A stretch of DNA of 10,335 nt. Source: a virus (taxonomy: Duplodnaviria > Heunggongvirae > Uroviricota > Caudoviricetes). The DNA is taken from IMG/VR virus record IMGVR_UViG_2609460059_000005; one strand, written 5' to 3'. Positions 1 through 10,335 of this stretch are shown here, piece by piece (positions within the stretch are counted from its first letter, which is position 1; the number at the start of each line of letters is the position of its first letter). The notes under the pieces were generated by a model, which ran no database searches, was not told the origin of the DNA, and was given only the letters and a program-made list of their open reading frames with translations. A program made the translations under genes and the position numbers.

Positions 1-69
1 ACCATCAATTTTACCTTTTGGTAAAATAGTGTCTTCAACACTGAGAATCACACCTTTGATCTTGCTCAT
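1..69 (-). CDS. Partial CDS (N-terminus only; gene continues past the left edge), hypothetical protein immediately downstream of the DprA-like gene
   Basis: ATG at 69..67 on the minus strand, preceded by AAGGAAAAG (SD-like) and lying 9 nt after the stop of the 79..1059 gene. Visible translation is MSKIKGVILSVEDTILPKGKIDG, in frame to the window edge. Too short for family assignment. Confidence 0.4.
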   Translation of the reverse strand, partial: MSKIKGVILSVEDTILPKGKIDG

Positions 70-78
70 TTCTTTTCC

Positions 79-1059
79 TTAGAGATCTAAGCTCTGCTGT
101 GTTGGTTCTGCTCTCAGATTTAAATCTTCACTAAAAATATAATCCATAATTTCTTTCAATTCAGTTGGCATTAGAAAAGATAAAGATTTTCGATTTTCCT
201 CTGAAAAGCTCAATTCCGGTCTTAAATTATATGTATTAGGTAAGTACGGATTAGCAATTTTCTTCGAATATTTATAAGCATATTCAACTGTGTGAGCAGT
301 ACCGCTTTTTATCTTCCACTCCACAGGAATAAGAGATGTGCACAGCGCAGCTTGAATTCTATTGCGTCTTACAAAATTTTCAGCGCTATAAATTTGGTCA
401 GGCAAATATTCAGTGACAATTGCACCTCCGCTTAAAACTATTTGATTGTAGAGATTTTTAGATCCCTTGGGATATTCTACAAAAATCCCGTTACCTAACA
501 CTGCAATTGTAGGTATCCCATAACGAATAGATTCATAATGGCATGATTGGTCAATCCCAGTAGCTAAACCACTTACAGTAACTATATCTTTTTCATACAA
601 CCCAGATACAATTAGTTTAACCAGAAAAATGCCATCATCTGTTGGCTTTCGCGTACCAACGATTGCAATTGATTTCTTATTAAGAATATCTTGATTCCCA
701 TGAACAAAAAGCCAAAAAGGAGGATCACTTATATTCTTTAAATTAGTTGGGAAAGTAGGTTGATCAAAAAAGGTTAGAACAATTCCTTTTTTATTTAATT
801 CTCTCGCTCGTTCTAATCCTTTCGCCCACAACTCTTGTTGAAATTCCTCCCACGCGATATCTTTGGGTAACGCAACCCTTAGATATCCAGCCAAAGCATC
901 AGCTGAACTAGCTTTTAAAAGATTTTTAAACCCTAGTTTGGATTCGTATATTTTACGGAGAGTCCAATAACCAACACCTTTTAAGCAGGTCAACGCAAGA
1001 AATGCTATGATTTCATTTTTCCAAAACTCTCTAATTTCAGTGTAATCTTTATCTTCCAT
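79..1059 (-). CDS. DprA/Smf-like (SLOG/Rossmann-fold) protein, 326 aa, in AT-rich cargo DNA
   Basis: Provided ORF. N-terminal segment LALTCLKGVGYWTLRKIYESKLGF resembles the DprA SAM/HhH-like domain. Core has SIAIVGTRKPT, VSGLATGIDQSCH, TIAVLGNGIFVEYP, RRNRIQAALC and KSGTAHTVEYA, matching the DprA Rossmann-fold pattern from memory. Composition is much more AT-rich than the adjacent sid/delta/primase block. Confidence 0.65.
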   Translation of the reverse strand: MEDKDYTEIREFWKNEIIAFLALTCLKGVGYWTLRKIYESKLGFKNLLKASSADALAGYLRVALPKDIAWEEFQQELWAKGLERARELNKKGIVLTFFDQPTFPTNLKNISDPPFWLFVHGNQDILNKKSIAIVGTRKPTDDGIFLVKLIVSGLYEKDIVTVSGLATGIDQSCHYESIRYGIPTIAVLGNGIFVEYPKGSKNLYNQIVLSGGAIVTEYLPDQIYSAENFVRRNRIQAALCTSLIPVEWKIKSGTAHTVEYAYKYSKKIANPYLPNTYNLRPELSFSEENRKSLSFLMPTELKEIMDYIFSEDLNLRAEPTQQSLDL

Positions 1060-1448
1060 TTTTTTGCCTTATAGATTACAACTCACGCAATACTAATAAC
1101 AAAAATAATCATATTGTAGACATGTTATAAATAACATTTTAGCATCCATTTGTGAAGAGGCATCTTCTTACCTTTCCACGTTCTACAATCGCTAACTTAG
1201 TATGTCTTGTAACTCTTTTTGTCGTTTAACTACCATCCTCTCATACTCCCTGATTCCACTTATGAACCCAATCAATACACAGGCAGCAGTTTTTCTTCTT
1301 TCTGCGGTTGATAGAACGATATATCAGCTTTTGGTGGTACCAAAGATTCTATTCATAAATTTATCTCGCAAGTGATCAAACACACATACTCTTTCAACTT
1401 CTTTACTCAGCGCGCGCAGCCCCGCCCGCCTGCCCGCTTCGCTTAACA

Positions 1449-1580
1449 GAATGGTTTTCATGCACCCCGTAAATCGTCTCAGGAGCCGCCACACAAGGGC
1501 TTTCGCGTCAAAAACGGCGCATGAGACTCATGCGTTTTCATGCACCATAGACATGCACTCATGCGCTCTCAGGCCAGCCA
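1449..1580. repeat. Imperfect ~80-bp duplicated non-coding unit (GTTTTCATGCACC ... CTCAGG ... ACTCATGCG) with an internal palindrome CGCATGAG-A-CTCATGCG
   Basis: GTTTTCATGCACC occurs at about 1453-1465 and 1533-1545; ACTCATGCG at about 1522-1530 and 1556-1564; inverted repeat at 1513-1530. No ORF of 60 aa or more covers this segment. Confidence 0.5.
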
Positions 1581-1592
1581 GGAAAAAGGCGT

Positions 1593-1619
1593 AAAAAATC
1601 CCGGTACAGTACCGGGATT
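1593..1619 (-). terminator. Rho-independent terminator downstream of the Ogr/Delta-like gene
   Basis: Perfect 10-bp inverted repeat ATCCCGGTAC-a-GTACCGGGAT (1598-1618). On the minus strand it is followed by a run of six U residues (plus-strand A-run 1593-1598). It lies about 20 nt after the stop at 1640. Confidence 0.6.
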
Positions 1620-1639
1620 ACGTGGGCATTTTATGTTGA

Positions 1640-1912
1640 TCAGACAGGGATTTGCTGACGGCTTGATAACTTTGATGCAGAGCCATAGCGATTGAGCGTT
1701 TTCTTTTGCTTTTCAGGCTCTTCCGGTTCATCTGATTCCTGTTCATTGCGCCGGGGTTTCATAATTATCGTATCCACACTTTCCAGTGCGGTAAATGTGC
1801 AGGAACATTCAAGATTCTGGCACTGATACCATGAGCGTTTAACCGATGGTGCTTCATAGGCGGAGGTTCTGGCGTGTGCCGTAGTGCCGCATTCGGGACA
1901 TTTAAGTGCCAT
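1640..1912 (-). CDS. Ogr/Delta-family zinc-finger late-gene transcriptional activator (P4 Delta-like, single domain), 90 aa
   Basis: MALKCPECGTTAHARTSAY...YQCQNLECSCTFTALES matches the C-x2-C ... AHARTS ... QCQN-x2-CS-x-TF signature of P2 Ogr / P4 Delta. SD GGAGG lies 7 nt upstream. Start overlaps the stop of the upstream gene (TGATG). Confidence 0.85.
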   Translation of the reverse strand: MALKCPECGTTAHARTSAYEAPSVKRSWYQCQNLECSCTFTALESVDTIIMKPRRNEQESDEPEEPEKQKKTLNRYGSASKLSSRQQIPV

Positions 1913-2673
1913 CAGATACCCTCCGCGGCTCGGTTACGTTTTTGCAGTTCTTCACGTTCCTGCCGGATCTTCATTTTATGAAGGGCCGCCGGAGAGGGAA
2001 GTTTGCGGAAATCAGCAAGGGCAGCATAATCCGGCGCAACACCTGCCAGTTTAAATACCGGGTCCTGTTCCGGCATCGCAGCGTTAGTAAGAGCCGGTTT
2101 GGTGATATGTTTGTGAATAAATTCTTTCAGTACTGTGTCCGGGTCATTAACTGAATTCACCACACCCACAACGGCACTGGCTTCCCGCCCCATTGTGGTT
2201 TTGAGCAGGCTCAGTGTCTGGATTAACGCCTTACCATGCGACTGCATGAAGTCTTCCCAGATTTGCTTTGCGCGAATTTCCACAAGGGTGTTATGTGCGC
2301 TGATATACTGCCCGGCTAATTTCCCGGCCTCCTGCGGTAATAAGGCATTTTCGCTTTCCTGAGCTGCCAGCAGTTCATCAAAATCCTCAAGCGTTTCTCG
2401 TCCCAGCGCAATTTCCGTGCGCAGTTTTTTCATTTCCTTTGAGACTACGCCCTGACTTTCACGAAACAGCGTGCGCCATTCCTCATTCAGCGCGTTAGTC
2501 GTGGCTTCCATTTCAGCGCGGCGCTGGCGGATTGTCGCAATATTATCTGCTGCCGCTTTTTGCTGACGACGTGCTTCAAGCCATGCGTTTCTGGTTGTGT
2601 TCAGGGTTTCCAGTGCCCGCTGCGTTACAGCCGGAAAAGTGGAAAGGCTGGTATTCTCTGCGGTGTTGTTCAT
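1912..2673 (-). CDS. Putative Sid-like capsid size determination (external scaffold) protein, 253 aa
   Basis: Provided ORF with SD AGGAG 6 nt upstream. Alpha-helical, charged, low-complexity composition. Immediately precedes and is translationally coupled to the Ogr/Delta homologue, as in the P4 sid-delta pair, and size is close to P4 Sid. Family assignment rests on context and recalled similarity, not a search. Confidence 0.5.
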   Translation of the reverse strand: MNNTAENTSLSTFPAVTQRALETLNTTRNAWLEARRQQKAAADNIATIRQRRAEMEATTNALNEEWRTLFRESQGVVSKEMKKLRTEIALGRETLEDFDELLAAQESENALLPQEAGKLAGQYISAHNTLVEIRAKQIWEDFMQSHGKALIQTLSLLKTTMGREASAVVGVVNSVNDPDTVLKEFIHKHITKPALTNAAMPEQDPVFKLAGVAPDYAALADFRKLPSPAALHKMKIRQEREELQKRNRAAEGI

Positions 2674-2706
2674 GACTTCTCCTGTCGGGTTGCTTCGTTA
2701 CGTCAA

Positions 2707-2726
2707 TTGTGTCGTGGCTGACACAA
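2707..2726. promoter_or_regulatory. Dyad-symmetric element TTGTGTC-N6-GACACAA upstream of the sid-like gene
   Basis: Perfect 7-bp inverted arms at 2707-2713 and 2720-2726. It contains TGT-N12-ACA, the pattern described for Ogr/Delta-activated late promoters of P2/P4. Its centre is only about 43 nt from the sid ATG, closer than the canonical -55 position. Confidence 0.35.
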
Positions 2727-2848
2727 GCGCACTATCGGTGCTCAGTGTGTGGTGGCTGGCACAACGGGCGTTTTCAGTTATTCAGGCGTGGCTATGAAAG
2801 CCAGCCAGATAAAAATGCCTCGGTTTCAGTCTGCGTTATGTCCCTGCA

Positions 2849-3047
2849 GTGGTGGAACAGGTGAAACATGTGTTACATCATTGTTTTATAAATTATTTAT
2901 ATGCACAGCACAGGTGGAACATCGCGGGTAACAAGGTGGAACAGCGGATCGGCTGGCGTTCCACCTGTTCCACCTCACTATTTCAAAAGGTGGAACAGGC
3001 TCAGCCCTTATAAAATACGGTTGTTCCACCTGTTTCACCTGTTACCC
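2849..3047. repeat. Iteron cluster, putative replication origin, immediately downstream of the primase gene
   Basis: At least 8 copies of GGTGGAACAG / CTGTTCCACC in both orientations (about 2851, 2913, 2935, 2958, 2965, 2989, 3022), plus degenerate copies GGTGAAACA (2860) and TGTTTCACC (3031). The motif resembles the P4 type I iteron TGTTCACC as recalled. No regular spacer structure. Confidence 0.6.
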
Positions 3048-3073
3048 TTAATAAATAAGACTCACGCAAAGCC

Positions 3074-5746
3074 TTAACCCGGCACCTCGCTGTTGAAGAC
3101 ATAGAGTCTGCGGGGATTCATCTCTGGCGGGCGAATGGTTGTCTGTAGCTTGCCATCGGTGGAGGGCAGCAGGTATCCACGATCCGCGCACAAACGCGCC
3201 ACCTTGCGCGGGTCAAATCCCCGGCAGATTTCTTTCCAGCCGGACGGCATGACGTAGAACGTGGTGACGGCTTCCGTGCCCTGCGCGGTACTCCCTTTCT
3301 CCACCCTGCGCCAGCCCACCATATTGCCGGGGCGGTTGCGCTCGTCGTGCCAGTCTGCAAAGCGGCTGTACTGATTCGCGGTAAAGAAACTGCGTACCTG
3401 CTCCAGCGCGGCAATATCTTCCTGATTGGCAGTATGCCCGCGATCTTTCAGCCATGCGTTCAGGCAGACGCGGGTTGCCCGCAGGGCTTCTCCCTCAGGC
3501 CAGCCGGTGATCCCCATACGGGTTGCCAGCTCGCCCGCCATCGCCACCAGTGCAAATCGGTTGACGGCCCGGCCCACCTGATTACCCGCATCTTTCGGGG
3601 TCAGCGCGGCGGTATATTCCTTCATCAGTGACTTTGCCTGTGACGTCAGCCCGTTAAGGTCAGCGGTCAGGGCTTTCAGCCACTCCCGGAACGGCGAACC
3701 GTAGTAGCTGGACGTGGCCCACTCCAGATGTTCCGCCAGTGCCTTGCCGCTGTCGAAGCCGTGCAGCTCCTCAAATACGCCAAATTTCCCGGAATCGCTG
3801 GGGATCTGGATCATCCTGACTTCCATCCCGGCAAAGGTACGCTCACCAGCTTTTGCCGCATGTTCGGTCAGTGACAGCTCGCCGGTTGAAAAGAACAGCA
3901 GCCGCCACTGCTTACGGGTGCGCAGCTCACCGTCCGTACCGGCACGGCCCTTGCCCTGACCGTTTGCCAGCATGTAGGCGATATTGCCTGCCTCGCGTCC
4001 GTCCACCTCCCGGATCTCATCGAGCATCATGGCGGCATCGTTGCGGCGGCTGGCGCATCCCTCCAGCGCGTTGCCGGTTGCCCGCCACGTCTGCCAGTAG
4101 TCAGGCCCGCCGCAGACGGAGGTTGCCGCTTTCATTGTGGTGGTCTTACCGTCCGTCGATTCCCCCTTGAGGTGATAGCCGCCGCCGTCCATACCAACCA
4201 ACCGTAACAGGGGGGCAGCAAACGCCAGACTGACGGCAAACGCCACGCGGGAGTTGCCGGTGCAGTAGCGGGAAACGTGCTCCCGCCATTCCTCCGTTGT
4301 GCCCGACACGCGGAAATCGCGACCCTGCACGGAAGTGGTCTGGAGAATGACACCCTCTGCACCTTCACCGCTGACCTCATCCTGCAGGACGTAAACCTGA
4401 CCATGCCAGCCGGTGCGGCTGACGCAGGTCACGCGGCGTTCCGGTTTACAAAGAGAGATATATTCCATAAGGCGTGCGCGGGCCTCACCGGTGGTGCTGA
4501 TATAGGACAGCCCGTTGACCAGCAGTACCCGGCGCAGCTCCTCACCGCTGCCGCTCAGCATTTCCATCGGCATCGCCCAGCGGCGGCGCTCACCCCACGT
4601 ATCTTCCCACTCCAGCAGTCGCCCGAAGTTACCGCCATCAGCATCGCAGGTGATTGCCGTTACGCGCAGCGGGTTGCATATTTTGACGTTCTGGATTTCC
4701 GTTTCACCGTTGCGCTGTACCTGTTTTTCATACCAGAGATATTCCTGGGTTAGACGGAACCCGTGCGGCAGTTGCGTGCGGCCCTCCCCGCACAGCACCA
4801 GACCGTTGCGAAAGGCTTCACGGGCACGGTTAATACCGTGCTCCCGATGGAAATCATTCCAGTCGGCCTTGATCTCTCCCGGTGGCAGCGTCATCCAGCC
4901 GCCAACGGCTTTTGCCGCCCGTTCAGCAAAAGATCTGCCGGGATTCTCGCCCCCGTCCTGAAAATCGTTATCACCGGCGATGATAATTTTTACCTCAGGC
5001 CAGCGTGCCCGCAGCGCCTGTGCGACGTTGGGCAGGTTGCCAGCAGATATGGCAGCCACTACGCATCCGGCGGTGATCTGGCTCACCGTCAGTGCCGTGG
5101 CGTAACCTTCGGTAATCACCACCTGTACCGGTGGTTCAGACGGTAACGGGCTGAGCGCCACAAACGCGCCTTTCATCGTGCTGCCGGGCAGTATGCTTTT
5201 TTCACCCGTCGGGGCGATAAGCTGCGCACCGGTCACGGCTCCAGCGTTGGTCGTGAGCGGTAGCAGCAGGGAGCCGGCAGGGAAATCCTTACCGCTGATA
5301 TGCTGCACGCTCCCGGTCAGGGGGGCCGGGTATCCGGCGAACCCTTTTCCGGTCAGATAGGGGCTTTCTCCCGTATGGCTCTCTTTCATCAGCGCCGCCA
5401 CGGTAAGGTTCATGTCGCGTTTAGGAGCTTTTTGCCTGGCGGGCTTAACGGGCAATTTCTGCACATCCGGAATATTAAGCACCTGCGCCACCTCCTGCGC
5501 GGCCTTTCTGACACCGTAACCGGTCATGAGCTTAACCAGATCCAGACCATCACCATTGCCGCACTGGCTGCAAATCCACGTCCCGCGCCCGTCAAGGTCA
5601 TCGAGGCGAAAACGATCCTTGCCCCCACATTTCGGGCAGGGACCGTGTCTGCCGTTTTCAGGTACATCAATACGCAGCATCTGCAGAATGACGGGCCATT
5701 TCCCCCGCGCGGCGGCTGAAATCTGCGTAACCGTCTGTGTTGTCAT
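3074..5746 (-). CDS. Primase-helicase (P4 alpha-like): N-terminal Zn-ribbon, Toprim domain, C-terminal Walker A/B NTPase; 890 aa
   Basis: Zn-ribbon CPKCGG...CSQCGNG. Toprim motifs VVITEGYATA and IIIAGDNDFQDGGENPGR. Walker A GESTDGKTT and Walker B-like MMLDEIRE. SD GGGGGA upstream. Start overlaps the stop of the upstream ORF (ATGA). Confidence 0.9.
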   Translation of the reverse strand: MTTQTVTQISAAARGKWPVILQMLRIDVPENGRHGPCPKCGGKDRFRLDDLDGRGTWICSQCGNGDGLDLVKLMTGYGVRKAAQEVAQVLNIPDVQKLPVKPARQKAPKRDMNLTVAALMKESHTGESPYLTGKGFAGYPAPLTGSVQHISGKDFPAGSLLLPLTTNAGAVTGAQLIAPTGEKSILPGSTMKGAFVALSPLPSEPPVQVVITEGYATALTVSQITAGCVVAAISAGNLPNVAQALRARWPEVKIIIAGDNDFQDGGENPGRSFAERAAKAVGGWMTLPPGEIKADWNDFHREHGINRAREAFRNGLVLCGEGRTQLPHGFRLTQEYLWYEKQVQRNGETEIQNVKICNPLRVTAITCDADGGNFGRLLEWEDTWGERRRWAMPMEMLSGSGEELRRVLLVNGLSYISTTGEARARLMEYISLCKPERRVTCVSRTGWHGQVYVLQDEVSGEGAEGVILQTTSVQGRDFRVSGTTEEWREHVSRYCTGNSRVAFAVSLAFAAPLLRLVGMDGGGYHLKGESTDGKTTTMKAATSVCGGPDYWQTWRATGNALEGCASRRNDAAMMLDEIREVDGREAGNIAYMLANGQGKGRAGTDGELRTRKQWRLLFFSTGELSLTEHAAKAGERTFAGMEVRMIQIPSDSGKFGVFEELHGFDSGKALAEHLEWATSSYYGSPFREWLKALTADLNGLTSQAKSLMKEYTAALTPKDAGNQVGRAVNRFALVAMAGELATRMGITGWPEGEALRATRVCLNAWLKDRGHTANQEDIAALEQVRSFFTANQYSRFADWHDERNRPGNMVGWRRVEKGSTAQGTEAVTTFYVMPSGWKEICRGFDPRKVARLCADRGYLLPSTDGKLQTTIRPPEMNPRRLYVFNSEVPG

Positions 5747-6126
5747 ACTTCCCCCTGATGCAGCGCCACACCCGTGCTGCAGAAGTCATCAAAGGCCGCC
5801 GGAAGCGTGCGGTACAGCTCCGCCATCACTTCACAGCCGCGCACAGTCAGTACCGGCGGCGCGGTCAGCAATGATGGTTCCAGCATGTCAGTCAGCAGCG
5901 CCAGCGCCGCCGCTGCTCCCTGTGCTTCGCCATATTCGTTAATCAGTGCGCACTCAATATGCAGGGCAATGGCCATTTCAATACGTTCAACCGTCAGGCT
6001 GTGCGGACCATATTGATCGCAGCCGGTTTCAGTCAGCGCTTTCTGGCGCCATGCCGATGCAATAGCCCGCCGGTAAAGCGCAGTAGTCATTTCTGCCGGA
6101 AAAATAGAAACCTGCGGCTGGTTCAT
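5743..6126 (-). CDS. Hypothetical protein, 127 aa, in the primase operon
   Basis: Provided ORF. Strong SD AGGAGG 7 nt upstream. ATGA start/stop overlaps with both neighbouring genes indicate translational coupling. Confidence 0.6.
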   Translation of the reverse strand: MNQPQVSIFPAEMTTALYRRAIASAWRQKALTETGCDQYGPHSLTVERIEMAIALHIECALINEYGEAQGAAAALALLTDMLEPSLLTAPPVLTVRGCEVMAELYRTLPAAFDDFCSTGVALHQGEV

Positions 6127-6407
6127 TGGGTGCCTCCTTCAATCAGTGCGCAACTGTGTGCAATATCCGTCAAATCTGCCCGCAGGTACTCCATCAGCGC
6201 GGCAATGCCTGGCGCACAGCCTGCATCCAGCGTTCCGCCCTGAGACGGGTATTCAGAAAAGAGAAGCTGGAGCATGTCGCAGGCATTTCTTGCGCGAGTC
6301 AGCTTTCCGAAACCGTCCTCTGACAATCCATAGGCAAAAGCACCAGTATTGTGTTTTTCAGGCAAAGTGTGGCCCTGAGCACTGTTGTGCCCGTTTGAAA
6401 AATTCAT
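6123..6407 (-). CDS. Hypothetical protein, 94 aa, in the primase operon
   Basis: Provided ORF. SD GGAG upstream. Stop overlaps the start of the next gene (ATGA). Confidence 0.55.
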   Translation of the reverse strand: MNFSNGHNSAQGHTLPEKHNTGAFAYGLSEDGFGKLTRARNACDMLQLLFSEYPSQGGTLDAGCAPGIAALMEYLRADLTDIAHSCALIEGGTQ

Positions 6408-6438
6408 CGTGGATTACTCCGTTTTCAGCGGTGTTTTG

Positions 6439-6792
6439 TCAGAGAAACTTTGAATAGTGACTGTCGTCAGGTTCAGCAGAACGCCGTATGCTGCGCTCCC
6501 GCCAACGGGTAAATACCACAGACGGATGTAGTGTCAGAGAGCCACTACCGCCCTTCGGAGCTGGCGAAGGTTTAAAGAGCGGCGCATCAAACAGGCGCGT
6601 ATACCGCTGTTCAAACCATGCCAGAGGGCAGGAAGAAAGCTGGTTGTCGCTGTCATGACGTATCAGCACTTCACAGCTGAATTCAGGATTAACCAGCGCC
6701 ACGGAGGGCGAGGCTTCAATTAATCGGATGATTGTGACGGTCCAGCCACGTTCATGCTGCCAGCGTTCGCCGGGTTGCGGATAATTATGCAT
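6439..6792 (-). CDS. Hypothetical protein, about 117 aa, in the primase operon
   Basis: Start set at the internal Met (MHNYPQPGERW...) because GGAGGTG lies 5-6 nt upstream of it; the first ATG of the provided ORF at 6822 has no SD. Confidence 0.5.
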   Translation of the reverse strand: MHNYPQPGERWQHERGWTVTIIRLIEASPSVALVNPEFSCEVLIRHDSDNQLSSCPLAWFEQRYTRLFDAPLFKPSPAPKGGSGSLTLHPSVVFTRWRERSIRRSAEPDDSHYSKFL

Positions 6793-6961
6793 GTTCACCT
6801 CCGCAGGGAATGCGACCGGCAAAGCTCAGCACGTAGTCCGGGGCCAGTCTGCGCCGCGCTGAGCGCTCGTTATCTGCGGTGATCCTTAACATCACAGGAC
6901 AGGCATTGCGTTGACTGCGGTTGATCGCAGCAAATAACCAGGTACACTTCTTTTTAGCCAT
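6785..6961 (-). CDS. Small basic protein, 58 aa, first gene of the primase operon; possibly Icd/Ash-like
   Basis: Only the C-terminal part of the provided 245-aa ORF is taken as coding: ATG at 6961..6959 is preceded by GAGGAAACGAAG (SD GAGGA). Sequence is MAKKKCTWLFAAINRSQRNACPVMLRITADNERSARRRLAPDYVLSFAGRIPCGGEHA. The Icd/Ash-like label is from memory of small P4-type proteins and is weak. Confidence 0.4.
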   Translation of the reverse strand: MAKKKCTWLFAAINRSQRNACPVMLRITADNERSARRRLAPDYVLSFAGRIPCGGEHA

Positions 6962-7051
6962 CTTCGTTTCCTCATACAGCGGATTGGTCAGAGGCCCGGT
7001 TAGTGTTGCTGCACTGCCGGGCTTCGCCTTTTTCACCCTAGAACACTCAAG

Positions 7052-7130
7052 GTGTGGCCCACTATAAATATTAGGTGTGGCCCACGTCAATGCTTTTCTT
7101 TGTTCTTTTCCCGTGTATACTGTGGCCCAC
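7052..7130. promoter_or_regulatory. Divergent promoter region with three copies of the palindromic operator-like motif (G)TGTGGCCCAC
   Basis: GTGTGGCCCAC at 7052-7062 and 7075-7085, TGTGGCCCAC at 7121-7130. The core GTGG-C-CCAC is dyad-symmetric. Minus-strand sigma70-like promoter: -35 TTGACG (complement of 7085-7090) and -10 TATAGT (complement of about 7061-7066), with copy 2 in the spacer. Plus-strand -10 TATACT at 7115-7120, with copy 3 at the predicted start site. Confidence 0.5.
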
Positions 7131-7151
7131 CAAACATACGGAGATTCAGTA

Positions 7152-7337
7152 ATGGCTACCGGTACAAAGAATGCTAAATCACAAGCCTTAAAGGCACGAG
7201 TGCCACATGACGTAGTTGAAGCGATGGAAATGGTGAAAGAAGAGGACGAAAGTACGTCACAATTCATCATTACATCCATGCAAAGTGAGATCAAACGCCG
7301 CCAGCGCAGGAAAGTTAAGCCAGAGCAAGGAGGCTGA
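7152..7337 (+). CDS. Small putative DNA-binding regulator, 61 aa, ribbon-helix-helix-like
   Basis: Start taken at the internal ATG at 7152 with SD GGAG 8 nt upstream. Sequence MATGTKNAKSQALKARVPHDVVEAMEMVKEEDESTSQFIITSMQSEIKRRQRRK has a strand-helix-helix pattern. The operator repeats lie just upstream, suggesting autoregulation. Confidence 0.5.
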   Translation: MATGTKNAKSQALKARVPHDVVEAMEMVKEEDESTSQFIITSMQSEIKRRQRRKVKPEQGG

Positions 7338-7401
7338 ATAGAGAAGCTAACAGACGTTCTCTCAGGCTCCATGCTAATTTCAGTAAGCGACAATATTTTT
7401 A

Positions 7402-7433
7402 AGCCCACAAACTCAATATGTCGGGCTTTTTTA
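7402..7433 (+). terminator. Putative rho-independent terminator between the convergent small regulator and alpA
   Basis: AGCCC...GGGCT hairpin at 7402-7426 followed by TTTTTTATT. Sits between two convergent genes and may act in both directions. Confidence 0.4.
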
Positions 7434-7664
7434 TTAGTGATTTGCATGCCGTTCACCACGAGAGGCATATATTTGCTCTTGAATCCAGTGATCGACTTCG
7501 CTTTCAACAAATGAAATTGCACGAGTTCCTATTTTTACTGGGCGGGGAAATGTATTATTTGAAAGCTGTTTGTAAAGCCATGCCTTGCTACGCTGAACGC
7601 GTCTTAACACCTCTTTTGCTGAAATAAGAGTCTGATTATCTGAAAGGTTGTTTGCATATTCCAT
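7434..7664 (-). CDS. alpA: AlpA/Vis-family phage transcriptional regulator (excisionase-like HTH), about 76 aa
   Basis: Start set at the internal Met (MEYANNLSDNQ...) with SD GGAG 8 nt upstream. LISAKEVLRRVQRSKAWLYKQLSNNTFPRPVKIGTRAISFVESEVDHWI matches the AlpA-family pattern. Gene lies near a P4-type integrase, as is typical. Confidence 0.75.
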   Translation of the reverse strand: MEYANNLSDNQTLISAKEVLRRVQRSKAWLYKQLSNNTFPRPVKIGTRAISFVESEVDHWIQEQIYASRGERHANH

Positions 7665-7928
7665 CTTGTTACTCCGTGTTCTACTTAAGTTCACGGTGAC
7701 TTTAAACACTGAAAAAAAGTGATTCTAGTGATAATGGAATCTATTAATACAAACGCTGATTCTATTGAAACGTGATAGTTTCTACTGAAAAAAGAAATAA
7801 TGTTCATATGAAAGAACACGAGAAGAGGAAAACGCACAACAAAATAAAATCAATAAAATTCATATAGATAGCATTGCAGCACAAACAAATCATACGTTAG
7901 AAGGTATTATTGCGTTTTATCGATTCAT

Positions 7929-8000
7929 ATTACTCAGGGATTACCACAGTATTACACTGTATTACCCTCTATAGCCCCTTAGAGCCTCTTGTAGCCCCTT
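7929..8000. repeat. Helically phased short repeats: ATTAC four times at 10-11 bp spacing, then three tandem 10-bp units (ATAGCCCCTT / AGAGCCTCTT / GTAGCCCCTT)
   Basis: ATTAC at 7929, 7940, 7951, 7961. Tandem units at 7971-7980, 7981-7990, 7991-8000. Located in the AT-rich spacer between the 212-aa gene and alpA. Confidence 0.45.
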
Positions 8001-8033
8001 CTAATGAGAGATATACAGATAGTAATAATAAAT

Positions 8034-8672
8034 TCACTCTCCGTATTTTATAATGTCTTTCCCCAGCTTTATTTTCTTATAGAACGTAGCTTTTTTAACT
8101 CCTTTCAATAGAATCTCATTCTCATTACAAAAAGAAACAATATCATTATATATAACACTATTATCGCTATAATTTCCCTTTCCATGTTTCTTAAGCAACT
8201 CAATTAGTAAGTAAATTAATTTACAACTATAATTATCCTCATCATCTTTTCTGTACTGCCCTCTGCCATTACTCCTTAACTTTTTACCAACTTCATATAA
8301 TTCACTTCCTCCTAGCATCATTAAAATATCGCCCCAATCTTTATTTTTTACTTGTTGTTGCAATGCGTTCTCAATTCTTTCCTTAATTTCAGGAGGTACA
8401 ATATCTTCCCTCTGAAAGATATAAGCGGCAGTTAATACTAAATTCGCCTCCACTTTTTGCGTGGCGGATATGTTTTTATATTCATTAATCAATTGTAGAT
8501 TTCTGGTTATTGCCTTTCTTAACCGAATAACCTCTTTTAATTGAATATCAGTCAATTCATCATTTTCGGTATCATAGTCAAAACCATTCATAGCAAGCGC
8601 CACTTCGTGCGGCGTAATGTACGTTAACCTATTAAAATAAAACAAATTATTATCAGATTGAGTGTTATTCAT
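8034..8672 (-). CDS. Hypothetical protein, 212 aa, AT-rich orphan gene between integrase and alpA
   Basis: Provided ORF. Strong SD GAGGAG 8 nt upstream. Starts 30 nt after the integrase stop. Clearly more AT-rich than its neighbours. No recognisable motifs. Confidence 0.65.
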   Translation of the reverse strand: MNNTQSDNNLFYFNRLTYITPHEVALAMNGFDYDTENDELTDIQLKEVIRLRKAITRNLQLINEYKNISATQKVEANLVLTAAYIFQREDIVPPEIKERIENALQQQVKNKDWGDILMMLGGSELYEVGKKLRSNGRGQYRKDDEDNYSCKLIYLLIELLKKHGKGNYSDNSVIYNDIVSFCNENEILLKGVKKATFYKKIKLGKDIIKYGE

Positions 8673-8702
8673 TTGAATCTCTCCTCAGTACCACAATGGT
8701 AA

Positions 8703-9965
8703 TTATTTTCCATGCACACGCGCAAAATCATATGGTGTGATAGATCCATTCTTGTTAGCATCAATGTAATCAGCCCACCATTGCAGCATTAATTTTCTTT
8801 CTTCAAGATATTCAGAAGTATGCATATATGAACCTTTCACGTTTTTTCGTTCAACGTGACTTAGCTGTCTTTCAATGGCATCATCATTCCATAGTTTCGA
8901 CTCACTTAGCGCACCACGCGCCATAGTTCTAAAACCATGCCCACATACTTCTGTCTTCGTATCATATCCCATTACACGTAAGGCGCTATTTACAGTATTT
9001 TCACTCATAACTTTTTTAGGATCATGATCGCTGGGAAATATAACCTCGCCTTTACCGCTCAAGGCATGTAAACGTTTAAAAATATCAAATGCTTGTTTGC
9101 TAAGCGGAACAATATGTTCAGTTTTCATCTTCATCCCACGCTCAGAGTGTTTTACGCCGGGAATAGGTTTACGAATTCCGGGTATCGTCCACTCGCTTCG
9201 TTCAAAGTTAACCTCACTCCAGCGAGCAAAACGCATCTCACTTGAACGAATAAATGTGAGTAGCGTTAATTCAACGGCAAGCCGTGTCATTAGTCGCCCT
9301 TTATAGCGTGATAGTCTTTCAAGAAACTCAGGGATTCTTTTTGGGGGTAGTGCTGGGTGATGGGTTGCCTTAACGCTTAAAAGCGCTCCAGCCATATCAC
9401 TGGCAGGATTTGATTCAAGAAGGTCATTCTGCACACCGAAACGCATAATTGCGGTTACGCGCTGCATCAGTCGCTGCGCAACATCATGTTTACCTGCCGC
9501 ATCAACAGCTTTGATCGGATTGAGAAGCTGGCTGGTTCTCAACATTCTGGCGTCAATTTGACCTATCGAGGGGAAAATATACTGCTCAAGCGTCAGCAGA
9601 ACGCGACGGCTATGATCTTCGCTCCAAGTTAGGTTACTTGCGTGCCATTGCCTTGCGATAGTTTCAAATAAATATGCCCCCTCAATTTCAGCTTGTGCCC
9701 CCTTTTGCTCAGCTTTGGGGTCAATGCCCTGAGACAACAATTTCTTTGCTGCATCACGCTTACCCCGAGCCTCAGCCAAAGTGATCGTCGGGTATACACC
9801 AAAAGCGAGCCGATCTTCCTTTTTGTCAGATGGGCGGCGATATTTCATGCGCCAATACTTGGAACCTTTTGGGGAGACTTCAAGATACAAGCCGCCTCCA
9901 TCAGCCATTTTATAGGCTTTCTCTTTCGGCTTTGCGGTCTCTATCTGGCGAGCATTGAGTTTCAT
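8703..9965 (-). CDS. int: P4-type tyrosine integrase (site-specific recombinase), about 420 aa
   Basis: Start set at the internal Met (MKLNARQIETAKPKEKAYKMADGGGLYLEV...), a typical P4-family integrase N-terminus. C-terminal catalytic region has HGFRTMARGAL and the Y-containing KGSYMHTSEY. Gene is adjacent to, and co-oriented with, the tRNA-Leu 3' end. Confidence 0.9.
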   Translation of the reverse strand: MKLNARQIETAKPKEKAYKMADGGGLYLEVSPKGSKYWRMKYRRPSDKKEDRLAFGVYPTITLAEARGKRDAAKKLLSQGIDPKAEQKGAQAEIEGAYLFETIARQWHASNLTWSEDHSRRVLLTLEQYIFPSIGQIDARMLRTSQLLNPIKAVDAAGKHDVAQRLMQRVTAIMRFGVQNDLLESNPASDMAGALLSVKATHHPALPPKRIPEFLERLSRYKGRLMTRLAVELTLLTFIRSSEMRFARWSEVNFERSEWTIPGIRKPIPGVKHSERGMKMKTEHIVPLSKQAFDIFKRLHALSGKGEVIFPSDHDPKKVMSENTVNSALRVMGYDTKTEVCGHGFRTMARGALSESKLWNDDAIERQLSHVERKNVKGSYMHTSEYLEERKLMLQWWADYIDANKNGSITPYDFARVHGK

Positions 9966-10019
9966 TTTGGGGGCACAAATCCTGATCGAATTGACATGCC
10001 CCCGATTATGCCCCCAAAA
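9965..10019. promoter_or_regulatory. Inverted repeat TTTTGGGGGCA ... TGCCCCCAAAA flanking the integrase start and 5' leader
   Basis: 11-bp arms at 9965-9975 and 10009-10019, with an extra TGCCCCC at 9997-10003. The left arm abuts the int ATG (9963-9965). No strong SD precedes the int start. Confidence 0.35.
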
Positions 10020-10129
10020 GAGGGTAGACCACAAGAGACCAACAAAGACCATGAAATACGGTAACTTGCTTGTTTTTAAGGATTTTTTCTGGATTTGTAG
10101 ACTTCAGGAAACGTCAAAAGAAGTGTTAA

Positions 10130-10214
10130 TGGTGCCGAAGGCCGGACTCGAACCGGCACGTATTTCTACGGTTGATTTTGAATCAACTGCGTCTACCGAT
10201 TTCGCCACTTCGGC
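10130..10214 (-). tRNA. leuX: tRNA-Leu (anticodon CAA), leuX-type
   Basis: Reverse complement reads GCCGAAGTGGCGAAATCGGTAGACGCAGTTGATTCAAAATCAACCGTAGAAATACGTGCCGGTTCGAGTCCGGCCTTCGGCACCA. It has a 7-bp acceptor stem, a CAA anticodon in a 7-nt loop, a long variable arm, a GGTTCGAGTCC T-arm and a CCA end. Confidence 0.9.
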
Positions 10215-10243
10215 ACTGAAGAGGTATGCGGAAAACGTTGTGG

Positions 10244-10271
10244 ATTATACCTGTCGCACGCCACCATGCAA
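10244..10271 (-). promoter_or_regulatory. Putative sigma70 promoter of the tRNA-Leu gene
   Basis: On the minus strand: -35 TTGCAT (complement of 10266-10271), 16-bp spacer, perfect -10 TATAAT (complement of 10244-10249), then a GC-containing discriminator about 30 nt before the mature tRNA 5' end. Confidence 0.45.
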
Positions 10272-10335
10272 GCGCCAGCTTGCTCGCATCTCGCTAAGTG
10301 CTGAAATTTTCAGCATTGCATACAGCGATGTGTAA

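What the first reader, a model, noticed from the sequence alone, without database searches (positions are those of the whole stretch)
1..1200. AT-rich DprA/SLOG-like gene with a closely linked partner gene, sitting where psu would be expected: candidate undescribed defence or toxin-antitoxin module
The 326-aa protein has a DprA-type SAM-like N-terminus and Rossmann core but lacks a long DprA C-terminal extension, and its composition is strikingly AT-rich against GC-rich sid/delta/primase DNA. A second gene starts 9 nt after its stop with its own SD and runs off the window. The module occupies the cargo position after delta, beyond a terminator and a cos-like tract. DprA/SLOG-like proteins have, as I recall, been reported as antitoxin-type partners in toxin-antitoxin defence pairs (ShosTA/PsyrTA class), and satellite cargo sites are known hotspots for anti-phage systems. 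The 23 visible residues of the partner (MSKIKGVILSVEDTILPKGKIDG) faintly resemble the N-terminal segment of type I phosphoribosyltransferases, but that is not evidence on its own.
Basis: partly seen in the sequence, partly recalled or inferred. Interest (0 to 1): 0.8.

Follow-up and report, generated by a model that had tools for sequence, protein, structure and literature searches.

The report
ShosTA defence cassette in P4 satellite
The AT-rich DprA-like gene and its cut-off neighbour are the antitoxin (ShosA) and the start of the toxin (ShosT) of ShosTA, a published and structurally characterised anti-phage toxin-antitoxin system, sitting in the known defence-gene hotspot of a P4-like phage satellite, so the finding is real but not new.

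Summary
Window 79-1059 (-) encodes a 326-aa DprA-fold protein in 32-37% GC DNA, next to a 50-65% GC P4-like satellite backbone. A second gene starts 9 nt after its stop and runs off the window.

The module is not undescribed. The 326-aa protein matches PADLOC ShosA (E = 1e-89) and the crystallised ShosA of E. coli APEC O1 (E = 1e-65, 44% identity), and it fails NCBI's true-DprA cut-offs. Two metagenome contigs carry the same cassette (ShosA 324-325/326 identical). There it is followed, 9 nt on, by an intact 409-aa ShosT (PADLOC E = 3e-94) whose first 23 residues equal the window's fragment.

The cassette, with its own conserved promoter-like element, lies just past the cos-like tract at the end of a psu-less P4-like element at tRNA-Leu (leuX). 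Near-identical backbones carry other cargo at this position. Rousset et al. 2022 list HAD/PRTase+DprA pairs in their table of P4 loci.

The inferred mechanism follows the published one: a type IV toxin-antitoxin, abortive-infection system. It is a distinct ShosA clade whose dimer contact is a D/E-R/K pair rather than hydrophobic.

The source contig ends inside shosT, so whether the toxin is intact in this strain is unknown. Interest is low.

The parts
1..69 (-). First 23 codons of shosT (toxin; the start of its HAD-like hydrolase domain). Truncated because the source contig ends here.
   Evidence: ATG at 69-67, 9 nt after the shosA stop. The 23 residues are identical to the N-terminus of the intact 409-aa ShosT in L021 and L022, whose ShosA is 324-325/326 identical to the window's. 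That ShosT scores PADLOC ShosT E = 2.6e-94 and PDB 8ZVB ShosT E = 5.4e-89. The source contig JFFL01000051.1 ends 1 nt beyond window position 1.
79..1059 (-). shosA, the DprA-like antitoxin (326 aa): SAM-like N-terminal domain, Rossmann/DprA domain and a short C-terminal tail.
   Evidence: PADLOC ShosA E = 1.1e-89, against PsyrA E = 1e-21. Pfam DNA_processg_A E = 1e-57. PDB ShosA 9VZO/8ZVA E = 1.4e-65, 43.8% identity over 267 aa. NCBIfam DprA equivalogs fall below their cut-offs. The essential ssDNA-binding arginines R137 and R232 are present and invariant in 115 homologues.
1128..1156 (-). Promoter-like element of the cassette: TTCACA, 17 nt, TG-n-TATTTA (an inference, not tested).
   Evidence: The TTCACA hexamer is invariant in five cassettes from E. 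coli, Enterobacter and Klebsiella; the TG-n-TATTTA box is kept in the four closer cassettes and differs in the divergent L009. DNA homology to the other ShosTA cassettes begins at window 1157, at the -35 box. The generic promoter scan did not call it, because its -10 hexamer ends in A.
1158..1405 (.). Lineage-specific AT-rich spacer between the satellite backbone and the ShosTA cassette.
   Evidence: Not matched in L008, L018, L019 or in backbone relatives L010 and L011; present only in same-type contigs L012 and L016. Only short ORFs are present.
1413..1441 (.). G+C-rich cos-like tract marking the conserved/variable boundary of the satellite.
   Evidence: [quoted passage not shown] Rousset et al. 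describe the hotspot as adjacent to cos. Its identity as cos was not verified.
1590..1620 (-). Intrinsic-terminator-like hairpin plus U-run after delta.
   Evidence: RNA fold dG = -15.8 kcal/mol, z = -3.0, followed by UUUUUU.
1640..1912 (-). delta (Ogr/Delta zinc-finger late activator), the last backbone gene.
   Evidence: Pfam Ogr_Delta E = 3e-16.
1912..2673 (-). sid-type capsid-size gene. Pfam and PGAP label it 'Psu', but there is no separate psu in this lineage.
   Evidence: 87% identical to the gene in the Sid position of L008 and only 23% identical to L008 Psu. Weak Pfam Psu hit, E = 2.8e-8.
3074..5746 (-). alpha primase/helicase (Zn-ribbon, TOPRIM, DUF927) of the P4-like backbone.
   Evidence: Gene calls with Pfam families in L001; annotated as such in L010.
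8703..10052 (-). Tyrosine integrase. This is the ORF extent; relatives are annotated as 420 aa.
   Evidence: Pfam Arm-DNA-bind_3, Phage_int_M and Phage_integrase; annotation in L010.
10130..10214 (-). tRNA-Leu(CAA), leuX, the attachment site of the element.
   Evidence: ARAGORN. Same chromosomal context (ahr, yjgR, lptFG) in E. coli L010 and L011.

Best explanation
Window 1-1157 (minus strand) is a ShosTA toxin-antitoxin anti-phage cassette: promoter, shosA, then the first 23 codons of shosT. It is the terminal cargo of a psu-less P4-like satellite integrated at leuX in E. coli.

Mechanism, inferred from homology to the characterised E. coli APEC O1 system:
- ShosT has an N-terminal HAD-like pyrophosphatase domain and a C-terminal PRPP-binding phosphoribosyltransferase domain. 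It perturbs purine and nucleotide metabolism, which causes DNA damage or duplication, filamentation and death.
- ShosA is a dimeric, ssDNA-binding, DprA-like protein. It does not bind ShosT (type IV TA). It counteracts the damage through RecA-linked recombination and repair.
- ShosA is intrinsically unstable. When an infecting phage shuts off host transcription (T7 Gp0.7), or supplies excess ssDNA that competes with the ShosA-RecA interaction, ShosA activity falls. The pre-existing ShosT then kills or arrests the cell before the phage completes its cycle (abortive infection).
- Because it is carried by a satellite, it would protect the host and satellite against competing phages.

Shown here: the family identity of both genes, gene order and spacing, conservation of the tested key residues, the hotspot position, and horizontal spread.

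Inferred: all biochemical activities, the defence phenotype for this clade, and the promoter.
For: Family identity
- ShosA: PADLOC E = 1.1e-89; PDB ShosA E = 1.4e-65.
- The window-type full-length partner in L021/L022 (ShosA 324-325/326 identical, same 9-nt spacer, first 23 aa identical) is ShosT: PADLOC E = 2.6e-94 and PDB 8ZVB E = 5.4e-89.

Conserved functional residues
- The PRPP-site residues shown to be needed for toxicity are conserved in the window-type ShosT: D318/D319, R274, K269, H232 (residues).
- ShosA keeps the two arginines whose single mutation abolishes antitoxin function (R137, R232), and K198, the equivalent of RecA-contact K200 (residues).

Gene order and position
- The order shosA then shosT, with tight spacing, recurs in E. 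coli, Enterobacter, Klebsiella and Shewanella; it recurs with slightly wider spacing (15-38 nt) in Xanthomonas, Pseudomonas and Halomonas.
- The same backbone (97% identical) carries an ABC-three-component system or a portal-like pair at the same spot.
- In E. coli PSJ-36 an attR-like copy of the tRNA 3' end lies about 180 nt after shosT.

Literature
- A DprA+PRTase pair from APEC O1 protects against T7 and lambda.
- P4 loci with HAD/Pribosyltran + DNA_processg_A are tabulated in Table S1.
- Mechanism: PMC11961720 and PMC12961424.
Against: - Identity to the only characterised system is just 44% (ShosA) and 40% (ShosT), and no member of this clade has been tested to my knowledge.
- Some residues that were tested in the APEC system differ here. 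The dimer pair L181/F182 is R179/Y180. The RecA contact R206 is Y204. The pyrophosphatase residue R56 is W.
- shosT is truncated by the contig end, so the toxin may be interrupted or absent in this strain.
- The two published trigger models (transcription shut-off versus ssDNA sensing) are not reconciled.
- The promoter is only a consensus-like match.
Confidence: 0.88

Rival explanations
1. In this particular strain the toxin gene is disrupted or missing. ShosA would then be an orphan antitoxin (a remnant, or retained as an anti-addiction or anti-defence factor) rather than half of a working defence system.
For: The source contig and an independent Logan contig both end at shosT codon 24. Many members of the 90% cluster are truncated at contig ends, at recurrent positions. 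Toxin genes are common targets of inactivation (general knowledge).
Against: No IS or other foreign sequence is visible at the contig ends. Intact cassettes of the same type exist (L021, L022). The breaks occur at several positions, which is also compatible with assembly forks or low coverage of AT-rich DNA.
Confidence: 0.1
2. The pair acts mainly as an addiction or stabilisation module that keeps the satellite in its host, with little anti-phage effect.
For: It is a bona fide toxin-antitoxin architecture with an unstable antitoxin in the characterised homologue. It sits on a mobile element next to attR.
Against: The homologous system gives a 10^6-fold reduction of T7 plating and protects against T7 and lambda. 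The slot it occupies is populated by defence systems in sister elements. The two roles are not mutually exclusive.
Confidence: 0.07
3. The 326-aa protein is a genuine DprA, a recombination mediator for natural transformation or for satellite or phage DNA processing, and the downstream gene is an unrelated nucleotide-metabolism enzyme.
For: Pfam DNA_processg_A E = 1e-57. RefSeq names it 'DNA-processing protein DprA'.
Against: NCBIfam DprA equivalog models score 160 bits against a cut-off of 191, and 130 against 495. The ShosA model scores about 300 bits. The best S. pneumoniae DprA match is only E = 1e-26, against E = 1e-65 for ShosA. The gene always travels with shosT. It lies in AT-rich mobile cargo, not in the conserved smf/def chromosomal context.
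Confidence: 0.02
4. It belongs to the related PsyrTA system (a DprA/SLOG-like antitoxin with a RecQ-helicase-type toxin) rather than to ShosTA.
For: There is a secondary PADLOC hit to PsyrA, E = 1.1e-21.
Against: The ShosA model scores about 223 bits higher than PsyrA. The partner is a HAD+PRTase ShosT protein with no helicase domain.
Confidence: 0.01

Closest known systems
ShosTA of E. coli APEC O1 (P2-like prophage hotspot; structures 8ZVA/9VZO for ShosA and 8ZVB-D/9W2P/9W2Q for ShosT; Pu et al. 2025, PMC11961720; Yang et al. 2026, PMC12961424; 'DprA+PRTase' pFR105 of Rousset et al. 2022)
   Same: - Two-gene operon, shosA then shosT.
- ShosA has a SAM-like domain plus a DprA Rossmann domain, with R139 and R234 equivalents conserved.
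- ShosT has a HAD-like hydrolase domain plus a PRTase domain, with the PRPP-site residues D331/D332, R285, K280 and H240 conserved.
- It is cos-proximal cargo of a P2/P4-system mobile element.
   Different: - Only 44% (ShosA) and 40% (ShosT) identity.
- Carried by a P4-like satellite rather than by the P2-like helper.
- ShosA dimer contact L144/L181 is replaced by D142/R179, F182 by Y180, RecA-contact R206 by Y204, and R261 by E259.
- ShosT R56 (pyrophosphatase site) is replaced by W, and the protein is 15 aa shorter.
- This clade has not been tested experimentally.
HAD/Pribosyltran + DNA_processg_A loci in the P4 psu-int hotspot (Rousset et al. 2022, Table S1: WP_021501220 + WP_001393214), and the E. 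coli PSJ-36, R12, Enterobacter and Klebsiella satellites found here (L008, L009, L018-L020)
   Same: The same domain pair as the last cargo after delta and cos of a P4-like satellite. The L008, L018 and L019 cassettes are 75-77% identical at the DNA level from the promoter onwards, with ShosA 80-82% identical.
   Different: - Different backbones and att sites: thrW with sid-psu-delta in L008, and capsid-encoding satellites in L009, L018 and L019.
- I could not compare sequences with the two WP accessions in Table S1, so whether they belong to the same clade is unknown.
PsyrTA (DprA/SLOG-like antitoxin PsyrA with a RecQ-like helicase toxin)
   Same: The antitoxin shares the DprA/SLOG Rossmann domain (PADLOC PsyrA E = 1e-21). 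It is also a TA-type defence system.
   Different: The toxin is unrelated. PsyrA is longer (398-position model), and the match covers only residues 79-263.
Chromosomal DprA/Smf (TIGR00732; S. pneumoniae 3UQZ)
   Same: Fold and the ssDNA-binding arginines; a RecA-linked function has been reported for ShosA.
   Different: Scores below the equivalog cut-offs. There is no C-terminal winged-helix extension. It sits in a mobile AT-rich context and is obligately linked to shosT.

Membership tests
ShosTA (DefenseFinder/PADLOC definition; Millman 2022, Rousset 2022) | An antitoxin matching the ShosA profile (DprA-like, SAM plus Rossmann domains) | tested here: met
   PADLOC ShosA E = 1.1e-89 and 2.4e-70. 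The alignment to crystallised ShosA spans residues 12-278, E = 1.4e-65.
ShosTA (DefenseFinder/PADLOC definition; Millman 2022, Rousset 2022) | An adjacent co-oriented toxin matching the ShosT profile (HAD-like hydrolase plus PRTase) | tested here: inconclusive
   Only 23 codons are in the window, too short for any HMM hit. Those 23 residues, the 9-nt spacer and the ShosA sequence (99% identical) match cassettes L021 and L022, where the gene is a full 409-aa ShosT (PADLOC E = 2.6e-94). The feature is met for this cassette type but is not verifiable for this strain, because the contig ends there.
ShosTA (DefenseFinder/PADLOC definition; Millman 2022, Rousset 2022) | PRPP-binding catalytic residues required for ShosT toxicity (D331/D332, R285, K280, H240) | tested here: met
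   They are conserved as D318/D319, R274, K269 and H232 in the window-type ShosT of L022 and in L008 and P0135. The residues come from PMC11961720 and PMC12961424. The test was done on relatives, not on the truncated window gene.
ShosTA (DefenseFinder/PADLOC definition; Millman 2022, Rousset 2022) | ssDNA-binding arginines essential for ShosA antitoxin function (R139, R234) | tested here: met
   The window has R137 and R232, invariant in 115/115 homologues. R261 is E259 here, but the R261E mutant retains function in the published system.
ShosTA (DefenseFinder/PADLOC definition; Millman 2022, Rousset 2022) | ShosA homodimerisation through the L181/F182 interface, and RecA binding through K200/R206 | tested here: inconclusive
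   K198 is conserved. L181/F182 become R179/Y180, with the partner L144 becoming D142 (D/E plus R/K in 114/115 homologues), which suggests a salt bridge in place of the hydrophobic contact. R206 becomes Y204. Whether the protein dimerises or binds RecA cannot be judged from sequence.
ShosTA (DefenseFinder/PADLOC definition; Millman 2022, Rousset 2022) | ShosT is toxic alone, ShosA neutralises it without binding it (type IV TA), and the pair protects against phage | not testable with these tools
   This requires expression and plaque assays. It is known only for the APEC O1 homologue.
P4-like satellite cos-proximal defence hotspot (Rousset et al. 2022) | Variable cargo immediately next to cos, after the sid/psu/delta late operon, on an otherwise conserved P4-like backbone | tested here: met
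   The backbone from 1413 to 10335 is 97.4% identical to E. coli APEC E19025, and identity ends at 1406-1413. Sister elements carry an ABC-three-component system or a portal-like pair at the same spot. The core genes int, alpA, alpha, sid and delta are present. The cos identity itself is unverified.
DprA/Smf (housekeeping recombination mediator, TIGR00732 / PRK10736 equivalogs) | Score at or above the curated equivalog cut-off | tested here: not met
   160 bits against a cut-off of 191.15, and 129.8 bits against 495.
PsyrTA | A PsyrA-type antitoxin paired with a RecQ-like helicase toxin | tested here: not met
   PsyrA is only a secondary hit (E = 1e-21, against 1e-89 for ShosA). The partner is ShosT and has no helicase domain.

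The most novel reading that the evidence does not exclude
The window-type ShosA clade is the larger clade in the databases, yet it differs from the only characterised ShosA at tested interface residues. A D/E-R/K pair replaces the hydrophobic L144-L181' dimer contact in 114 of 115 homologues. In this cassette, Tyr also replaces the RecA-contact R206. This clade might therefore neutralise ShosT, or sense infection, in a somewhat different way: a different oligomer stability, weaker RecA dependence, or a different trigger range, possibly tuned to the satellite's life with its P2-type helper. Separately, the recurrent contig breaks at fixed positions in shosA and shosT could reflect real structural heterogeneity at this locus rather than assembly noise.
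Probability: 0.12. Interest if true: 0.35.

Novelty: already known. Interest (0 to 1): 0.12.

Why it matters
It matters little as a discovery. ShosTA is a catalogued defence system with solved structures, and standard tools (PADLOC, DefenseFinder) would label this locus once the full shosT is present. The P4 cos-proximal hotspot is also well documented.

Three modest points are still worth recording:
- The locus documents a near-identical ShosTA cassette (about 99% at the protein level) circulating among E. coli, Salmonella, Klebsiella, Proteus and Enterobacter on P4-like satellites.
- The characterised APEC O1 system represents a minority sequence type. The common clade has a different dimer-interface chemistry, so mutational conclusions from the published structures may not transfer directly.
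- RefSeq's 'DprA' and 'phage polarity suppression protein' labels in these elements are misleading. They are ShosA and Sid respectively.

Tried and rejected
- Extending the window leftwards in the source assembly: impossible. Contig JFFL01000051.1 and a Logan contig both end 1 nt beyond window position 1.
- Near-identity search of the cargo in 5,426 complete E. coli genomes: nothing left of 1406. A distant search found 12 genomes at 65-76% identity.
- IMG/VR scan for the exact shosT start: no hit. The plasmid collection gave only distant DprA-like hits. The metagenome scan finally yielded the intact cassette.
- IS insertion as the cause of the contig breaks: no foreign sequence at the contig ends. 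The cause remains unresolved.
- Verifying cos: the remembered P2/P4 19-mer was not found within 3 mismatches, and the delta-cos region has no blastn match in the phage collection.
- The generic promoter scan did not call the conserved upstream element. It was found by alignment instead.
- A long att direct repeat in L008 and L019 was not found at seed 12. A targeted search found an 11-nt exact core within a 17/18 attR-like match in L008.
- Structure prediction and fold search were not run. Sequence matches to the crystal structures at E = 1e-65 and 1e-89 made them unnecessary.
- True DprA and PsyrTA were considered and rejected.
Full report
1. THE OBSERVATION

The window is a P4-like satellite with all of its genes on the minus strand.
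- tRNA-Leu(CAA) lies at 10130-10214.
- The backbone genes are a tyrosine integrase (8703-10052), an AlpA-type regulator, a Zn-ribbon/TOPRIM/DUF927 primase (3074-5746), a 253-aa Sid-type protein (1912-2673) and a 90-aa Ogr/Delta protein (1640-1912).
- Left of delta, GC drops from about 0.5-0.65 to 0.32-0.37.
- In that AT-rich stretch, ORF 79-1059 (-) encodes 326 aa with a strong Pfam DNA_processg_A match (E = 1.1e-57).
- Nine nucleotides after its TAA stop (GGAAAAGAA, containing an AGGA Shine-Dalgarno-like motif), a second ORF starts at 69-67 and reads MSKIKGVILSVEDTILPKGKIDG up to the window edge.
- After delta there is a strong hairpin with a U-run (dG = -15.8 kcal/mol, z = -3.0).
- A G+C-rich tract lies at 1413-1441.

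2. WHAT IT IS

The DprA-like protein is ShosA.
- It matches PADLOC's two ShosA models at E = 1.1e-89 and 2.4e-70, against only E = 1e-21 for PsyrA.
- Its best PDB matches are the two crystal structures of ShosA from E. coli APEC O1 (9VZO and 8ZVA, E = 1.4e-65). The alignment spans residues 12-278, so it covers both the SAM-like and the Rossmann domains. True DprA proteins follow at E = 1e-26 or worse.
- NCBI's DprA equivalog models score below their curated cut-offs: 160 bits against 191, and 130 against 495. It is not a housekeeping dprA orthologue.

The partner gene could not be read in the source assembly. Contig JFFL01000051.1 (GCA_000599765.2, E. coli) ends one base beyond the window. Relatives settle its identity.
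- In twelve complete E. coli genomes, a cassette with 65-76% DNA identity has shosA followed by a gene annotated as a phosphoribosyltransferase or HAD hydrolase. Those proteins hit PADLOC ShosT at E = 1e-93 and the ShosT crystal structure 8ZVB at E = 1e-87.
- A DNA-pattern scan of metagenome contigs found two contigs, L021 and L022, with this exact cassette type. Their ShosA is 324-325 of 326 residues identical to the window's, and the spacer is the same 9 nt. An intact 409-aa ORF follows, whose first 23 residues are identical to the window fragment.
- That ORF is ShosT: PADLOC E = 2.6e-94 and PDB 8ZVB E = 5.4e-89, with a Pfam HAD-type hydrolase match in its N-terminal part.
- The 23 visible residues therefore belong to the N-terminal HAD-like hydrolase domain, which is residues 1-164 in the crystallised protein.

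3. CONTEXT

The backbone from 1413 to 10335 is 97.4% identical to a leuX-integrated element of E. coli APEC E19025 and is widespread in E. coli. Identity stops at 1406-1413, at the G+C-rich tract.

Sister elements with the same backbone carry different cargo at this position. APEC E19025 has an ABC-three-component system, and strain 21AR0133 has a portal-like gene plus a hypothetical gene. This is the cos-adjacent hotspot of P4-like satellites described by Rousset et al. 2022 and revisited in a 2026 preprint.

Other ShosTA-carrying satellites show the same placement.
- In E. coli PSJ-36, the ShosTA pair follows sid-psu-delta in a thrW-integrated satellite, and an attR-like copy of the tRNA 3' end lies about 180 nt after shosT.
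- In Klebsiella and Enterobacter, the same pair follows delta in capsid-encoding P4-like satellites and is followed by chromosomal genes.
- In L022, the window-type cassette follows Sid-Delta. It is followed by an 11-nt fragment of the tRNA-Leu 3' end and then a second integrase, which indicates a tandem island.

The cassette behaves as a unit.
- DNA homology to the other ShosTA cassettes begins at window 1157, at the -35 box of a promoter-like element: TTCACA, 17 nt, TG-n-TATTTA, at 1156-1128. The element's promoter function is an inference.
- The 250 nt between this cassette and the cos-like tract are lineage-specific.
- The 90% identity cluster of the window's ShosA has 198 members. They are named from E. 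coli, Salmonella, Klebsiella, Proteus and Enterobacter and are about 99% identical to each other, which points to recent horizontal spread.

On psu: the 253-aa protein is 87% identical to the gene in the Sid position of PSJ-36 and only 23% identical to its Psu. This lineage simply lacks psu. The cargo lies beyond the cos-like tract rather than in psu's place.

4. MECHANISM (inferred by homology)

For the APEC O1 system the following has been shown.
- ShosT has an N-terminal pyrophosphatase-like hydrolase domain and a C-terminal PRTase domain.
- PRPP binding (D331/D332, R285, K280, H240) is required for toxicity.
- ShosT perturbs purine metabolism and causes DNA duplications and filamentation.
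- ShosA does not bind ShosT. It binds ssDNA, and R139 and R234 are essential for that.
- ShosA dimerises and binds RecA through K200 and R206.
- ShosA is intrinsically unstable.
- T7 Gp0.7-driven transcription shut-off, and possibly excess ssDNA, release ShosT toxicity. Plating of T7 falls about 10^6-fold.

In the window cassette type:
- All five PRPP-site residues are conserved in ShosT: D318/D319, R274, K269 and H232.
- ShosA keeps R137, R232 and K198.

I therefore assign the same type IV toxin-antitoxin, abortive-infection mechanism with high confidence for family membership. Confidence is lower for the exact phenotype, because this clade is only 44% (ShosA) and 40% (ShosT) identical to the tested system and has not been tested itself.

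5. DIFFERENCES WORTH NOTING

- Across 115 homologues of the window's ShosA, the hydrophobic dimer contact L144-L181' of the APEC protein is D/E-R/K in 114 sequences (D142 and R179 here). F182 is Y or F.
- R261 is mostly acidic in this clade (E259 here), which is consistent with the published finding that R261E is tolerated.
- The RecA contact R206 is R or K in most homologues but Y204 in this cassette.
- In ShosT, the pyrophosphatase-site residue R56 is W. The R56A mutation only marginally reduced toxicity in the published work.
- Taken together, these features define a separate and apparently more common ShosA clade, not a broken protein.

6. NOVELTY

- ShosTA was named as a TA pair in 2012.
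- It was validated as a defence system in 2022, including the 'DprA+PRTase' pair from the P2 hotspot.
- It now has two structure-and-mechanism papers.
- Table S1 of Rousset et al., which lists P4-encoded loci, already contains 'HAD_2/Hydrolase/Pribosyltran + DNA_processg_A' pairs, with more than 20 entries in the stored part.
- The finding is therefore already known in kind and in location.

7. UNRESOLVED

The window's contig and a Logan contig both stop at shosT codon 24. Six other contigs from different samples and assemblers all stop at shosA nucleotide 964/965, and other cluster members stop at residue 270 or 312.

No IS sequence is visible at these ends. Possible causes are a second near-identical copy in the same genomes, population heterogeneity, or poor coverage of AT-rich DNA. 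I could not distinguish between them, so the integrity of shosT in the source strain is unknown.

The identity of the cos site also remains unverified.

Noticed in passing
window 8034-8672 (-): A second AT-rich gene (about 30% GC, 212 aa) lies between the integrase and alpA. It has no Pfam, PADLOC or NCBIfam match, only PHROG 30524 of unknown function (E = 1e-112). It is conserved in the 97%-identical backbone relatives, but a different gene occupies this position in E. coli PSJ-36. This may be a second, integrase-proximal accessory slot.
   Followed up: partly
window 1912-2673 (-): The Sid-type capsid-size protein gets a weak Pfam Psu hit, and RefSeq names its orthologues 'phage polarity suppression protein'. 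It is 87% identical to the Sid-position gene of PSJ-36 and only 23% identical to that element's real Psu. This satellite lineage has no psu, and sid and delta overlap by one base.
   Followed up: yes
window 1 (contig end); L012-L017 ends, equivalent to window ~95: Draft assemblies break at recurrent, exact positions inside this cassette: shosT codon 24 in two contigs, shosA nt 964/965 in six contigs from different samples and assemblers, and aa 270 in six more. No IS sequence is visible at the ends. The cause is unknown: a second copy, heterogeneity, or AT-rich low coverage.
   Followed up: partly
window 79-1059 (-), residues D142, R179, Y180, Y204, E259: The window's ShosA clade replaces the hydrophobic dimer contact of the crystallised APEC O1 ShosA (L144-L181') with a D/E-R/K pair in 114 of 115 homologues. 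This cassette also has Tyr at the RecA-contact position R206.
   Followed up: partly
window 1128-1156 (-): A promoter-like element (TTCACA, 17 nt, TG-n-TATTTA) is conserved in ShosTA cassettes from E. coli, Enterobacter and Klebsiella. In the window, a 7-bp inverted repeat (ATGTTAT-TT-ATAACAT) overlaps the -10 region. Cassette homology between satellites begins exactly at the -35 box.
   Followed up: partly
L022 6800-9110 (metagenome contig SKEP01000178.1): Downstream of the intact window-type shosT there is an 11-nt fragment of the tRNA-Leu 3' end and then a second complete tyrosine integrase (421 aa). This suggests islands integrated in tandem at leuX. It would explain why Rousset et al. could define the hotspot as 'between psu and int', even though the satellite's own int is at the other end of the element.
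   Followed up: partly
L010 5650-6820 and L011 5458-6879 (same slot as window 1-1405): Near-identical satellite backbones carry an ABC-three-component system (with a DUF2326 protein) in E. coli APEC E19025, and a 'phage portal protein' plus a hypothetical gene in strain 21AR0133, at the position occupied here by ShosTA.
   Followed up: no
window 7152-7337 (+): This is the only backbone gene on the opposite strand. It is a small protein of the YlcI/YnfO family by the RefSeq annotation of relatives, located between alpA and the Icd-like gene, and may belong to the satellite's immunity or regulatory region.
   Followed up: no

What the first reader, a model, noticed from the sequence alone, without database searches (positions are those of the whole stretch)
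1390..1640. psu-equivalent position is non-coding: GC-rich cos-like tract, an ~80-bp duplicated unit with a palindrome, and a terminator
After delta, where P4 carries psu and then cos, there is no ORF of 60 aa or more. Instead there is a strong terminator, a duplicated unit (GTTTTCATGCACC ... ACTCATGCG) containing the palindrome CGCATGAG-A-CTCATGCG, and a G/C tract whose minus-strand reading GGCAGGCGGGCGGGGCTGCGC loosely resembles the P2/P4 cos core GGCGAGGCGGGGAAAGCAC as I recall it. This may be a divergent packaging site, a small RNA locus, or a protein-binding array.
Basis: partly seen in the sequence, partly recalled or inferred. Interest (0 to 1): 0.45.

Follow-up and report, generated by a model that had tools for sequence, protein, structure and literature searches.

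The report
Satellite phage DNA-packaging (cos) site
The stretch is the DNA-packaging (cos) site of a P4-like phage satellite, preceded by the terminator of its late genes; this is a known kind of element in a sequence variant found in about one E. coli genome in six.

Summary
Window 1406-1640, read on the minus strand, is the end of a P4-like satellite's sid-delta late operon followed by a P2-family cos site. After the delta stop (1640) the order is:
- an intrinsic terminator (1593-1619);
- a GGTGCATGAAAACC box (1453-1466);
- a G/C-rich core (1410-1435);
- an abrupt switch to AT-rich variable cargo, here ShosA.

The 55-bp cos core matches P2 and P4 at 36/55 without gaps; the next best 55-mer in the window scores 28. 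An HMM built only from P2-like phage cos-flanking DNA hits the motif array at the right offset (E = 1.8e-9). The same region occurs in 857 of 5426 complete E. coli genomes.

The predicted 19-nt cohesive end, GGGCAGGCGGGCGGGGCTG, differs from the P2/P4 end and from the Fels-2-type end. One P2-like prophage carries the same core. Its terminase is essentially identical to that of prophages with the Fels-2-type core.

The element does lack psu. In its relatives psu sits between sid and delta, not after delta, so the delta-cos interval is not an emptied psu slot. I found no support for a small RNA, a small ORF or a replication origin. Verdict: real and functional-looking, but an ordinary member of a known kind.

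The parts
1593..1619 (-). Intrinsic (Rho-independent) terminator of the sid-delta late operon: AATCCCGGTAC-TG-TACCGGGATT followed by TTTTTT.
   Evidence: RNA fold -15.8 kcal/mol, z = -4.4. It lies 21 nt after the delta stop. In 20 satellites the hairpin is kept with a changed sequence, for example CCGGC/GCCGG or CCCCGCGG/CGGGG: 3 pairs change on both sides and 81% of cells are paired.
1517..1566 (-). GCATG-motif array, inferred to be the cosB-like terminase-binding region. Minus strand: GCGCATGA-GTGCATGT-CTATGGTGCATGAAAAC-GCATGAG-T-CTCATGCGC.
   Evidence: GCATGA is clustered here: 5 of 10 window matches fall in 107 bp. The block is nearly invariant in 20 diverse satellites. An HMM from 71 distinct P2-like phage sequences hits 1570-1528 at E = 1.8e-9 and at the same offset from the box. 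The block aligns with P2, P4, 500465-1, MLG42 and RE-2010.
1518..1534 (.). Palindrome CGCATGAG-N-CTCATGCG, that is, one GCATGA motif and its inverted copy.
   Evidence: I4. The GCATGA/TCATGC arms never vary in 20 satellites, and two sequences carry a GC-to-CG swap at the innermost pair. P4 has an analogous inverted GCATG pair. The P2-like phages inspected have only direct copies.
1508..1548 (-). Second hairpin plus T-run (ATGGTGCATGA...TCATGCGCC GTTTTTG), formed by the direct and inverted GCATG motifs. It may be a back-up terminator or simply a by-product of the motif array.
   Evidence: Terminator-like site. RNA fold -16.1 kcal/mol, z = -3.4. The T-run is conserved in satellites and phages.
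1467..1516 (-). Moderately conserved spacer between the motif array and the box.
   Evidence: In P2-like phages the equivalent spacer holds a GC-rich hairpin.
1453..1466 (-). GGTGCATGAAAACC box, the left end of the 55-bp cos core (P2 has GGTGCATTAAAACC, P4 has CTGCATTAAAACC).
   Evidence: GTGCATGAAAAC is invariant in the satellite alignment, but GCATGAAAAC was a selection criterion for that set. In one search most of 126 sites with this box, a 37-nt gap and GCGCGC lie in IMG/VR contigs that carry a P2 portal homologue.
1410..1464 (-). Equivalent of the 55-bp P2-family cos core.
   Evidence: Ungapped identity is 36/55 to P2, 36/55 to P4 and 37/55 to RE-2010. The window-wide mean is 13.6, sd 3.4, and the next best is 28. 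The 55-bp core concept comes from Ziermann and Calendar 1990, as cited in PMC5694545 and PMC9594776.
1417..1435 (-). Predicted 19-nt cohesive end, GGGCAGGCGGGCGGGGCTG, placed in register with the P2/P4 nick sites. A gapped, homology-based register would give 1412-1430 instead. The nick positions are inferred, not shown.
   Evidence: The register follows the flanks shared with P2, P4 and RE-2010. Conservation among 20 satellites ends exactly after ...GGGGCTG. The gapped match to the Fels-2-type core is 20/21.
1406..1416 (-). Right flank CGCGCGC-TGAG and the boundary with the variable cargo.
   Evidence: Homology to 660-857 E. coli genomes stops at about 1403-1413. GC drops to 0.35 to the left of it. 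(C/T)GCGCGC follows the 19-mer in P2, P4 and RE-2010.
1640..1912 (-). Context: Ogr/Delta-like late activator gene (90 aa).
   Evidence: Pfam Ogr_Delta 3e-16. Matches both halves of P4 Delta.
1912..2673 (-). Context: Sid-like capsid-size protein gene (253 aa). Its stop overlaps the delta start, and there is no psu.
   Evidence: 24% identity over the full length of P4 Sid. PHROG 6165 at 2.7e-92. 90% identity to the Sid of E. coli AMSCJX03, where psu follows.
79..1059 (-). Context: cargo gene in the cos-adjacent defence hotspot, ShosA (DprA-like).
   Evidence: PADLOC ShosA 1.1e-89. Pfam DNA_processg_A 1.1e-57. A hotspot next to cos is described in PMC9122126.

Best explanation
This is the cos (cohesive-end) packaging site of a P4-like satellite integrated at tRNA-Leu(CAA), immediately downstream of the terminator of its sid-delta late operon.

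Proposed mechanism:
1. When a P2-like helper phage is active, its terminase (homologues of gpM and gpP) recognises the GCATG motif array and the GGTGCATGAAAACC box on the late-operon side. This is a cosB-like role.
2. The terminase makes staggered nicks in the G/C-rich core, a cosN-like role. The predicted product is a 19-nt 5' overhang, GGGCAGGCGGGCGGGGCTG, at 1417-1435.
3. The satellite genome is packaged into helper capsids made small by Sid.
4. After injection the ends anneal and the DNA circularises.

The terminator at 1593-1619 stops late transcription before it reaches cos. The DNA just beyond the core is the known variable defence hotspot, here carrying ShosA.

Shown: homology, position, polarity, conservation, and the terminator structure with covariation. 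Inferred: terminase binding to the GCATG motifs, the exact nick positions, and which helper phages can act.
For: 1. Alignment with true cos junctions. The box, the GCGGGC...GGCGGGG core and the GCGCGC flank are shared with P2 and P4, whose records start and end at the cohesive ends. They are also shared with three P2-like phages, where the match lies between the replication genes and the portal gene. The 36/55 ungapped identity is 6.5 sd above the window background.
2. Independent profile test. An HMM built from 130 nt upstream of the box in 71 distinct portal-linked phage contigs hits window 1570-1528 at E = 1.8e-9. That sequence was not part of the search pattern. The hit lies at the same distance from the box, about -104 to -62.
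3. The architecture 'box, 17 nt, 19-mer, NGCGCGC' recurs at 126 sites in the loci fetched up to that point, most of them in IMG/VR contigs with a P2 portal homologue.
4. Same order and polarity as P4: late operon, terminator, GCATG motifs, core, cargo.
5. Conservation. The 176-bp region is present in 857 of 5426 E. coli genomes at mostly 90-95% identity. The motif blocks are invariant even in satellites whose Delta is only 45-63% identical. Homology stops at the core, where unrelated cargo begins.
6. A P2-like prophage in E. coli Z1323PEC0014 carries the same core about 150 bp from its portal gene.
7. The literature places a cos site and a defence hotspot at exactly this position in P4-like satellites (PMC9122126, PMC8628076).
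Against: - No experimental ends are available, so the nick positions and the 19-nt overhang rest on alignment only.
- Only 11 of 19 positions of the predicted cohesive end match P2/P4. An ungapped and a gapped register give predictions 5 nt apart.
- Only one helper-type prophage with this exact core turned up among 5426 E. coli genomes. The usual helper therefore probably has a different core, and cleavage of this core by such helpers is unproven.
- The element lacks psu, so it could be a decaying copy. By my own recollection, not checked here, psu is dispensable for P4.
- The invariance of the core 16-mer, and of GCATGAAAAC within the box, in the satellite alignment is partly by construction, because those loci were retrieved with those sequences.
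Confidence: 0.9

Rival explanations
1. A relic or plain intergenic spacer: only the terminator works, and the cos-like sequence is a decaying remnant in a defective, psu-less element.
For: The element lacks psu. Only about 9 E. coli genomes share its sid-delta junction. No packaging data exist.
Against: The cos blocks are intact and match the consensus of 20 satellites at essentially every invariant position. This window's region is 88-99% identical to copies in 857 genomes. Psu-less P4-like variants form conserved clades and rarely show psu pseudogenes (PMC8628076).
Confidence: 0.06
2. A small-RNA locus: the hairpins at 1508-1548 and 1593-1619 belong to a short transcript.
For: Two stable hairpins with T-runs lie on the minus strand.
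Against: No Rfam family matches the region at E <= 1. No promoter-like site lies in 1390-1640; the only one found in 1000-2000 is at 1117-1145 on the plus strand. The first hairpin follows the delta stop by 21 nt, as expected for the operon terminator. The second is built from motifs whose arms never vary, so there is no structural covariation. The same motifs occur as direct repeats without a hairpin in P2-like phages.
Confidence: 0.02
3. Iterons of a replication origin bound by the satellite's alpha primase-helicase, like P4's ori and crr repeats.
For: A short motif is repeated five or six times in about 110 bp. P4 has repeat-based ori and crr elements.
Against: The same array lies next to cos in P2-like phages that encode no alpha. 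It is also present in satellites with two different alpha types, one 73% and one 35-37% identical to P4 alpha. P4's annotated ori and crr repeats lie beside alpha and upstream of sid, not at cos.
Confidence: 0.01
4. A small protein-coding gene, for example ORF 1451-1594 on the plus strand (47 aa).
For: The frame stays open in most homologues. A Yersinia phage record annotates a 47-aa hypothetical protein across its cos region.
Against: The start codon is replaced by CTG, TGG, TAT or CAG in most homologues, and several carry frame-changing length differences. The annotated phage ORF is on the opposite strand.
Confidence: 0.01

Closest known systems
cos site of satellite phage P4 (NC_001609, junction 11624/1)
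   Same: Same position and polarity: late operon, hairpin terminator built partly from GCATG motifs, (C/G)TGCAT(T/G)AAAACC box, G/C core, GCGCGC, then non-essential cargo. 36/55 identity in the 55-bp core. Both elements sit at a tRNA-Leu gene (the P4 leuX site is from my own knowledge).
   Different: Only 11 of 19 positions of the cohesive-end core match (GGGCAGGCGGGCGGGGCTG against GGCGAGGCGGGGAAAGCAC). In P4 the upstream gene is psu; here it is delta. P4's operon order is sid-delta-psu; this family's is sid-(psu)-delta.
cos site of helper phage P2 (NC_001895) and the 55-bp core of Ziermann and Calendar 1990
   Same: GGTGCATTAAAACC box, spacing to the core, TGCGCGCTGA right flank and an upstream GCAT(T/G) array. 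The variable hotspot lies on the GCGCGC side (PMC9122126, PMC5694545).
   Different: 36/55 identity only. P2's upstream motifs are GCATT/GCATG with no inverted copy. In P2 the site lies between old and the portal gene Q.
Fels-2-type cos of P2-like phages (Salmonella RE-2010, E. coli 500465-1, Yersinia MLG42, and the E. coli ECONIH5 and FDN-24 prophages)
   Same: This is the closest phage relative of the whole region. GTGCATGTCTATG..GCATGA..GCATGA, the GTTTTTG run, the GGTGCATGAAAACC box and AAGCGGGCAGGCG(T)GGCGGGG are shared, the last at 20/21 when gapped.
   Different: Relative to the flanks the central block is displaced: +5 nt on the left (AAGCG repeated), -1, and about -4 on the right. The box-to-GCGCGC distance is preserved, but the predicted 19-mer differs (GGCGTGGCGGGGATACGAG against GGGCAGGCGGGCGGGGCTG).
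Phage lambda cos (cosN nicking site plus cosB terminase-binding repeats)
   Same: It works alike by inference: a nicking core flanked on one side by repeated short motifs that would bind the small terminase subunit.
   Different: No sequence homology was tested or expected. Lambda has 12-nt ends and R-sites with an IHF site. Here terminase binding to the GCATG motifs is only inferred.

Membership tests
P2/P4-family cos site | Sequence homology to the 55-bp conserved cos core | tested here: met
   36/55 (P2, P4) and 37/55 (RE-2010) ungapped; the next best 55-mer in the window scores 28, with mean 13.6 and sd 3.4. The central block matches the Fels-2 type at 20/21 when gapped.
P2/P4-family cos site | Conserved flanking architecture: an upstream GCATG array at about -105 to -62 from the GGTGCAT(G/T)AAAACC box | tested here: met
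   A phage-only HMM hits 1570-1528 at E = 1.8e-9 with the same offset. Alignments.
P2/P4-family cos site | Genomic position: downstream of the late operon in satellites, between the replication genes and the portal in phages, and abutting the variable hotspot | tested here: met
   Homology stops at 1403-1413. Literature: PMC9122126.
P2/P4-family cos site | Cohesive-end sequence shared with a helper phage | tested here: inconclusive
   One P2-like prophage (E. coli Z1323PEC0014) has the identical core. None of the portal-linked IMG/VR contigs sampled does. The phages collection contained no close match to this cos: best 68-82% identity.
P2/P4-family cos site | Terminase cleavage giving 19-nt 5' cohesive ends, and packaging by a helper | not testable with these tools
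   Needs virion DNA end mapping or a transduction assay.
P4-like satellite (core genes as in PMC8628076 and PMC13586616) | Integrase, AlpA, alpha primase, Sid and Delta present | tested here: met
   Integrase, primase (Zn-ribbon, Toprim, DUF927) and Ogr_Delta by Pfam. Sid by PHROG 6165 at 2.7e-92 and an excisionase/AlpA-like ORF at 7434-7709 by PHROG 66 at 2.5e-8. P4 alpha N-terminus 37% identical.
P4-like satellite (core genes as in PMC8628076 and PMC13586616) | Psu present | tested here: not met
   tblastn with P4 Psu finds only the Sid paralogue. Compared with E. coli AMSCJX03, the 578-nt segment holding psu is absent. This corresponds to the published psu-less Type B variants (PMC8628076).
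Rho-independent terminator | GC-rich hairpin followed by a T-run just after a stop codon, with the structure conserved across relatives | tested here: met
   -15.8 kcal/mol, z = -4.4. 3 pairs change on both sides and 81% of cells are paired across 20 satellites.
Known small-RNA families (Rfam 15) | Covariance-model match in 1390-1640 | tested here: not met
   No match at E <= 1. The only hits in the window are the tRNA and a sub-threshold symR-like hit at 6956-7028.

The most novel reading that the evidence does not exclude
The 19-nt cohesive-end core may not be what determines which terminase can use a P2-family cos site. This core variant is carried mainly by satellites: 857 E. coli genomes hold the window-type cos region, against one helper-type prophage found with this core. 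That prophage's terminase is essentially identical to the terminase of prophages with the Fels-2-type core. If both prophages are viable, recognition must rest on the flanking GCATG array and box, whose spacing has been kept by compensating indels. Satellites would then keep a 'private' cohesive end that cannot anneal to their helper's DNA. The mosaic cos of the Z1323PEC0014 prophage and the portal gene captured by two satellites would be traces of exchange at cos.
Probability: 0.3. Interest if true: 0.4.

Novelty: new member of a known kind. Interest (0 to 1): 0.2.

Why it matters
The finding fixes the packaging site and therefore one physical end of the packaged satellite genome. It also marks, to within a few bases, the boundary between the conserved satellite backbone and the defence-gene hotspot. 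That helps in delimiting satellites and their cargo in genome annotation. The core variant and the conserved GCATG array give concrete targets for testing what P2-family terminases actually recognise, and for predicting which helpers can mobilise which satellites. None of this changes the established picture of P2/P4 biology.

Tried and rejected
- An 80-bp duplication. The repeat search shows only short motif repeats of 13-18 nt at spacings of 80 and 31 bp. The intervening DNA is not repeated.
- A small RNA. No Rfam match in the region.
- A small ORF. The start codon is not conserved.
- Alpha-binding iterons. The array travels with cos, not with alpha.
- An Ogr/Delta-type late promoter (TGT-N12-ACA) inside the region. 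None is there; the two dyads lie upstream of sid at 2708-2763.
- A core variant exclusive to satellites. Rejected after finding the Z1323PEC0014 P2-like prophage with the same core.
- The 253-aa protein as a Sid-Psu fusion made by deletion. It is 90% identical to a relative's Sid over 245 aa, and its C-terminus does not match that relative's Psu.
- The genome-contig scan with the bare 19-mer. It mostly returned chance hits in high-GC genomes. Only Scandinavium, Pseudocitrobacter, Citrobacter and Enterobacter soli gave real satellite loci.
- The paper by Ziermann and Calendar (1990). It is not held in the library, so the 55-bp core is cited second-hand.

Full report
**Context.** The window carries a P4-like satellite on its minus strand.
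- tRNA-Leu(CAA) lies at 10130-10214.
- Then come an integrase (8703-10052) and an excisionase/AlpA-like ORF.
- Next is an 890-aa primase with a zinc-ribbon, Toprim and DUF927 domains (3074-5746).
- Then a 253-aa Sid-like protein (1912-2673) and a 90-aa Ogr/Delta protein (1640-1912).
- To the left of the finding lies AT-rich DNA (GC about 0.35) encoding a DprA-like protein (79-1059) that matches ShosA of the ShosTA defence system at 1.1e-89.

**The observation.**
- No ORF of 60 aa or more lies between 1390 and the delta stop.
- The terminator is real. On the minus strand AATCCCGGTAC-TG-TACCGGGATT plus TTTTTT (1593-1619) folds at -15.8 kcal/mol with z = -4.4.
- The consensus scan missed this terminator and instead reported the palindrome at 1518-1534 with its T-run. 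I think this is because the A-T extension of the stem uses up part of the T-run, but I did not test that.
- The palindrome and the repeated 13-mer GGTGCATGAAAAC (1454-1466 and 1534-1546) are exact.
- There is no 80-bp duplicated unit. The recurring element is a GCATG(A) motif. Five of the ten GCATGA matches in 10.3 kb fall within 1458-1564, and one more motif, GCATGT, lies among them.

**What it is.** I aligned the minus strand of 1370-1660 with three kinds of reference: the true cos junctions of P2 and P4, whose records begin and end at the cohesive ends; the regions that a distant BLAST search found in three P2-like phages; and three P2-like E. coli prophages. Homology runs over about 170 bp. 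The shared elements, in order, are:
- an array GTGCATG-N6-GCATGA-N4-GCATGA;
- a GTTTTTG run;
- a spacer;
- the box GGTGCAT(G/T)AAAACC;
- 17 nt ending in AAGCG..GC;
- a G-rich 19-mer;
- (C/T)GCGCGC.

In the phages the match lies between the replication and DinI genes and the portal gene, which is the cos position in P2. Over the 55-bp core defined by Ziermann and Calendar (cited in PMC5694545 and PMC9594776) the window scores 36/55 against P2 and P4 and 37/55 against RE-2010, without gaps. The window-wide mean is 13.6, sd 3.4, and the next best 55-mer scores 28.

**Independent test.** A scan of IMG/VR for 'box, 37 nt, GCGCGC' returned more than 120 contigs. Combined with the loci fetched earlier, this gave 126 sites, most of them in contigs that also carry a P2 portal homologue. 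Their 19-mers are GGCGTGGCGGGGATACGAG or close variants. I built an HMM from only the 130 nt upstream of the box in 71 distinct portal-linked contigs. That sequence was not part of the search pattern. The HMM hits window 1570-1528 on the minus strand at E = 1.8e-9, at the same distance from the box as in the phages.

**Conservation.**
- The 176-bp region is present in 857 of 5426 complete E. coli genomes, mostly at 90-95% identity. Homology ends at window 1403-1412.
- In 20 distinct satellite copies from IMG/VR and four other enterobacterial genera, the motif array and GTTAAGYGAAGC are invariant or nearly so. Some of these copies have Delta only 45-63% identical, and some have the other alpha type.
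- The core 16-mer and the GCATGAAAAC part of the box are invariant by construction, because they were used to retrieve or select the loci.
- Sequence identity ends right after ...GGGGCTG. A semi-conserved CGCNCGC follows, and then unrelated cargo. The closest relative, E. coli AMSCJX03, carries a retron there instead of ShosA.
- This matches the published description of a defence hotspot directly adjacent to cos in P4-like satellites and P2-like phages (PMC9122126, PMC13586616).

**Structures.**
- The terminator hairpin keeps its pairing while its sequence changes: 3 pairs change on both sides, and 0 of 500 shuffles reach the observed covariation score.
- The palindrome arms GCATGA/TCATGC never vary, so they say nothing about structure. 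They look like a sequence-specific site present in direct and inverted copies.
- Together with a neighbouring direct copy they can form a second hairpin followed by GTTTTTG (-16.1 kcal/mol).
- P4 has an analogous hairpin made of inverted GCATG motifs after psu. The phages examined have only direct copies.

**The core variant.**
- In register with the shared flanks, the predicted cohesive end is GGGCAGGCGGGCGGGGCTG (1417-1435). It matches P2/P4 at 11 of 19 positions.
- By homology the central block matches the Fels-2 type at 20/21: AAGCGGGCAGGCG-GGCGGGG against AAGCGGGCAGGCGTGGCGGGG.
- That block is displaced relative to the flanks by +5, -1 and about -4 nt, so the distance from the box to GCGCGC is preserved. 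This gapped register would predict ends at 1412-1430.
- Only experiment can decide between the two registers.

**Which helper.**
- Every IMG/VR contig I found with this core in a cos context, where the carrier could be classified, is a satellite.
- The INPHARED phage collection holds no close match.
- One P2-like prophage, in E. coli Z1323PEC0014, has the identical core about 150 bp from its portal gene.
- Its large terminase subunit is 587/588 identical to that of the ECONIH5 prophage. Its endonuclease subunit is identical (184/184, same RefSeq protein) to that of the FDN-24 prophage. Both of those prophages have the Fels-2-type core.
- I infer that the same terminase can serve either core, so recognition lies in the flanks. 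This assumes both prophages are viable, which I could not test.
- The Fels-2-type 57-mer occurs in 1263 E. coli genomes and the P2-type in 2128. Candidate helpers are therefore plentiful.

**psu.**
- The element has no psu. tblastn with P4 Psu finds only the Sid paralogue.
- The 253-aa protein is a full-length Sid: 24% identical to P4 Sid over 241 aa, and 90% identical to the AMSCJX03 Sid over 245 aa.
- Relatives have the order sid-psu-delta-cos. Compared with AMSCJX03, the window lacks a 578-nt segment containing psu, and the sid stop overlaps the delta start.
- The delta-cos interval is therefore the same in relatives with and without psu. It is not an emptied psu slot.
- Psu-less P4-like variants are already described (PMC8628076). 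About nine E. coli genomes share this particular junction.

**Rivals.** Each of these is weakly supported.
- Small RNA: no Rfam match and no promoter-like site in the region.
- Small ORF: the start codon is not conserved.
- Alpha-binding iterons: the array follows cos into phages that have no alpha.
- A relic in a decaying element cannot be excluded without a transfer assay. Against it, every conserved block is intact.

**Verdict.** The region is a real, well-conserved P2-family cos site with its upstream terminator, in a P4-like satellite. The kind of element, its position next to a defence hotspot and the loss of psu are all in the literature. The particular core variant, and the observation that one terminase is linked to two cores, are modest additions. 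Interest is low, at 0.2.

Noticed in passing
L288:8433-11242 and L289:1463-4270 (IMG/VR contigs): Two satellites about 95% identical to the window carry a P2-type portal gene at the far end of their cos-adjacent cargo. It is 86% identical at the protein level to the Z1323PEC0014 prophage portal and is transcribed toward cos, as in P2. No large-terminase hit was found upstream. This looks like a helper-to-satellite swap at cos, which PMC13586616 reports to be rare.
   Followed up: partly
L305:5890-6060 (E. coli Z1323PEC0014, NZ_CP148268.1); L306 and L307 for comparison: A P2-like prophage has the window-type cos core but a phage-type right flank and its own left flank, so its cos is a mosaic. 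Its terminase subunits are 587/588 and 184/184 identical to those of prophages with the Fels-2-type core.
   Followed up: partly
window 1912-1955; L308:4086-4663: Relatives have psu between sid and delta (order sid-psu-delta, unlike P4's sid-delta-psu). The window lacks that 578-nt segment cleanly, with the sid stop overlapping the delta start. About nine E. coli genomes, including chicken and APEC isolates, share the junction.
   Followed up: yes
window 2708-2725 and 2746-2763: Two TGT-N12-ACA dyads (TGTGTCGTGGCTGACACA and TGTGTGGTGGCTGGCACA) lie just upstream of the sid start. From my own knowledge this is the spacing of Ogr/Delta-activated late promoters. They probably mark the promoter of the sid-delta operon.
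   Followed up: no
window 3074-10214: The gene order is co-directional: tRNA-Leu(CAA), int, alpA-like, repressor-like, DUF5375, alpha, sid, delta, cos. The integrase lies on the alpha side rather than beyond the cargo as in P4. PMC8628076 reports the integrase next to alpha in fewer than 1% of P4-like elements.
   Followed up: no
window 79-1059: The cargo gene is ShosA (DprA-like antitoxin of the ShosTA defence system). No partner ShosT gene lies between it and cos, so it is probably beyond the left end of the window.
   Followed up: partly
window 1417-1452 compared with Fels-2-type cos sites: Indels of +5, -1 and about -4 nt shift the G-rich block relative to its flanks but keep the distance from the box to GCGCGC at 48-50 nt. 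This suggests a spacing constraint between the two flanks.
   Followed up: partly
window 6956-7028 (+): A sub-threshold Rfam match to the SymR antitoxin RNA (24.9 bits against a gathering score of 61, E = 0.33) lies inside the 245-aa repressor-like ORF on the opposite strand. It is probably chance.
   Followed up: no
L002:1153-1296 (Yersinia phage MLG42, PP599993.1): The deposited record annotates a 47-aa hypothetical protein across that phage's cos motif array. It is likely a spurious gene call.
   Followed up: no

What the first reader, a model, noticed from the sequence alone, without database searches (positions are those of the whole stretch)
1640..5746. Unusual architecture: sid-like and delta genes lie downstream of and co-directional with the primase, separated by the iteron origin, and no psu follows
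As I recall canonical P4, the alpha operon and sid-delta-psu are divergently transcribed and psu follows delta. Here int, alpA, the primase operon, sid-like and delta are all on one strand, pointing away from the tRNA, and psu is absent. That suggests a distinct satellite lineage or a rearranged derivative, with consequences for how capsid redirection and late-gene control are wired.
Basis: partly seen in the sequence, partly recalled or inferred. Interest (0 to 1): 0.5.

Follow-up and report, generated by a model that had tools for sequence, protein, structure and literature searches.

The report
P4-type satellite with rearranged modules
This is a phage satellite at the leuX tRNA gene that carries bacteriophage P4's capsid-hijacking genes (sid, delta, cos) on a different replication and control backbone, in a gene order unlike P4's; that layout is common in enterobacteria yet is not described in the surveys I could read.

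Summary
On the minus strand, reading away from tRNA-Leu(CAA), lie int, orf212, alpA, an early operon ending in an 890-aa primase, nine GGTGGAACA-type iterons, a 253-aa gene and a 90-aa Ogr/Delta gene. No psu follows.

The 253-aa protein is Sid by profile, sequence and predicted fold: PHROG 6165 at 309 bits, and PDB 7jw1_E at TM 0.71. The P4 reference really has sid-delta-psu divergent from the alpha operon.

The layout is not a one-off rearrangement. The primase-iterons-sid junction is contiguous in 325 of 5426 complete E. coli genomes. It also occurs in Shigella, Citrobacter, Enterobacter, Pseudocitrobacter and Pantoea.

The layout goes with other differences from P4:
- The helicase half of the primase is DUF927 (SaPI-Rep/Cch type).
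- There is one iteron cluster instead of ori plus crr.
- The CI/C4 immunity RNA and isrK are absent.

The block from iterons to cos is collinear with P4. It includes a Psid-type promoter with two TGT-N12-ACA dyads at -90 and -52, exactly as in P4. A defence hotspot follows cos and here holds ShosA.

Close relatives carry sid-psu-delta; the psu-less junction occurs in about 24 E. coli genomes.

Verdict: a real, modular variant of the P4 satellite family, of moderate interest.

The parts
10130..10214 (-). tRNA-Leu(CAA) (leuX). Its 3' end, 10129-10148 (TGGTGCCGAAGGCCGGACTC), is identical to the P4 attP core and is the attL of the element.
   Evidence: ARAGORN, Rfam tRNA 59.4 bits, P4 attP core comparison. 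There is no second copy in the window, so attR lies beyond the left end.
8703..10052 (-). P4-type tyrosine integrase. The true start may be internal; the homologue annotated in RefSeq is 420 aa.
   Evidence: Pfam Arm-DNA-bind_3, Phage_int_M and Phage_integrase. 98-100% identical in L001, L003 and L012.
8034..8672 (-). orf212, a low-GC (about 31%) gene of unknown function that travels with this integrase.
   Evidence: phrog_30524 at 376 bits; no Pfam, NCBIfam or PADLOC match. GC. Present next to the same integrase in L001, L003 and L012.
7434..7709 (-). AlpA/Vis-family regulator or excisionase. The gene callers use the ATG at 7664, giving 76 aa.
   Evidence: Pfam Phage_AlpA 43.9 bits; gene call in L019.
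7152..7337 (+). Small YlcI/YnfO-family gene, the only element gene on the opposite strand. It diverges from the early operon and is a candidate repressor (inference).
   Evidence: RefSeq annotation of the homologue in L001 and L003; gene call in L019; no Pfam hit.
7053..7130 (-). Candidate early promoter: TTGACG at 7085-7090, an 18-nt spacer, TATAGT at 7061-7066. It is flanked and overlapped by three GTGGGCCACA palindromes at 7121-7130, 7076-7085 and 7053-7062.
   Evidence: Read directly from the sequence. Function is inferred.
5743..6961 (-). Early-operon small genes: Icd-like (6785-6961), orf117/127 (6439-6822, weakly like P4 ORF151), orf94 (6123-6407) and DUF5375 (5743-6126, the family of P4 ORF106).
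   Evidence: Pfam DUF5375 53 bits; BLASTP against P4 ORF151 E 2e-5; no similarity of orf94 to P4 epsilon; annotations.
3074..5746 (-). 890-aa primase-helicase. The N-terminal half (Zn ribbon plus TOPRIM) is homologous to P4 alpha at 37% identity. The C-terminal half is DUF927, a SaPI-Rep/SCCmec-Cch-type helicase, not P4's D5_N/DUF5906/Pox_D5.
   Evidence: Pfam; BLASTP against P4 alpha; PDB 8tch_A E 4.6e-15 and 5dgk_A E 2.9e-13; NCBIfam Cch1 60 bits, below its cut-off.
2851..3039 (.). The element's single iteron cluster and presumed origin: 9 copies of GGTGGAACA/GGTGAAACA in both orientations. P4's type I iteron is GGTGAACA.
   Evidence: 0 of 200 shuffles reach the count. P4 ori iterons lie 170-270 bp upstream of sid. 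One cluster per architecture-B locus against two in P4.
2708..2763 (-). Psid-type late promoter region. Two TGT-N12-ACA dyads at 2746-2763 and 2708-2725 lie at -90 and -52 from the sid ATG, 38 bp apart.
   Evidence: The same two positions (within 2 bp) hold dyads in all 17 related loci and in P4 itself. That Ogr/Delta activators bind TGT-N12-ACA is from my own knowledge of the P2/P4 literature.
1912..2673 (-). Sid-like external scaffold (capsid size determination) protein, 253 aa.
1640..1912 (-). Delta, a single-domain Ogr/Delta zinc-finger late-gene activator of 90 aa, translationally coupled to sid.
   Evidence: Pfam Ogr_Delta 59.5 bits. It aligns to each half of the two-domain P4 Delta.
1518..1616 (-). 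Two hairpins, each followed by a T-run, after delta: 1600-1616 with T-run 1593-1598, and 1518-1534. These are the presumed operon terminators.
   Evidence: Sequence read; scan hit for 1534-1518.
1410..1439 (-). cos-like site AAGCGGGCAGGCGGGCGGGGCTGCGCGCGC, which aligns to the P4 cos junction. Similarity among all related elements ends right after GCGCGC, which marks the hotspot border.
   Evidence: Alignment with P4; comparison of loci; megablast matches stop at 1406-1413.
79..1059 (-). Cargo gene in the cos-proximal hotspot: ShosA, the DprA-like component of the ShosTA defence system. GC is about 35%.
   Evidence: PADLOC ShosA 298.7 bits; Pfam DNA_processg_A. Other cargo occupies this position in L001 (ABC-3C system) and L003 (AAA ATPase).

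Best explanation
The window holds most of a roughly 12-13 kb integrative phage satellite of the P4 family, built from exchangeable modules in an order different from P4.

Order from tRNA-Leu:
1. attL, int, orf212
2. alpA
3. A divergent small regulator gene and an early promoter
4. Early operon: icd-like, ORF151-like, orf94, DUF5375, and a TOPRIM-DUF927 primase-helicase
5. A single iteron origin
6. A Psid-type late promoter, then sid, delta and terminators
7. cos
8. A defence hotspot (ShosA), with attR beyond the window

Proposed mechanism; the steps below are inferred:
- The primase-helicase replicates the excised circle from the adjacent iterons.
- When a P2-like helper expresses Ogr, it binds the two dyads upstream of sid and switches on sid-delta. 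Delta from the satellite can do the same.
- Delta then boosts helper late genes and its own operon.
- Sid forms the external cage that forces small capsids.
- The helper terminase cuts the cos site just downstream.
- Psu, a non-essential capsid decoration protein and Rho inhibitor in P4, is simply absent from this sub-variant.

Two further points are inferences. The early and immunity circuit is not P4's: no CI/C4 RNA or isrK was found. It is probably protein-based. And because sid-delta lies downstream of the primase with no recognisable intrinsic terminator between them, early transcription may read through into sid-delta.
For: Shown by tool results:
- Gene content, strands and domains.
- Sid identity by profile, sequence and fold.
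- Single-domain Delta.
- Two TGT-N12-ACA dyads at -90 and -52 in the window, in 17 related loci and in P4.
- An iteron cluster upstream of Psid, as in P4 ori.
- A cos-like site homologous to the P4 cos junction, with the conservation border right after it.
- An attP core identical to P4's.
- Full elements of 12.1, 12.7 and about 13 kb between att repeats in L001, L003 and L012.
- Variable defence cargo after cos.
- The same layout in 11 loci from 6 genera and 325 of 5426 complete E. coli genomes.
- The layout goes with DUF927 in all 11 loci, and with absence of C4/isrK in the three scanned.
- Mosaic identities. The primase C-terminal half is 96-100% identical across genera, while Sid is 57-98% and Delta 60-99% identical. 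The sid/delta/cos DNA is about 89% identical to that of classical-layout elements of E. coli O157.
- No intrinsic-terminator hit between primase and sid.
Against: - No experiment shows that this element is mobilised, or by which helper.
- The cos-like core is 5 nt shorter than the 19-nt P2/P4 cohesive end, so the cut site and the helper are uncertain.
- No epsilon homologue was found, but only pairwise tests were run.
- The window stops inside the hotspot at a contig end, so attR and the completeness of this copy are not seen.
- Read-through from the primase and the repressor role of the YlcI/YnfO-like gene are inferences from sequence only.
- The iteron motif resembles P4's although the presumed DNA-binding half of the replicase is unrelated. 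I cannot explain this.
Confidence: 0.8

Rival explanations
1. It is two unrelated elements in tandem at leuX. One is an int-alpA-primase island of PICI type. The other is the decayed remnant of a classical P4-like satellite that kept only sid, delta, cos and the hotspot.
For: - de Sousa and Rocha explain rare odd orders by neighbouring elements that carry their own integrase (PMC8628076).
- int-alpA-pri is the canonical PICI order (PMC13612085).
- In L001, a partial Arm-DNA-binding integrase fragment lies beyond the cargo.
Against: - No att core copy lies between primase and sid; copies occur only at the two outer ends.
- The 400-bp junction is filled by the iterons and Psid, and it is contiguous in 325 E. 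coli genomes and across genera, with different integrases.
- The sid-delta part would have no replicon of its own.
- The whole unit is 12-13 kb, the size of P4.
Confidence: 0.07
2. It is a recent private rearrangement, with deletion of psu, of an ordinary P4-like prophage. On this view it is a degenerating cryptic element with no function as a satellite.
For: - Only about 8 complete E. coli genomes match 80% or more of the window, and about 24 have the direct sid-delta junction.
- Close relatives do have psu between sid and delta.
Against: - All ORFs are intact.
- The sid stop overlaps the delta start cleanly (TGATG), with no psu remnant.
- The psu-less junction occurs at 99%, 89% and 80% identity levels in E. 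coli, and in Citrobacter, Enterobacter and Pantoea loci.
- The exact Sid variant clusters with 675 member sequences.
- The co-directional layout itself is shared by hundreds of genomes.
Confidence: 0.08
3. The 253-aa protein is functionally a Psu (capsid decoration protein and Rho inhibitor) rather than a size-determination scaffold, as many database records name it. On this view the element lacks sid, not psu.
For: - Pfam Psu scores 34 bits, above its cut-off of 27.4.
- RefSeq names homologues 'phage polarity suppression protein'.
- Sid and Psu are homologous in their C-terminal halves.
Against: - The alignment with Sid is full length and collinear, and the lengths are close (253 against 244 aa). 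Psu aligns only over residues 115-230.
- The Sid PHROG scores 309 bits and the Psu PHROG 41 bits.
- The fold match is TM 0.71 to Sid and 0.38 to Psu.
- Relatives carry this gene together with a separate bona fide psu.
Confidence: 0.05

Closest known systems
Satellite phage P4 (NC_001609)
   Same: - attP core in leuX and a P4-type integrase
- AlpA/Vis-family regulator
- ORF151-like and ORF106/DUF5375 genes upstream of the primase
- Zn-ribbon plus TOPRIM primase half (37% identity)
- Collinear block: iterons, then Psid with two dyads at -90 and -52, then sid, delta and cos, then a defence hotspot
- Size of about 12 kb

   Different: - The sid operon is co-directional with and downstream of the primase, not divergent from the alpha operon.
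- int sits next to alpA, not at the far end beyond the hotspot.
- The helicase half is DUF927, not D5_N/DUF5906/Pox_D5.
- There is one iteron cluster, not ori plus crr.
- There is no CI (C4) RNA or isrK.
- No epsilon was detected.
- No conserved P_LL-type dyad lies upstream of alpA.
- Delta has one domain (90 aa), not two (166 aa).
- There is no psu.

Classical-layout P4-like satellites with a sid-psu-delta operon, for example in E. coli O157 Xuzhou21 (L004) and Ecol_AZ147 at leuX (L006)
   Same: The sid/delta/cos DNA of L004 is about 89% identical to the window's. Delta is 90 aa, the cos-like sequence and the Psid geometry are the same, and L006 uses the same leuX site.
   Different: They keep the P4 layout, the P4-type alpha, and the C4 and isrK RNAs. 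They also carry psu between sid and delta.
Architecture-B relatives with psu, for example E. coli EC20 (L003) and Shigella flexneri (L011). These are probably what SatelliteFinder calls P4-like Type C#var01, lacking epsilon and alpha.
   Same: Same backbone, order, iterons and Psid. The primase is 95-99% identical.
   Different: A 552-bp psu gene lies between sid and delta, and Sid has a different 9-aa C-terminal tail. The link to Type C#var01 is my inference from PMC8628076 and PMC10085698 and was not checked.
Gram-negative PICIs and SaPI replication modules
   Same: The front-end order int-alpA-primase, with the origin just downstream of the replicase, is the PICI layout (PMC10085698 and PMC13612085). 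The DUF927 half matches a solved 'pathogenicity island protein' and the SCCmec Cch helicase.
   Different: The hijack module is P4's (Sid, Delta, P2-type cos), not a small terminase, Rpp or capsid-morphogenesis module. None of those was found in the window.
Sid-less DUF927 element at tRNA-Arg in E. coli 3385 (L021)
   Same: It has an Icd-like gene, a DUF5375-like gene, a DUF927 primase (54-74% identical), iterons immediately downstream, and then a co-directional Ogr/Delta-like gene and a hotspot.
   Different: It has no sid. Its iterons are GGTAACA, its Delta is only 25% identical, and its int lies beyond the hotspot on the other strand, as in P4.

Membership tests
P4-like satellites (seven-marker definition of de Sousa and Rocha / SatelliteFinder) | Tyrosine integrase | tested here: met
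   Pfam Arm-DNA-bind_3, Phage_int_M and Phage_integrase; attP core identical to P4's.
P4-like satellites (seven-marker definition of de Sousa and Rocha / SatelliteFinder) | AlpA/Vis-type regulator | tested here: met
   Pfam Phage_AlpA 43.9 bits against a cut-off of 21.
P4-like satellites (seven-marker definition of de Sousa and Rocha / SatelliteFinder) | Sid | tested here: met
   phrog_6165 309 bits; PDB 7jw1_E E 1.7e-10; fold TM 0.71/0.76.
P4-like satellites (seven-marker definition of de Sousa and Rocha / SatelliteFinder) | Delta (Ogr/Delta zinc finger) | tested here: met
   Pfam Ogr_Delta 59.5 bits against a cut-off of 26.3.
P4-like satellites (seven-marker definition of de Sousa and Rocha / SatelliteFinder) | Psu | tested here: not met
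   There is no Psu-family ORF in the window. Only the C-terminal half of Sid resembles Psu. Relatives have psu.
P4-like satellites (seven-marker definition of de Sousa and Rocha / SatelliteFinder) | Epsilon (Ash), which derepresses the helper prophage | tested here: inconclusive
   tblastn and BLASTP with P4 epsilon find nothing. However, the same test also failed on the classical-layout loci, so it is insensitive. No profile search was run.
P4-like satellites (seven-marker definition of de Sousa and Rocha / SatelliteFinder) | Alpha: P4-type primase-helicase (Zn ribbon, TOPRIM, D5_N, SF3 helicase, Pox_D5) | tested here: not met
   Only the N-terminal 320 aa are homologous (37% identity). The C-terminal 570 aa are DUF927, with no D5_N, DUF5906 or Pox_D5.
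P4-like satellites (seven-marker definition of de Sousa and Rocha / SatelliteFinder) | Conserved order int, psu/delta/sid, alpA, epsilon, alpha, with the sid operon divergent from the alpha operon | tested here: not met
   The order here is int, alpA, primase, sid, delta, all on one strand.
P4 regulatory and packaging hallmarks (from P4 biology, not part of the marker set) | Psid late promoter with two TGT-N12-ACA activator sites | tested here: met
   Dyads at -90 and -52 in the window, as in P4 and, within 2 bp, in 17 related loci.
P4 regulatory and packaging hallmarks (from P4 biology, not part of the marker set) | P2/P4-type cos site next to the variable hotspot | tested here: inconclusive
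   The region is homologous and the conservation border falls right after it. The core is 5 nt shorter than GGCGAGGCGGGGAAAGCAC, and cleavage has not been tested.
P4 regulatory and packaging hallmarks (from P4 biology, not part of the marker set) | CI immunity RNA (Rfam C4, RF01695) and the isrK leader RNA | tested here: not met
   Both are found in P4, L004 and L006. Neither is found in the window, L003 or L012. In the window nothing appears even at E up to 0.1.
PICI (phage-inducible chromosomal islands, Gram-negative type) | int, alpA, primase-replicase order with the origin after the replicase | tested here: met
   The definition is from PMC10085698.
PICI (phage-inducible chromosomal islands, Gram-negative type) | Packaging-redirection module (small terminase, Rpp or capsid-morphogenesis gene) | tested here: not met
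   No such Pfam or PHROG hit in any ORF. The position is occupied by sid-delta.
PICI (phage-inducible chromosomal islands, Gram-negative type) | Induction by a helper-phage-encoded inducer, acting through AlpA in the Gram-negative type | not testable with these tools
   Needs experiments.

The most novel reading that the evidence does not exclude
Architecture B may be a satellite lineage that is unrecognised in the surveys I read and yet abundant (about 6% of complete E. coli genomes, and several genera). It bridges the two best-known enterobacterial satellite families. The chassis is PICI-like: int-alpA-primase order, a SaPI-Rep/Cch-type DUF927 helicase, a single origin, and probably protein-based immunity instead of the CI RNA. 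That chassis carries the portable P4 hijack cassette, from Psid through sid, optional psu and delta to cos and the hotspot. psu-less members such as this one show only 4 of the 7 SatelliteFinder markers, so current censuses would miss them. The cassette would then be a swappable unit that moves between chassis types.
Probability: 0.45. Interest if true: 0.55.

Novelty: new variant of a known kind. Interest (0 to 1): 0.4.

Why it matters
Published surveys describe the organisation of P4-like satellites as highly conserved and delimit elements between int and alpha (PMC8628076, PMC10085698). This matters in four ways:
- A common alternative layout means censuses, element boundaries and hotspot definitions based on "between psu and int" miss or mis-delimit part of the family. 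That layout has a different replicase, a single origin and no CI RNA, and it places the defence hotspot between cos and attR.
- It shows that the hijack cassette, from Psid to cos, is a portable module that recombines onto different chassis. This parallels the shared front ends of PICIs and cfPICIs.
- It gives a natural test of which P4 features are dispensable for piracy: Psu, epsilon, P_LL, crr and the RNA immunity.
- Practically, the cos-proximal cargo (here ShosA) is a place to look for defence systems.

Tried and rejected
- tblastn of the 253-aa protein against 50,697 phage records found nothing at E 1e-3, although P4 is in that collection. Pairwise, profile and fold comparisons were needed instead.
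- NCBIfam has no model for Sid, not even for P4 Sid.
- I looked for a P_LL-like Ogr/Delta site upstream of alpA. The dyad at 7801-7818 is AT-rich and is lost in L003 and L010. The total dyad count in the window is not above chance (4 found, 2.3 expected). I rejected it.
- I looked for attR in the window and found none. Fetching the source contig did not help, because the contig ends 78 nt past shosA.
- I considered that the 253-aa protein might be a Sid-Psu fusion made by the deletion of psu. Only the last 13 residues differ from the EC20 Sid, and they do not resemble the Psu C-terminus. I rejected it.
- The supplementary tables of PMC8628076, which could have shown how such elements were classified, are not held.
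- A literature search for DUF927 together with satellite or P4-like terms found no paper holding both.
- A search for a citable open-access source for the TGT-N12-ACA consensus failed. That point rests on my own knowledge plus the P4 comparison.
- Only 12 loci came back from the species-representative genome scan, so cross-genus frequencies are rough.

Full report
**What is in the window.** All element genes but one lie on the minus strand and read away from tRNA-Leu(CAA) at 10130-10214.

| Feature | Coordinates | Evidence |
|---|---|---|
| P4-type tyrosine integrase | 8703-10052 | |
| orf212, low GC, unknown function | 8034-8672 | |
| AlpA-family regulator | 7434-7709 | |
| YlcI/YnfO-like gene, plus strand | 7152-7337 | |
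| Icd-like gene | 6785-6961 | |
| orf117/127 | 6439-6822 | |
| orf94 | 6123-6407 | |
| DUF5375 gene | 5743-6126 | |
| 890-aa primase | 3074-5746 | |
| 400-bp spacer | 2674-3073 | |
| 253-aa gene | 1912-2673 | |
| 90-aa Ogr/Delta gene, start overlapping the previous stop | 1640-1912 | |

- The 3' end of the tRNA carries the 20-nt P4 attP core unchanged.
- After delta come two hairpins with T-runs and then a cos-like sequence at 1410-1439.
- To the left of about 1406 the GC content drops to about 35%. The only gene there is ShosA, a DprA-like defence component.
- The window is the end of contig JFFL01000051.1, so the far end of the element is not available.

**Checking the observation.**
- The spacer contains nine GGTGGAACA-type repeats in both orientations. 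About two are expected by chance, and none of 200 shuffles reached the observed count.
- No psu-like ORF follows delta or lies anywhere else in the window.
- The P4 reference record (NC_001609) has gop and beta, then cII and int, attP, crr, and the alpha operon on one strand. Its sid, delta and psu lie on the other strand, divergent around ori.

**Is the 253-aa protein Sid?** Yes, by three independent kinds of evidence.
- Profile: it matches PHROG 6165 over its full length at 309 bits. P4 Sid scores 387 bits on that family. On PHROG 6366, the family of P4 Psu, it scores only 41 bits.
- Sequence: against all PDB sequences the best hit is the Sid chain of the P4 procapsid, 7jw1_E. The E-value is 1.7e-10 over residues 11-246 against 4-240. 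Psu (3rx6) aligns only with residues 115-230.
- Fold: an AlphaFold model from 20 homologues has mean pLDDT 86.8. It is a long helical hairpin plus a C-terminal helical domain. Its best PDB match is 7jw1_E at TM 0.71/0.76, with Psu second at 0.38/0.50.
- The Pfam "Psu" hit (34 bits) and the database names "polarity suppression protein" and "septation initiation protein" reflect the known homology between the C-terminal halves of Sid and Psu.

**How the layout relates to P4.** The block from the iterons to cos is collinear with P4.
- In P4 the type I ori iterons (GGTGAACA) lie 170-270 bp upstream of sid. In the window the iterons lie 177-372 bp upstream of sid.
- Between the iterons and sid, P4 has two TGT-N12-ACA dyads at -90 and -52 from the ATG. 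The window has two at exactly -90 and -52 (2746-2763 and 2708-2725). So, within 2 bp, do all 17 related loci I fetched, in both layouts. To my knowledge this dyad is the binding site of Ogr/Delta activators.
- Downstream of the operon, the window aligns with the P4 cos junction. The sequence AAGCGGGCAGGCGGGCGGGGCTGCGCGCGC aligns with P4's AAGCGGGCG|GGCGAGGCGGGGAAAGCAC|CGCGCGC.
- In every related element, similarity stops right after GCGCGC, where unrelated cargo begins. This is the cos-proximal defence hotspot described by Rousset et al. (PMC9122126).
- The difference lies on the other side of the iterons. P4 has the divergent early/late promoters and the alpha operon there. This element has the 3' end of its primase gene there, and int and alpA sit at the head of the same strand.
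- This is not a simple inversion of a P4 segment. A simple inversion would put int downstream of the primase.

**It is a lineage, not an accident.** I compared the window with 17 related loci from E. coli genomes and from species-representative genomes. I call the classical layout A and the window's layout B.
- *Layout A* runs int, hotspot, then delta, psu and sid on the opposite strand, then vis through DUF5375 to alpha. It appears in seven loci, always with a P4-type alpha C-terminal half.
- *Layout B* is co-directional. It appears in the window and ten loci from E. coli, Shigella, Citrobacter, Enterobacter, Pseudocitrobacter and Pantoea. It always goes with the TOPRIM-DUF927 primase.
- P4 alpha has D5_N, DUF5906 and Pox_D5 after the TOPRIM domain. 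The window protein has DUF927 instead. Its best solved relatives are a staphylococcal-type "pathogenicity island protein" (8tch_A) and the SCCmec Cch helicase.
- The ten layout-B copies with the GGTGGAACA motif have one iteron cluster each. The eleventh (L016) has no such cluster and was not examined further. P4 has two clusters.
- Rfam finds the CI immunity RNA (C4 family) and isrK in P4 and in two layout-A loci. It finds neither in the window or in two other layout-B loci.
- In their place, layout B has a small divergent YlcI/YnfO-like gene. It also has a sigma-70-like promoter overlapped by three GTGGGCCACA palindromes. I take this to be a protein-based switch, which is an inference.
- The junction from primase through the iterons to sid is contiguous in 325 of 5426 complete E. 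coli genomes. For comparison, P4-type sid-delta-psu DNA is in 867.
- att repeats delimit 12.1, 12.7 and about 13 kb in three full layout-B copies, with no att copy inside. This argues against two elements in tandem.

**Mosaic structure.**
- Across layout-B loci the DUF927 half of the primase is 96-100% identical. Sid ranges from 57 to 98% and Delta from 60 to 99%, and the integrases belong to different types.
- The window's sid/delta/cos DNA is about 89% identical to that of layout-A elements in E. coli O157. That similarity ends 48 nt inside sid.
- The hijack cassette and the chassis therefore have separate histories.
- A further relative at tRNA-Arg (L021) has a DUF927 primase, downstream iterons of another type and a co-directional Ogr/Delta-like gene, but no sid. 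This suggests that the order "replicase, origin, late activator" is native to this chassis.

**The missing psu.**
- The commonest layout-B relatives have sid-psu-delta. Compared with them, the window lacks 576 bp and has 40 nt of its own there, a net difference of 536 bp that includes psu. Its Sid has a different 13-residue tail, and no psu remnant is left.
- The direct sid-delta junction occurs in about 24 complete E. coli genomes at three levels of divergence. It also occurs in five of the ten other layout-B loci I fetched.
- Some loci instead have a third, shorter Sid-like paralogue after delta.
- psu is therefore an optional part of the cassette.

**Comparison with the literature.**
- de Sousa and Rocha report a very conserved order. 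The listed variants are a psu/delta swap, alpA after alpha, or a fully reversed order next to a foreign integrase. None of these is the order found here (PMC8628076).
- Their Type C#var01, which lacks epsilon and alpha, probably corresponds to layout B with psu.
- A psu-less copy would show only four of the seven markers, below the detection threshold. This is my inference and is untested.
- Recent work still contrasts "int-psu-delta-sid" P4-like elements with "int-alpA-pri" PICIs (PMC13612085). This element combines the two.
- I found no paper that mentions DUF927 together with P4-like satellites.

**Mechanism and verdict.**
- Shown: the anatomy, the homologies, the conserved promoter geometry, the distribution and the mosaicism.
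- Inferred: Ogr/Delta activation of sid-delta, small-capsid formation, cos cleavage by a P2-like terminase, replication from the iterons, possible read-through from the primase (no terminator hit between them), and the protein repressor.
- It is a new variant of a known kind rather than a new kind. It is of moderate interest because it is common, has been overlooked in the surveys I could read, and shows the P4 hijack cassette as a portable module.

Noticed in passing
window 79-1059 (-): The DprA-like cargo gene is ShosA of the ShosTA defence system (PADLOC 298.7 bits). It sits in the cos-proximal hotspot. Its partner ShosT is not in the window; a further gene starts just beyond shosA at the contig end.
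   Followed up: partly
window 7053-7337: A sigma-70-like promoter (TTGACG, 18-nt spacer, TATAGT) is overlapped by three GTGGGCCACA palindromes. It lies between a divergent YlcI/YnfO-like gene and the Icd-like first gene of the early operon. This looks like a protein repressor and operator switch, in the place where P4 has its CI RNA.
   Followed up: partly
window 8034-8672 (-): orf212 is a 31%-GC gene between int and alpA (phrog_30524, no Pfam or PADLOC match). It is conserved together with this integrase type in L001, L003 and L012, so it may be a second accessory slot or part of the integration module.
   Followed up: no
L021 (E. coli 3385, NZ_CP029420.1 1611168-1629247): A sid-less relative at tRNA-Arg. 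It has an Icd-like gene, a DUF927 primase (54-74% identical), GGTAACA iterons, a divergent Ogr/Delta-like gene, sce7725/sce7726 cargo (sce7726 is the family of P4 cII), and int on the other strand. A truncated P2-family major capsid gene lies just upstream, next to an IS1. About 465 E. coli genomes gave weak primase matches, which may be to this type.
   Followed up: partly
L010 6503-7090, L012 11264-11851, L015 11757-12317, L016 11742-12380: A third, shorter Sid-like paralogue of about 196 aa lies after delta in some elements of both layouts. It scores 68.8 bits on phrog_6165 (the Sid family) and gives no Psu-family (phrog_6366) hit.
   Followed up: partly
window 1410-1439 and the cos regions of L003-L006, L013-L016 and L018: The cos-like core of this clade (GGCGGGCGGGGCTGC) is 5 nt shorter than the 19-nt P2/P4 cohesive end. 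The Pantoea and Mixta loci have a 186-like version (GGCGTGGCGGGGGTACGAG). This may point to different helper terminase specificities.
   Followed up: partly
window 2851-3039 compared with P4 9310-9413: The iteron motif (GGTGGAACA) differs from P4's type I iteron (GGTGAACA) by one inserted base. Yet the C-terminal half of the replicase, presumed to bind the origin, is unrelated between the two. This is unexplained.
   Followed up: no
window 6785-7522 (-): The mechanical 245-aa ORF spanning the regulatory region is almost certainly spurious. It overlaps the Icd-like gene, the promoter region and the antisense strand of the YlcI/YnfO-like gene. It is not called in any annotated homologue.
   Followed up: yes
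L001 2177-2404 and L004 4049-6545: Integrase fragments and IS elements lie next to the hotspots of related elements. This is consistent with repeated integration and decay at these tRNA sites.
   Followed up: no

What the first reader, a model, noticed from the sequence alone, without database searches (positions are those of the whole stretch)
2700..2730. TGT-N12-ACA-type dyad upstream of the sid-like gene, but at non-canonical spacing
TTGTGTC-N6-GACACAA fits the activator-binding motif of Ogr/Delta-dependent late promoters. It lies between the iterons and sid, where a delta-responsive promoter would make sense, but its centre is only about 43 nt from the sid start codon. It may be a late-promoter element with a very short leader, or an operator for a different regulator.
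Basis: partly seen in the sequence, partly recalled or inferred. Interest (0 to 1): 0.4.

Follow-up and report, generated by a model that had tools for sequence, protein, structure and literature searches.

The report
Second activator site in satellite-phage late promoter
The palindrome is real, but it is the promoter-proximal one of two conserved Ogr/Delta-type activator sites in the sid late promoter of a P4-like satellite prophage, matching the two-site layout seen in phage P4's own sequence, so it is an ordinary member of a known kind.

Summary
The dyad TTGTGTC-N6-GACACAA (2707-2726; core TGT-N12-ACA 2708-2725) is present as described, 43.5 nt from the sid-like ATG (2673, minus strand). 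Phage P4's sid promoter has the same geometry: two dyads 38 bp apart, the proximal one 43.5 nt from the sid ATG. This holds although the two Sid proteins are only 24% identical. In 146 related loci (55 distinct upstream sequences) both dyads are always present, 38-39 bp apart. The only invariant bases are the four TGT/ACA arms, a -10-like CACAATT overlapping the proximal right arm, two bases of a weak -35, the ribosome-binding GG and the ATG. With CACAAT as the -10, the start site falls near 2699. The distal dyad then sits at -55.5, the canonical activator position as in annotated P2 late promoters, and the finding's dyad at -17.5. It is therefore the counterpart of the second (about -18) Delta site of P4 Psid, not a misplaced -55 site. 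Its regulatory effect (self-limiting or cooperative) is inferred, not shown. Interest is low: a new member of a known kind.

The parts
2708..2725 (-). Promoter-proximal TGT-N12-ACA dyad (the finding; extended arms 2707-2726). Predicted position -26 to -9, centre -17.5. Counterpart of P4 Psid dyad 9531-9548.
   Evidence: Same distance to the sid ATG (43.5 nt) as in P4. TGT 2725-2723 and ACA 2710-2708 are invariant in 55 distinct sequences.
2746..2763 (-). Predicted centre -55.5, the canonical Ogr/Delta activator position. Counterpart of P4 Psid dyad 9493-9510.
   Evidence: 89% identical to the proximal copy, 38 bp away. Invariant TGT/ACA. Activator sites annotated in P2 lie 55-58 nt upstream of mapped late start sites.
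2705..2711 (-). Invariant CACAATT. CACAAT (2711-2706) is the candidate -10 hexamer and overlaps the right arm of the proximal dyad.
   Evidence: All seven bases are invariant in 55 distinct upstream sequences. The same hexamer is in P4 at 9545-9550. Function as a -10 is inferred.
2729..2734 (-). Weak -35-like hexamer TAGTGC, 17 nt upstream of CACAAT. Only T2734 and G2732 are conserved.
   Evidence: T2734 and G2732 are invariant. No consensus sigma-70 promoter in 2600-3100, as expected for an activator-dependent promoter. Inferred.
2697..2700 (-). Predicted transcription start (about 2699), giving a leader of about 26 nt.
   Evidence: Inferred from the position of CACAAT and from the -55 rule seen in the P2 annotation. 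Not measured.
2679..2683 (-). Shine-Dalgarno AGGAG of the sid-like gene.
   Evidence: GG 2682-2681 is invariant.
1912..2673 (-). sid-like gene (253 aa), first gene of the operon.
   Evidence: Pfam Psu family, E 2.8e-8. 24% identity to P4 Sid over 241 aa, E 1e-12. Weaker and shorter match to P4 Psu.
1640..1912 (-). Single-domain Ogr/Delta-type zinc-finger activator gene (90 aa), the likely protein that binds both dyads.
   Evidence: Pfam Ogr_Delta, E 3e-16. 41% identity to the N-terminal half of P4 Delta. One CxxC...C motif against two in P4 Delta.
2849..3040 (.). GGTGGAACA iterons (replication-origin-like) between the primase gene and the promoter, as P4 ori type 1 repeats lie just upstream of Psid.
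   Evidence: P4 annotation and sequence.

Best explanation
The window holds a P4-like satellite prophage integrated next to a tRNA-Leu(CAA) gene. The finding's dyad (2708-2725) is the promoter-proximal one of two binding sites for Ogr/Delta-type zinc-finger late activators in the promoter of the sid-delta operon, which is read on the minus strand. The activators would be the satellite's own 90-aa Delta-like protein and, by analogy with P4, the helper phage's Ogr. The distal dyad (2746-2763) sits at about -55.5 from a predicted start near 2699. It is the class-I-type activating site, as in P2 and P4 late promoters. The finding's dyad is centred at about -17.5. It fills the spacer of a weak core promoter (TAGTGC, 17 nt, CACAAT), and its right arm is part of the -10 hexamer. 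It matches the second dyad in P4's sid promoter sequence, which I recall was footprinted as a Delta site at about -18. Shown here: the motif, the pairing, the identical geometry in P4, and family-wide invariance of both sites and of the -10-like block. Inferred: the start site, and that the activator occupies the proximal site. I think the most likely role is modulation of a promoter that drives its own activator gene. Occupancy over the -10 and spacer at high Delta levels would cap the positive feedback loop (my preferred reading, about 50%). Alternatively, the second site raises the promoter's affinity for limiting helper Ogr by cooperative binding (about 35%).
For: Two exact TGT-N12-ACA dyads lie 38 bp apart and are 89% identical to each other. 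P4 Psid has dyads at 9493-9510 and 9531-9548. They are also 38 bp apart, and the proximal centre is also 43.5 nt from the sid ATG. This holds although Sid is only 24% identical and blastn found no match for 1600-3100 in the phage collection that contains P4. All 69 upstream regions examined (51 distinct) carry both dyads, at 41.5-45.5 and 79.5-84.5 nt from the ATG. The N12 differs between clades. In the pooled set of 146 loci (55 distinct), every locus has exactly two dyads in the promoter window. The only invariant columns are the four arms, CACAATT, T and G of a -35-like hexamer, the Shine-Dalgarno GG and the ATG. The invariant left arm TGT lies in the spacer, where sigma-70 imposes no sequence constraint. 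An Ogr_Delta gene follows sid. The P2 RefSeq annotation places activator sites 55-58 nt upstream of mapped late start sites. TGT-N12-ACA is quoted as the P2 late-promoter consensus in PMC3931495. No sigma-70 consensus promoter and no terminator-like site is found in 2600-3100.
Against: No transcription start was measured for this element. The -10 and start-site assignment rests on conservation and geometry only. The right arm of the proximal dyad overlaps the -10-like hexamer, so its conservation could be due to the -10 alone; only the left arm is independent evidence for a protein site. The statement that P4 Delta footprints sites at -55 and -18 of Psid comes from my memory of Julien & Calendar 1995 (PMC177091). 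Reiter et al. 1998 (PMC107552, reference) analysed activation from the sid promoter. Neither paper could be read here, and I do not know what they concluded about the role of the second site. The direction of the regulatory effect is not determined by any result here.
Confidence: 0.8

Rival explanations
1. The finding's dyad is itself the activating (-55-type) site of a late promoter with a very short or absent leader.
For: It is an exact TGT-N12-ACA with 7-bp arms, and an Ogr_Delta gene is adjacent.
Against: A start 55-58 nt downstream of its centre (2716.5) falls at 2658-2662, inside the ORF that begins at 2673. The N-terminus of Sid, its Shine-Dalgarno GG and its ATG are conserved. A second dyad sits at exactly the canonical distance from an invariant -10-like hexamer. 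P4's sequence has the same two-dyad layout.
Confidence: 0.03
2. The dyad is an operator for a different regulator, such as a repressor or the AlpA/Vis-like protein, and not for Ogr/Delta.
For: Its position over the spacer and -10 is typical of repressor operators. No binding data exist for this element.
Against: Its half-sites (TGT/ACA, 12-nt spacing) are those of the distal site, and here the two sites match at 17 of 19 positions. Both stay TGT-N12-ACA in every clade while the inner bases drift. No repressor-type DNA-binding gene was recognised among the nine large ORFs scanned against Pfam, apart from the AlpA-like ORF 7434-7709.
Confidence: 0.07
3. The proximal 'dyad' is not a protein site. 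Its right arm is conserved only because it is the -10 hexamer, and the left arm and the symmetry are incidental or a relic of a 38-bp duplication.
For: ACA 2710-2708 lies inside the invariant CACAATT. The window's two sites and a degenerate third copy at 2780-2793 share the core (G)CGTGGCT on the + strand, which suggests tandem duplication.
Against: The left arm TGT (2725-2723) is invariant in 55 distinct sequences spanning Sid identities from 24% to 100%. The 12 bases between the arms and the flanking spacer bases vary freely. Exact 12-nt arm spacing is kept in every locus.
Confidence: 0.07
4. The inverted repeat acts as an RNA hairpin or terminator for read-through transcription from the primase gene.
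For: A 7-bp stem with a 6-nt loop is possible, and the primase gene is upstream on the same strand.
Against: No terminator-like site is found in 2600-3100, and only TT follows the stem. In other clades and in P4 only the outer 3 bp stay complementary, so a stable stem is not conserved.
Confidence: 0.02

Closest known systems
Bacteriophage P4 sid promoter (Psid). From my memory of Julien & Calendar 1995, it has two Delta-binding sites, site I at about -55 and site II at about -18. Reiter et al. 1998 analysed activation from this promoter.
   Same: Two TGT-N12-ACA dyads 38 bp apart. The proximal centre is 43.5 nt from the sid ATG. CACAAT overlaps the proximal right arm. Origin iterons lie just upstream, and sid followed by an Ogr/Delta gene lies downstream.
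   Different: blastn found no match to P4 for 1600-3100, and Sid is 24% identical. The activator here is a single-domain 90-aa protein, whereas P4 Delta has two domains and 166 aa. The two sites here are nearly identical to each other, unlike in P4. No psu gene follows delta. The primase is of the Toprim + DUF927 type and lies on the same strand directly upstream.
P2 late promoters PP, PO, PV and PF (Ogr-dependent, TGT-N12-ACA consensus at about -55)
   Same: The distal dyad (2746-2763) has the motif and the predicted -55.5 position. The -35 is poor, implying activator dependence.
   Different: In the sequence up to 75 nt upstream of each annotated start, none of the four P2 promoters has an exact TGT-N12-ACA dyad. 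By eye, each has one imperfect dyad at the annotated activator site (right arm CCA in PO and PF) and no second site over the spacer and -10. The satellite promoter has two perfect sites.
P4 PLL late promoter
   Same: A single TGT-N12-ACA (7801-7818) lies about 100 nt upstream of the AlpA-like gene. This resembles P4's dyad 9133-9150 upstream of orf88.
   Different: It is a separate promoter from the finding. I saw no proximal second dyad there in the window.

Membership tests
Ogr/Delta-dependent late promoter, activating site (-55 class) | Dyad of the form TGT-N12-ACA | tested here: met
   Exact matches at 2708-2725 and 2746-2763. The consensus is quoted in PMC3931495.
Ogr/Delta-dependent late promoter, activating site (-55 class) | Dyad centred about 55 nt upstream of the transcription start (finding's dyad, 2708-2725) | tested here: not met
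   That placement puts the start at 2658-2662, inside the sid ORF that begins at 2673. Relative to the invariant -10-like CACAAT, the dyad is centred at -17.5.
Ogr/Delta-dependent late promoter, activating site (-55 class) | Dyad centred about 55 nt upstream of the transcription start (distal dyad, 2746-2763) | tested here: inconclusive
   The centre is 46 nt from the centre of CACAAT, giving -55.5. This agrees with the 55-58 nt in the P2 annotation. The start site itself is predicted, not measured.
Ogr/Delta-dependent late promoter, activating site (-55 class) | Cognate Ogr/Delta zinc-finger activator encoded by the element or its helper | tested here: met
   ORF 1640-1912(-) matches Pfam Ogr_Delta, E 3e-16.
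Ogr/Delta-dependent late promoter, activating site (-55 class) | Transcription depends on the activator | not testable with these tools
   Only indirect: no sigma-70 consensus promoter in 2600-3100.
P4 Psid-type two-site promoter (site I + site II) | Two dyads about 38 bp apart upstream of a sid homologue, the proximal one overlapping the -10 region | tested here: met
   Window. P4. All 146 related loci.
P4 Psid-type two-site promoter (site I + site II) | Delta/Ogr protein physically binds the proximal site | not testable with these tools
   Recalled for P4 from Julien & Calendar 1995, which is not held. Here the support is the invariant left arm TGT in the spacer.
P4-like satellite | Core genes int, alpA, primase (alpha), sid, delta, psu, epsilon | tested here: inconclusive
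   Int, AlpA, Toprim/DUF927 primase, DUF5375, a Sid-like protein and Ogr_Delta are present. No psu ORF lies between delta and the cos-like region. Epsilon was not recognised. The element lies next to tRNA-Leu(CAA).

The most novel reading that the evidence does not exclude
The proximal (-18-type) site may be a universal, satellite-specific addition to the Ogr-type late promoter. It is kept at fixed geometry in every P4-like lineage sampled, including those whose Delta has a single domain. It could act as a concentration-dependent switch: cooperative capture of scarce helper Ogr at low levels, then self-limitation of the sid-delta operon at high Delta levels. That would make promoter architecture itself part of the piracy mechanism. 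The published P4 work was unreadable here, and I cannot say whether it already settled this.
Probability: 0.3. Interest if true: 0.45.

Novelty: new member of a known kind. Interest (0 to 1): 0.2.

Why it matters
The practical value is in annotation. In P4-like satellites the sid late promoter can be recognised from sequence alone as a fixed cassette: TGT-N12-ACA, then 20-21 nt, then TGT-N12-ACA running into CACAATT, with the ATG about 30 nt further on. A dyad close to the start codon should therefore not be read as an aberrant -55 site.

The relatives of this 1.5-kb stretch are common. Matches occur in 855 of 5426 complete E. coli genomes.

A modest biological point also follows. The two-site layout is kept in satellites whose Delta is a single Ogr-like domain, so it is not a by-product of P4 Delta's tandem duplication. 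It is probably functionally required. As far as I could establish here, its role remains unclear.

Tried and rejected
- **DNA similarity to known phages.** blastn of 1600-3100 against the phage collection found nothing. P4 had to be fetched by accession and compared by geometry.
- **Literature.** They yielded only the consensus statement and the reference to Reiter et al. 1998. Julien & Calendar 1995 and Reiter et al. 1998 are not held. Two review ids recalled from memory were also not held.
- **Genome search.** The genome-contig scan with the single Sid protein gave only 7 close loci. An alignment query on viral contigs was needed for diversity.
- **Rfam.** Only the tRNA was found, so no known RNA family explains the dyad.
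- **Terminator or hairpin reading.** Rejected: no T-run and no conserved stem.
- **Divergent plus-strand promoter using the same dyads.** Considered and rejected. The mirror-image hexamer is CACAAC, it is not conserved, and no plausible + strand gene follows.
- **Exact P2/P4 cos sequence.** Not found with up to 3 mismatches.

Full report
**1. The observation**

The + strand at 2707-2726 reads TTGTGTC GTGGCT GACACAA. This is a perfect 7-bp inverted repeat around 6 nt, with a TGT-N12-ACA core at 2708-2725. Its centre, 2716.5, is 43.5 nt from the ATG at 2673 of the minus-strand ORF 1912-2673. GGTGGAACA iterons occupy 2849-3040. The description is therefore accurate.

A single TGT-N12-ACA is not remarkable. 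The window has 4 against 2.28 expected, and 34 of 200 shuffles reach 4. However, two of the four lie 38 bp apart in this one intergenic region. The second is at 2746-2763 and is 89% identical to the first over 19 nt (family D6).

**2. The context**

All large genes lie on the minus strand:
- tRNA-Leu(CAA), 10130-10214
- a tyrosine integrase, 8703-10052
- an AlpA-like protein, 7434-7709
- a DUF5375 protein, 5743-6126
- a zinc-ribbon/Toprim/DUF927 primase, 3074-5746
- the iterons and the two dyads
- a 253-aa protein of the Psu/Sid family, 1912-2673
- a 90-aa Ogr_Delta zinc-finger protein, 1640-1912 (E 3e-16)

The 253-aa protein aligns with P4 Sid over 241 residues (24% identity, E 1e-12). It aligns with P4 Psu over only 110 residues, so 'sid-like' is fair. 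The Delta-like protein has one zinc-finger domain and is 41% identical to the N-terminal half of P4's two-domain Delta.

This is a P4-like satellite prophage of a lineage distant from P4 itself. blastn of 1600-3100 found no match in the phage collection. Matches to the same stretch occur in 855 of 5426 complete E. coli genomes.

**3. Comparison with P4**

In P4 (NC_001609), TGT-N12-ACA occurs at 9493-9510 and 9531-9548, just upstream of sid, whose ATG is at 9583. The spacing is 38 bp, and the proximal centre is 43.5 nt from the ATG. Both numbers are identical to those in the window, despite the sequence divergence. In both elements the proximal right arm runs into CACAAT, and origin iterons lie just upstream.

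**4. Comparison across the family**

I collected three sets of loci:
- 7 loci from reference genomes
- 61 from IMG/VR, using an alignment of diverse Sid homologues with 43-97% identity
- 79 P4-clade loci, 77 of which were used

In one search, all 69 upstream regions examined (51 distinct) had exactly these two exact dyads. They sat at 41.5-45.5 and 79.5-84.5 nt from the ATG, 38-39 bp apart, while the N12 differed between clades. All 77 P4-clade loci kept both dyads too.

I then pooled 146 loci, which gave 55 distinct 113-nt sequences. The alignment has 23 invariant columns:
- distal TGT (2763-2761) and ACA (2748-2746)
- T2734 and G2732
- proximal TGT (2725-2723)
- CACAATT (2711-2705)
- GG of the Shine-Dalgarno sequence (2682-2681)
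- ATG

Dyad density is 36 per kb in the promoter window against 0.37 per kb in the rest of the same loci.

**5. Promoter model (inferred)**

CACAAT (2711-2706) is a 4-of-6 match to TATAAT, with the key A2 and T6. TAGTGC (2734-2729) lies 17 nt upstream and keeps T1 and G3 of TTGACA. No consensus sigma-70 promoter is detected in the region, which fits an activator-dependent promoter.

With the -10 at -12 to -7, the start is at about 2699 and the leader is 26 nt. The distal dyad is then centred at -55.5 and the finding's dyad at -17.5. The same arithmetic in P4, with a start at about 9557, also gives -55.5 and -17.5.

The P2 RefSeq record annotates activator-binding sites 55-58 nt upstream of the mapped PP, PO, PV and PF starts. 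PMC3931495 quotes TGT-N12-ACA as the P2 late-promoter consensus.

From my own memory, Julien & Calendar (1995) footprinted P4 Delta at about -55 in all P2 and P4 late promoters. I also recall that they found a second site at about -18 in the P4 promoters. Reiter et al. (1998) analysed 'a complex control system' at Psid (reference seen). Neither paper could be read here. The reproduced numbers agree with what I recall, but the recollection is not a test.

**6. What the finding is**

It is the promoter-proximal (site II-like) Ogr/Delta site of a Psid-type late promoter. It is not the activating site, because a start 55 nt downstream of it would lie inside the sid ORF. The 'non-canonical spacing' arose only because the distal site was overlooked.

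The best evidence that the proximal dyad is a protein site, rather than just a -10, is its left arm. That arm is invariant yet lies in the spacer, where RNA polymerase imposes no sequence requirement.

**7. How it probably works**

The distal site recruits RNA polymerase as in P2 late promoters. The proximal site spans -26 to -9. Because the operon encodes its own activator, I favour a dose-dependent brake on the positive feedback loop. Cooperative enhancement of activator capture is the main alternative. Nothing computed here discriminates between the two.

The two-site layout persists in satellites whose Delta is a single domain, so it is not tied to P4 Delta's duplication.

**8. Rivals**

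- A short-leader -55 site is excluded by geometry.
- A different regulator's operator is unlikely, because the two sites share half-sites and match at 17 of 19 positions in this window.
- A '-10 only' reading does not explain the left arm.
- A hairpin or terminator has no T-run and no conserved stem.

**9. Verdict**

The element is a new member of a known kind, the counterpart of the second dyad of P4 Psid in a divergent satellite lineage. Interest is low. The small new point is the strict family-wide conservation of the cassette.

Noticed in passing
window 7801-7818 (with 7759-7764): Another exact TGT-N12-ACA (TGTTCATATGAAAGAACA) lies about 100 nt upstream of the AlpA-like gene (7434-7709, minus strand). 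A TAGAAT hexamer sits about 48 nt downstream of its centre. This resembles P4's PLL dyad (9133-9150) upstream of orf88. I saw no second proximal dyad there.
   Followed up: partly
window 2780-2797: A degenerate third copy of the dyad unit lies 36 bp upstream of the distal site (ATTCAGGCGTGGCT, 79% to the proximal copy; family D4). It shares the core GCGTGGCT but lacks the TGT/ACA arms. It may be a relic of tandem duplication of a ~38-bp unit.
   Followed up: no
window 1059-1640: No psu-like ORF follows the delta-like gene. Instead there is a terminator-like hairpin with a T-run (about 1592-1617, minus strand), repeated GCATGA motifs, and a G-rich stretch GGCGGGCGGGG (about 1415-1433) that resembles the P2/P4 cos end. 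The exact cos 19-mer is absent even with 3 mismatches.
   Followed up: partly
window 79-1059 (minus strand): A 326-aa DprA/Smf-family protein (Pfam DNA_processg_A, E 1e-57) lies beyond the cos-like region, in lower-GC-looking DNA. This is where P4-like satellites are reported to carry variable anti-phage cargo (PMC13586616). It was not tested against defence-system models.
   Followed up: no
window 3074-5746 and 1640-2673: The gene order differs from P4. The primase (Toprim + DUF927, 890 aa; similar to P4 alpha only over the N-terminal ~320 residues) is on the same strand as sid-delta and directly upstream of the iterons and promoter. In P4 the two modules are on opposite strands.
   Followed up: partly
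related loci L006, L020-L029, L031-L069: In many relatives a 183-190-aa ORF follows sid directly. I did not scan it; by size and position it is probably Psu, giving the order sid-psu-delta. In the window's clade a 90-aa Delta follows directly. The two-dyad promoter is the same in both arrangements.
   Followed up: partly
window 8034-8672 (minus strand): A 212-aa ORF between the integrase and AlpA-like genes has no Pfam match. Its region reads as AT-rich relative to the rest of the element (not measured). It may be accessory cargo.
   Followed up: no

What the first reader, a model, noticed from the sequence alone, without database searches (positions are those of the whole stretch)
2849..3047. 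Dense bidirectional iteron array GGTGGAACAG/CTGTTCCACC just after the primase stop: likely element origin
At least eight near-identical 9-10-bp copies in both orientations fall within about 200 bp, next to an AT-rich stretch (TTGTTTTATAAATTATTTATATG). The motif is one base different from the P4 type I iteron bound by alpha protein, as recalled. It is probably the primase's cognate origin, and its position between primase and sid is informative about element organisation.
Basis: partly seen in the sequence, partly recalled or inferred. Interest (0 to 1): 0.45.

Follow-up and report, generated by a model that had tools for sequence, protein, structure and literature searches.

The report
Replication origin of a P4-like satellite prophage
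The repeat cluster is real and is very probably the replication origin of a phage-satellite prophage, sitting right after the primase-helicase gene that should bind it. It is a sound, useful annotation of a known kind of origin, not a new mechanism.

Summary
Nine copies of GGTGGAACA (at most 1 mismatch) plus two degenerate copies, in both orientations, lie at 2851-3047. They start 26 bp after the stop of an 890-aa primase-helicase on the minus strand and enclose a 36-bp block of 17% GC.

The interpretation as the cognate origin is supported by comparison, not by experiment. In 59 of 74 related loci (36-99% protein identity) the densest repeat cluster of the whole ~12-kb locus lies directly after this gene, and in 3 more about 1.1 kb further on. 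The layout is the same in each: about 7 iterons, an AT-rich block, then 2-3 iterons. The iteron sequence is lineage-specific and changes in all copies together. No second cluster exists.

One correction is needed. The protein matches P4 alpha only in its primase domain. Its helicase and C-terminal winged-helix region are of the SaPIbov1 Rep/Cch (DUF927) type. SaPI Rep origins lie immediately after the rep gene.

So this is a single SaPI/PICI-type origin, not a P4 ori+crr pair, although its iteron differs from P4's by one inserted base. It sits 88 bp upstream of a P4-Psid-like late promoter driving Sid-like and Delta-like genes. It is a new member of a known kind, of moderate interest.

The parts
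3074..5746 (-). Pri-Rep initiator, 890 aa. Residues 32-68 form a zinc ribbon and 208-305 a Toprim primase; this N-terminal part is P4-alpha-like. Residues 330-640 are a DUF927 MCM-like helicase. Residues ~641-890 are a helical region plus a C-terminal winged helix, the predicted iteron-binding domain.
   Evidence: Pfam finds Zn_Ribbon_Prim, Toprim_3 and DUF927. It is 37% identical to P4 alpha over aa 6-316 only. phmmer hits SaPIbov1 Rep 8tch (4.6e-15) and Cch 5dgk (2.9e-13). The AF2 model of aa 641-890 hits 8tch, TcpK wHTH and Cch. The CxxC pairs, E213, D259/D261, K534/T535 and D576/E577 are invariant in 16 homologs.
2851..3047 (.). Whole iteron array (predicted ori): 9 good and 2 degenerate copies of GGTGGAACAG/CTGTTCCACC.
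   Evidence: The region carries no annotation in the 331 E. coli genomes that hold it.
2913..3047 (.). Gene-proximal iteron set. Copies lie at 3039-3047, 3030-3039, 3021-3030, 2989-2998, 2965-2974, 2956-2965, 2935-2944, 2926-2933 and 2913-2922. It includes a perfect 12-bp inverted pair, 2964-2975 / 2988-2999.
   Evidence: The positions are conserved in alignment A3 across loci of 65-99% protein identity.
2870..2912 (.). AT-rich block, the predicted DNA-unwinding element. Its AT-richest 36-mer is 2868-2903 at 17% GC.
   Evidence: Iterons lie on both sides of the AT-richest 36-mer in 56 of 56 related arrays, at a median of +151 bp from the stop.
2851..2869 (+). Distal iteron pair (GGTGGAACAG, GGTGAAACAT). 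It is in the opposite orientation to the five CTGTTCCACC-type copies of the proximal set.
2708..2763 (-). Adjacent Psid-like late promoter with two TGT-N12-ACA Ogr/Delta-type sites (2708-2725, 2746-2763). It is not part of the origin but shares the intergenic region.
   Evidence: The sites are 38 bp apart and the proximal one lies 35 bp from the ATG. P4 Psid has the same geometry (9493-9510 and 9531-9548, sid ATG at 9583). The region is conserved in A3.
1912..2673 (-). Sid/Psu-family capsid-size protein (253 aa), the first gene after the origin.
   Evidence: It matches phrog_6165 at 2.7e-92. It is 24% identical to P4 Sid over the full length, E 1e-12. There is a weaker C-terminal match to Psu.
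1640..1912 (-). Ogr/Delta-type zinc-finger late activator (90 aa).
   Evidence: Pfam Ogr_Delta at 3e-16. It matches both halves of P4 Delta.

Best explanation
The array at 2851-3047 is the vegetative replication origin of a P4-like satellite prophage integrated at tRNA-Leu(CAA). The proposed mechanism is as follows. The 890-aa Pri-Rep encoded just upstream binds the 9-10-bp iterons through its C-terminal winged-helix domain. It assembles as hexamers on the oppositely oriented iteron sets on either side of the 17%-GC block at 2868-2903 and melts that block. It loads itself as an MCM-like (DUF927) helicase without a separate loader. Its own N-terminal zinc-ribbon/Toprim domain then lays down primers. 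The sequence and comparisons show the anatomy, its conservation, its linkage to the gene, and the homology of the helicase and C-terminal region to SaPI Rep. Iteron binding, melting at the AT block, self-loading and priming are inferred from SaPI Rep, EcCICFT073 and P4 alpha.
For: The array is far beyond chance: 7 matches against 0.51 expected, with 0 of 200 shuffles reaching 7. It starts 26 bp after the Pri-Rep stop. In 59 of 74 related loci the densest 8-mer cluster of the ~12-kb locus lies right after the homologous gene. In 3 more it lies 1.1 kb downstream. The top 8-mer occurs 4-12 times inside each array and almost never elsewhere in the locus. Iteron positions are invariant and spacers diverge in alignment A3. 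The fifth iteron base changes in all copies together (G in the window, L003, L031 and L050; T in L006, L012, L008 and L049). Iteron type differs by lineage, for example GGTGGAACA, GGTGTAACA, GGGGTAACA, CTGGTAACA, TGGATACA, GTAGTACA and GGGTTACA. An AT-rich block flanked by about 7 and 2-3 iterons is present in 56 of 56 arrays. The array stays with the helicase gene even where no Sid or Delta gene follows. It is also present in the inducible Pseudomonas satellite phiAH14b. The helicase and C-terminal region are homologous to SaPIbov1 Rep and Cch. SaPI Reps bind 6-12 iterons placed immediately 3' of rep, around an AT-rich centre, through a C-terminal winged helix (PMC9371898, PMC7581432). The same layout was shown to be required for replication in EcCICFT073 (PMC6092414). 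Columns that best predict iteron class are enriched in aa 791-890 (11 of the top 30; P=0.016) and especially in aa 846-878. The catalytic motifs of the protein are intact.
Against: No binding or replication experiment exists for this element or this protein family in Proteobacteria. The C-terminal model is only moderate (pLDDT 75, pTM 0.52, TM about 0.33 to 8tch). The iterons are 9-10 bp, not the 5-6 bp of SaPIs, and they are split asymmetrically around the AT block (9 against 2). Twelve of 74 loci show no array within 450 bp of the stop; three of them have one 1.1 kb away and the rest are mostly distant relatives. Fine mapping of specificity residues was not clean. Only positions 750, 861 and 878 are fixed differences between close G-type and T-type relatives, and the residues do not transfer between clades. 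The covariation enrichment is confounded by phylogeny, and the 846-878 window was chosen after seeing the data.
Confidence: 0.8

Rival explanations
1. The array is only a crr-like auxiliary cis element, an enhancer of replication as in P4, and the true initiation site lies elsewhere in the element.
For: In P4 the iteron cluster directly 3' of alpha is crr, not ori.
Against: No second cluster of the motif exists in the window or within about 5 kb either side of the gene in 60 related loci, except the distant L066 and L076. The array carries its own flanked AT-rich block. It also lies next to a Psid-like promoter, which is where P4 ori lies. The initiator is of the SaPI Rep type, which uses a single origin (PMC9371898).
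Confidence: 0.05
2. The main role of the array is transcriptional. It would be an operator or roadblock array that autoregulates the early operon or insulates it from the sid-delta late operon.
For: No intrinsic terminator is predicted between the Pri-Rep stop and the late promoter. The array sits exactly between the two transcription units.
Against: The array is equally conserved in relatives that have no Sid/Delta operon downstream. The flanked AT-rich block and the Rep-type helicase point to an origin. A regulatory side-effect would be compatible with origin function and is not an alternative to it.
Confidence: 0.06
3. The array is a copy-number control (handcuffing), incompatibility or partition site for the plasmid state and is not the initiation site.
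For: Iterons of plasmids also serve in handcuffing (general knowledge). P4 can persist as a plasmid (PMC6092414 cites the two P4 replicons).
Against: No partition genes are present in the window. There is a single array with an AT-rich unwinding block. This module is essentially chromosomal: only 2 plasmid records match, both 655-kb replicons.
Confidence: 0.04
4. The feature is a structured RNA or DNA hairpin, for example a 3' UTR element of the primase transcript, or a decaying non-functional repeat relic.
For: The minus-strand transcript of 2840-3073 folds far better than shuffles (-87.2 kcal/mol, z = -6.1).
Against: The strong fold follows trivially from the inverted iterons. Tandem direct copies and unequal numbers per orientation (6 against 5) are not explained by pairing. 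No Rfam family and no terminator-like site is found. Conservation of motif identity, not just complementarity, across 36-99% protein divergence argues for protein binding and against decay.
Confidence: 0.03

Closest known systems
SaPI replication origins with their Rep initiator-helicases, especially SaPIbov1 Rep (PDB 8TCH; Rep2 type, MCM-like/DUF927)
   Same: The origin lies immediately 3' of the initiator gene. It has 6-12 short iterons in both orientations around an AT-rich region. The initiator is a self-loading helicase with a C-terminal winged-helix domain (PMC9371898, PMC7581432). The helicase and C-terminal region of the window protein are homologous by sequence and predicted fold.
   Different: This element is Gram-negative. 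The primase is fused to the helicase and is of the P4-alpha Toprim type. The iterons are 9-10 bp rather than 5-6 bp. The split around the AT block is asymmetric (9 against 2). The hijack genes downstream are P4-type (Sid, Delta).
Gram-negative PICI EcCICFT073 pri-rep-ori module
   Same: The order int, alpA, Icd-like gene, pri-rep, ori is unidirectional. Two sets of iterons flank an AT-rich region immediately 3' of pri-rep. Replication there depends on both rep and ori by experiment (PMC6092414).
   Different: Its Pri-Rep is not homologous to the window protein. It matches instead the helicase plus origin-binding half of P4 alpha at 41% identity. Its iteron is GGTAGACAG. Capsid and PerC genes follow it, not Sid/Delta.
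Phage P4 ori and crr with alpha protein
   Same: The iteron is nearly the same: GGTGAACAG in P4 against GGTG(G/A)AACAG here. The array is next to a Psid-type promoter, as P4 ori is, and directly after the primase gene, as crr is. The N-terminal primase domain is homologous. The att site is the same, with the attP core 88% identical over 34 nt.
   Different: P4 has two clusters about 4.7 kb apart, and here there is one. P4 has a terminator between alpha and crr, and none is found here. The helicase and origin-binding domain of alpha are unrelated to those of the window protein. PDB 1KA8 is not among the top fold matches. The exact P4 8-mer is absent from the array.
SCCmec Cch (DUF927) and Cch2 helicases with a putative downstream origin
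   Same: Cch is a DUF927 homolog of the window helicase. For the other helicase, Cch2 (a different, D5-type family), binding to repeats just downstream of its own gene has been shown (PMC7581432).
   Different: No origin has been defined for Cch itself. Only three iterons were found for Cch2. The primases are different and separate.

Membership tests
SaPI/PICI-type origin (iteron ori adjacent to Rep) | Located immediately 3' of the initiator-helicase gene | tested here: met
   The first iteron copy ends 26 bp after the stop at 3074-3076. The same holds in 59 of 74 homologous loci.
SaPI/PICI-type origin (iteron ori adjacent to Rep) | Six to twelve short iterons | tested here: met
   There are 9 copies with at most 1 mismatch plus 2 degenerate ones. 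The unit is 9-10 bp, against the 5-6 bp described for SaPIs (PMC9371898).
SaPI/PICI-type origin (iteron ori adjacent to Rep) | AT-rich region with iterons on both sides, at least two per side in opposite orientation | tested here: met
   A 17%-GC block lies at 2868-2903. Two + copies lie distal to it, and the proximal set includes five - copies. The block is off-centre (9 against 2 copies).
SaPI/PICI-type origin (iteron ori adjacent to Rep) | Initiator is a Rep-type self-loading helicase with a C-terminal winged-helix domain | tested here: met
SaPI/PICI-type origin (iteron ori adjacent to Rep) | Rep binds the iterons specifically, and rep plus ori drive autonomous replication | not testable with these tools
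   This needs EMSA or footprinting and a plasmid maintenance assay.
P4 ori/crr replicon | Type I iteron TGTTCACC | tested here: not met
   The window unit carries one extra base (TGTT(C/T)CACC). The exact P4 8-mer occurs once in the window, at 6792, outside the array.
P4 ori/crr replicon | Two separate cis elements, ori and crr | tested here: not met
   There is a single cluster in the window and in about 12 kb of 58 of 60 related loci.
P4 ori/crr replicon | Alpha protein with a D5-type helicase and the 1KA8-type origin-binding domain | tested here: not met
P4 ori/crr replicon | Alpha-type zinc-ribbon/Toprim primase domain | tested here: met
   37% identity over aa 6-316, E 4e-47.
P4-like satellite (core gene set of PMC8628076 / PMC10085698) | Integrase, AlpA-type regulator, Sid, Delta, Psu, epsilon and alpha | tested here: inconclusive
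   Present: int, an HTH regulator and Icd-like gene, a Sid-like gene and Delta. No separate psu was found in the window. Epsilon was not searched. Alpha is represented only by its primase half. The gene order int, alpA, pri-rep, ori, sid, delta differs from the psu-delta-sid ... alpA-epsilon-alpha order described in PMC10085698.

The most novel reading that the evidence does not exclude
The array may be more than an origin. No terminator separates the Pri-Rep gene from it, and a Delta-dependent Psid-like promoter lies only 88 bp beyond it. Pri-Rep occupancy of the iterons could therefore gate read-through from the early operon into sid-delta. Conversely, early-operon transcription could help to open the AT block. 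Either way, replication initiation would be physically coupled to expression of the capsid-hijack genes. A related reading is that the near-P4 iteron, kept despite an unrelated binding domain, reflects a shared constraint such as a CTG primase start site. That reading is weakened by EcCICFT073, which keeps ...ACAG without the Toprim domain, and by Burkholderiales variants that lack CTG.
Probability: 0.12. Interest if true: 0.55.

Novelty: new member of a known kind. Interest (0 to 1): 0.35.

Why it matters
The 400-bp intergenic region is unannotated in the 331 of 5,426 complete E. coli genomes that carry it. Nearly identical elements occur in Citrobacter, Enterobacter, Pantoea, Pseudocitrobacter and Shigella.

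Assigning the region as origin plus late promoter gives a testable minimal replicon (pri-rep plus about 230 bp) for a common class of P4-like satellites.

The result also shows that the replication module of satellites is a portable cassette of initiator plus adjacent origin, exchanged between P4-like and other islands. P4 alpha itself looks like a mosaic of two such initiators.

The natural series of iteron variants (G, T or A at one position, and other cores) paired with closely related C-terminal domains is ready material for studying how origin specificity and incompatibility evolve among co-resident satellites.

Tried and rejected
- blastn of the intergenic region against the phage collection found nothing.
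- blastn of the window against P4 found only int, the att core and part of the primase. It found no match in the array region.
- A sliding-window identity comparison was meant to find a swapped specificity domain between relatives with G-type and T-type iterons. It showed no block swap.
- Only three fixed differences were found after aa 320 (750, 861, 878), and the residues do not carry over to the L050/L049 pair. No recognition code can be claimed.
- The column-wise mutual-information result is suggestive but confounded by phylogeny.
- The terminator and sigma-70 promoter scan of 2600-3150 found nothing. Rfam found only the tRNA.
- A profile comparison with the P4 alpha origin-binding domain was negative.
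- The search for a second, crr-like cluster was negative.
- I considered DnaA and IHF sites in the AT block by eye. I found only one-mismatch matches and dropped them.
- I considered a single-inversion scenario linking this gene order to that of P4. It does not reproduce P4's order, so I dropped it.
- The first CFT073 fetch missed the pri-rep gene, and the second got it.
- Ziegelin et al. 1993 could not be read. Statements about alpha binding type I iterons therefore rest on the features of the P4 GenBank record, on citations in PMC8628076 and PMC6092414, and on my own knowledge.

Full report
**What is in the window**

The window is a satellite prophage integrated at tRNA-Leu(CAA), which lies at 10130-10214. 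Its att core is 88% identical to the P4 attP core, and its integrase is 69% identical to P4 int at the DNA level. All ten ORFs assigned below lie on the minus strand; RefSeq annotates one small plus-strand gene (YlcI/YnfO family) in the closest E. coli relative. In order from the tRNA they are:
- the integrase (8703-10052)
- a 212-aa ORF
- an HTH/AlpA-type regulator and an Icd-like gene (RefSeq annotation of the closest E. coli relative)
- a DUF5375 gene, as in P4 orf106
- an 890-aa primase-helicase (3074-5746)
- a 400-bp intergenic region
- a Sid/Psu-family gene (1912-2673), 24% identical to P4 Sid over its whole length
- an Ogr/Delta zinc-finger gene (1640-1912)
- a DprA-like cargo gene (79-1059)

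**Checking the observation**

Reading one search gives eleven units between 2851 and 3047.
- Six are in the + orientation: 2851, 2860, 2913, 2926 (degenerate), 2935 and 2989.
- Five are in the reverse orientation: 2956, 2965, 3021, 3030 and 3039 (degenerate).

The 10-mer with at most one mismatch occurs 7 times against 0.51 expected. None of 200 shuffles reached that number, and all copies lie inside the array. The 9-mer gives nine copies in the array and a single stray copy elsewhere.

The AT-rich stretch is at 2881-2903. The AT-richest 36-mer (2868-2903) has 17% GC against 48% overall. The primase stop is at 3074-3076, so on the gene's strand the array begins 26 bp after the stop.

P4's type I repeat, read from the annotated P4 record, is GGTGAACAG/TGTTCACC. 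The window unit GGTG(G/A)AACAG differs from it by one inserted base. The exact P4 8-mer is not present in the array.

**The protein next to the array**

This is where the P4 analogy needs correcting. The 890-aa protein resembles P4 alpha only in the zinc-ribbon/Toprim primase domain (aa 6-316, 37% identity, E 4e-47). Nothing beyond aa 316 aligns.
- Residues 330-612 match Pfam DUF927.
- By sequence, residues 415-643 match SaPIbov1 Rep (PDB 8TCH, 4.6e-15) and the SCCmec helicase Cch (5DGK, 2.9e-13).
- The P4 alpha origin-binding domain (1KA8, identified) is not among the top matches. A profile comparison with it gives a probability of 0.2%.

The catalytic and zinc-binding residues are invariant in 16 homologs, so the protein looks functional.

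The experimentally validated Pri-Rep of the E. coli PICI EcCICFT073 is the mirror image. It is unrelated to the window protein. It is 41% identical to the helicase plus origin-binding half of P4 alpha. P4 alpha therefore shares one half with each of the two satellite initiators.

**Comparative test of the origin hypothesis**

A scan of one genome per species gave 78 loci that encode relatives of the protein at 36-99% identity.
- In 59 of the 74 loci with enough downstream sequence, the densest 8-mer repeat window of the whole ~12-kb locus lies directly after the homologous gene.
- In three more (L038, L046, L063) an array of 10-11 GTGGGAACA units lies about 1.15 kb downstream.
- Each array has 8-15 units within about 200 bp, starting 20-45 bp after the stop, with a recurrent orientation pattern.
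- The unit differs by lineage: GGTGGAACA, GGTGTAACA, GGGGTAACA, CTGGTAACA, GTGGTAACA, TGGATACA, GTAGTACA, GGGTTACA, GCGGTTAC, TGGGGACA and others.
- In each locus the commonest 8-mer occurs 4-12 times in the array and essentially never in the remaining ~12 kb. No second, crr-like cluster exists except in two distant relatives.

An alignment of eight intergenic regions shows invariant columns at the iteron positions and diverged spacers. The fifth base of the unit changes in all copies together. It is G in the window, in Citrobacter L003, in Shigella L031 and in Serratia L050. It is T in Pantoea L006 and L012, in Yersinia L008 and in Brenneria L049.

The AT-richest 36-mer has iterons on both sides in 56 of 56 arrays. 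In the Enterobacterales loci it typically has about 7 on the gene side and 2-3 beyond, at a median of 151 bp from the stop.

The array follows the helicase gene whatever lies downstream. Sid-like genes follow in 12 loci and Delta-like genes in 18, all among the closer relatives (57-99% protein identity). Sid-like genes occur only where identity is at least 73%. The remaining loci, including most at 57-68% identity and all of the distant ones, keep the array without them.

The inducible, packaged Pseudomonas satellite phiAH14b is the best hit in the phage collection. It carries at least 11 GGGGAACAG units in the 310-bp gap after its DUF927 helicase gene. The paper describing it does not mention iterons or an origin of replication.

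That criterion is not met.

**Which part of the protein reads the iterons**

This could only be approached indirectly. Between close relatives with G-type and T-type units, only three positions after aa 320 are fixed differences (750, 861, 878). Two of these lie in the predicted winged helix, but the residues do not transfer to another G/T pair.

Across 46 Enterobacterales sequences, 11 of the 30 columns most informative about iteron class lie in aa 791-890 (5.8 expected, P=0.016). Eight lie in aa 846-878, which covers the predicted recognition helix and wing (P=3e-4, but the window was chosen after seeing the data). This fits a C-terminal winged-helix reader, but it is confounded by phylogeny.

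**Mechanism**

The literature gives the working model. SaPI Reps are self-loading initiator-helicases. Their C-terminal winged helix recognises 6-12 iterons that lie immediately downstream of rep and surround an AT-rich region, with oppositely oriented iterons on the two sides (PMC9371898, PMC7581432). Gram-negative PICIs have the same layout, and in EcCICFT073 both rep and ori are needed for plasmid maintenance (PMC6092414).

By homology of the initiator and identity of the architecture, I conclude that 2851-3047 is the single vegetative origin of this element. Pri-Rep would bind the iterons, melt the 2868-2903 block, load itself and prime with its own Toprim domain. The anatomy, its conservation, its linkage to the gene and the homology are shown here. 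Binding, melting, loading and priming are inferred. I put the confidence at 0.8.

**Relation to P4**

In P4, crr lies directly after alpha and ori lies directly upstream of Psid. Here one array occupies both positions, because the sid-delta operon follows the primase gene head to tail.

The rest of the intergenic region is a Psid-like promoter. Two TGT-N12-ACA sites (2708-2725 and 2746-2763) lie 38 bp apart, with the proximal site 35 bp from the ATG. P4 Psid has exactly this geometry. The nearest iteron is 88 bp from the distal site, against about 80 bp in P4.

The element therefore works like P4 in its late control and hijack genes. It works like a SaPI/PICI in gene order and replicon type. 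It fails three of the defining features of the P4 ori/crr replicon: the exact iteron, the two cis elements and the alpha-type helicase with its origin-binding domain.

The near-identity of the iteron to P4's, despite unrelated binding domains, is unexplained. Given how many unit variants this family uses, coincidence within a common GG...ACA(G) theme is the simplest reading.

**Rivals**

- A crr-like auxiliary role is unlikely without a second cluster.
- A purely transcriptional role does not explain conservation in elements that lack the late operon. A side role as a roadblock is possible, since no terminator is predicted between the primase stop and the promoter.
- The strong single-strand fold (z = -6.1) follows from the inverted units. 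It does not explain the tandem direct copies.
- No Rfam family matches the region.

**Novelty and interest**

The 400-bp region occurs in 331 of 5,426 complete E. coli genomes with no annotated feature. It occurs in only two plasmid records, both 655-kb replicons.

Full-text searches found no description of iterons for DUF927 primase-helicases outside staphylococcal elements. The surveys of P4-like satellites do not discuss origins.

An iteron origin immediately 3' of a Pri-Rep gene is nevertheless an established kind of element. This is a new member of that kind, with a chimeric initiator and a P4-type neighbourhood. A specialist would find it useful and tidy, not surprising, and I score the interest at 0.35.

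Noticed in passing
window 2708-2763: Two TGT-N12-ACA dyads (Ogr/Delta-type activator sites) lie 38 bp apart, with the proximal one 35 bp upstream of the Sid-like ATG. P4 Psid has the same geometry (P4 9493-9510, 9531-9548, sid ATG 9583). This is probably the late promoter of the sid-delta operon.
   Followed up: partly
window ~1406-1445 (minus strand): A GC-rich stretch, AAGCGGGCAGGCGGGCGGGGCTGCGCGCGC, resembles the P4 cos junction (AAGCGGGCG|GGCGAGGCGGGGAAAGCACCGCGCGC). Homology to E. coli relatives starts here, so it also marks the border of the variable cargo region.
   Followed up: partly
window 79-1059 vs L001 2866-5820: The cargo slot after delta/cos holds a DprA-like gene in this window. 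The closest E. coli relative (NZ_CP126931) holds an ABC-three-component system there. This fits the known defence/cargo hotspot of P4-like satellites.
   Followed up: no
window 3074-5746; L002 4636-6969; L082 10242-11996: P4 alpha looks like a mosaic. Its primase half matches the window protein (37% identity), and its helicase plus origin-binding half matches the EcCICFT073 Pri-Rep (41% identity). The window protein and the EcCICFT073 protein are unrelated to each other.
   Followed up: yes
L083 (KU708005 9150-9650), about 145-380: The Pseudomonas satellite phage phiAH14b has at least 11 GGGGAACAG/CTGTTCCCC units in the gap after its DUF927 helicase gene (p16). The paper describing it does not mention iterons or an origin of replication. 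This is a likely undescribed origin.
   Followed up: partly
L038, L046, L063, about +1.15 kb from the primase stop: In three Enterobacterales relatives (Klebsiella spallanzanii, Scandinavium, Apirhabdus) the iteron array (GTGGGAACA x10-11) is displaced about 1.1 kb downstream. An inserted gene between initiator and origin would explain this, but I did not check for one.
   Followed up: no
window 7801-7818: The near-perfect palindrome TGTTCATATGAAAGAACA also fits TGT-N12-ACA. It lies about 130 bp upstream of the AlpA-like regulator gene. It may be a P_LL-like late promoter site or an operator.
   Followed up: no
window 2769-2778 and 2821-2830: A 10-nt direct repeat, CGTTTTCAGT / CGGTTTCAGT, lies 52 bp apart between the late promoter and the iteron array. 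It has two copies only and may be chance. It is unexplained.
   Followed up: no
L003, L005, L007, L031, L039, L042: Primase genes 96-99% identical to the window's occur in Citrobacter, Pantoea stewartii, Enterobacter, Shigella flexneri and Pseudocitrobacter. L042 (Enterobacter intestinihominis) also has an identical integrase and orf212. This indicates recent spread across genera.
   Followed up: partly
window 6785-7522: The mechanical 245-aa ORF is over-extended. Only its C-terminal ~50 residues match the Icd-like cell-division inhibitor family, and RefSeq annotates a 58-aa protein there in relatives.
   Followed up: partly

What the first reader, a model, noticed from the sequence alone, without database searches (positions are those of the whole stretch)
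7040..7340. Bidirectional control region with a triple palindromic operator and a divergent RHH-like small regulator
Three copies of the dyad GTGG-C-CCAC are spaced 23 and 46 bp apart and overlap a near-consensus minus-strand promoter (TTGACG, about 17 bp, TATAGT) that drives the Icd-like-to-primase operon, and also the start region of the divergent 61-aa gene. This looks like a protein-based immunity or replication switch, whereas P4 is described as using an RNA (cI) immunity mechanism. The 61-aa product is the obvious candidate repressor.
Basis: partly seen in the sequence, partly recalled or inferred. Interest (0 to 1): 0.5.

Follow-up and report, generated by a model that had tools for sequence, protein, structure and literature searches.

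The report
Satellite repressor switch with three operators
The three repeats are real operators for a tiny Arc-like DNA-binding protein that most likely keeps a P4-like phage satellite silent, taking the place of the RNA-based immunity of P4 itself and coming in more than twenty matched protein/operator specificities.

Summary
The box occurs exactly three times at 7054, 7077 and 7122, spaced 23 and 45 bp (not 46). The promoter spacer is 18 bp.

The functional unit is an 11-bp box, GTG-N5-CAC. It is a dyad only in this allele.

In about 50 related loci from Enterobacterales, three boxes sit at the same positions. O2 lies in the spacer of the leftward promoter. O1 lies at its -10/+1. O3 lies at +1 of the small gene's own promoter. 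The box core changes in step with the beta-strand of the 61-aa protein: 25 strand classes and 23 boxes.

A natural swap in E. coli replaces only the boxes and the first ~50 codons of the gene. The primase stays 98% identical and AlpA 93%.

The cassette lies where P4 carries its CI/seqA RNA immunity, which is absent here.

Two extras: a conserved SymR-like antisense RNA over the Icd-like start codon, and a long Eta-like frame running antisense through the switch.

Nothing has been tested experimentally.

The parts
7052..7062 (.). O1 box GTGTGGCCCAC. It overlaps the -10 hexamer and the predicted start site of the leftward promoter.
   Evidence: An equivalent box is present in nearly all related loci, overlapping or abutting the -10 or lying 11-12 nt downstream, and sometimes inverted.
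7075..7085 (.). O2 box GTGTGGCCCAC. It fills the spacer of the leftward promoter, and its last base is shared with the -35 hexamer.
   Evidence: It sits at a fixed position, -76 from the ylcI ATG, in about 50 loci.
7120..7130 (.). O3 box CTGTGGCCCAC, directly after the -10 of the regulator's own promoter (predicted +1 region).
   Evidence: It sits at a fixed position, -31 from the ATG, in about 50 loci.
7061..7090 (-). Leftward promoter (equivalent of P4 PLE): TTGACG 7090-7085, 18-bp spacer, TATAGT 7066-7061.
   Evidence: TTGAnn abuts O2 in 50 of 52 distinct loci, and TAnnnT lies 17-18 nt away in 50 of 52.
7093..7121 (+). Rightward promoter of the regulator: -10 TATACT 7116-7121, with a weak T-rich -35 near 7093-7098.
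   Evidence: TATACT is present in 44 of 53 distinct loci; the -35 is weak.
7152..7337 (+). 61-aa YlcI/YnfO-family protein, a predicted Arc-like ribbon-helix-helix repressor. SD GGAG lies at 7140-7143.
   Evidence: (NF041551, 65 bits, cut-off 30).
7401..7433 (+). Hairpin with a T-run that ends the regulator gene. On the minus strand the same hairpin is followed by A's, so it is probably leaky for transcripts coming from alpA.
   Evidence: inference from sequence only.
6785..6961 (-). Icd-like protein (58 aa), first gene of the leftward operon. It is homologous to the C-terminus of P4 eta/kil.
   Evidence: 52% identity over 46 aa, E 1e-13. An Icd-like first gene is read in most related loci.
3074..6961 (-). 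Leftward operon: icd-like, three small ORFs (6439-6798, 6123-6407, 5743-6126 DUF5375) and the primase (3074-5746). The genes overlap or abut.
6921..7044 (+). Candidate cis-antisense RNA (about 6956 to 7040). It has an anti-start-codon stem, an anti-SD loop and a terminal hairpin with a T-rich tail. Its candidate promoter, TTGATC 6921-6926 / TACACT 6943-6948, lies inside the icd-like gene.
6785..7447 (-). Long open frame (ATG 7447, 220 aa; 245 aa if counted from GTG 7522). It starts 11 nt before the alpA stop, runs antisense through ylcI and the operators, and ends as the Icd-like protein. This resembles the P4 eta/kil layout.
   Evidence: P4 description.
7434..7664 (-). AlpA/Vis-family gene, convergent with the regulator gene.
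   Evidence: PF05930, E 1.4e-11.

Best explanation
The region is the immunity and control switch of a P4-like satellite integrated at tRNA-Leu.

The 61-aa YlcI/YnfO-family protein is an Arc-like ribbon-helix-helix dimer. It binds three 11-bp boxes, GTG-N5-CAC (here GTGTGGCCCAC). O2 occupies the spacer, and O1 the -10/+1, of the leftward promoter. That promoter drives the icd(kil)-like gene through to the primase operon and is the counterpart of P4 PLE. Occupancy therefore blocks RNA polymerase and keeps replication and the toxic Icd-like gene off. O3 lies at +1 of the protein's own promoter and gives negative autoregulation.

Specificity lies in the outward-facing beta-strand residues 12 and 14, with invariant R16. 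Different satellites carry different matched pairs and are therefore heteroimmune.

Status of each step:
- Shown: the three boxes change together with the protein, their positions relative to conserved promoter hexamers are fixed, and a natural cassette swap occurs.
- Inferred: binding, the sign of regulation, one dimer per box, and the role in immunity.
- Inferred more weakly: derepression comes from the helper. It could act through an anti-repressor, or through read-through from the alpA promoter, with the long Eta-like frame translated across the switch as for P4 PLL.
For: Concerted evolution of the boxes:
- Within a locus, box cores are 90-91% identical. Between classes they are 32% identical. 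There are 25 beta-strand classes and 23 distinct boxes.
- Partial Mantel r(box, beta-strand | rest of protein) = 0.36, permutation p <= 2e-4.
- Mutual information peaks at residues 12 and 14. In the hhalign register these align with Arc Q9 and N11, and invariant R16 aligns with Arc R13. That these Arc residues contact bases is established knowledge of the Arc-operator complex.

Natural swap (window versus E. coli 2017.15.01CC):
- Nucleotide identity is about 93% on the left flank and about 88% on the right, but 57% over 7035-7290 (50-nt windows stay low from 7030 to 7317).
- The primase is 98% identical, AlpA 93% and YlcI 60%.
- All three boxes change to GTGAATCGCAC.

Promoter geometry is conserved in 50 of 52 distinct loci, and TATACT precedes O3 in 44 of 53.

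Fold and family:
- AF2 pLDDT 81.6, with an extended N-terminus and two helices.
- Family hit NF041551, E 3.6e-18.

Slot equivalence with P4 immunity:
- C4 and isrK are detected in P4 but not in the window or in 13 related loci.
- The Icd-like protein matches the P4 eta/kil C-terminus.

Against: There are no binding, expression or phenotype data.

The boxes and the beta-strand codons lie within 100 bp of each other. Their association across loci is therefore partly simple linkage, and the permutation test ignores phylogeny.

The sequence evidence for an RHH is weak:
- hhalign against Arc gives probability 4%.
- There is no PDB sequence hit.
- Foldseek finds nothing.
- The monomer model shows no beta-strand.

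The -35 of the regulator's own promoter is poor.

Box spacings of 23 and 45 bp are not whole helical turns, so cooperative binding is not evident.

The inducing signal is unknown.
Confidence: 0.75

Rival explanations
1. The RHH protein and its boxes act mainly as a silencing and addiction module for the toxic Icd-like gene. Together with the antisense RNA, this would resemble symE, which is controlled by LexA plus SymR. On this reading the module is not satellite immunity over replication.
Against: The same promoter also drives the primase operon through overlapping genes, so replication is controlled as well. The regulator has only about 6 residues after helix 2, which leaves no toxin-binding tail. 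It is not co-transcribed with any toxin. This reading overlaps with the best explanation rather than excluding it.
Confidence: 0.12
2. The boxes are a partition centromere or replication iterons, bound by an RHH centromere-binding protein of the ParG/omega type during the plasmid state of the satellite.
For: There is a weak Pfam hit to the RHH C-terminus of a centromere-binding ParB (PF18064, E 0.15; also precomputed for P0015). Omega and ParG also bind short non-palindromic repeats in either orientation (my own knowledge). One box class contains the P4 ori octamer TGTTCACC (for the box; the octamer is recalled from memory).
Against: No ParA or other partition partner was identified within the window or annotated in two relatives. 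There are only three boxes, each placed precisely on promoter elements. The boxes do not follow the primase.
Confidence: 0.06
3. The boxes are read by another factor (primase, AlpA, the long Eta-like product or a host protein), and the small ORF is merely linked to them.
For: Linkage alone can produce a box/protein association. The swapped cassette also encodes part of the long antisense frame.
Against: The primase is 98% identical and AlpA 93% identical across a complete box change. A host factor cannot explain 23 box types within one bacterial order, nor different types within one genome. The long frame is absent in 12 of 47 loci that keep their boxes. The most variable and most box-informative residues are the predicted DNA-facing ones.
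Confidence: 0.04
4. The protein activates one or both promoters rather than repressing them.
For: The rightward promoter has a poor -35, which is typical of activator-dependent promoters.
Against: All three boxes lie inside or downstream of the core promoter elements, and none lies upstream of a -35.
Confidence: 0.03

Closest known systems
P22 immI region: Arc and Mnt ribbon-helix-helix repressors at the divergent Pant/Pmnt promoters
   Different: Here one protein controls three single 11-bp boxes, rather than a 21-bp two-half-site operator bound by a tetramer. Sequence similarity is marginal. The target is a satellite replication operon, not an antirepressor.
P4 immunity (CI RNA with seqA/seqC; Rfam C4 and isrK)
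   Same: The genomic slot is the same, between the vis/alpA homologue and the kil/Icd-like C-terminus of the eta-like frame, upstream of the primase operon. Both have a promoter internal to a long frame that is coupled to alpA.
   Different: P4 acts by RNA-mediated premature termination. Here there is no C4/isrK RNA, and instead a protein with operators on the promoter.
SaPI/PICI master repressor Stl/Rpr
   Same: It is divergently transcribed from the replication module and would hold the island quiescent. The authors of the Gram-negative PICI study state that a global repressor in those elements is unclear.
   Different: Stl is described in the PICI paper only as a master repressor; that it is a larger helix-turn-helix protein is my recollection, not tested here. 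Helper-protein derepression is unknown for this element.
Omega repressor of pSM19035 and ParG (RHH proteins that bind arrays of short non-palindromic repeats)
   Same: One dimer binds each short asymmetric repeat, and the repeats are tolerated in direct or inverted orientation (O1 is inverted in several classes).
   Different: Those systems use longer arrays of contiguous heptads and are coupled to partition. Here three spaced boxes sit on promoter elements.
SymE/SymR of E. coli, and P1 c4-icd-ant
   Same: A toxic small gene is held off at two levels, a repressor at the promoter plus an antisense RNA over the ribosome-binding site. SymR's promoter lies inside the target ORF, as predicted here. 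Sub-threshold SymR hits recur at the same place and strand.
   Different: Scores of 24.9-40.4 bits are below Rfam's gathering score of 61. The target protein is unrelated to SymE. P1 c4 acts in trans.

Membership tests
YlcI/YnfO family (NCBIfam NF041551) | Score above the curated cut-off of the family HMM | tested here: met
   65.3 bits against a cut-off of 30, E 3.6e-18, residues 9-50. RefSeq names the gene this way in E. coli relatives.
Ribbon-helix-helix (Arc/MetJ/CopG) DNA-binding proteins | N-terminal strand followed by two helices | tested here: met
Ribbon-helix-helix (Arc/MetJ/CopG) DNA-binding proteins | Obligate dimer with an antiparallel two-stranded sheet | not testable with these tools
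   No multimer prediction is available.
Ribbon-helix-helix (Arc/MetJ/CopG) DNA-binding proteins | The sheet residues read the operator bases | tested here: inconclusive
   The evidence is indirect. Box-core variation carries the most mutual information with residues 12 and 14, which align with the base-contacting Q9 and N11 of Arc, while R16 is invariant like Arc R13. There are no binding data.
Ribbon-helix-helix (Arc/MetJ/CopG) DNA-binding proteins | Detectable sequence homology to a solved RHH | tested here: not met
   The PDB profile search gives no hit at E<=10. hhalign to Arc gives probability 4%. Pfam gives only PF18064 at E 0.15.
P4-type RNA immunity (C4/CI plus isrK/seqA) | C4 and isrK RNA elements downstream of the early promoter | tested here: not met
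   Neither was found in the window at E<=1 or in 13 related loci. Both are found in P4, at 74.9 and 60.8 bits.
P4-like satellite | Integrase, AlpA, alpha-type primase, Psu and Delta; Sid and Epsilon also expected | tested here: inconclusive
   Int, AlpA, a TOPRIM/DUF927 primase, Psu and ogr/Delta are present. Sid and Epsilon were not recognised. The gene order (int-alpA-...-primase-psu-delta) differs from the P4 order described.
Type II toxin-antitoxin RHH antitoxin | Co-transcribed toxin partner and a C-terminal toxin-binding extension | tested here: not met
   The gene is monocistronic. It is followed by a hairpin with a T-run and by the convergent alpA. Only about 6 residues follow helix 2.
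SymR antitoxin RNA (RF01809), for the antisense RNA | Score at or above the Rfam gathering threshold (61 bits) | tested here: not met
   24.9 bits in the window and 30.5-40.4 bits in five relatives. All are full-length hits at the same place and on the same strand.
PICI/SaPI master repressor (Stl/Rpr) | Divergent from the replication module; relieved by a helper phage protein | not testable with these tools
   The divergent arrangement is met. Homology to Stl was not searched for directly; Pfam, NCBIfam and PHROGs returned no such family. Helper-dependent derepression cannot be tested here.

The most novel reading that the evidence does not exclude
The YlcI/YnfO-type RHH is the missing master repressor of a large group of Gram-negative satellites (P4-like and PICI/cfPICI-like). 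It replaces P4's RNA immunity as an exchangeable cassette. It is written antisense inside a translated Eta-like frame, so that helper-triggered read-through from the alpA promoter both bypasses the repressor and silences it. Two or three beta-strand residues would set a readable recognition code, giving more than 20 natural orthogonal repressor/operator pairs.
Probability: 0.4. Interest if true: 0.75.

Novelty: new member of a known kind. Interest (0 to 1): 0.6.

Why it matters
This gives a function, operators and a mechanism to a protein family that is currently only a name (YlcI/YnfO). The window's own module is found by DNA similarity in 331 of 5,426 complete E. coli genomes. Homologues occur across Enterobacterales.

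It offers a concrete candidate for the repressor of Gram-negative satellites. The PICI literature calls the existence of such a repressor unclear.

It shows that P4-like elements can exchange an RNA immunity cassette for a protein one in the same slot.

The natural series of about 23 matched box/beta-strand pairs makes a directly testable recognition code. It is also a possible source of small orthogonal repressors.

Each claim can be tested with gel shifts, reporters and two or three point mutations.

Tried and rejected
Negative searches:
- Foldseek against the PDB found no match.
- A profile search of PDB sequences found no match.
- tblastn of the 61-aa protein against 50,697 phage records found no match.
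- blastn of the region against phages gave only a 43-bp hit.
- Literature searches for YlcI/YnfO found no functional study.

Ideas rejected:
- A fourth operator inside the primase gene at 3714. It has an imperfect flank and is absent from the swapped allele.
- The primase, AlpA or Icd as the box reader.
- The leader hairpin as a minus-strand (mRNA) structure or a P4 CI-like RNA. G.U-only pairs number 98 on the plus strand against 1 on the minus strand, there is no C4 hit, and the fold z-score is -3.47 against -1.18.
- A P2-type late promoter (TGT-N12-ACA) upstream of alpA as a general feature. It occurs only in the window and one close relative.

Unresolved:
- The N-terminal 187 aa of the long antisense frame match no Pfam or PHROG family.
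- The upstream region of K-12 ylcI in DLP12 shows no comparable three-box layout by eye. This was not analysed further.

Full report
**The observation**

The 9-mer GTGGCCCAC occurs exactly at 7054, 7077 and 7122. The repeat is longer than reported: AGGTGTGGCCCAC twice, and TACTGTGGCCCAC once. Allowing one mismatch on both strands gives 8 matches against 1.96 expected, and 1 of 200 shuffles reaches that number.

A fourth exact 9-mer sits at 3714 inside the primase gene. It lacks the flanking T and has no counterpart in an allele-swapped relative. I treat it as chance.

The minus-strand promoter is TTGACG, an 18-bp spacer and TATAGT (7090 to 7061), matching 10 of 12 consensus positions. The small ORF is 7152-7337 (61 aa), preceded by GGAG.

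**Context**

The window is an E. coli-type P4-like satellite next to tRNA-Leu, 99% identical to one in APEC E19025. All genes are on the minus strand except the small one. In order they are:
- integrase
- a 212-aa ORF
- AlpA
- the small gene (plus strand)
- an Icd-like protein
- three small ORFs
- a Zn-ribbon/TOPRIM/DUF927 primase
- Psu
- ogr/Delta
- a DprA-like gene in the variable hotspot

Sid and Epsilon were not recognised. The gene order differs from the canonical P4 order described.

**The small protein**

It belongs to the NCBIfam family YlcI/YnfO (65 bits against a cut-off of 30). I found no functional study of this family.

hhalign puts residues 9-34 in register with Arc residues 6-32, but only weakly. 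Foldseek and a PDB sequence search found nothing. So the fold assignment rests on the model, not on sequence homology.

**The decisive evidence is comparative**

A first alignment with three E. coli relatives showed two genomes with a different allele of the protein. At the same three positions they carry GTGAATCGCAC instead of GTGTGGCCCAC.

I then collected 60 homologues and 57 loci from species-representative genomes of Enterobacterales. In nearly all of them three boxes of the form (G)TG-N5-CAC are present:
- O3 starts 31 nt before the ATG, straight after a TATACT hexamer.
- O2 starts 76 nt before the ATG.
- O1 lies 97-113 nt before the ATG, and is inverted in several classes.

Within a locus the five core positions are 90-91% identical between boxes. 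Between protein classes they are 32% identical. There are 25 beta-strand classes and 23 distinct boxes.

Box distance correlates with beta-strand distance after controlling for the rest of the protein (partial Mantel r 0.36, p <= 2e-4). It barely correlates with the intervening spacer (r 0.11).

Mutual information with the box core peaks at residues 12 and 14. In the hhalign register these correspond to Arc Q9 and N11. R16, which corresponds to Arc R13, is invariant, as are the outer GTG and CAC. That these Arc residues contact bases is established knowledge, not something tested here.

Examples of matched pairs (residues 11-17, then box):

| Beta-strand | Box |
|---|---|
| QALKARV, QSLKSRV | GTGTGGCCCAC |
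| QQLNARF | GTGAATCGCAC |
| KKLEARV | GTGTCAGCCAC |
| KRFDVRV | GTGTCGGACAC |
| QMTTVRI | GTGAAATACAC |
| LQVSVRL | GTGAACACCAC |
| QKLQARA | GTGGACTCCAC |

**Linkage alone could produce an association, so two further points matter**

First, three separate boxes change together in every lineage. That requires a trans-acting reader which differs between elements.

Compared with E. coli 2017.15.01CC, the window is about 93% identical to the left and about 88% to the right. Over 7035-7290 it is only 57% identical, and 50-nt windows stay low from 7030 to 7317. Across this swap the primase stays 98% identical, AlpA 93%, and YlcI drops to 60%.

The cassette therefore contains only the boxes and the first ~50 codons of the small gene. 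It also contains a stretch of a long antisense frame, but that frame is missing in 12 of 47 loci that keep their boxes.

**Promoter geometry**

A TTGAnn hexamer abuts O2 in 50 of 52 distinct loci. A TAnnnT hexamer follows at 17-18 nt in 50 of 52. The two exceptions are variants that have lost O1 and the -10, probably by recombination between the O1 and O2 repeats (E. coli MDK6L1 and a Xenorhabdus locus).

O2 therefore fills the spacer of the leftward promoter. O1 overlaps or abuts the -10 in one group of loci and lies 11-12 nt downstream in another. O3 covers the predicted start of the rightward promoter, whose -10 is TATACT in 44 of 53 loci and whose -35 is weak. All three are repression positions.

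I conclude, by inference, that the protein represses the icd-to-primase operon and autoregulates its own gene.

**Relation to P4**

In P4 itself, Rfam finds the CI RNA (C4, 74.9 bits) and seqA (isrK, 60.8 bits) between ORF88/vis and the kil end of eta. Neither is found in the window or in 13 related loci.

The window's Icd-like protein matches the C-terminus of that P4 ORF (52% identity over 46 aa, E 1e-13). The protein cassette therefore sits in the same slot as P4's RNA immunity cassette.

The statement that a global repressor in Gram-negative PICIs is unclear is.

**Side finding 1: an antisense RNA**

The leader between O1 and the Icd-like start holds a structure that is conserved on the plus strand. 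RNAalifold predicts 22 pairs, 16 of them with compensatory changes. Cells that pair only as G.U number 98 on the plus strand and 1 on the minus strand. The plus strand folds at -33.2 kcal/mol (z -3.47), and the minus strand gives z -1.18.

The RNA would run from about 6956 to 7040. Its elements are:
- a stem over the complement of the start codon
- the anti-SD sequence in a loop
- a terminal hairpin with a T-rich tail in many loci

A TAnnnT hexamer lies 7-9 nt upstream in nearly all the loci read (by eye), although the codons it overlaps vary.

Rfam's SymR model hits this place and strand below threshold in the window and in five relatives, at 24.9-40.4 bits against a gathering score of 61. 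A covariance model built from 32 loci finds exactly one copy, in the same place, in 55 of 61 sources. It finds none in P4 or in DLP12.

The layout matches SymR, a 77-nt antisense RNA whose promoter lies inside the target ORF. So RNA control is not absent from this element. It acts on translation of the toxic first gene rather than on termination.

**Side finding 2: a long antisense frame**

One minus-strand frame stays fully open from the Icd-like ATG across the operators and the whole small gene in 35 of 47 distinct loci. In 26 of those it is in frame with icd. The other two frames average 6-10 stops over the same stretch.

Its start codon overlaps or abuts the stop of the upstream gene (AlpA or a Bro-like gene) in about 24 loci. 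In the window, ATG 7447 lies 11 nt before the alpA stop.

This mirrors P4 eta/kil as described: a promoter and an immunity determinant inside a frame that is coupled to the alpA homologue and translated only from the late transcript. The N-terminal part matches no family.

I suspect the frame is kept open so that read-through transcripts from alpA can be translated across the switch. This is inference.

**Verdict**

This is a new member of a well-known kind, a small RHH repressor with promoter-embedded operators, in an uncharacterised family. The context makes it useful: a candidate master repressor of Gram-negative satellites with many natural specificities.

Noticed in passing
window 6921-7044 (+); same place in L005-L060 and L063: A conserved structured RNA lies antisense to the SD and start codon of the Icd-like gene. 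It has 22 pairs, 16 with compensatory changes. G.U-only pairs number 98 on the plus strand against 1 on the minus strand. Sub-threshold SymR hits recur here. A covariance model finds one copy per locus in 55 of 61 sources and none in P4.
   Followed up: yes
window 6785-7447/7522 (-): A long open frame runs antisense through ylcI and the operators and ends as the Icd-like protein. One such frame is open in 35 of 47 loci. Its start overlaps or abuts the stop of the upstream gene in about 24 loci. The layout resembles P4 eta/kil. Its N-terminal part matches no family.
   Followed up: partly
L004 (E. coli MDK6L1) and L020 (Xenorhabdus anantnagensis), equivalent to window 7050-7072: These variants lack O1 and the -10 of the leftward promoter. 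The deletion is 23-25 bp, exactly one repeat spacing, and probably arose by recombination between O1 and O2. The elements are probably promoter-dead.
   Followed up: partly
window 3714-3722: A fourth exact GTGGCCCAC lies inside the primase gene. Its flank differs (CGTGGCCCAC) and there is no counterpart in the allele-swapped relative, so it is most likely chance.
   Followed up: yes
window 7801-7818 (-), with TAGAAT at 7765-7760: TGT-N12-ACA lies upstream of alpA at a distance that would fit a P2 Ogr/Delta-type late promoter (consensus recalled from memory). It is present only in the window and one close relative among the 20 loci checked.
   Followed up: partly
window 7700-8030 (-): Several short direct repeats lie upstream of alpA: AAGGGGCTA(C/T)A twice, GTAATAC three times, and TAGAATCA two or three times. 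They may be binding sites for Int, AlpA or another regulator.
   Followed up: no
L054 5001-5069 and L049 4969-5037 (-): The Rfam int-alpA RNA motif (RF02996) scores above its gathering threshold in two related loci. It was not found in the window.
   Followed up: no
window 79-1059 (-); same position in L001 and L063: This is a variable cargo slot beyond psu/delta. It holds a DprA-like gene here, an ABC-three-component system in APEC E19025, and a retron St85 effector in 2017.15.01CC. That fits the known P4 defence hotspot.
   Followed up: no
L024/L048, L025/L043, L032/L039, L033/L050, L040/L055, L044/L045/L056: Genomes that hold two or three of these modules always carry different box and beta-strand classes. 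This is consistent with heteroimmunity, but the sample is too small to be significant.
   Followed up: partly
L062 5252-5446 (-) (E. coli K-12 DLP12 ylcI): The family's namesake lies divergent from nohD, next to the cos region of a lambdoid prophage. It has an Arc-like R-F-P motif but no obvious three-box layout upstream. Its role there may differ.
   Followed up: no

What the first reader, a model, noticed from the sequence alone, without database searches (positions are those of the whole stretch)
8034..8672. Orphan AT-rich 212-aa gene inserted between integrase and alpA
The int-to-alpA interval in P4-type islands is a variable cargo site. This gene has a strong SD, begins 30 nt after the int stop, is far more AT-rich than its neighbours, and shows no motif I can assign (mixed charged/hydrophobic, no clear TM segment or catalytic signature). 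It could be a single-gene defence, anti-defence or abortive-infection factor.
Basis: partly seen in the sequence, partly recalled or inferred. Interest (0 to 1): 0.55.

Follow-up and report, generated by a model that had tools for sequence, protein, structure and literature searches.

The report
Integrase-coupled satellite gene of unknown function
The 212-aa gene is real, but it is not a freshly inserted orphan: it belongs to a small, uncharacterised, all-helical protein family that always sits directly after the integrase and before alpA in phage satellites, so it looks like a fixed part of that control module rather than swappable defence cargo.

Summary
The ORF at 8034-8672 (minus strand) is real. 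It has a good Shine-Dalgarno site, starts 30 nt after the int stop, has the lowest G+C in the window (31.6%) and evolves under purifying selection (dN/dS 0.04-0.14).

It is not an orphan. It matches PHROG 30524 (function unknown) over its full length. The family is small: 41 representatives among 1.84 billion proteins.

In every locus examined (about 25), the family member lies integrase -> gene -> 300-680 nt AT-rich spacer -> alpA, often overlapping the int stop codon. These loci cover three integrase clades that are only 20-27% identical to each other, at least four satellite backbones and four integration sites.

In complete E. coli genomes, 205 carry this integrase allele group and 205 carry the gene. 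The cargo in the true defence hotspot beyond delta differs among four elements compared (Shosta, an ABC-three-component system, retron St85).

Relatives with 47-80% identical integrases hold unrelated genes, or nothing, in the same slot.

A confident AlphaFold model (pLDDT 89.5) has no significant structural match. Only weak similarities to small DNA-binding helical domains were seen. There is no match to known defence proteins.

My best guess, held with low confidence, is a DNA-binding regulator of the int/alpA switch, made together with integrase. A defence or anti-defence role is not excluded.

The parts
8034..8672 (-). The gene in question ('X'): 212 aa, all-alpha, member of PHROG 30524, function unknown.
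   Evidence: ORF. Same CDS in RefSeq. PHROG match E = 1e-112 over full length. dN/dS 0.04-0.14. AlphaFold model pLDDT 89.5.
8679..8686 (-). Shine-Dalgarno-like GAGGAGAG; the AGGAG core ends 8 nt before the ATG.
   Evidence: Sequence read directly.
8673..8702 (-). 30-nt int-X junction. In homologous loci the two genes overlap by 1 or 4 nt, or lie up to 98 nt apart. No terminator was predicted here, so int and X are probably one transcription unit (inferred).
8703..9965 (-). P4-type tyrosine integrase, using the 420-aa RefSeq start (the longest ORF would start at 10052). A sharp recombination breakpoint lies at its stop codon.
   Evidence: Pfam. Identity to L006/L007/L009 drops from 94-100% nt to 45-70% at about 8703. 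int dS is 0.18, alpA dS is 1.2-1.3 and X dS is saturated.
7665..8033 (-). AT-rich, non-coding X-alpA spacer (32.5% G+C). It presumably holds the alpA promoter and control region.
   Evidence: No Rfam family matched. No terminator-like site on the minus strand.
7929..8000 (-). Seven direct repeats phased at 10-11 nt, starting 34 nt after the X stop. AAGRGGCT occurs three times (8000-7973) and GTAAT four times (7965-7929). The binding protein is unknown.
   Evidence: TRF. Exact positions. 22 of 30 matches at lag 10, against 0 of 500 shuffles. Analogous arrays with locus-specific sequence occur in all 8 X-bearing spacers tested, and also in 3 X-less int-alpA gaps.
7721..7765 (-). Three (A/C)TAGA(A/T)TC boxes upstream of alpA. 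Similar TCAAT(A/G)GAAT boxes occur in the other loci. They are probably AlpA or helper-activator sites (inferred).
7434..7664 (-). alpA-family regulator (76 aa with the RefSeq start), followed by a hairpin.
   Evidence: Pfam Phage_AlpA E = 2e-11. Annotation in L001. Sequence.
10130..10214 (-). tRNA-Leu(CAA), leuX: the integration site (attL side).
   Evidence: ARAGORN. Rfam. Genomic context ahr-yjgR-lptG in E. coli.

Best explanation
X is a lineage-specific backbone gene of the int-alpA control module found in a subset of enterobacterial phage satellites. These include P4-like hybrids, PICIs and capsid-forming PICIs.

The proposed mechanism is as follows. X is made together with integrase from the int transcript while the satellite is integrated. 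It is a two-domain, all-helical, mostly basic protein that binds DNA. It helps set the state of the int/alpA switch, most plausibly by keeping alpA silent or insulated from int read-through until a helper phage arrives. This would be a functional analogue of a satellite maintenance repressor, not swappable defence cargo.

Shown here:
- the gene is real and under purifying selection;
- it keeps strict synteny with, and tight coupling to, int;
- it has been inherited with alpA over a long period;
- it is fixed within its lineage while the true hotspot turns over;
- it has a confident fold with no known relative.

Inferred, not shown: co-transcription with int, DNA binding, the target sites, and any effect on alpA.
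For: 1. **Synteny.** Every locus examined has integrase -> X -> 300-680 nt spacer -> alpA on one strand. This holds for the window, L001, L002, L004-L009 and L014-L020 (leuX site); L012, L013 and L095 (next to yicC); L103 (next to der); L003 (an induced capsid-forming PICI); L094; and L102 (a 12-kb circular episome). No family member was found in any other context.
2. **Coupling to int.** The X start overlaps the int stop by 4 nt in four loci and by 1 nt in two. The gap is 30-98 nt in the others.
3. **Depth of the association.** These loci span three integrase clades that are 20-27% identical to each other. Close pairs agree across all three genes, and the order of conservation is always X < AlpA < Int: 66/75/97, 41/61/89 and 29/37/49%.
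4. **Shared history with alpA.** Between the window and L006, int dS is 0.18, alpA dS is 1.2-1.3 and X dS is saturated. X therefore shares alpA's old history, and int was swapped in recently.
5. **Fixation within the lineage.** In E. coli, 205 genomes carry the gene and 205 carry int at 95% nt identity or more. Among the four elements compared, the hotspot beyond delta carries Shosta, an ABC-three-component system or retron St85.
6. **Narrow distribution.** There are 41 representatives among 1.84 billion proteins, and all named sources are Enterobacterales. Widely shared defence genes are usually far more widespread (general knowledge).
8. **Composition.** Low G+C relative to both neighbours is seen in all nine loci, so it is a maintained trait and not a mark of recent import.
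Against: - No significant sequence or structural similarity to any DNA-binding family was found. All the hints are below threshold.
- Phased repeats also occur in int-alpA gaps that lack X (L087, L088, L092). They cannot be assigned to X.
- Most P4-like satellites and PICIs lack the gene, so it is not needed for the satellite life cycle in general. IS1-disrupted copies exist.
- The same slot holds unrelated proteins in related elements. This pattern also fits accessory cargo.
- The published model for Gram-negative PICIs has alpA switched on by the helper and names no island repressor (PMC6092414, PMC11773190).
- X is co-directional with alpA, not divergent from it as classical repressor-operator pairs are.
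Confidence: 0.4

Rival explanations
1. X is accessory cargo: a single-gene anti-phage defence, anti-defence or abortive-infection factor, or a host-modulating 'moron'. It sits just after int so that it is expressed while the satellite is integrated.
For: - The slot is occupied by unrelated families, or is empty, in related integrase lineages.
- The gene is AT-rich.
- It evolves faster than both neighbours.
- It is dispensable, since IS1-disrupted copies exist.
- SaPIs carry accessory genes between int and stl (PMC6092414).
- Satellites are rich in defence genes (PMC9122126, PMC13586616).
- One decayed island keeps only int plus an intact X (L101).
Against: - No match in PADLOC for X or for two distant homologues.
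- No enzymatic or membrane features; the protein is all-alpha.
- No presence/absence polymorphism among the 205 E. coli elements, while the recognised hotspot in sampled members of the same lineage turns over.
- It is never found outside the int-alpA context.
- The family is tiny and taxonomically narrow.
- The divergence pattern shows long co-residence with alpA rather than shuttling.
Confidence: 0.3
2. X is a partner of the integrase itself. It would be an accessory or architectural factor that tunes integration against excision, for example by stabilising the integrated state or competing at recombination sites. This would explain why its translation is coupled to that of Int.
For: - Overlapping stop and start codons with int in six of nine loci.
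- Exclusive association with P4-type integrases across three clades.
Against: - X tracks alpA, not int. Int is 97-98% identical between the window and L006, whereas X is 66% identical, and there is a breakpoint exactly at the int stop. A nearly identical Int therefore works next to very different X proteins.
- No sequence similarity to Int.
- The repeats near X lie about 2.1 kb from the att core, outside any usual recombination complex.
- AlpA already fills the excisionase-like role (PMC6092414, PMC11773190).
Confidence: 0.15
3. X has some other satellite-specific role, such as sensing or interfering with the helper phage or excluding competing satellites. Alternatively, it has no current function.
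For: - It is restricted to satellites and evolves fast, yet under constraint.
- It is present in elements that are active: an induced capsid-forming PICI (L003) and a circular episome (L102).
Against: - Known interference genes lie in the late operons, not next to int (general knowledge of P4 and PICIs).
- Purifying selection and conservation of 212-236 aa full-length proteins down to about 20% identity argue against having no function.
Confidence: 0.12

Closest known systems
PHROG 30524 (for example CAD5235976 of Escherichia phage vB_KppS-Ant, LR881103)
   Same: Full-length profile match (E = 1e-112 for the window protein, 1e-120 for the vB_KppS-Ant protein). Same length, and same position directly after int and before the AlpA-like regulator.
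   Different: Only 25% identical to the window protein, and located in a capsid-forming PICI rather than a P4-like element. The family carries no functional annotation.
SaPI Stl master repressors (Gram-positive satellites)
   Same: Encoded next to int and expressed in the integrated state. Highly divergent between islands. The slot next to int is filled by proteins that are mutually unrecognisable at sequence level. (General knowledge; gene layout in PMC6092414.)
   Different: Stl is transcribed divergently from the genes it represses and has a recognisable N-terminal helix-turn-helix. X is co-directional with alpA and has no significant HTH match. No repression or helper-induced release has been shown. 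There is no sequence or fold similarity.
Defence cargo of the P4 int-psu hotspot (Rousset et al. 2022, PMC9122126; PMC13586616)
   Same: AT-rich gene of unknown function next to a P4-type integrase in a leuX satellite.
   Different: The hotspot lies between int and psu across the att junction. Here it is the region beyond delta, which holds ShosA. Hotspot cargo differs between close relatives, whereas X does not. X has no defence-family match.
DUF6387 proteins (Pfam PF19924)
   Same: They occupy the same int-alpA slot in an element whose integrase is 80% identical (L021), and lie next to alpA in L094. Function is unknown.
   Different: Unrelated by profile comparison (probability 0.7%), larger (about 350 aa), and with no phased repeats after the gene.
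AlpA / P4 Vis family (Pfam PF05930)
   Same: A small local resemblance between the C-terminal G-x-x-K-S-T-F-Y-x-K motif and the AlpA turn plus recognition helix. Same module.
   Different: Not significant (probability 4%). X is three times larger, and a genuine alpA gene lies downstream.

Membership tests
PHROG 30524 (unknown function) | Full-length match to the family profile | tested here: met
   E = 1e-112, residues 1-212 against profile positions 1-220 of 220. Distant homologues also match.
Known anti-phage defence proteins (PADLOC-DB 2.0) | Profile match to any defence-system component | tested here: not met
   No family at E <= 1 for X. None at E <= 0.1 for two distant homologues or for the other slot occupants. 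In the same search, ShosA at 79-1059 scored 1e-89.
P4 hotspot cargo (int-psu hotspot) | Lies between int and psu/delta across the att junction | tested here: not met
   X lies between int and alpA. The delta-distal region (79-1639) is the hotspot equivalent.
P4 hotspot cargo (int-psu hotspot) | Presence and content vary among closely related elements | tested here: not met
   205 E. coli genomes carry this int allele group and 205 carry X. The hotspot differs among the four elements compared.
Helix-turn-helix / winged-helix DNA-binding proteins | Significant sequence or structure match to an HTH or winged-helix domain | tested here: inconclusive
Tyrosine-recombinase core-binding (SAM-like) domain | Fold match with a convincing score | tested here: inconclusive
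SaPI Stl-type master repressor | Encoded next to int | tested here: met
   Directly downstream of int in all loci.
SaPI Stl-type master repressor | Divergent from the repressed operon, with operators in the shared intergenic region | tested here: not met
   X and alpA are on the same strand. Repeats exist in the spacer but are not specific to X.
SaPI Stl-type master repressor | Binds the operator and is released by a helper-phage protein | not testable with these tools
   Needs gel-shift, reporter and interaction experiments.
Excisionase / recombination directionality factor | Small (under about 100 aa) winged-helix protein with a match to Xis, AlpA or Cox families | tested here: not met
   X is 212 aa with no family match. 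The AlpA-family gene lies downstream at 7434-7664.
Cap4-type nuclease (PF14130) | Match above the gathering threshold and an alpha/beta nuclease fold | tested here: not met
   14.1 bits against a cut-off of 26.2. The model is all-alpha.

The most novel reading that the evidence does not exclude
X, and possibly the unrelated proteins that fill the same slot in other lineages, is the missing maintenance repressor or helper sensor of AlpA-controlled Gram-negative satellites. It would be a protein of new fold, made with integrase, that holds the alpA control region shut through the phased repeats and is neutralised by a specific helper-phage protein. This would be a Gram-negative counterpart of SaPI Stl. 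Its fast divergence would then record an arms race with helper phages.
Probability: 0.12. Interest if true: 0.8.

Novelty: new variant of a known kind. Interest (0 to 1): 0.45.

Why it matters
How Gram-negative satellites stay silent, and how a helper phage switches on alpA, is only partly understood. A gene that is always wired between the integrase and the alpA control region is a concrete, easily testable candidate for part of that switch. It occurs in P4-like elements, classical PICIs and capsid-forming PICIs alike, and it has a confident but unmatched fold.

If it instead proves to be a defence or anti-defence gene, it would define a second cargo position in satellites with unusually strict placement. 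Either way, the result corrects the assumption that this interval is the known P4 hotspot. It also shows that integrase genes are swapped between satellites exactly at the int/X boundary.

Tried and rejected
- **Profile libraries.** Pfam, NCBIfam and PADLOC gave nothing significant for X. Scanning all 34 family members against Pfam gave only scattered sub-threshold hits.
- **Spurious weak hits.** The Cap4_nuclease, S-layer and EncB hits are below cut-off and incompatible with an all-alpha model.
- **Solved structures by sequence.** A PDB search with the family profile gave nothing better than E = 0.6.
- **First structure model.** With 14 sequences it was poor (pLDDT 59.7) and was discarded. 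A 34-sequence alignment gave pLDDT 89.5.
- **Remote homology to the other slot occupants.** DUF6387 and the 246-aa and 228-aa proteins are not related to X.
- **Derivation from Int or AlpA.** Not supported.
- **Spacer repeats as X-specific operators.** Weakened, because X-less gaps also have phased arrays.
- **Spacer repeats as integrase arm sites.** Rejected. Int is 97-98% identical in L006/L007/L009, where the repeats differ, and the att-proximal repeats have another sequence.
- **Spacer repeats as primase origin iterons.** Rejected for the window. The TGTTCCACC-type iterons lie at 2851-3043.
- **Known RNA gene in the spacer.** None found.
- **X as small terminase.** Rejected. There is no family match, and the capsid-forming PICI L003 has its own terminase small-subunit gene annotated elsewhere.
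- **Literature.** No paper mentions the accessions or the PHROG.
- **P0052.** This 1106-aa protein is a repeat-protein artefact of the profile search.

Full report
**Setting**

The window is a phage satellite integrated at tRNA-Leu(CAA), leuX (10130-10214, minus strand). In E. coli genomes the same element lies beside ahr-yjgR-lptG. Read on the minus strand, the gene order is:

1. leuX
2. a P4-type integrase (8703-9965)
3. the 212-aa ORF, called X here (8034-8672)
4. a 369-nt spacer
5. alpA (7434-7664)
6. a YlcI/YnfO gene on the other strand
7. an icd-like gene and several small genes
8. DUF5375
9. a Toprim/DUF927 primase (3074-5746)
10. origin-type iterons
11. a Psu-fold protein (1912-2673)
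12. an Ogr/Delta protein (1640-1912)
13. an AT-rich ShosA gene of the Shosta defence system (79-1059; PADLOC E = 1e-89)

**The observation**

The ORF sits at exactly the stated coordinates, and RefSeq annotates the same CDS. The int stop is at 8705-8703 and the ATG at 8672-8670, with 30 nt between them. GAGGAGAG lies at 8686-8679.

G+C is 31.6%. That compares with 44.8% for int, 40.3% for alpA and 60.7% for the primase.

Nei-Gojobori estimates between alleles give dN/dS of 0.04-0.14. It is therefore a real, constrained protein-coding gene.

**It is not an orphan**

- X matches PHROG 30524 (function unknown) over its full length at E = 1e-112.
- The word-indexed search of 5.8 billion proteins returned 23 clusters. 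All are labelled hypothetical, and all named ones are Enterobacterales.
- An exhaustive profile search of 1.84 billion representatives found only 41 proteins at E <= 0.001.
- An alignment of 32 members, down to about 20% identity, shows shared motifs. These include T-P at residue 93, L-G-G-x-E-L, G-R-G-x-x-R-K-x-D-E followed by K-L-I-x-L-L, and a C-terminal G-x-x-K-S-T-F-Y-x-K.

**Position**

In every locus I could examine, the family member lies directly after a P4-type integrase. It is followed, after a 300-680 nt AT-rich spacer, by an alpA-family gene on the same strand. The loci are:

| Site or type | Loci |
|---|---|
| leuX elements | window, L001, L002, L004-L009, L014-L020 |
| PICI-like elements next to yicC (L012, L013 with AntA; all three with a DUF927 primase) | L012, L013, L095 |
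| Element next to der | L103 |
| Induced capsid-forming PICI vB_KppS-Ant | L003 |
| Metagenomic element | L094 |
| 12-kb circular episome that is an excised PICI | L102 |

The X start overlaps the int stop by 4 nt in four loci and by 1 nt in two. The gap is 30-98 nt in the other three.

Searches of 50,697 phage genomes and 72,556 plasmids with the protein found only such contexts.

**History**

Between the window and L006/L007/L009, nucleotide identity is 94-100% across int. It falls at the int stop codon to 45-70% through X, to 40-50% in the spacer, and recovers to 70-85% in alpA.

Synonymous divergence tells the same story. It is 0.18 for int, 1.2-1.3 for alpA and saturated for X. The integrase was therefore exchanged recently, with a breakpoint at the int/X boundary, and X belongs with alpA to the older part of the element. 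This agrees with the published remark that P4 elements and PICIs sharing one att site share only the int gene (PMC6092414).

Across three integrase clades that are 20-27% identical to each other, the closest pairs agree for all three genes. The conservation order is always X < AlpA < Int: 66/75/97, 41/61/89 and 29/37/49%. X has therefore resided in this module for a long time, and it evolves faster than both neighbours.

**Cargo or core?**

Within the lineage, X behaves as core.

- A 1-kb query around X and a 2-kb query spanning alpA, X and half of int each match 205 of 5,426 complete E. coli genomes.
- An integrase-only search finds 205 genomes at 95% identity or more.
- Among the four elements compared (window, L001, L002, L100), the region beyond delta carries Shosta, an ABC-three-component system or a retron St85.

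At greater depth the slot does vary.

- Viral contigs with integrases 80%, 75% and 58% identical carry a DUF6387 protein and two other unknown proteins there.
- Those at about 47% identity carry no ORF.
- None of these proteins is detectably related to X.

Canonical P4-likes at leuX, with int about 69% identical at nucleotide level, have int -> variable cargo <- psu <- delta. That int-psu interval is the documented defence hotspot (PMC8628076, PMC13586616). The window has a non-canonical, PICI-like left half (int-alpA-primase) joined to psu/delta genes.

X can be lost. IS1 interrupts it in L100 and in two of the seven E. coli copies of the L003-type allele.

**What the protein looks like**

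With a 34-sequence alignment, AlphaFold2 gives a confident all-helical model (mean pLDDT 89.5, pTM 0.62).

- Foldseek finds nothing at E <= 0.001 in PDB or BFVD.
- Most family members are basic (pI 8.3-9.5), and in X the C-terminal third has pI 9.0.
- A profile comparison aligns the C-terminal motif with the turn and recognition helix of AlpA, but without significance.
- There is no similarity to the integrases.

These results are hints of DNA binding and nothing more.

**The spacer**

Just after X, every X-bearing locus has an array of direct repeats phased at exactly 10 nt. The repeat sequence is specific to each locus.

- In the window, AAGRGGCT occurs three times and GTAAT four times, between 8000 and 7929.
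- In all eight spacers tested the best lag was 10, and 0-5 of 500 shuffles reached the observed score.
- The arrays occur nowhere else in the loci.
- They are not integrase arm sites, because Int is nearly identical in loci where the repeats differ.
- They are not the primase iterons, which lie at 2851-3043.
- However, three int-alpA gaps that lack X also have such arrays.

The arrays therefore belong to the alpA control region in general and cannot be assigned to X. Closer to alpA, all loci share TCAAT(A/G)GAAT-like boxes.

**Interpretation**

Several observations argue that the protein's job is tied to the int/alpA module:

- the exclusive and ancient association with that module;
- the coupling to int;
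- fixation within the lineage while the true hotspot turns over;
- the narrow distribution;
- the absence of any defence signature.

I therefore rank highest, at confidence 0.4, a DNA-binding regulator made with integrase that helps keep alpA silent or insulated. Its analogy to SaPI Stl is positional and evolutionary only. The orientation differs, and no repression has been shown.

The slot varies at depth, the gene is AT-rich, fast-evolving and dispensable, and SaPIs do carry accessory genes next to int.

A direct integrase-partner role (0.15) is weakened by the breakpoint at the int stop: a nearly identical Int sits next to very different X proteins.

**Verdict**

The gene belongs to an uncharacterised, satellite-specific family with an unmatched fold and remarkably strict placement. 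It is of moderate interest, mainly as a testable candidate for the poorly understood control of alpA.

Noticed in passing
window 79-1059 (minus strand), with AT-rich flank 1060-1639: A DprA-like gene matches ShosA of the Shosta anti-phage system (PADLOC E = 1e-89). It lies in the delta-distal position that corresponds to the known P4 defence hotspot. No ShosT-sized ORF lies upstream, so the partner gene may lie beyond the window's left end or be absent.
   Followed up: partly
window about 8703 (int stop codon): A sharp recombination breakpoint. Int is 94-100% identical at nucleotide level to elements of Izhakiella, Klebsiella indica and Apirhabdus, whose downstream genes are only 45-85% identical and whose primase is of another type (Ash plus a Toprim protein). 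Integrase genes are evidently swapped between satellite backbones.
   Followed up: yes
window 7929-8000 (minus strand); analogous sites in L002, L003, L006, L012, L013, L094, L095: Arrays of direct repeats phased at exactly 10 nt, with locus-specific sequence, lie between X and alpA in all X-bearing loci. Similar arrays occur in some X-less int-alpA gaps (L087, L088, L092). The L087/L088 units read TTAAAGTGG, which recalls from memory the binding boxes of P2 Cox. The binding protein is unknown.
   Followed up: partly
window 7721-7765 (minus strand): Three (A/C)TAGA(A/T)TC boxes lie upstream of alpA. TCAAT(A/G)GAAT-like boxes recur upstream of alpA in loci from all three integrase clades. They are likely AlpA autoregulation sites or helper-activator sites.
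   Followed up: no
window 2851-3043: Three clusters of 9-nt repeats (TGTTCCACC / GGTGAAACA) lie between the primase and the Psu-like gene. From memory, they resemble the P4 type I iteron TGTTCACC, so this is probably the replication origin.
   Followed up: no
window 9970-10055 (minus strand), between leuX and int: TGGTCT occurs three times at 10-nt spacing. GGGGGCAT occurs twice, plus an inverted TGCCCCC just before the int start. These are candidate integrase arm sites and regulator sites of attL. The longest int ORF (449 aa, from 10052) would run through them, so the 420-aa RefSeq start at 9965 is more plausible.
   Followed up: no
window 1912-2673 compared with L002 5680-6971: The window's 253-aa protein with a Pfam Psu match corresponds to the protein annotated 'septation initiation protein' in L002 (87% identity), not to L002's separate 183-aa Psu. 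The window and L001 therefore lack a canonical psu gene and keep only this Sid-position, Psu-fold protein.
   Followed up: partly
L102 (NZ_CP148430.1, whole 12,152-bp record): A record deposited as a non-mobilizable E. coli plasmid is in fact a circular PICI, with int, an X homologue, AntA, an Icd-like gene, a DUF927 primase and PerC. It is probably an excised episomal satellite.
   Followed up: no
L100 10563-11036; hits H132 and H133; L101: IS1 has inserted into the X gene or its spacer in several E. coli strains, in two different X alleles. These AT-rich sequences appear to be favoured IS1 targets.
   Followed up: partly
L021 1402-2460; L094 2583-3400: DUF6387 proteins (function unknown) also sit next to alpA, and in L021 also next to a P4-type integrase. 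They form a second family that seems specialised to this slot.
   Followed up: partly
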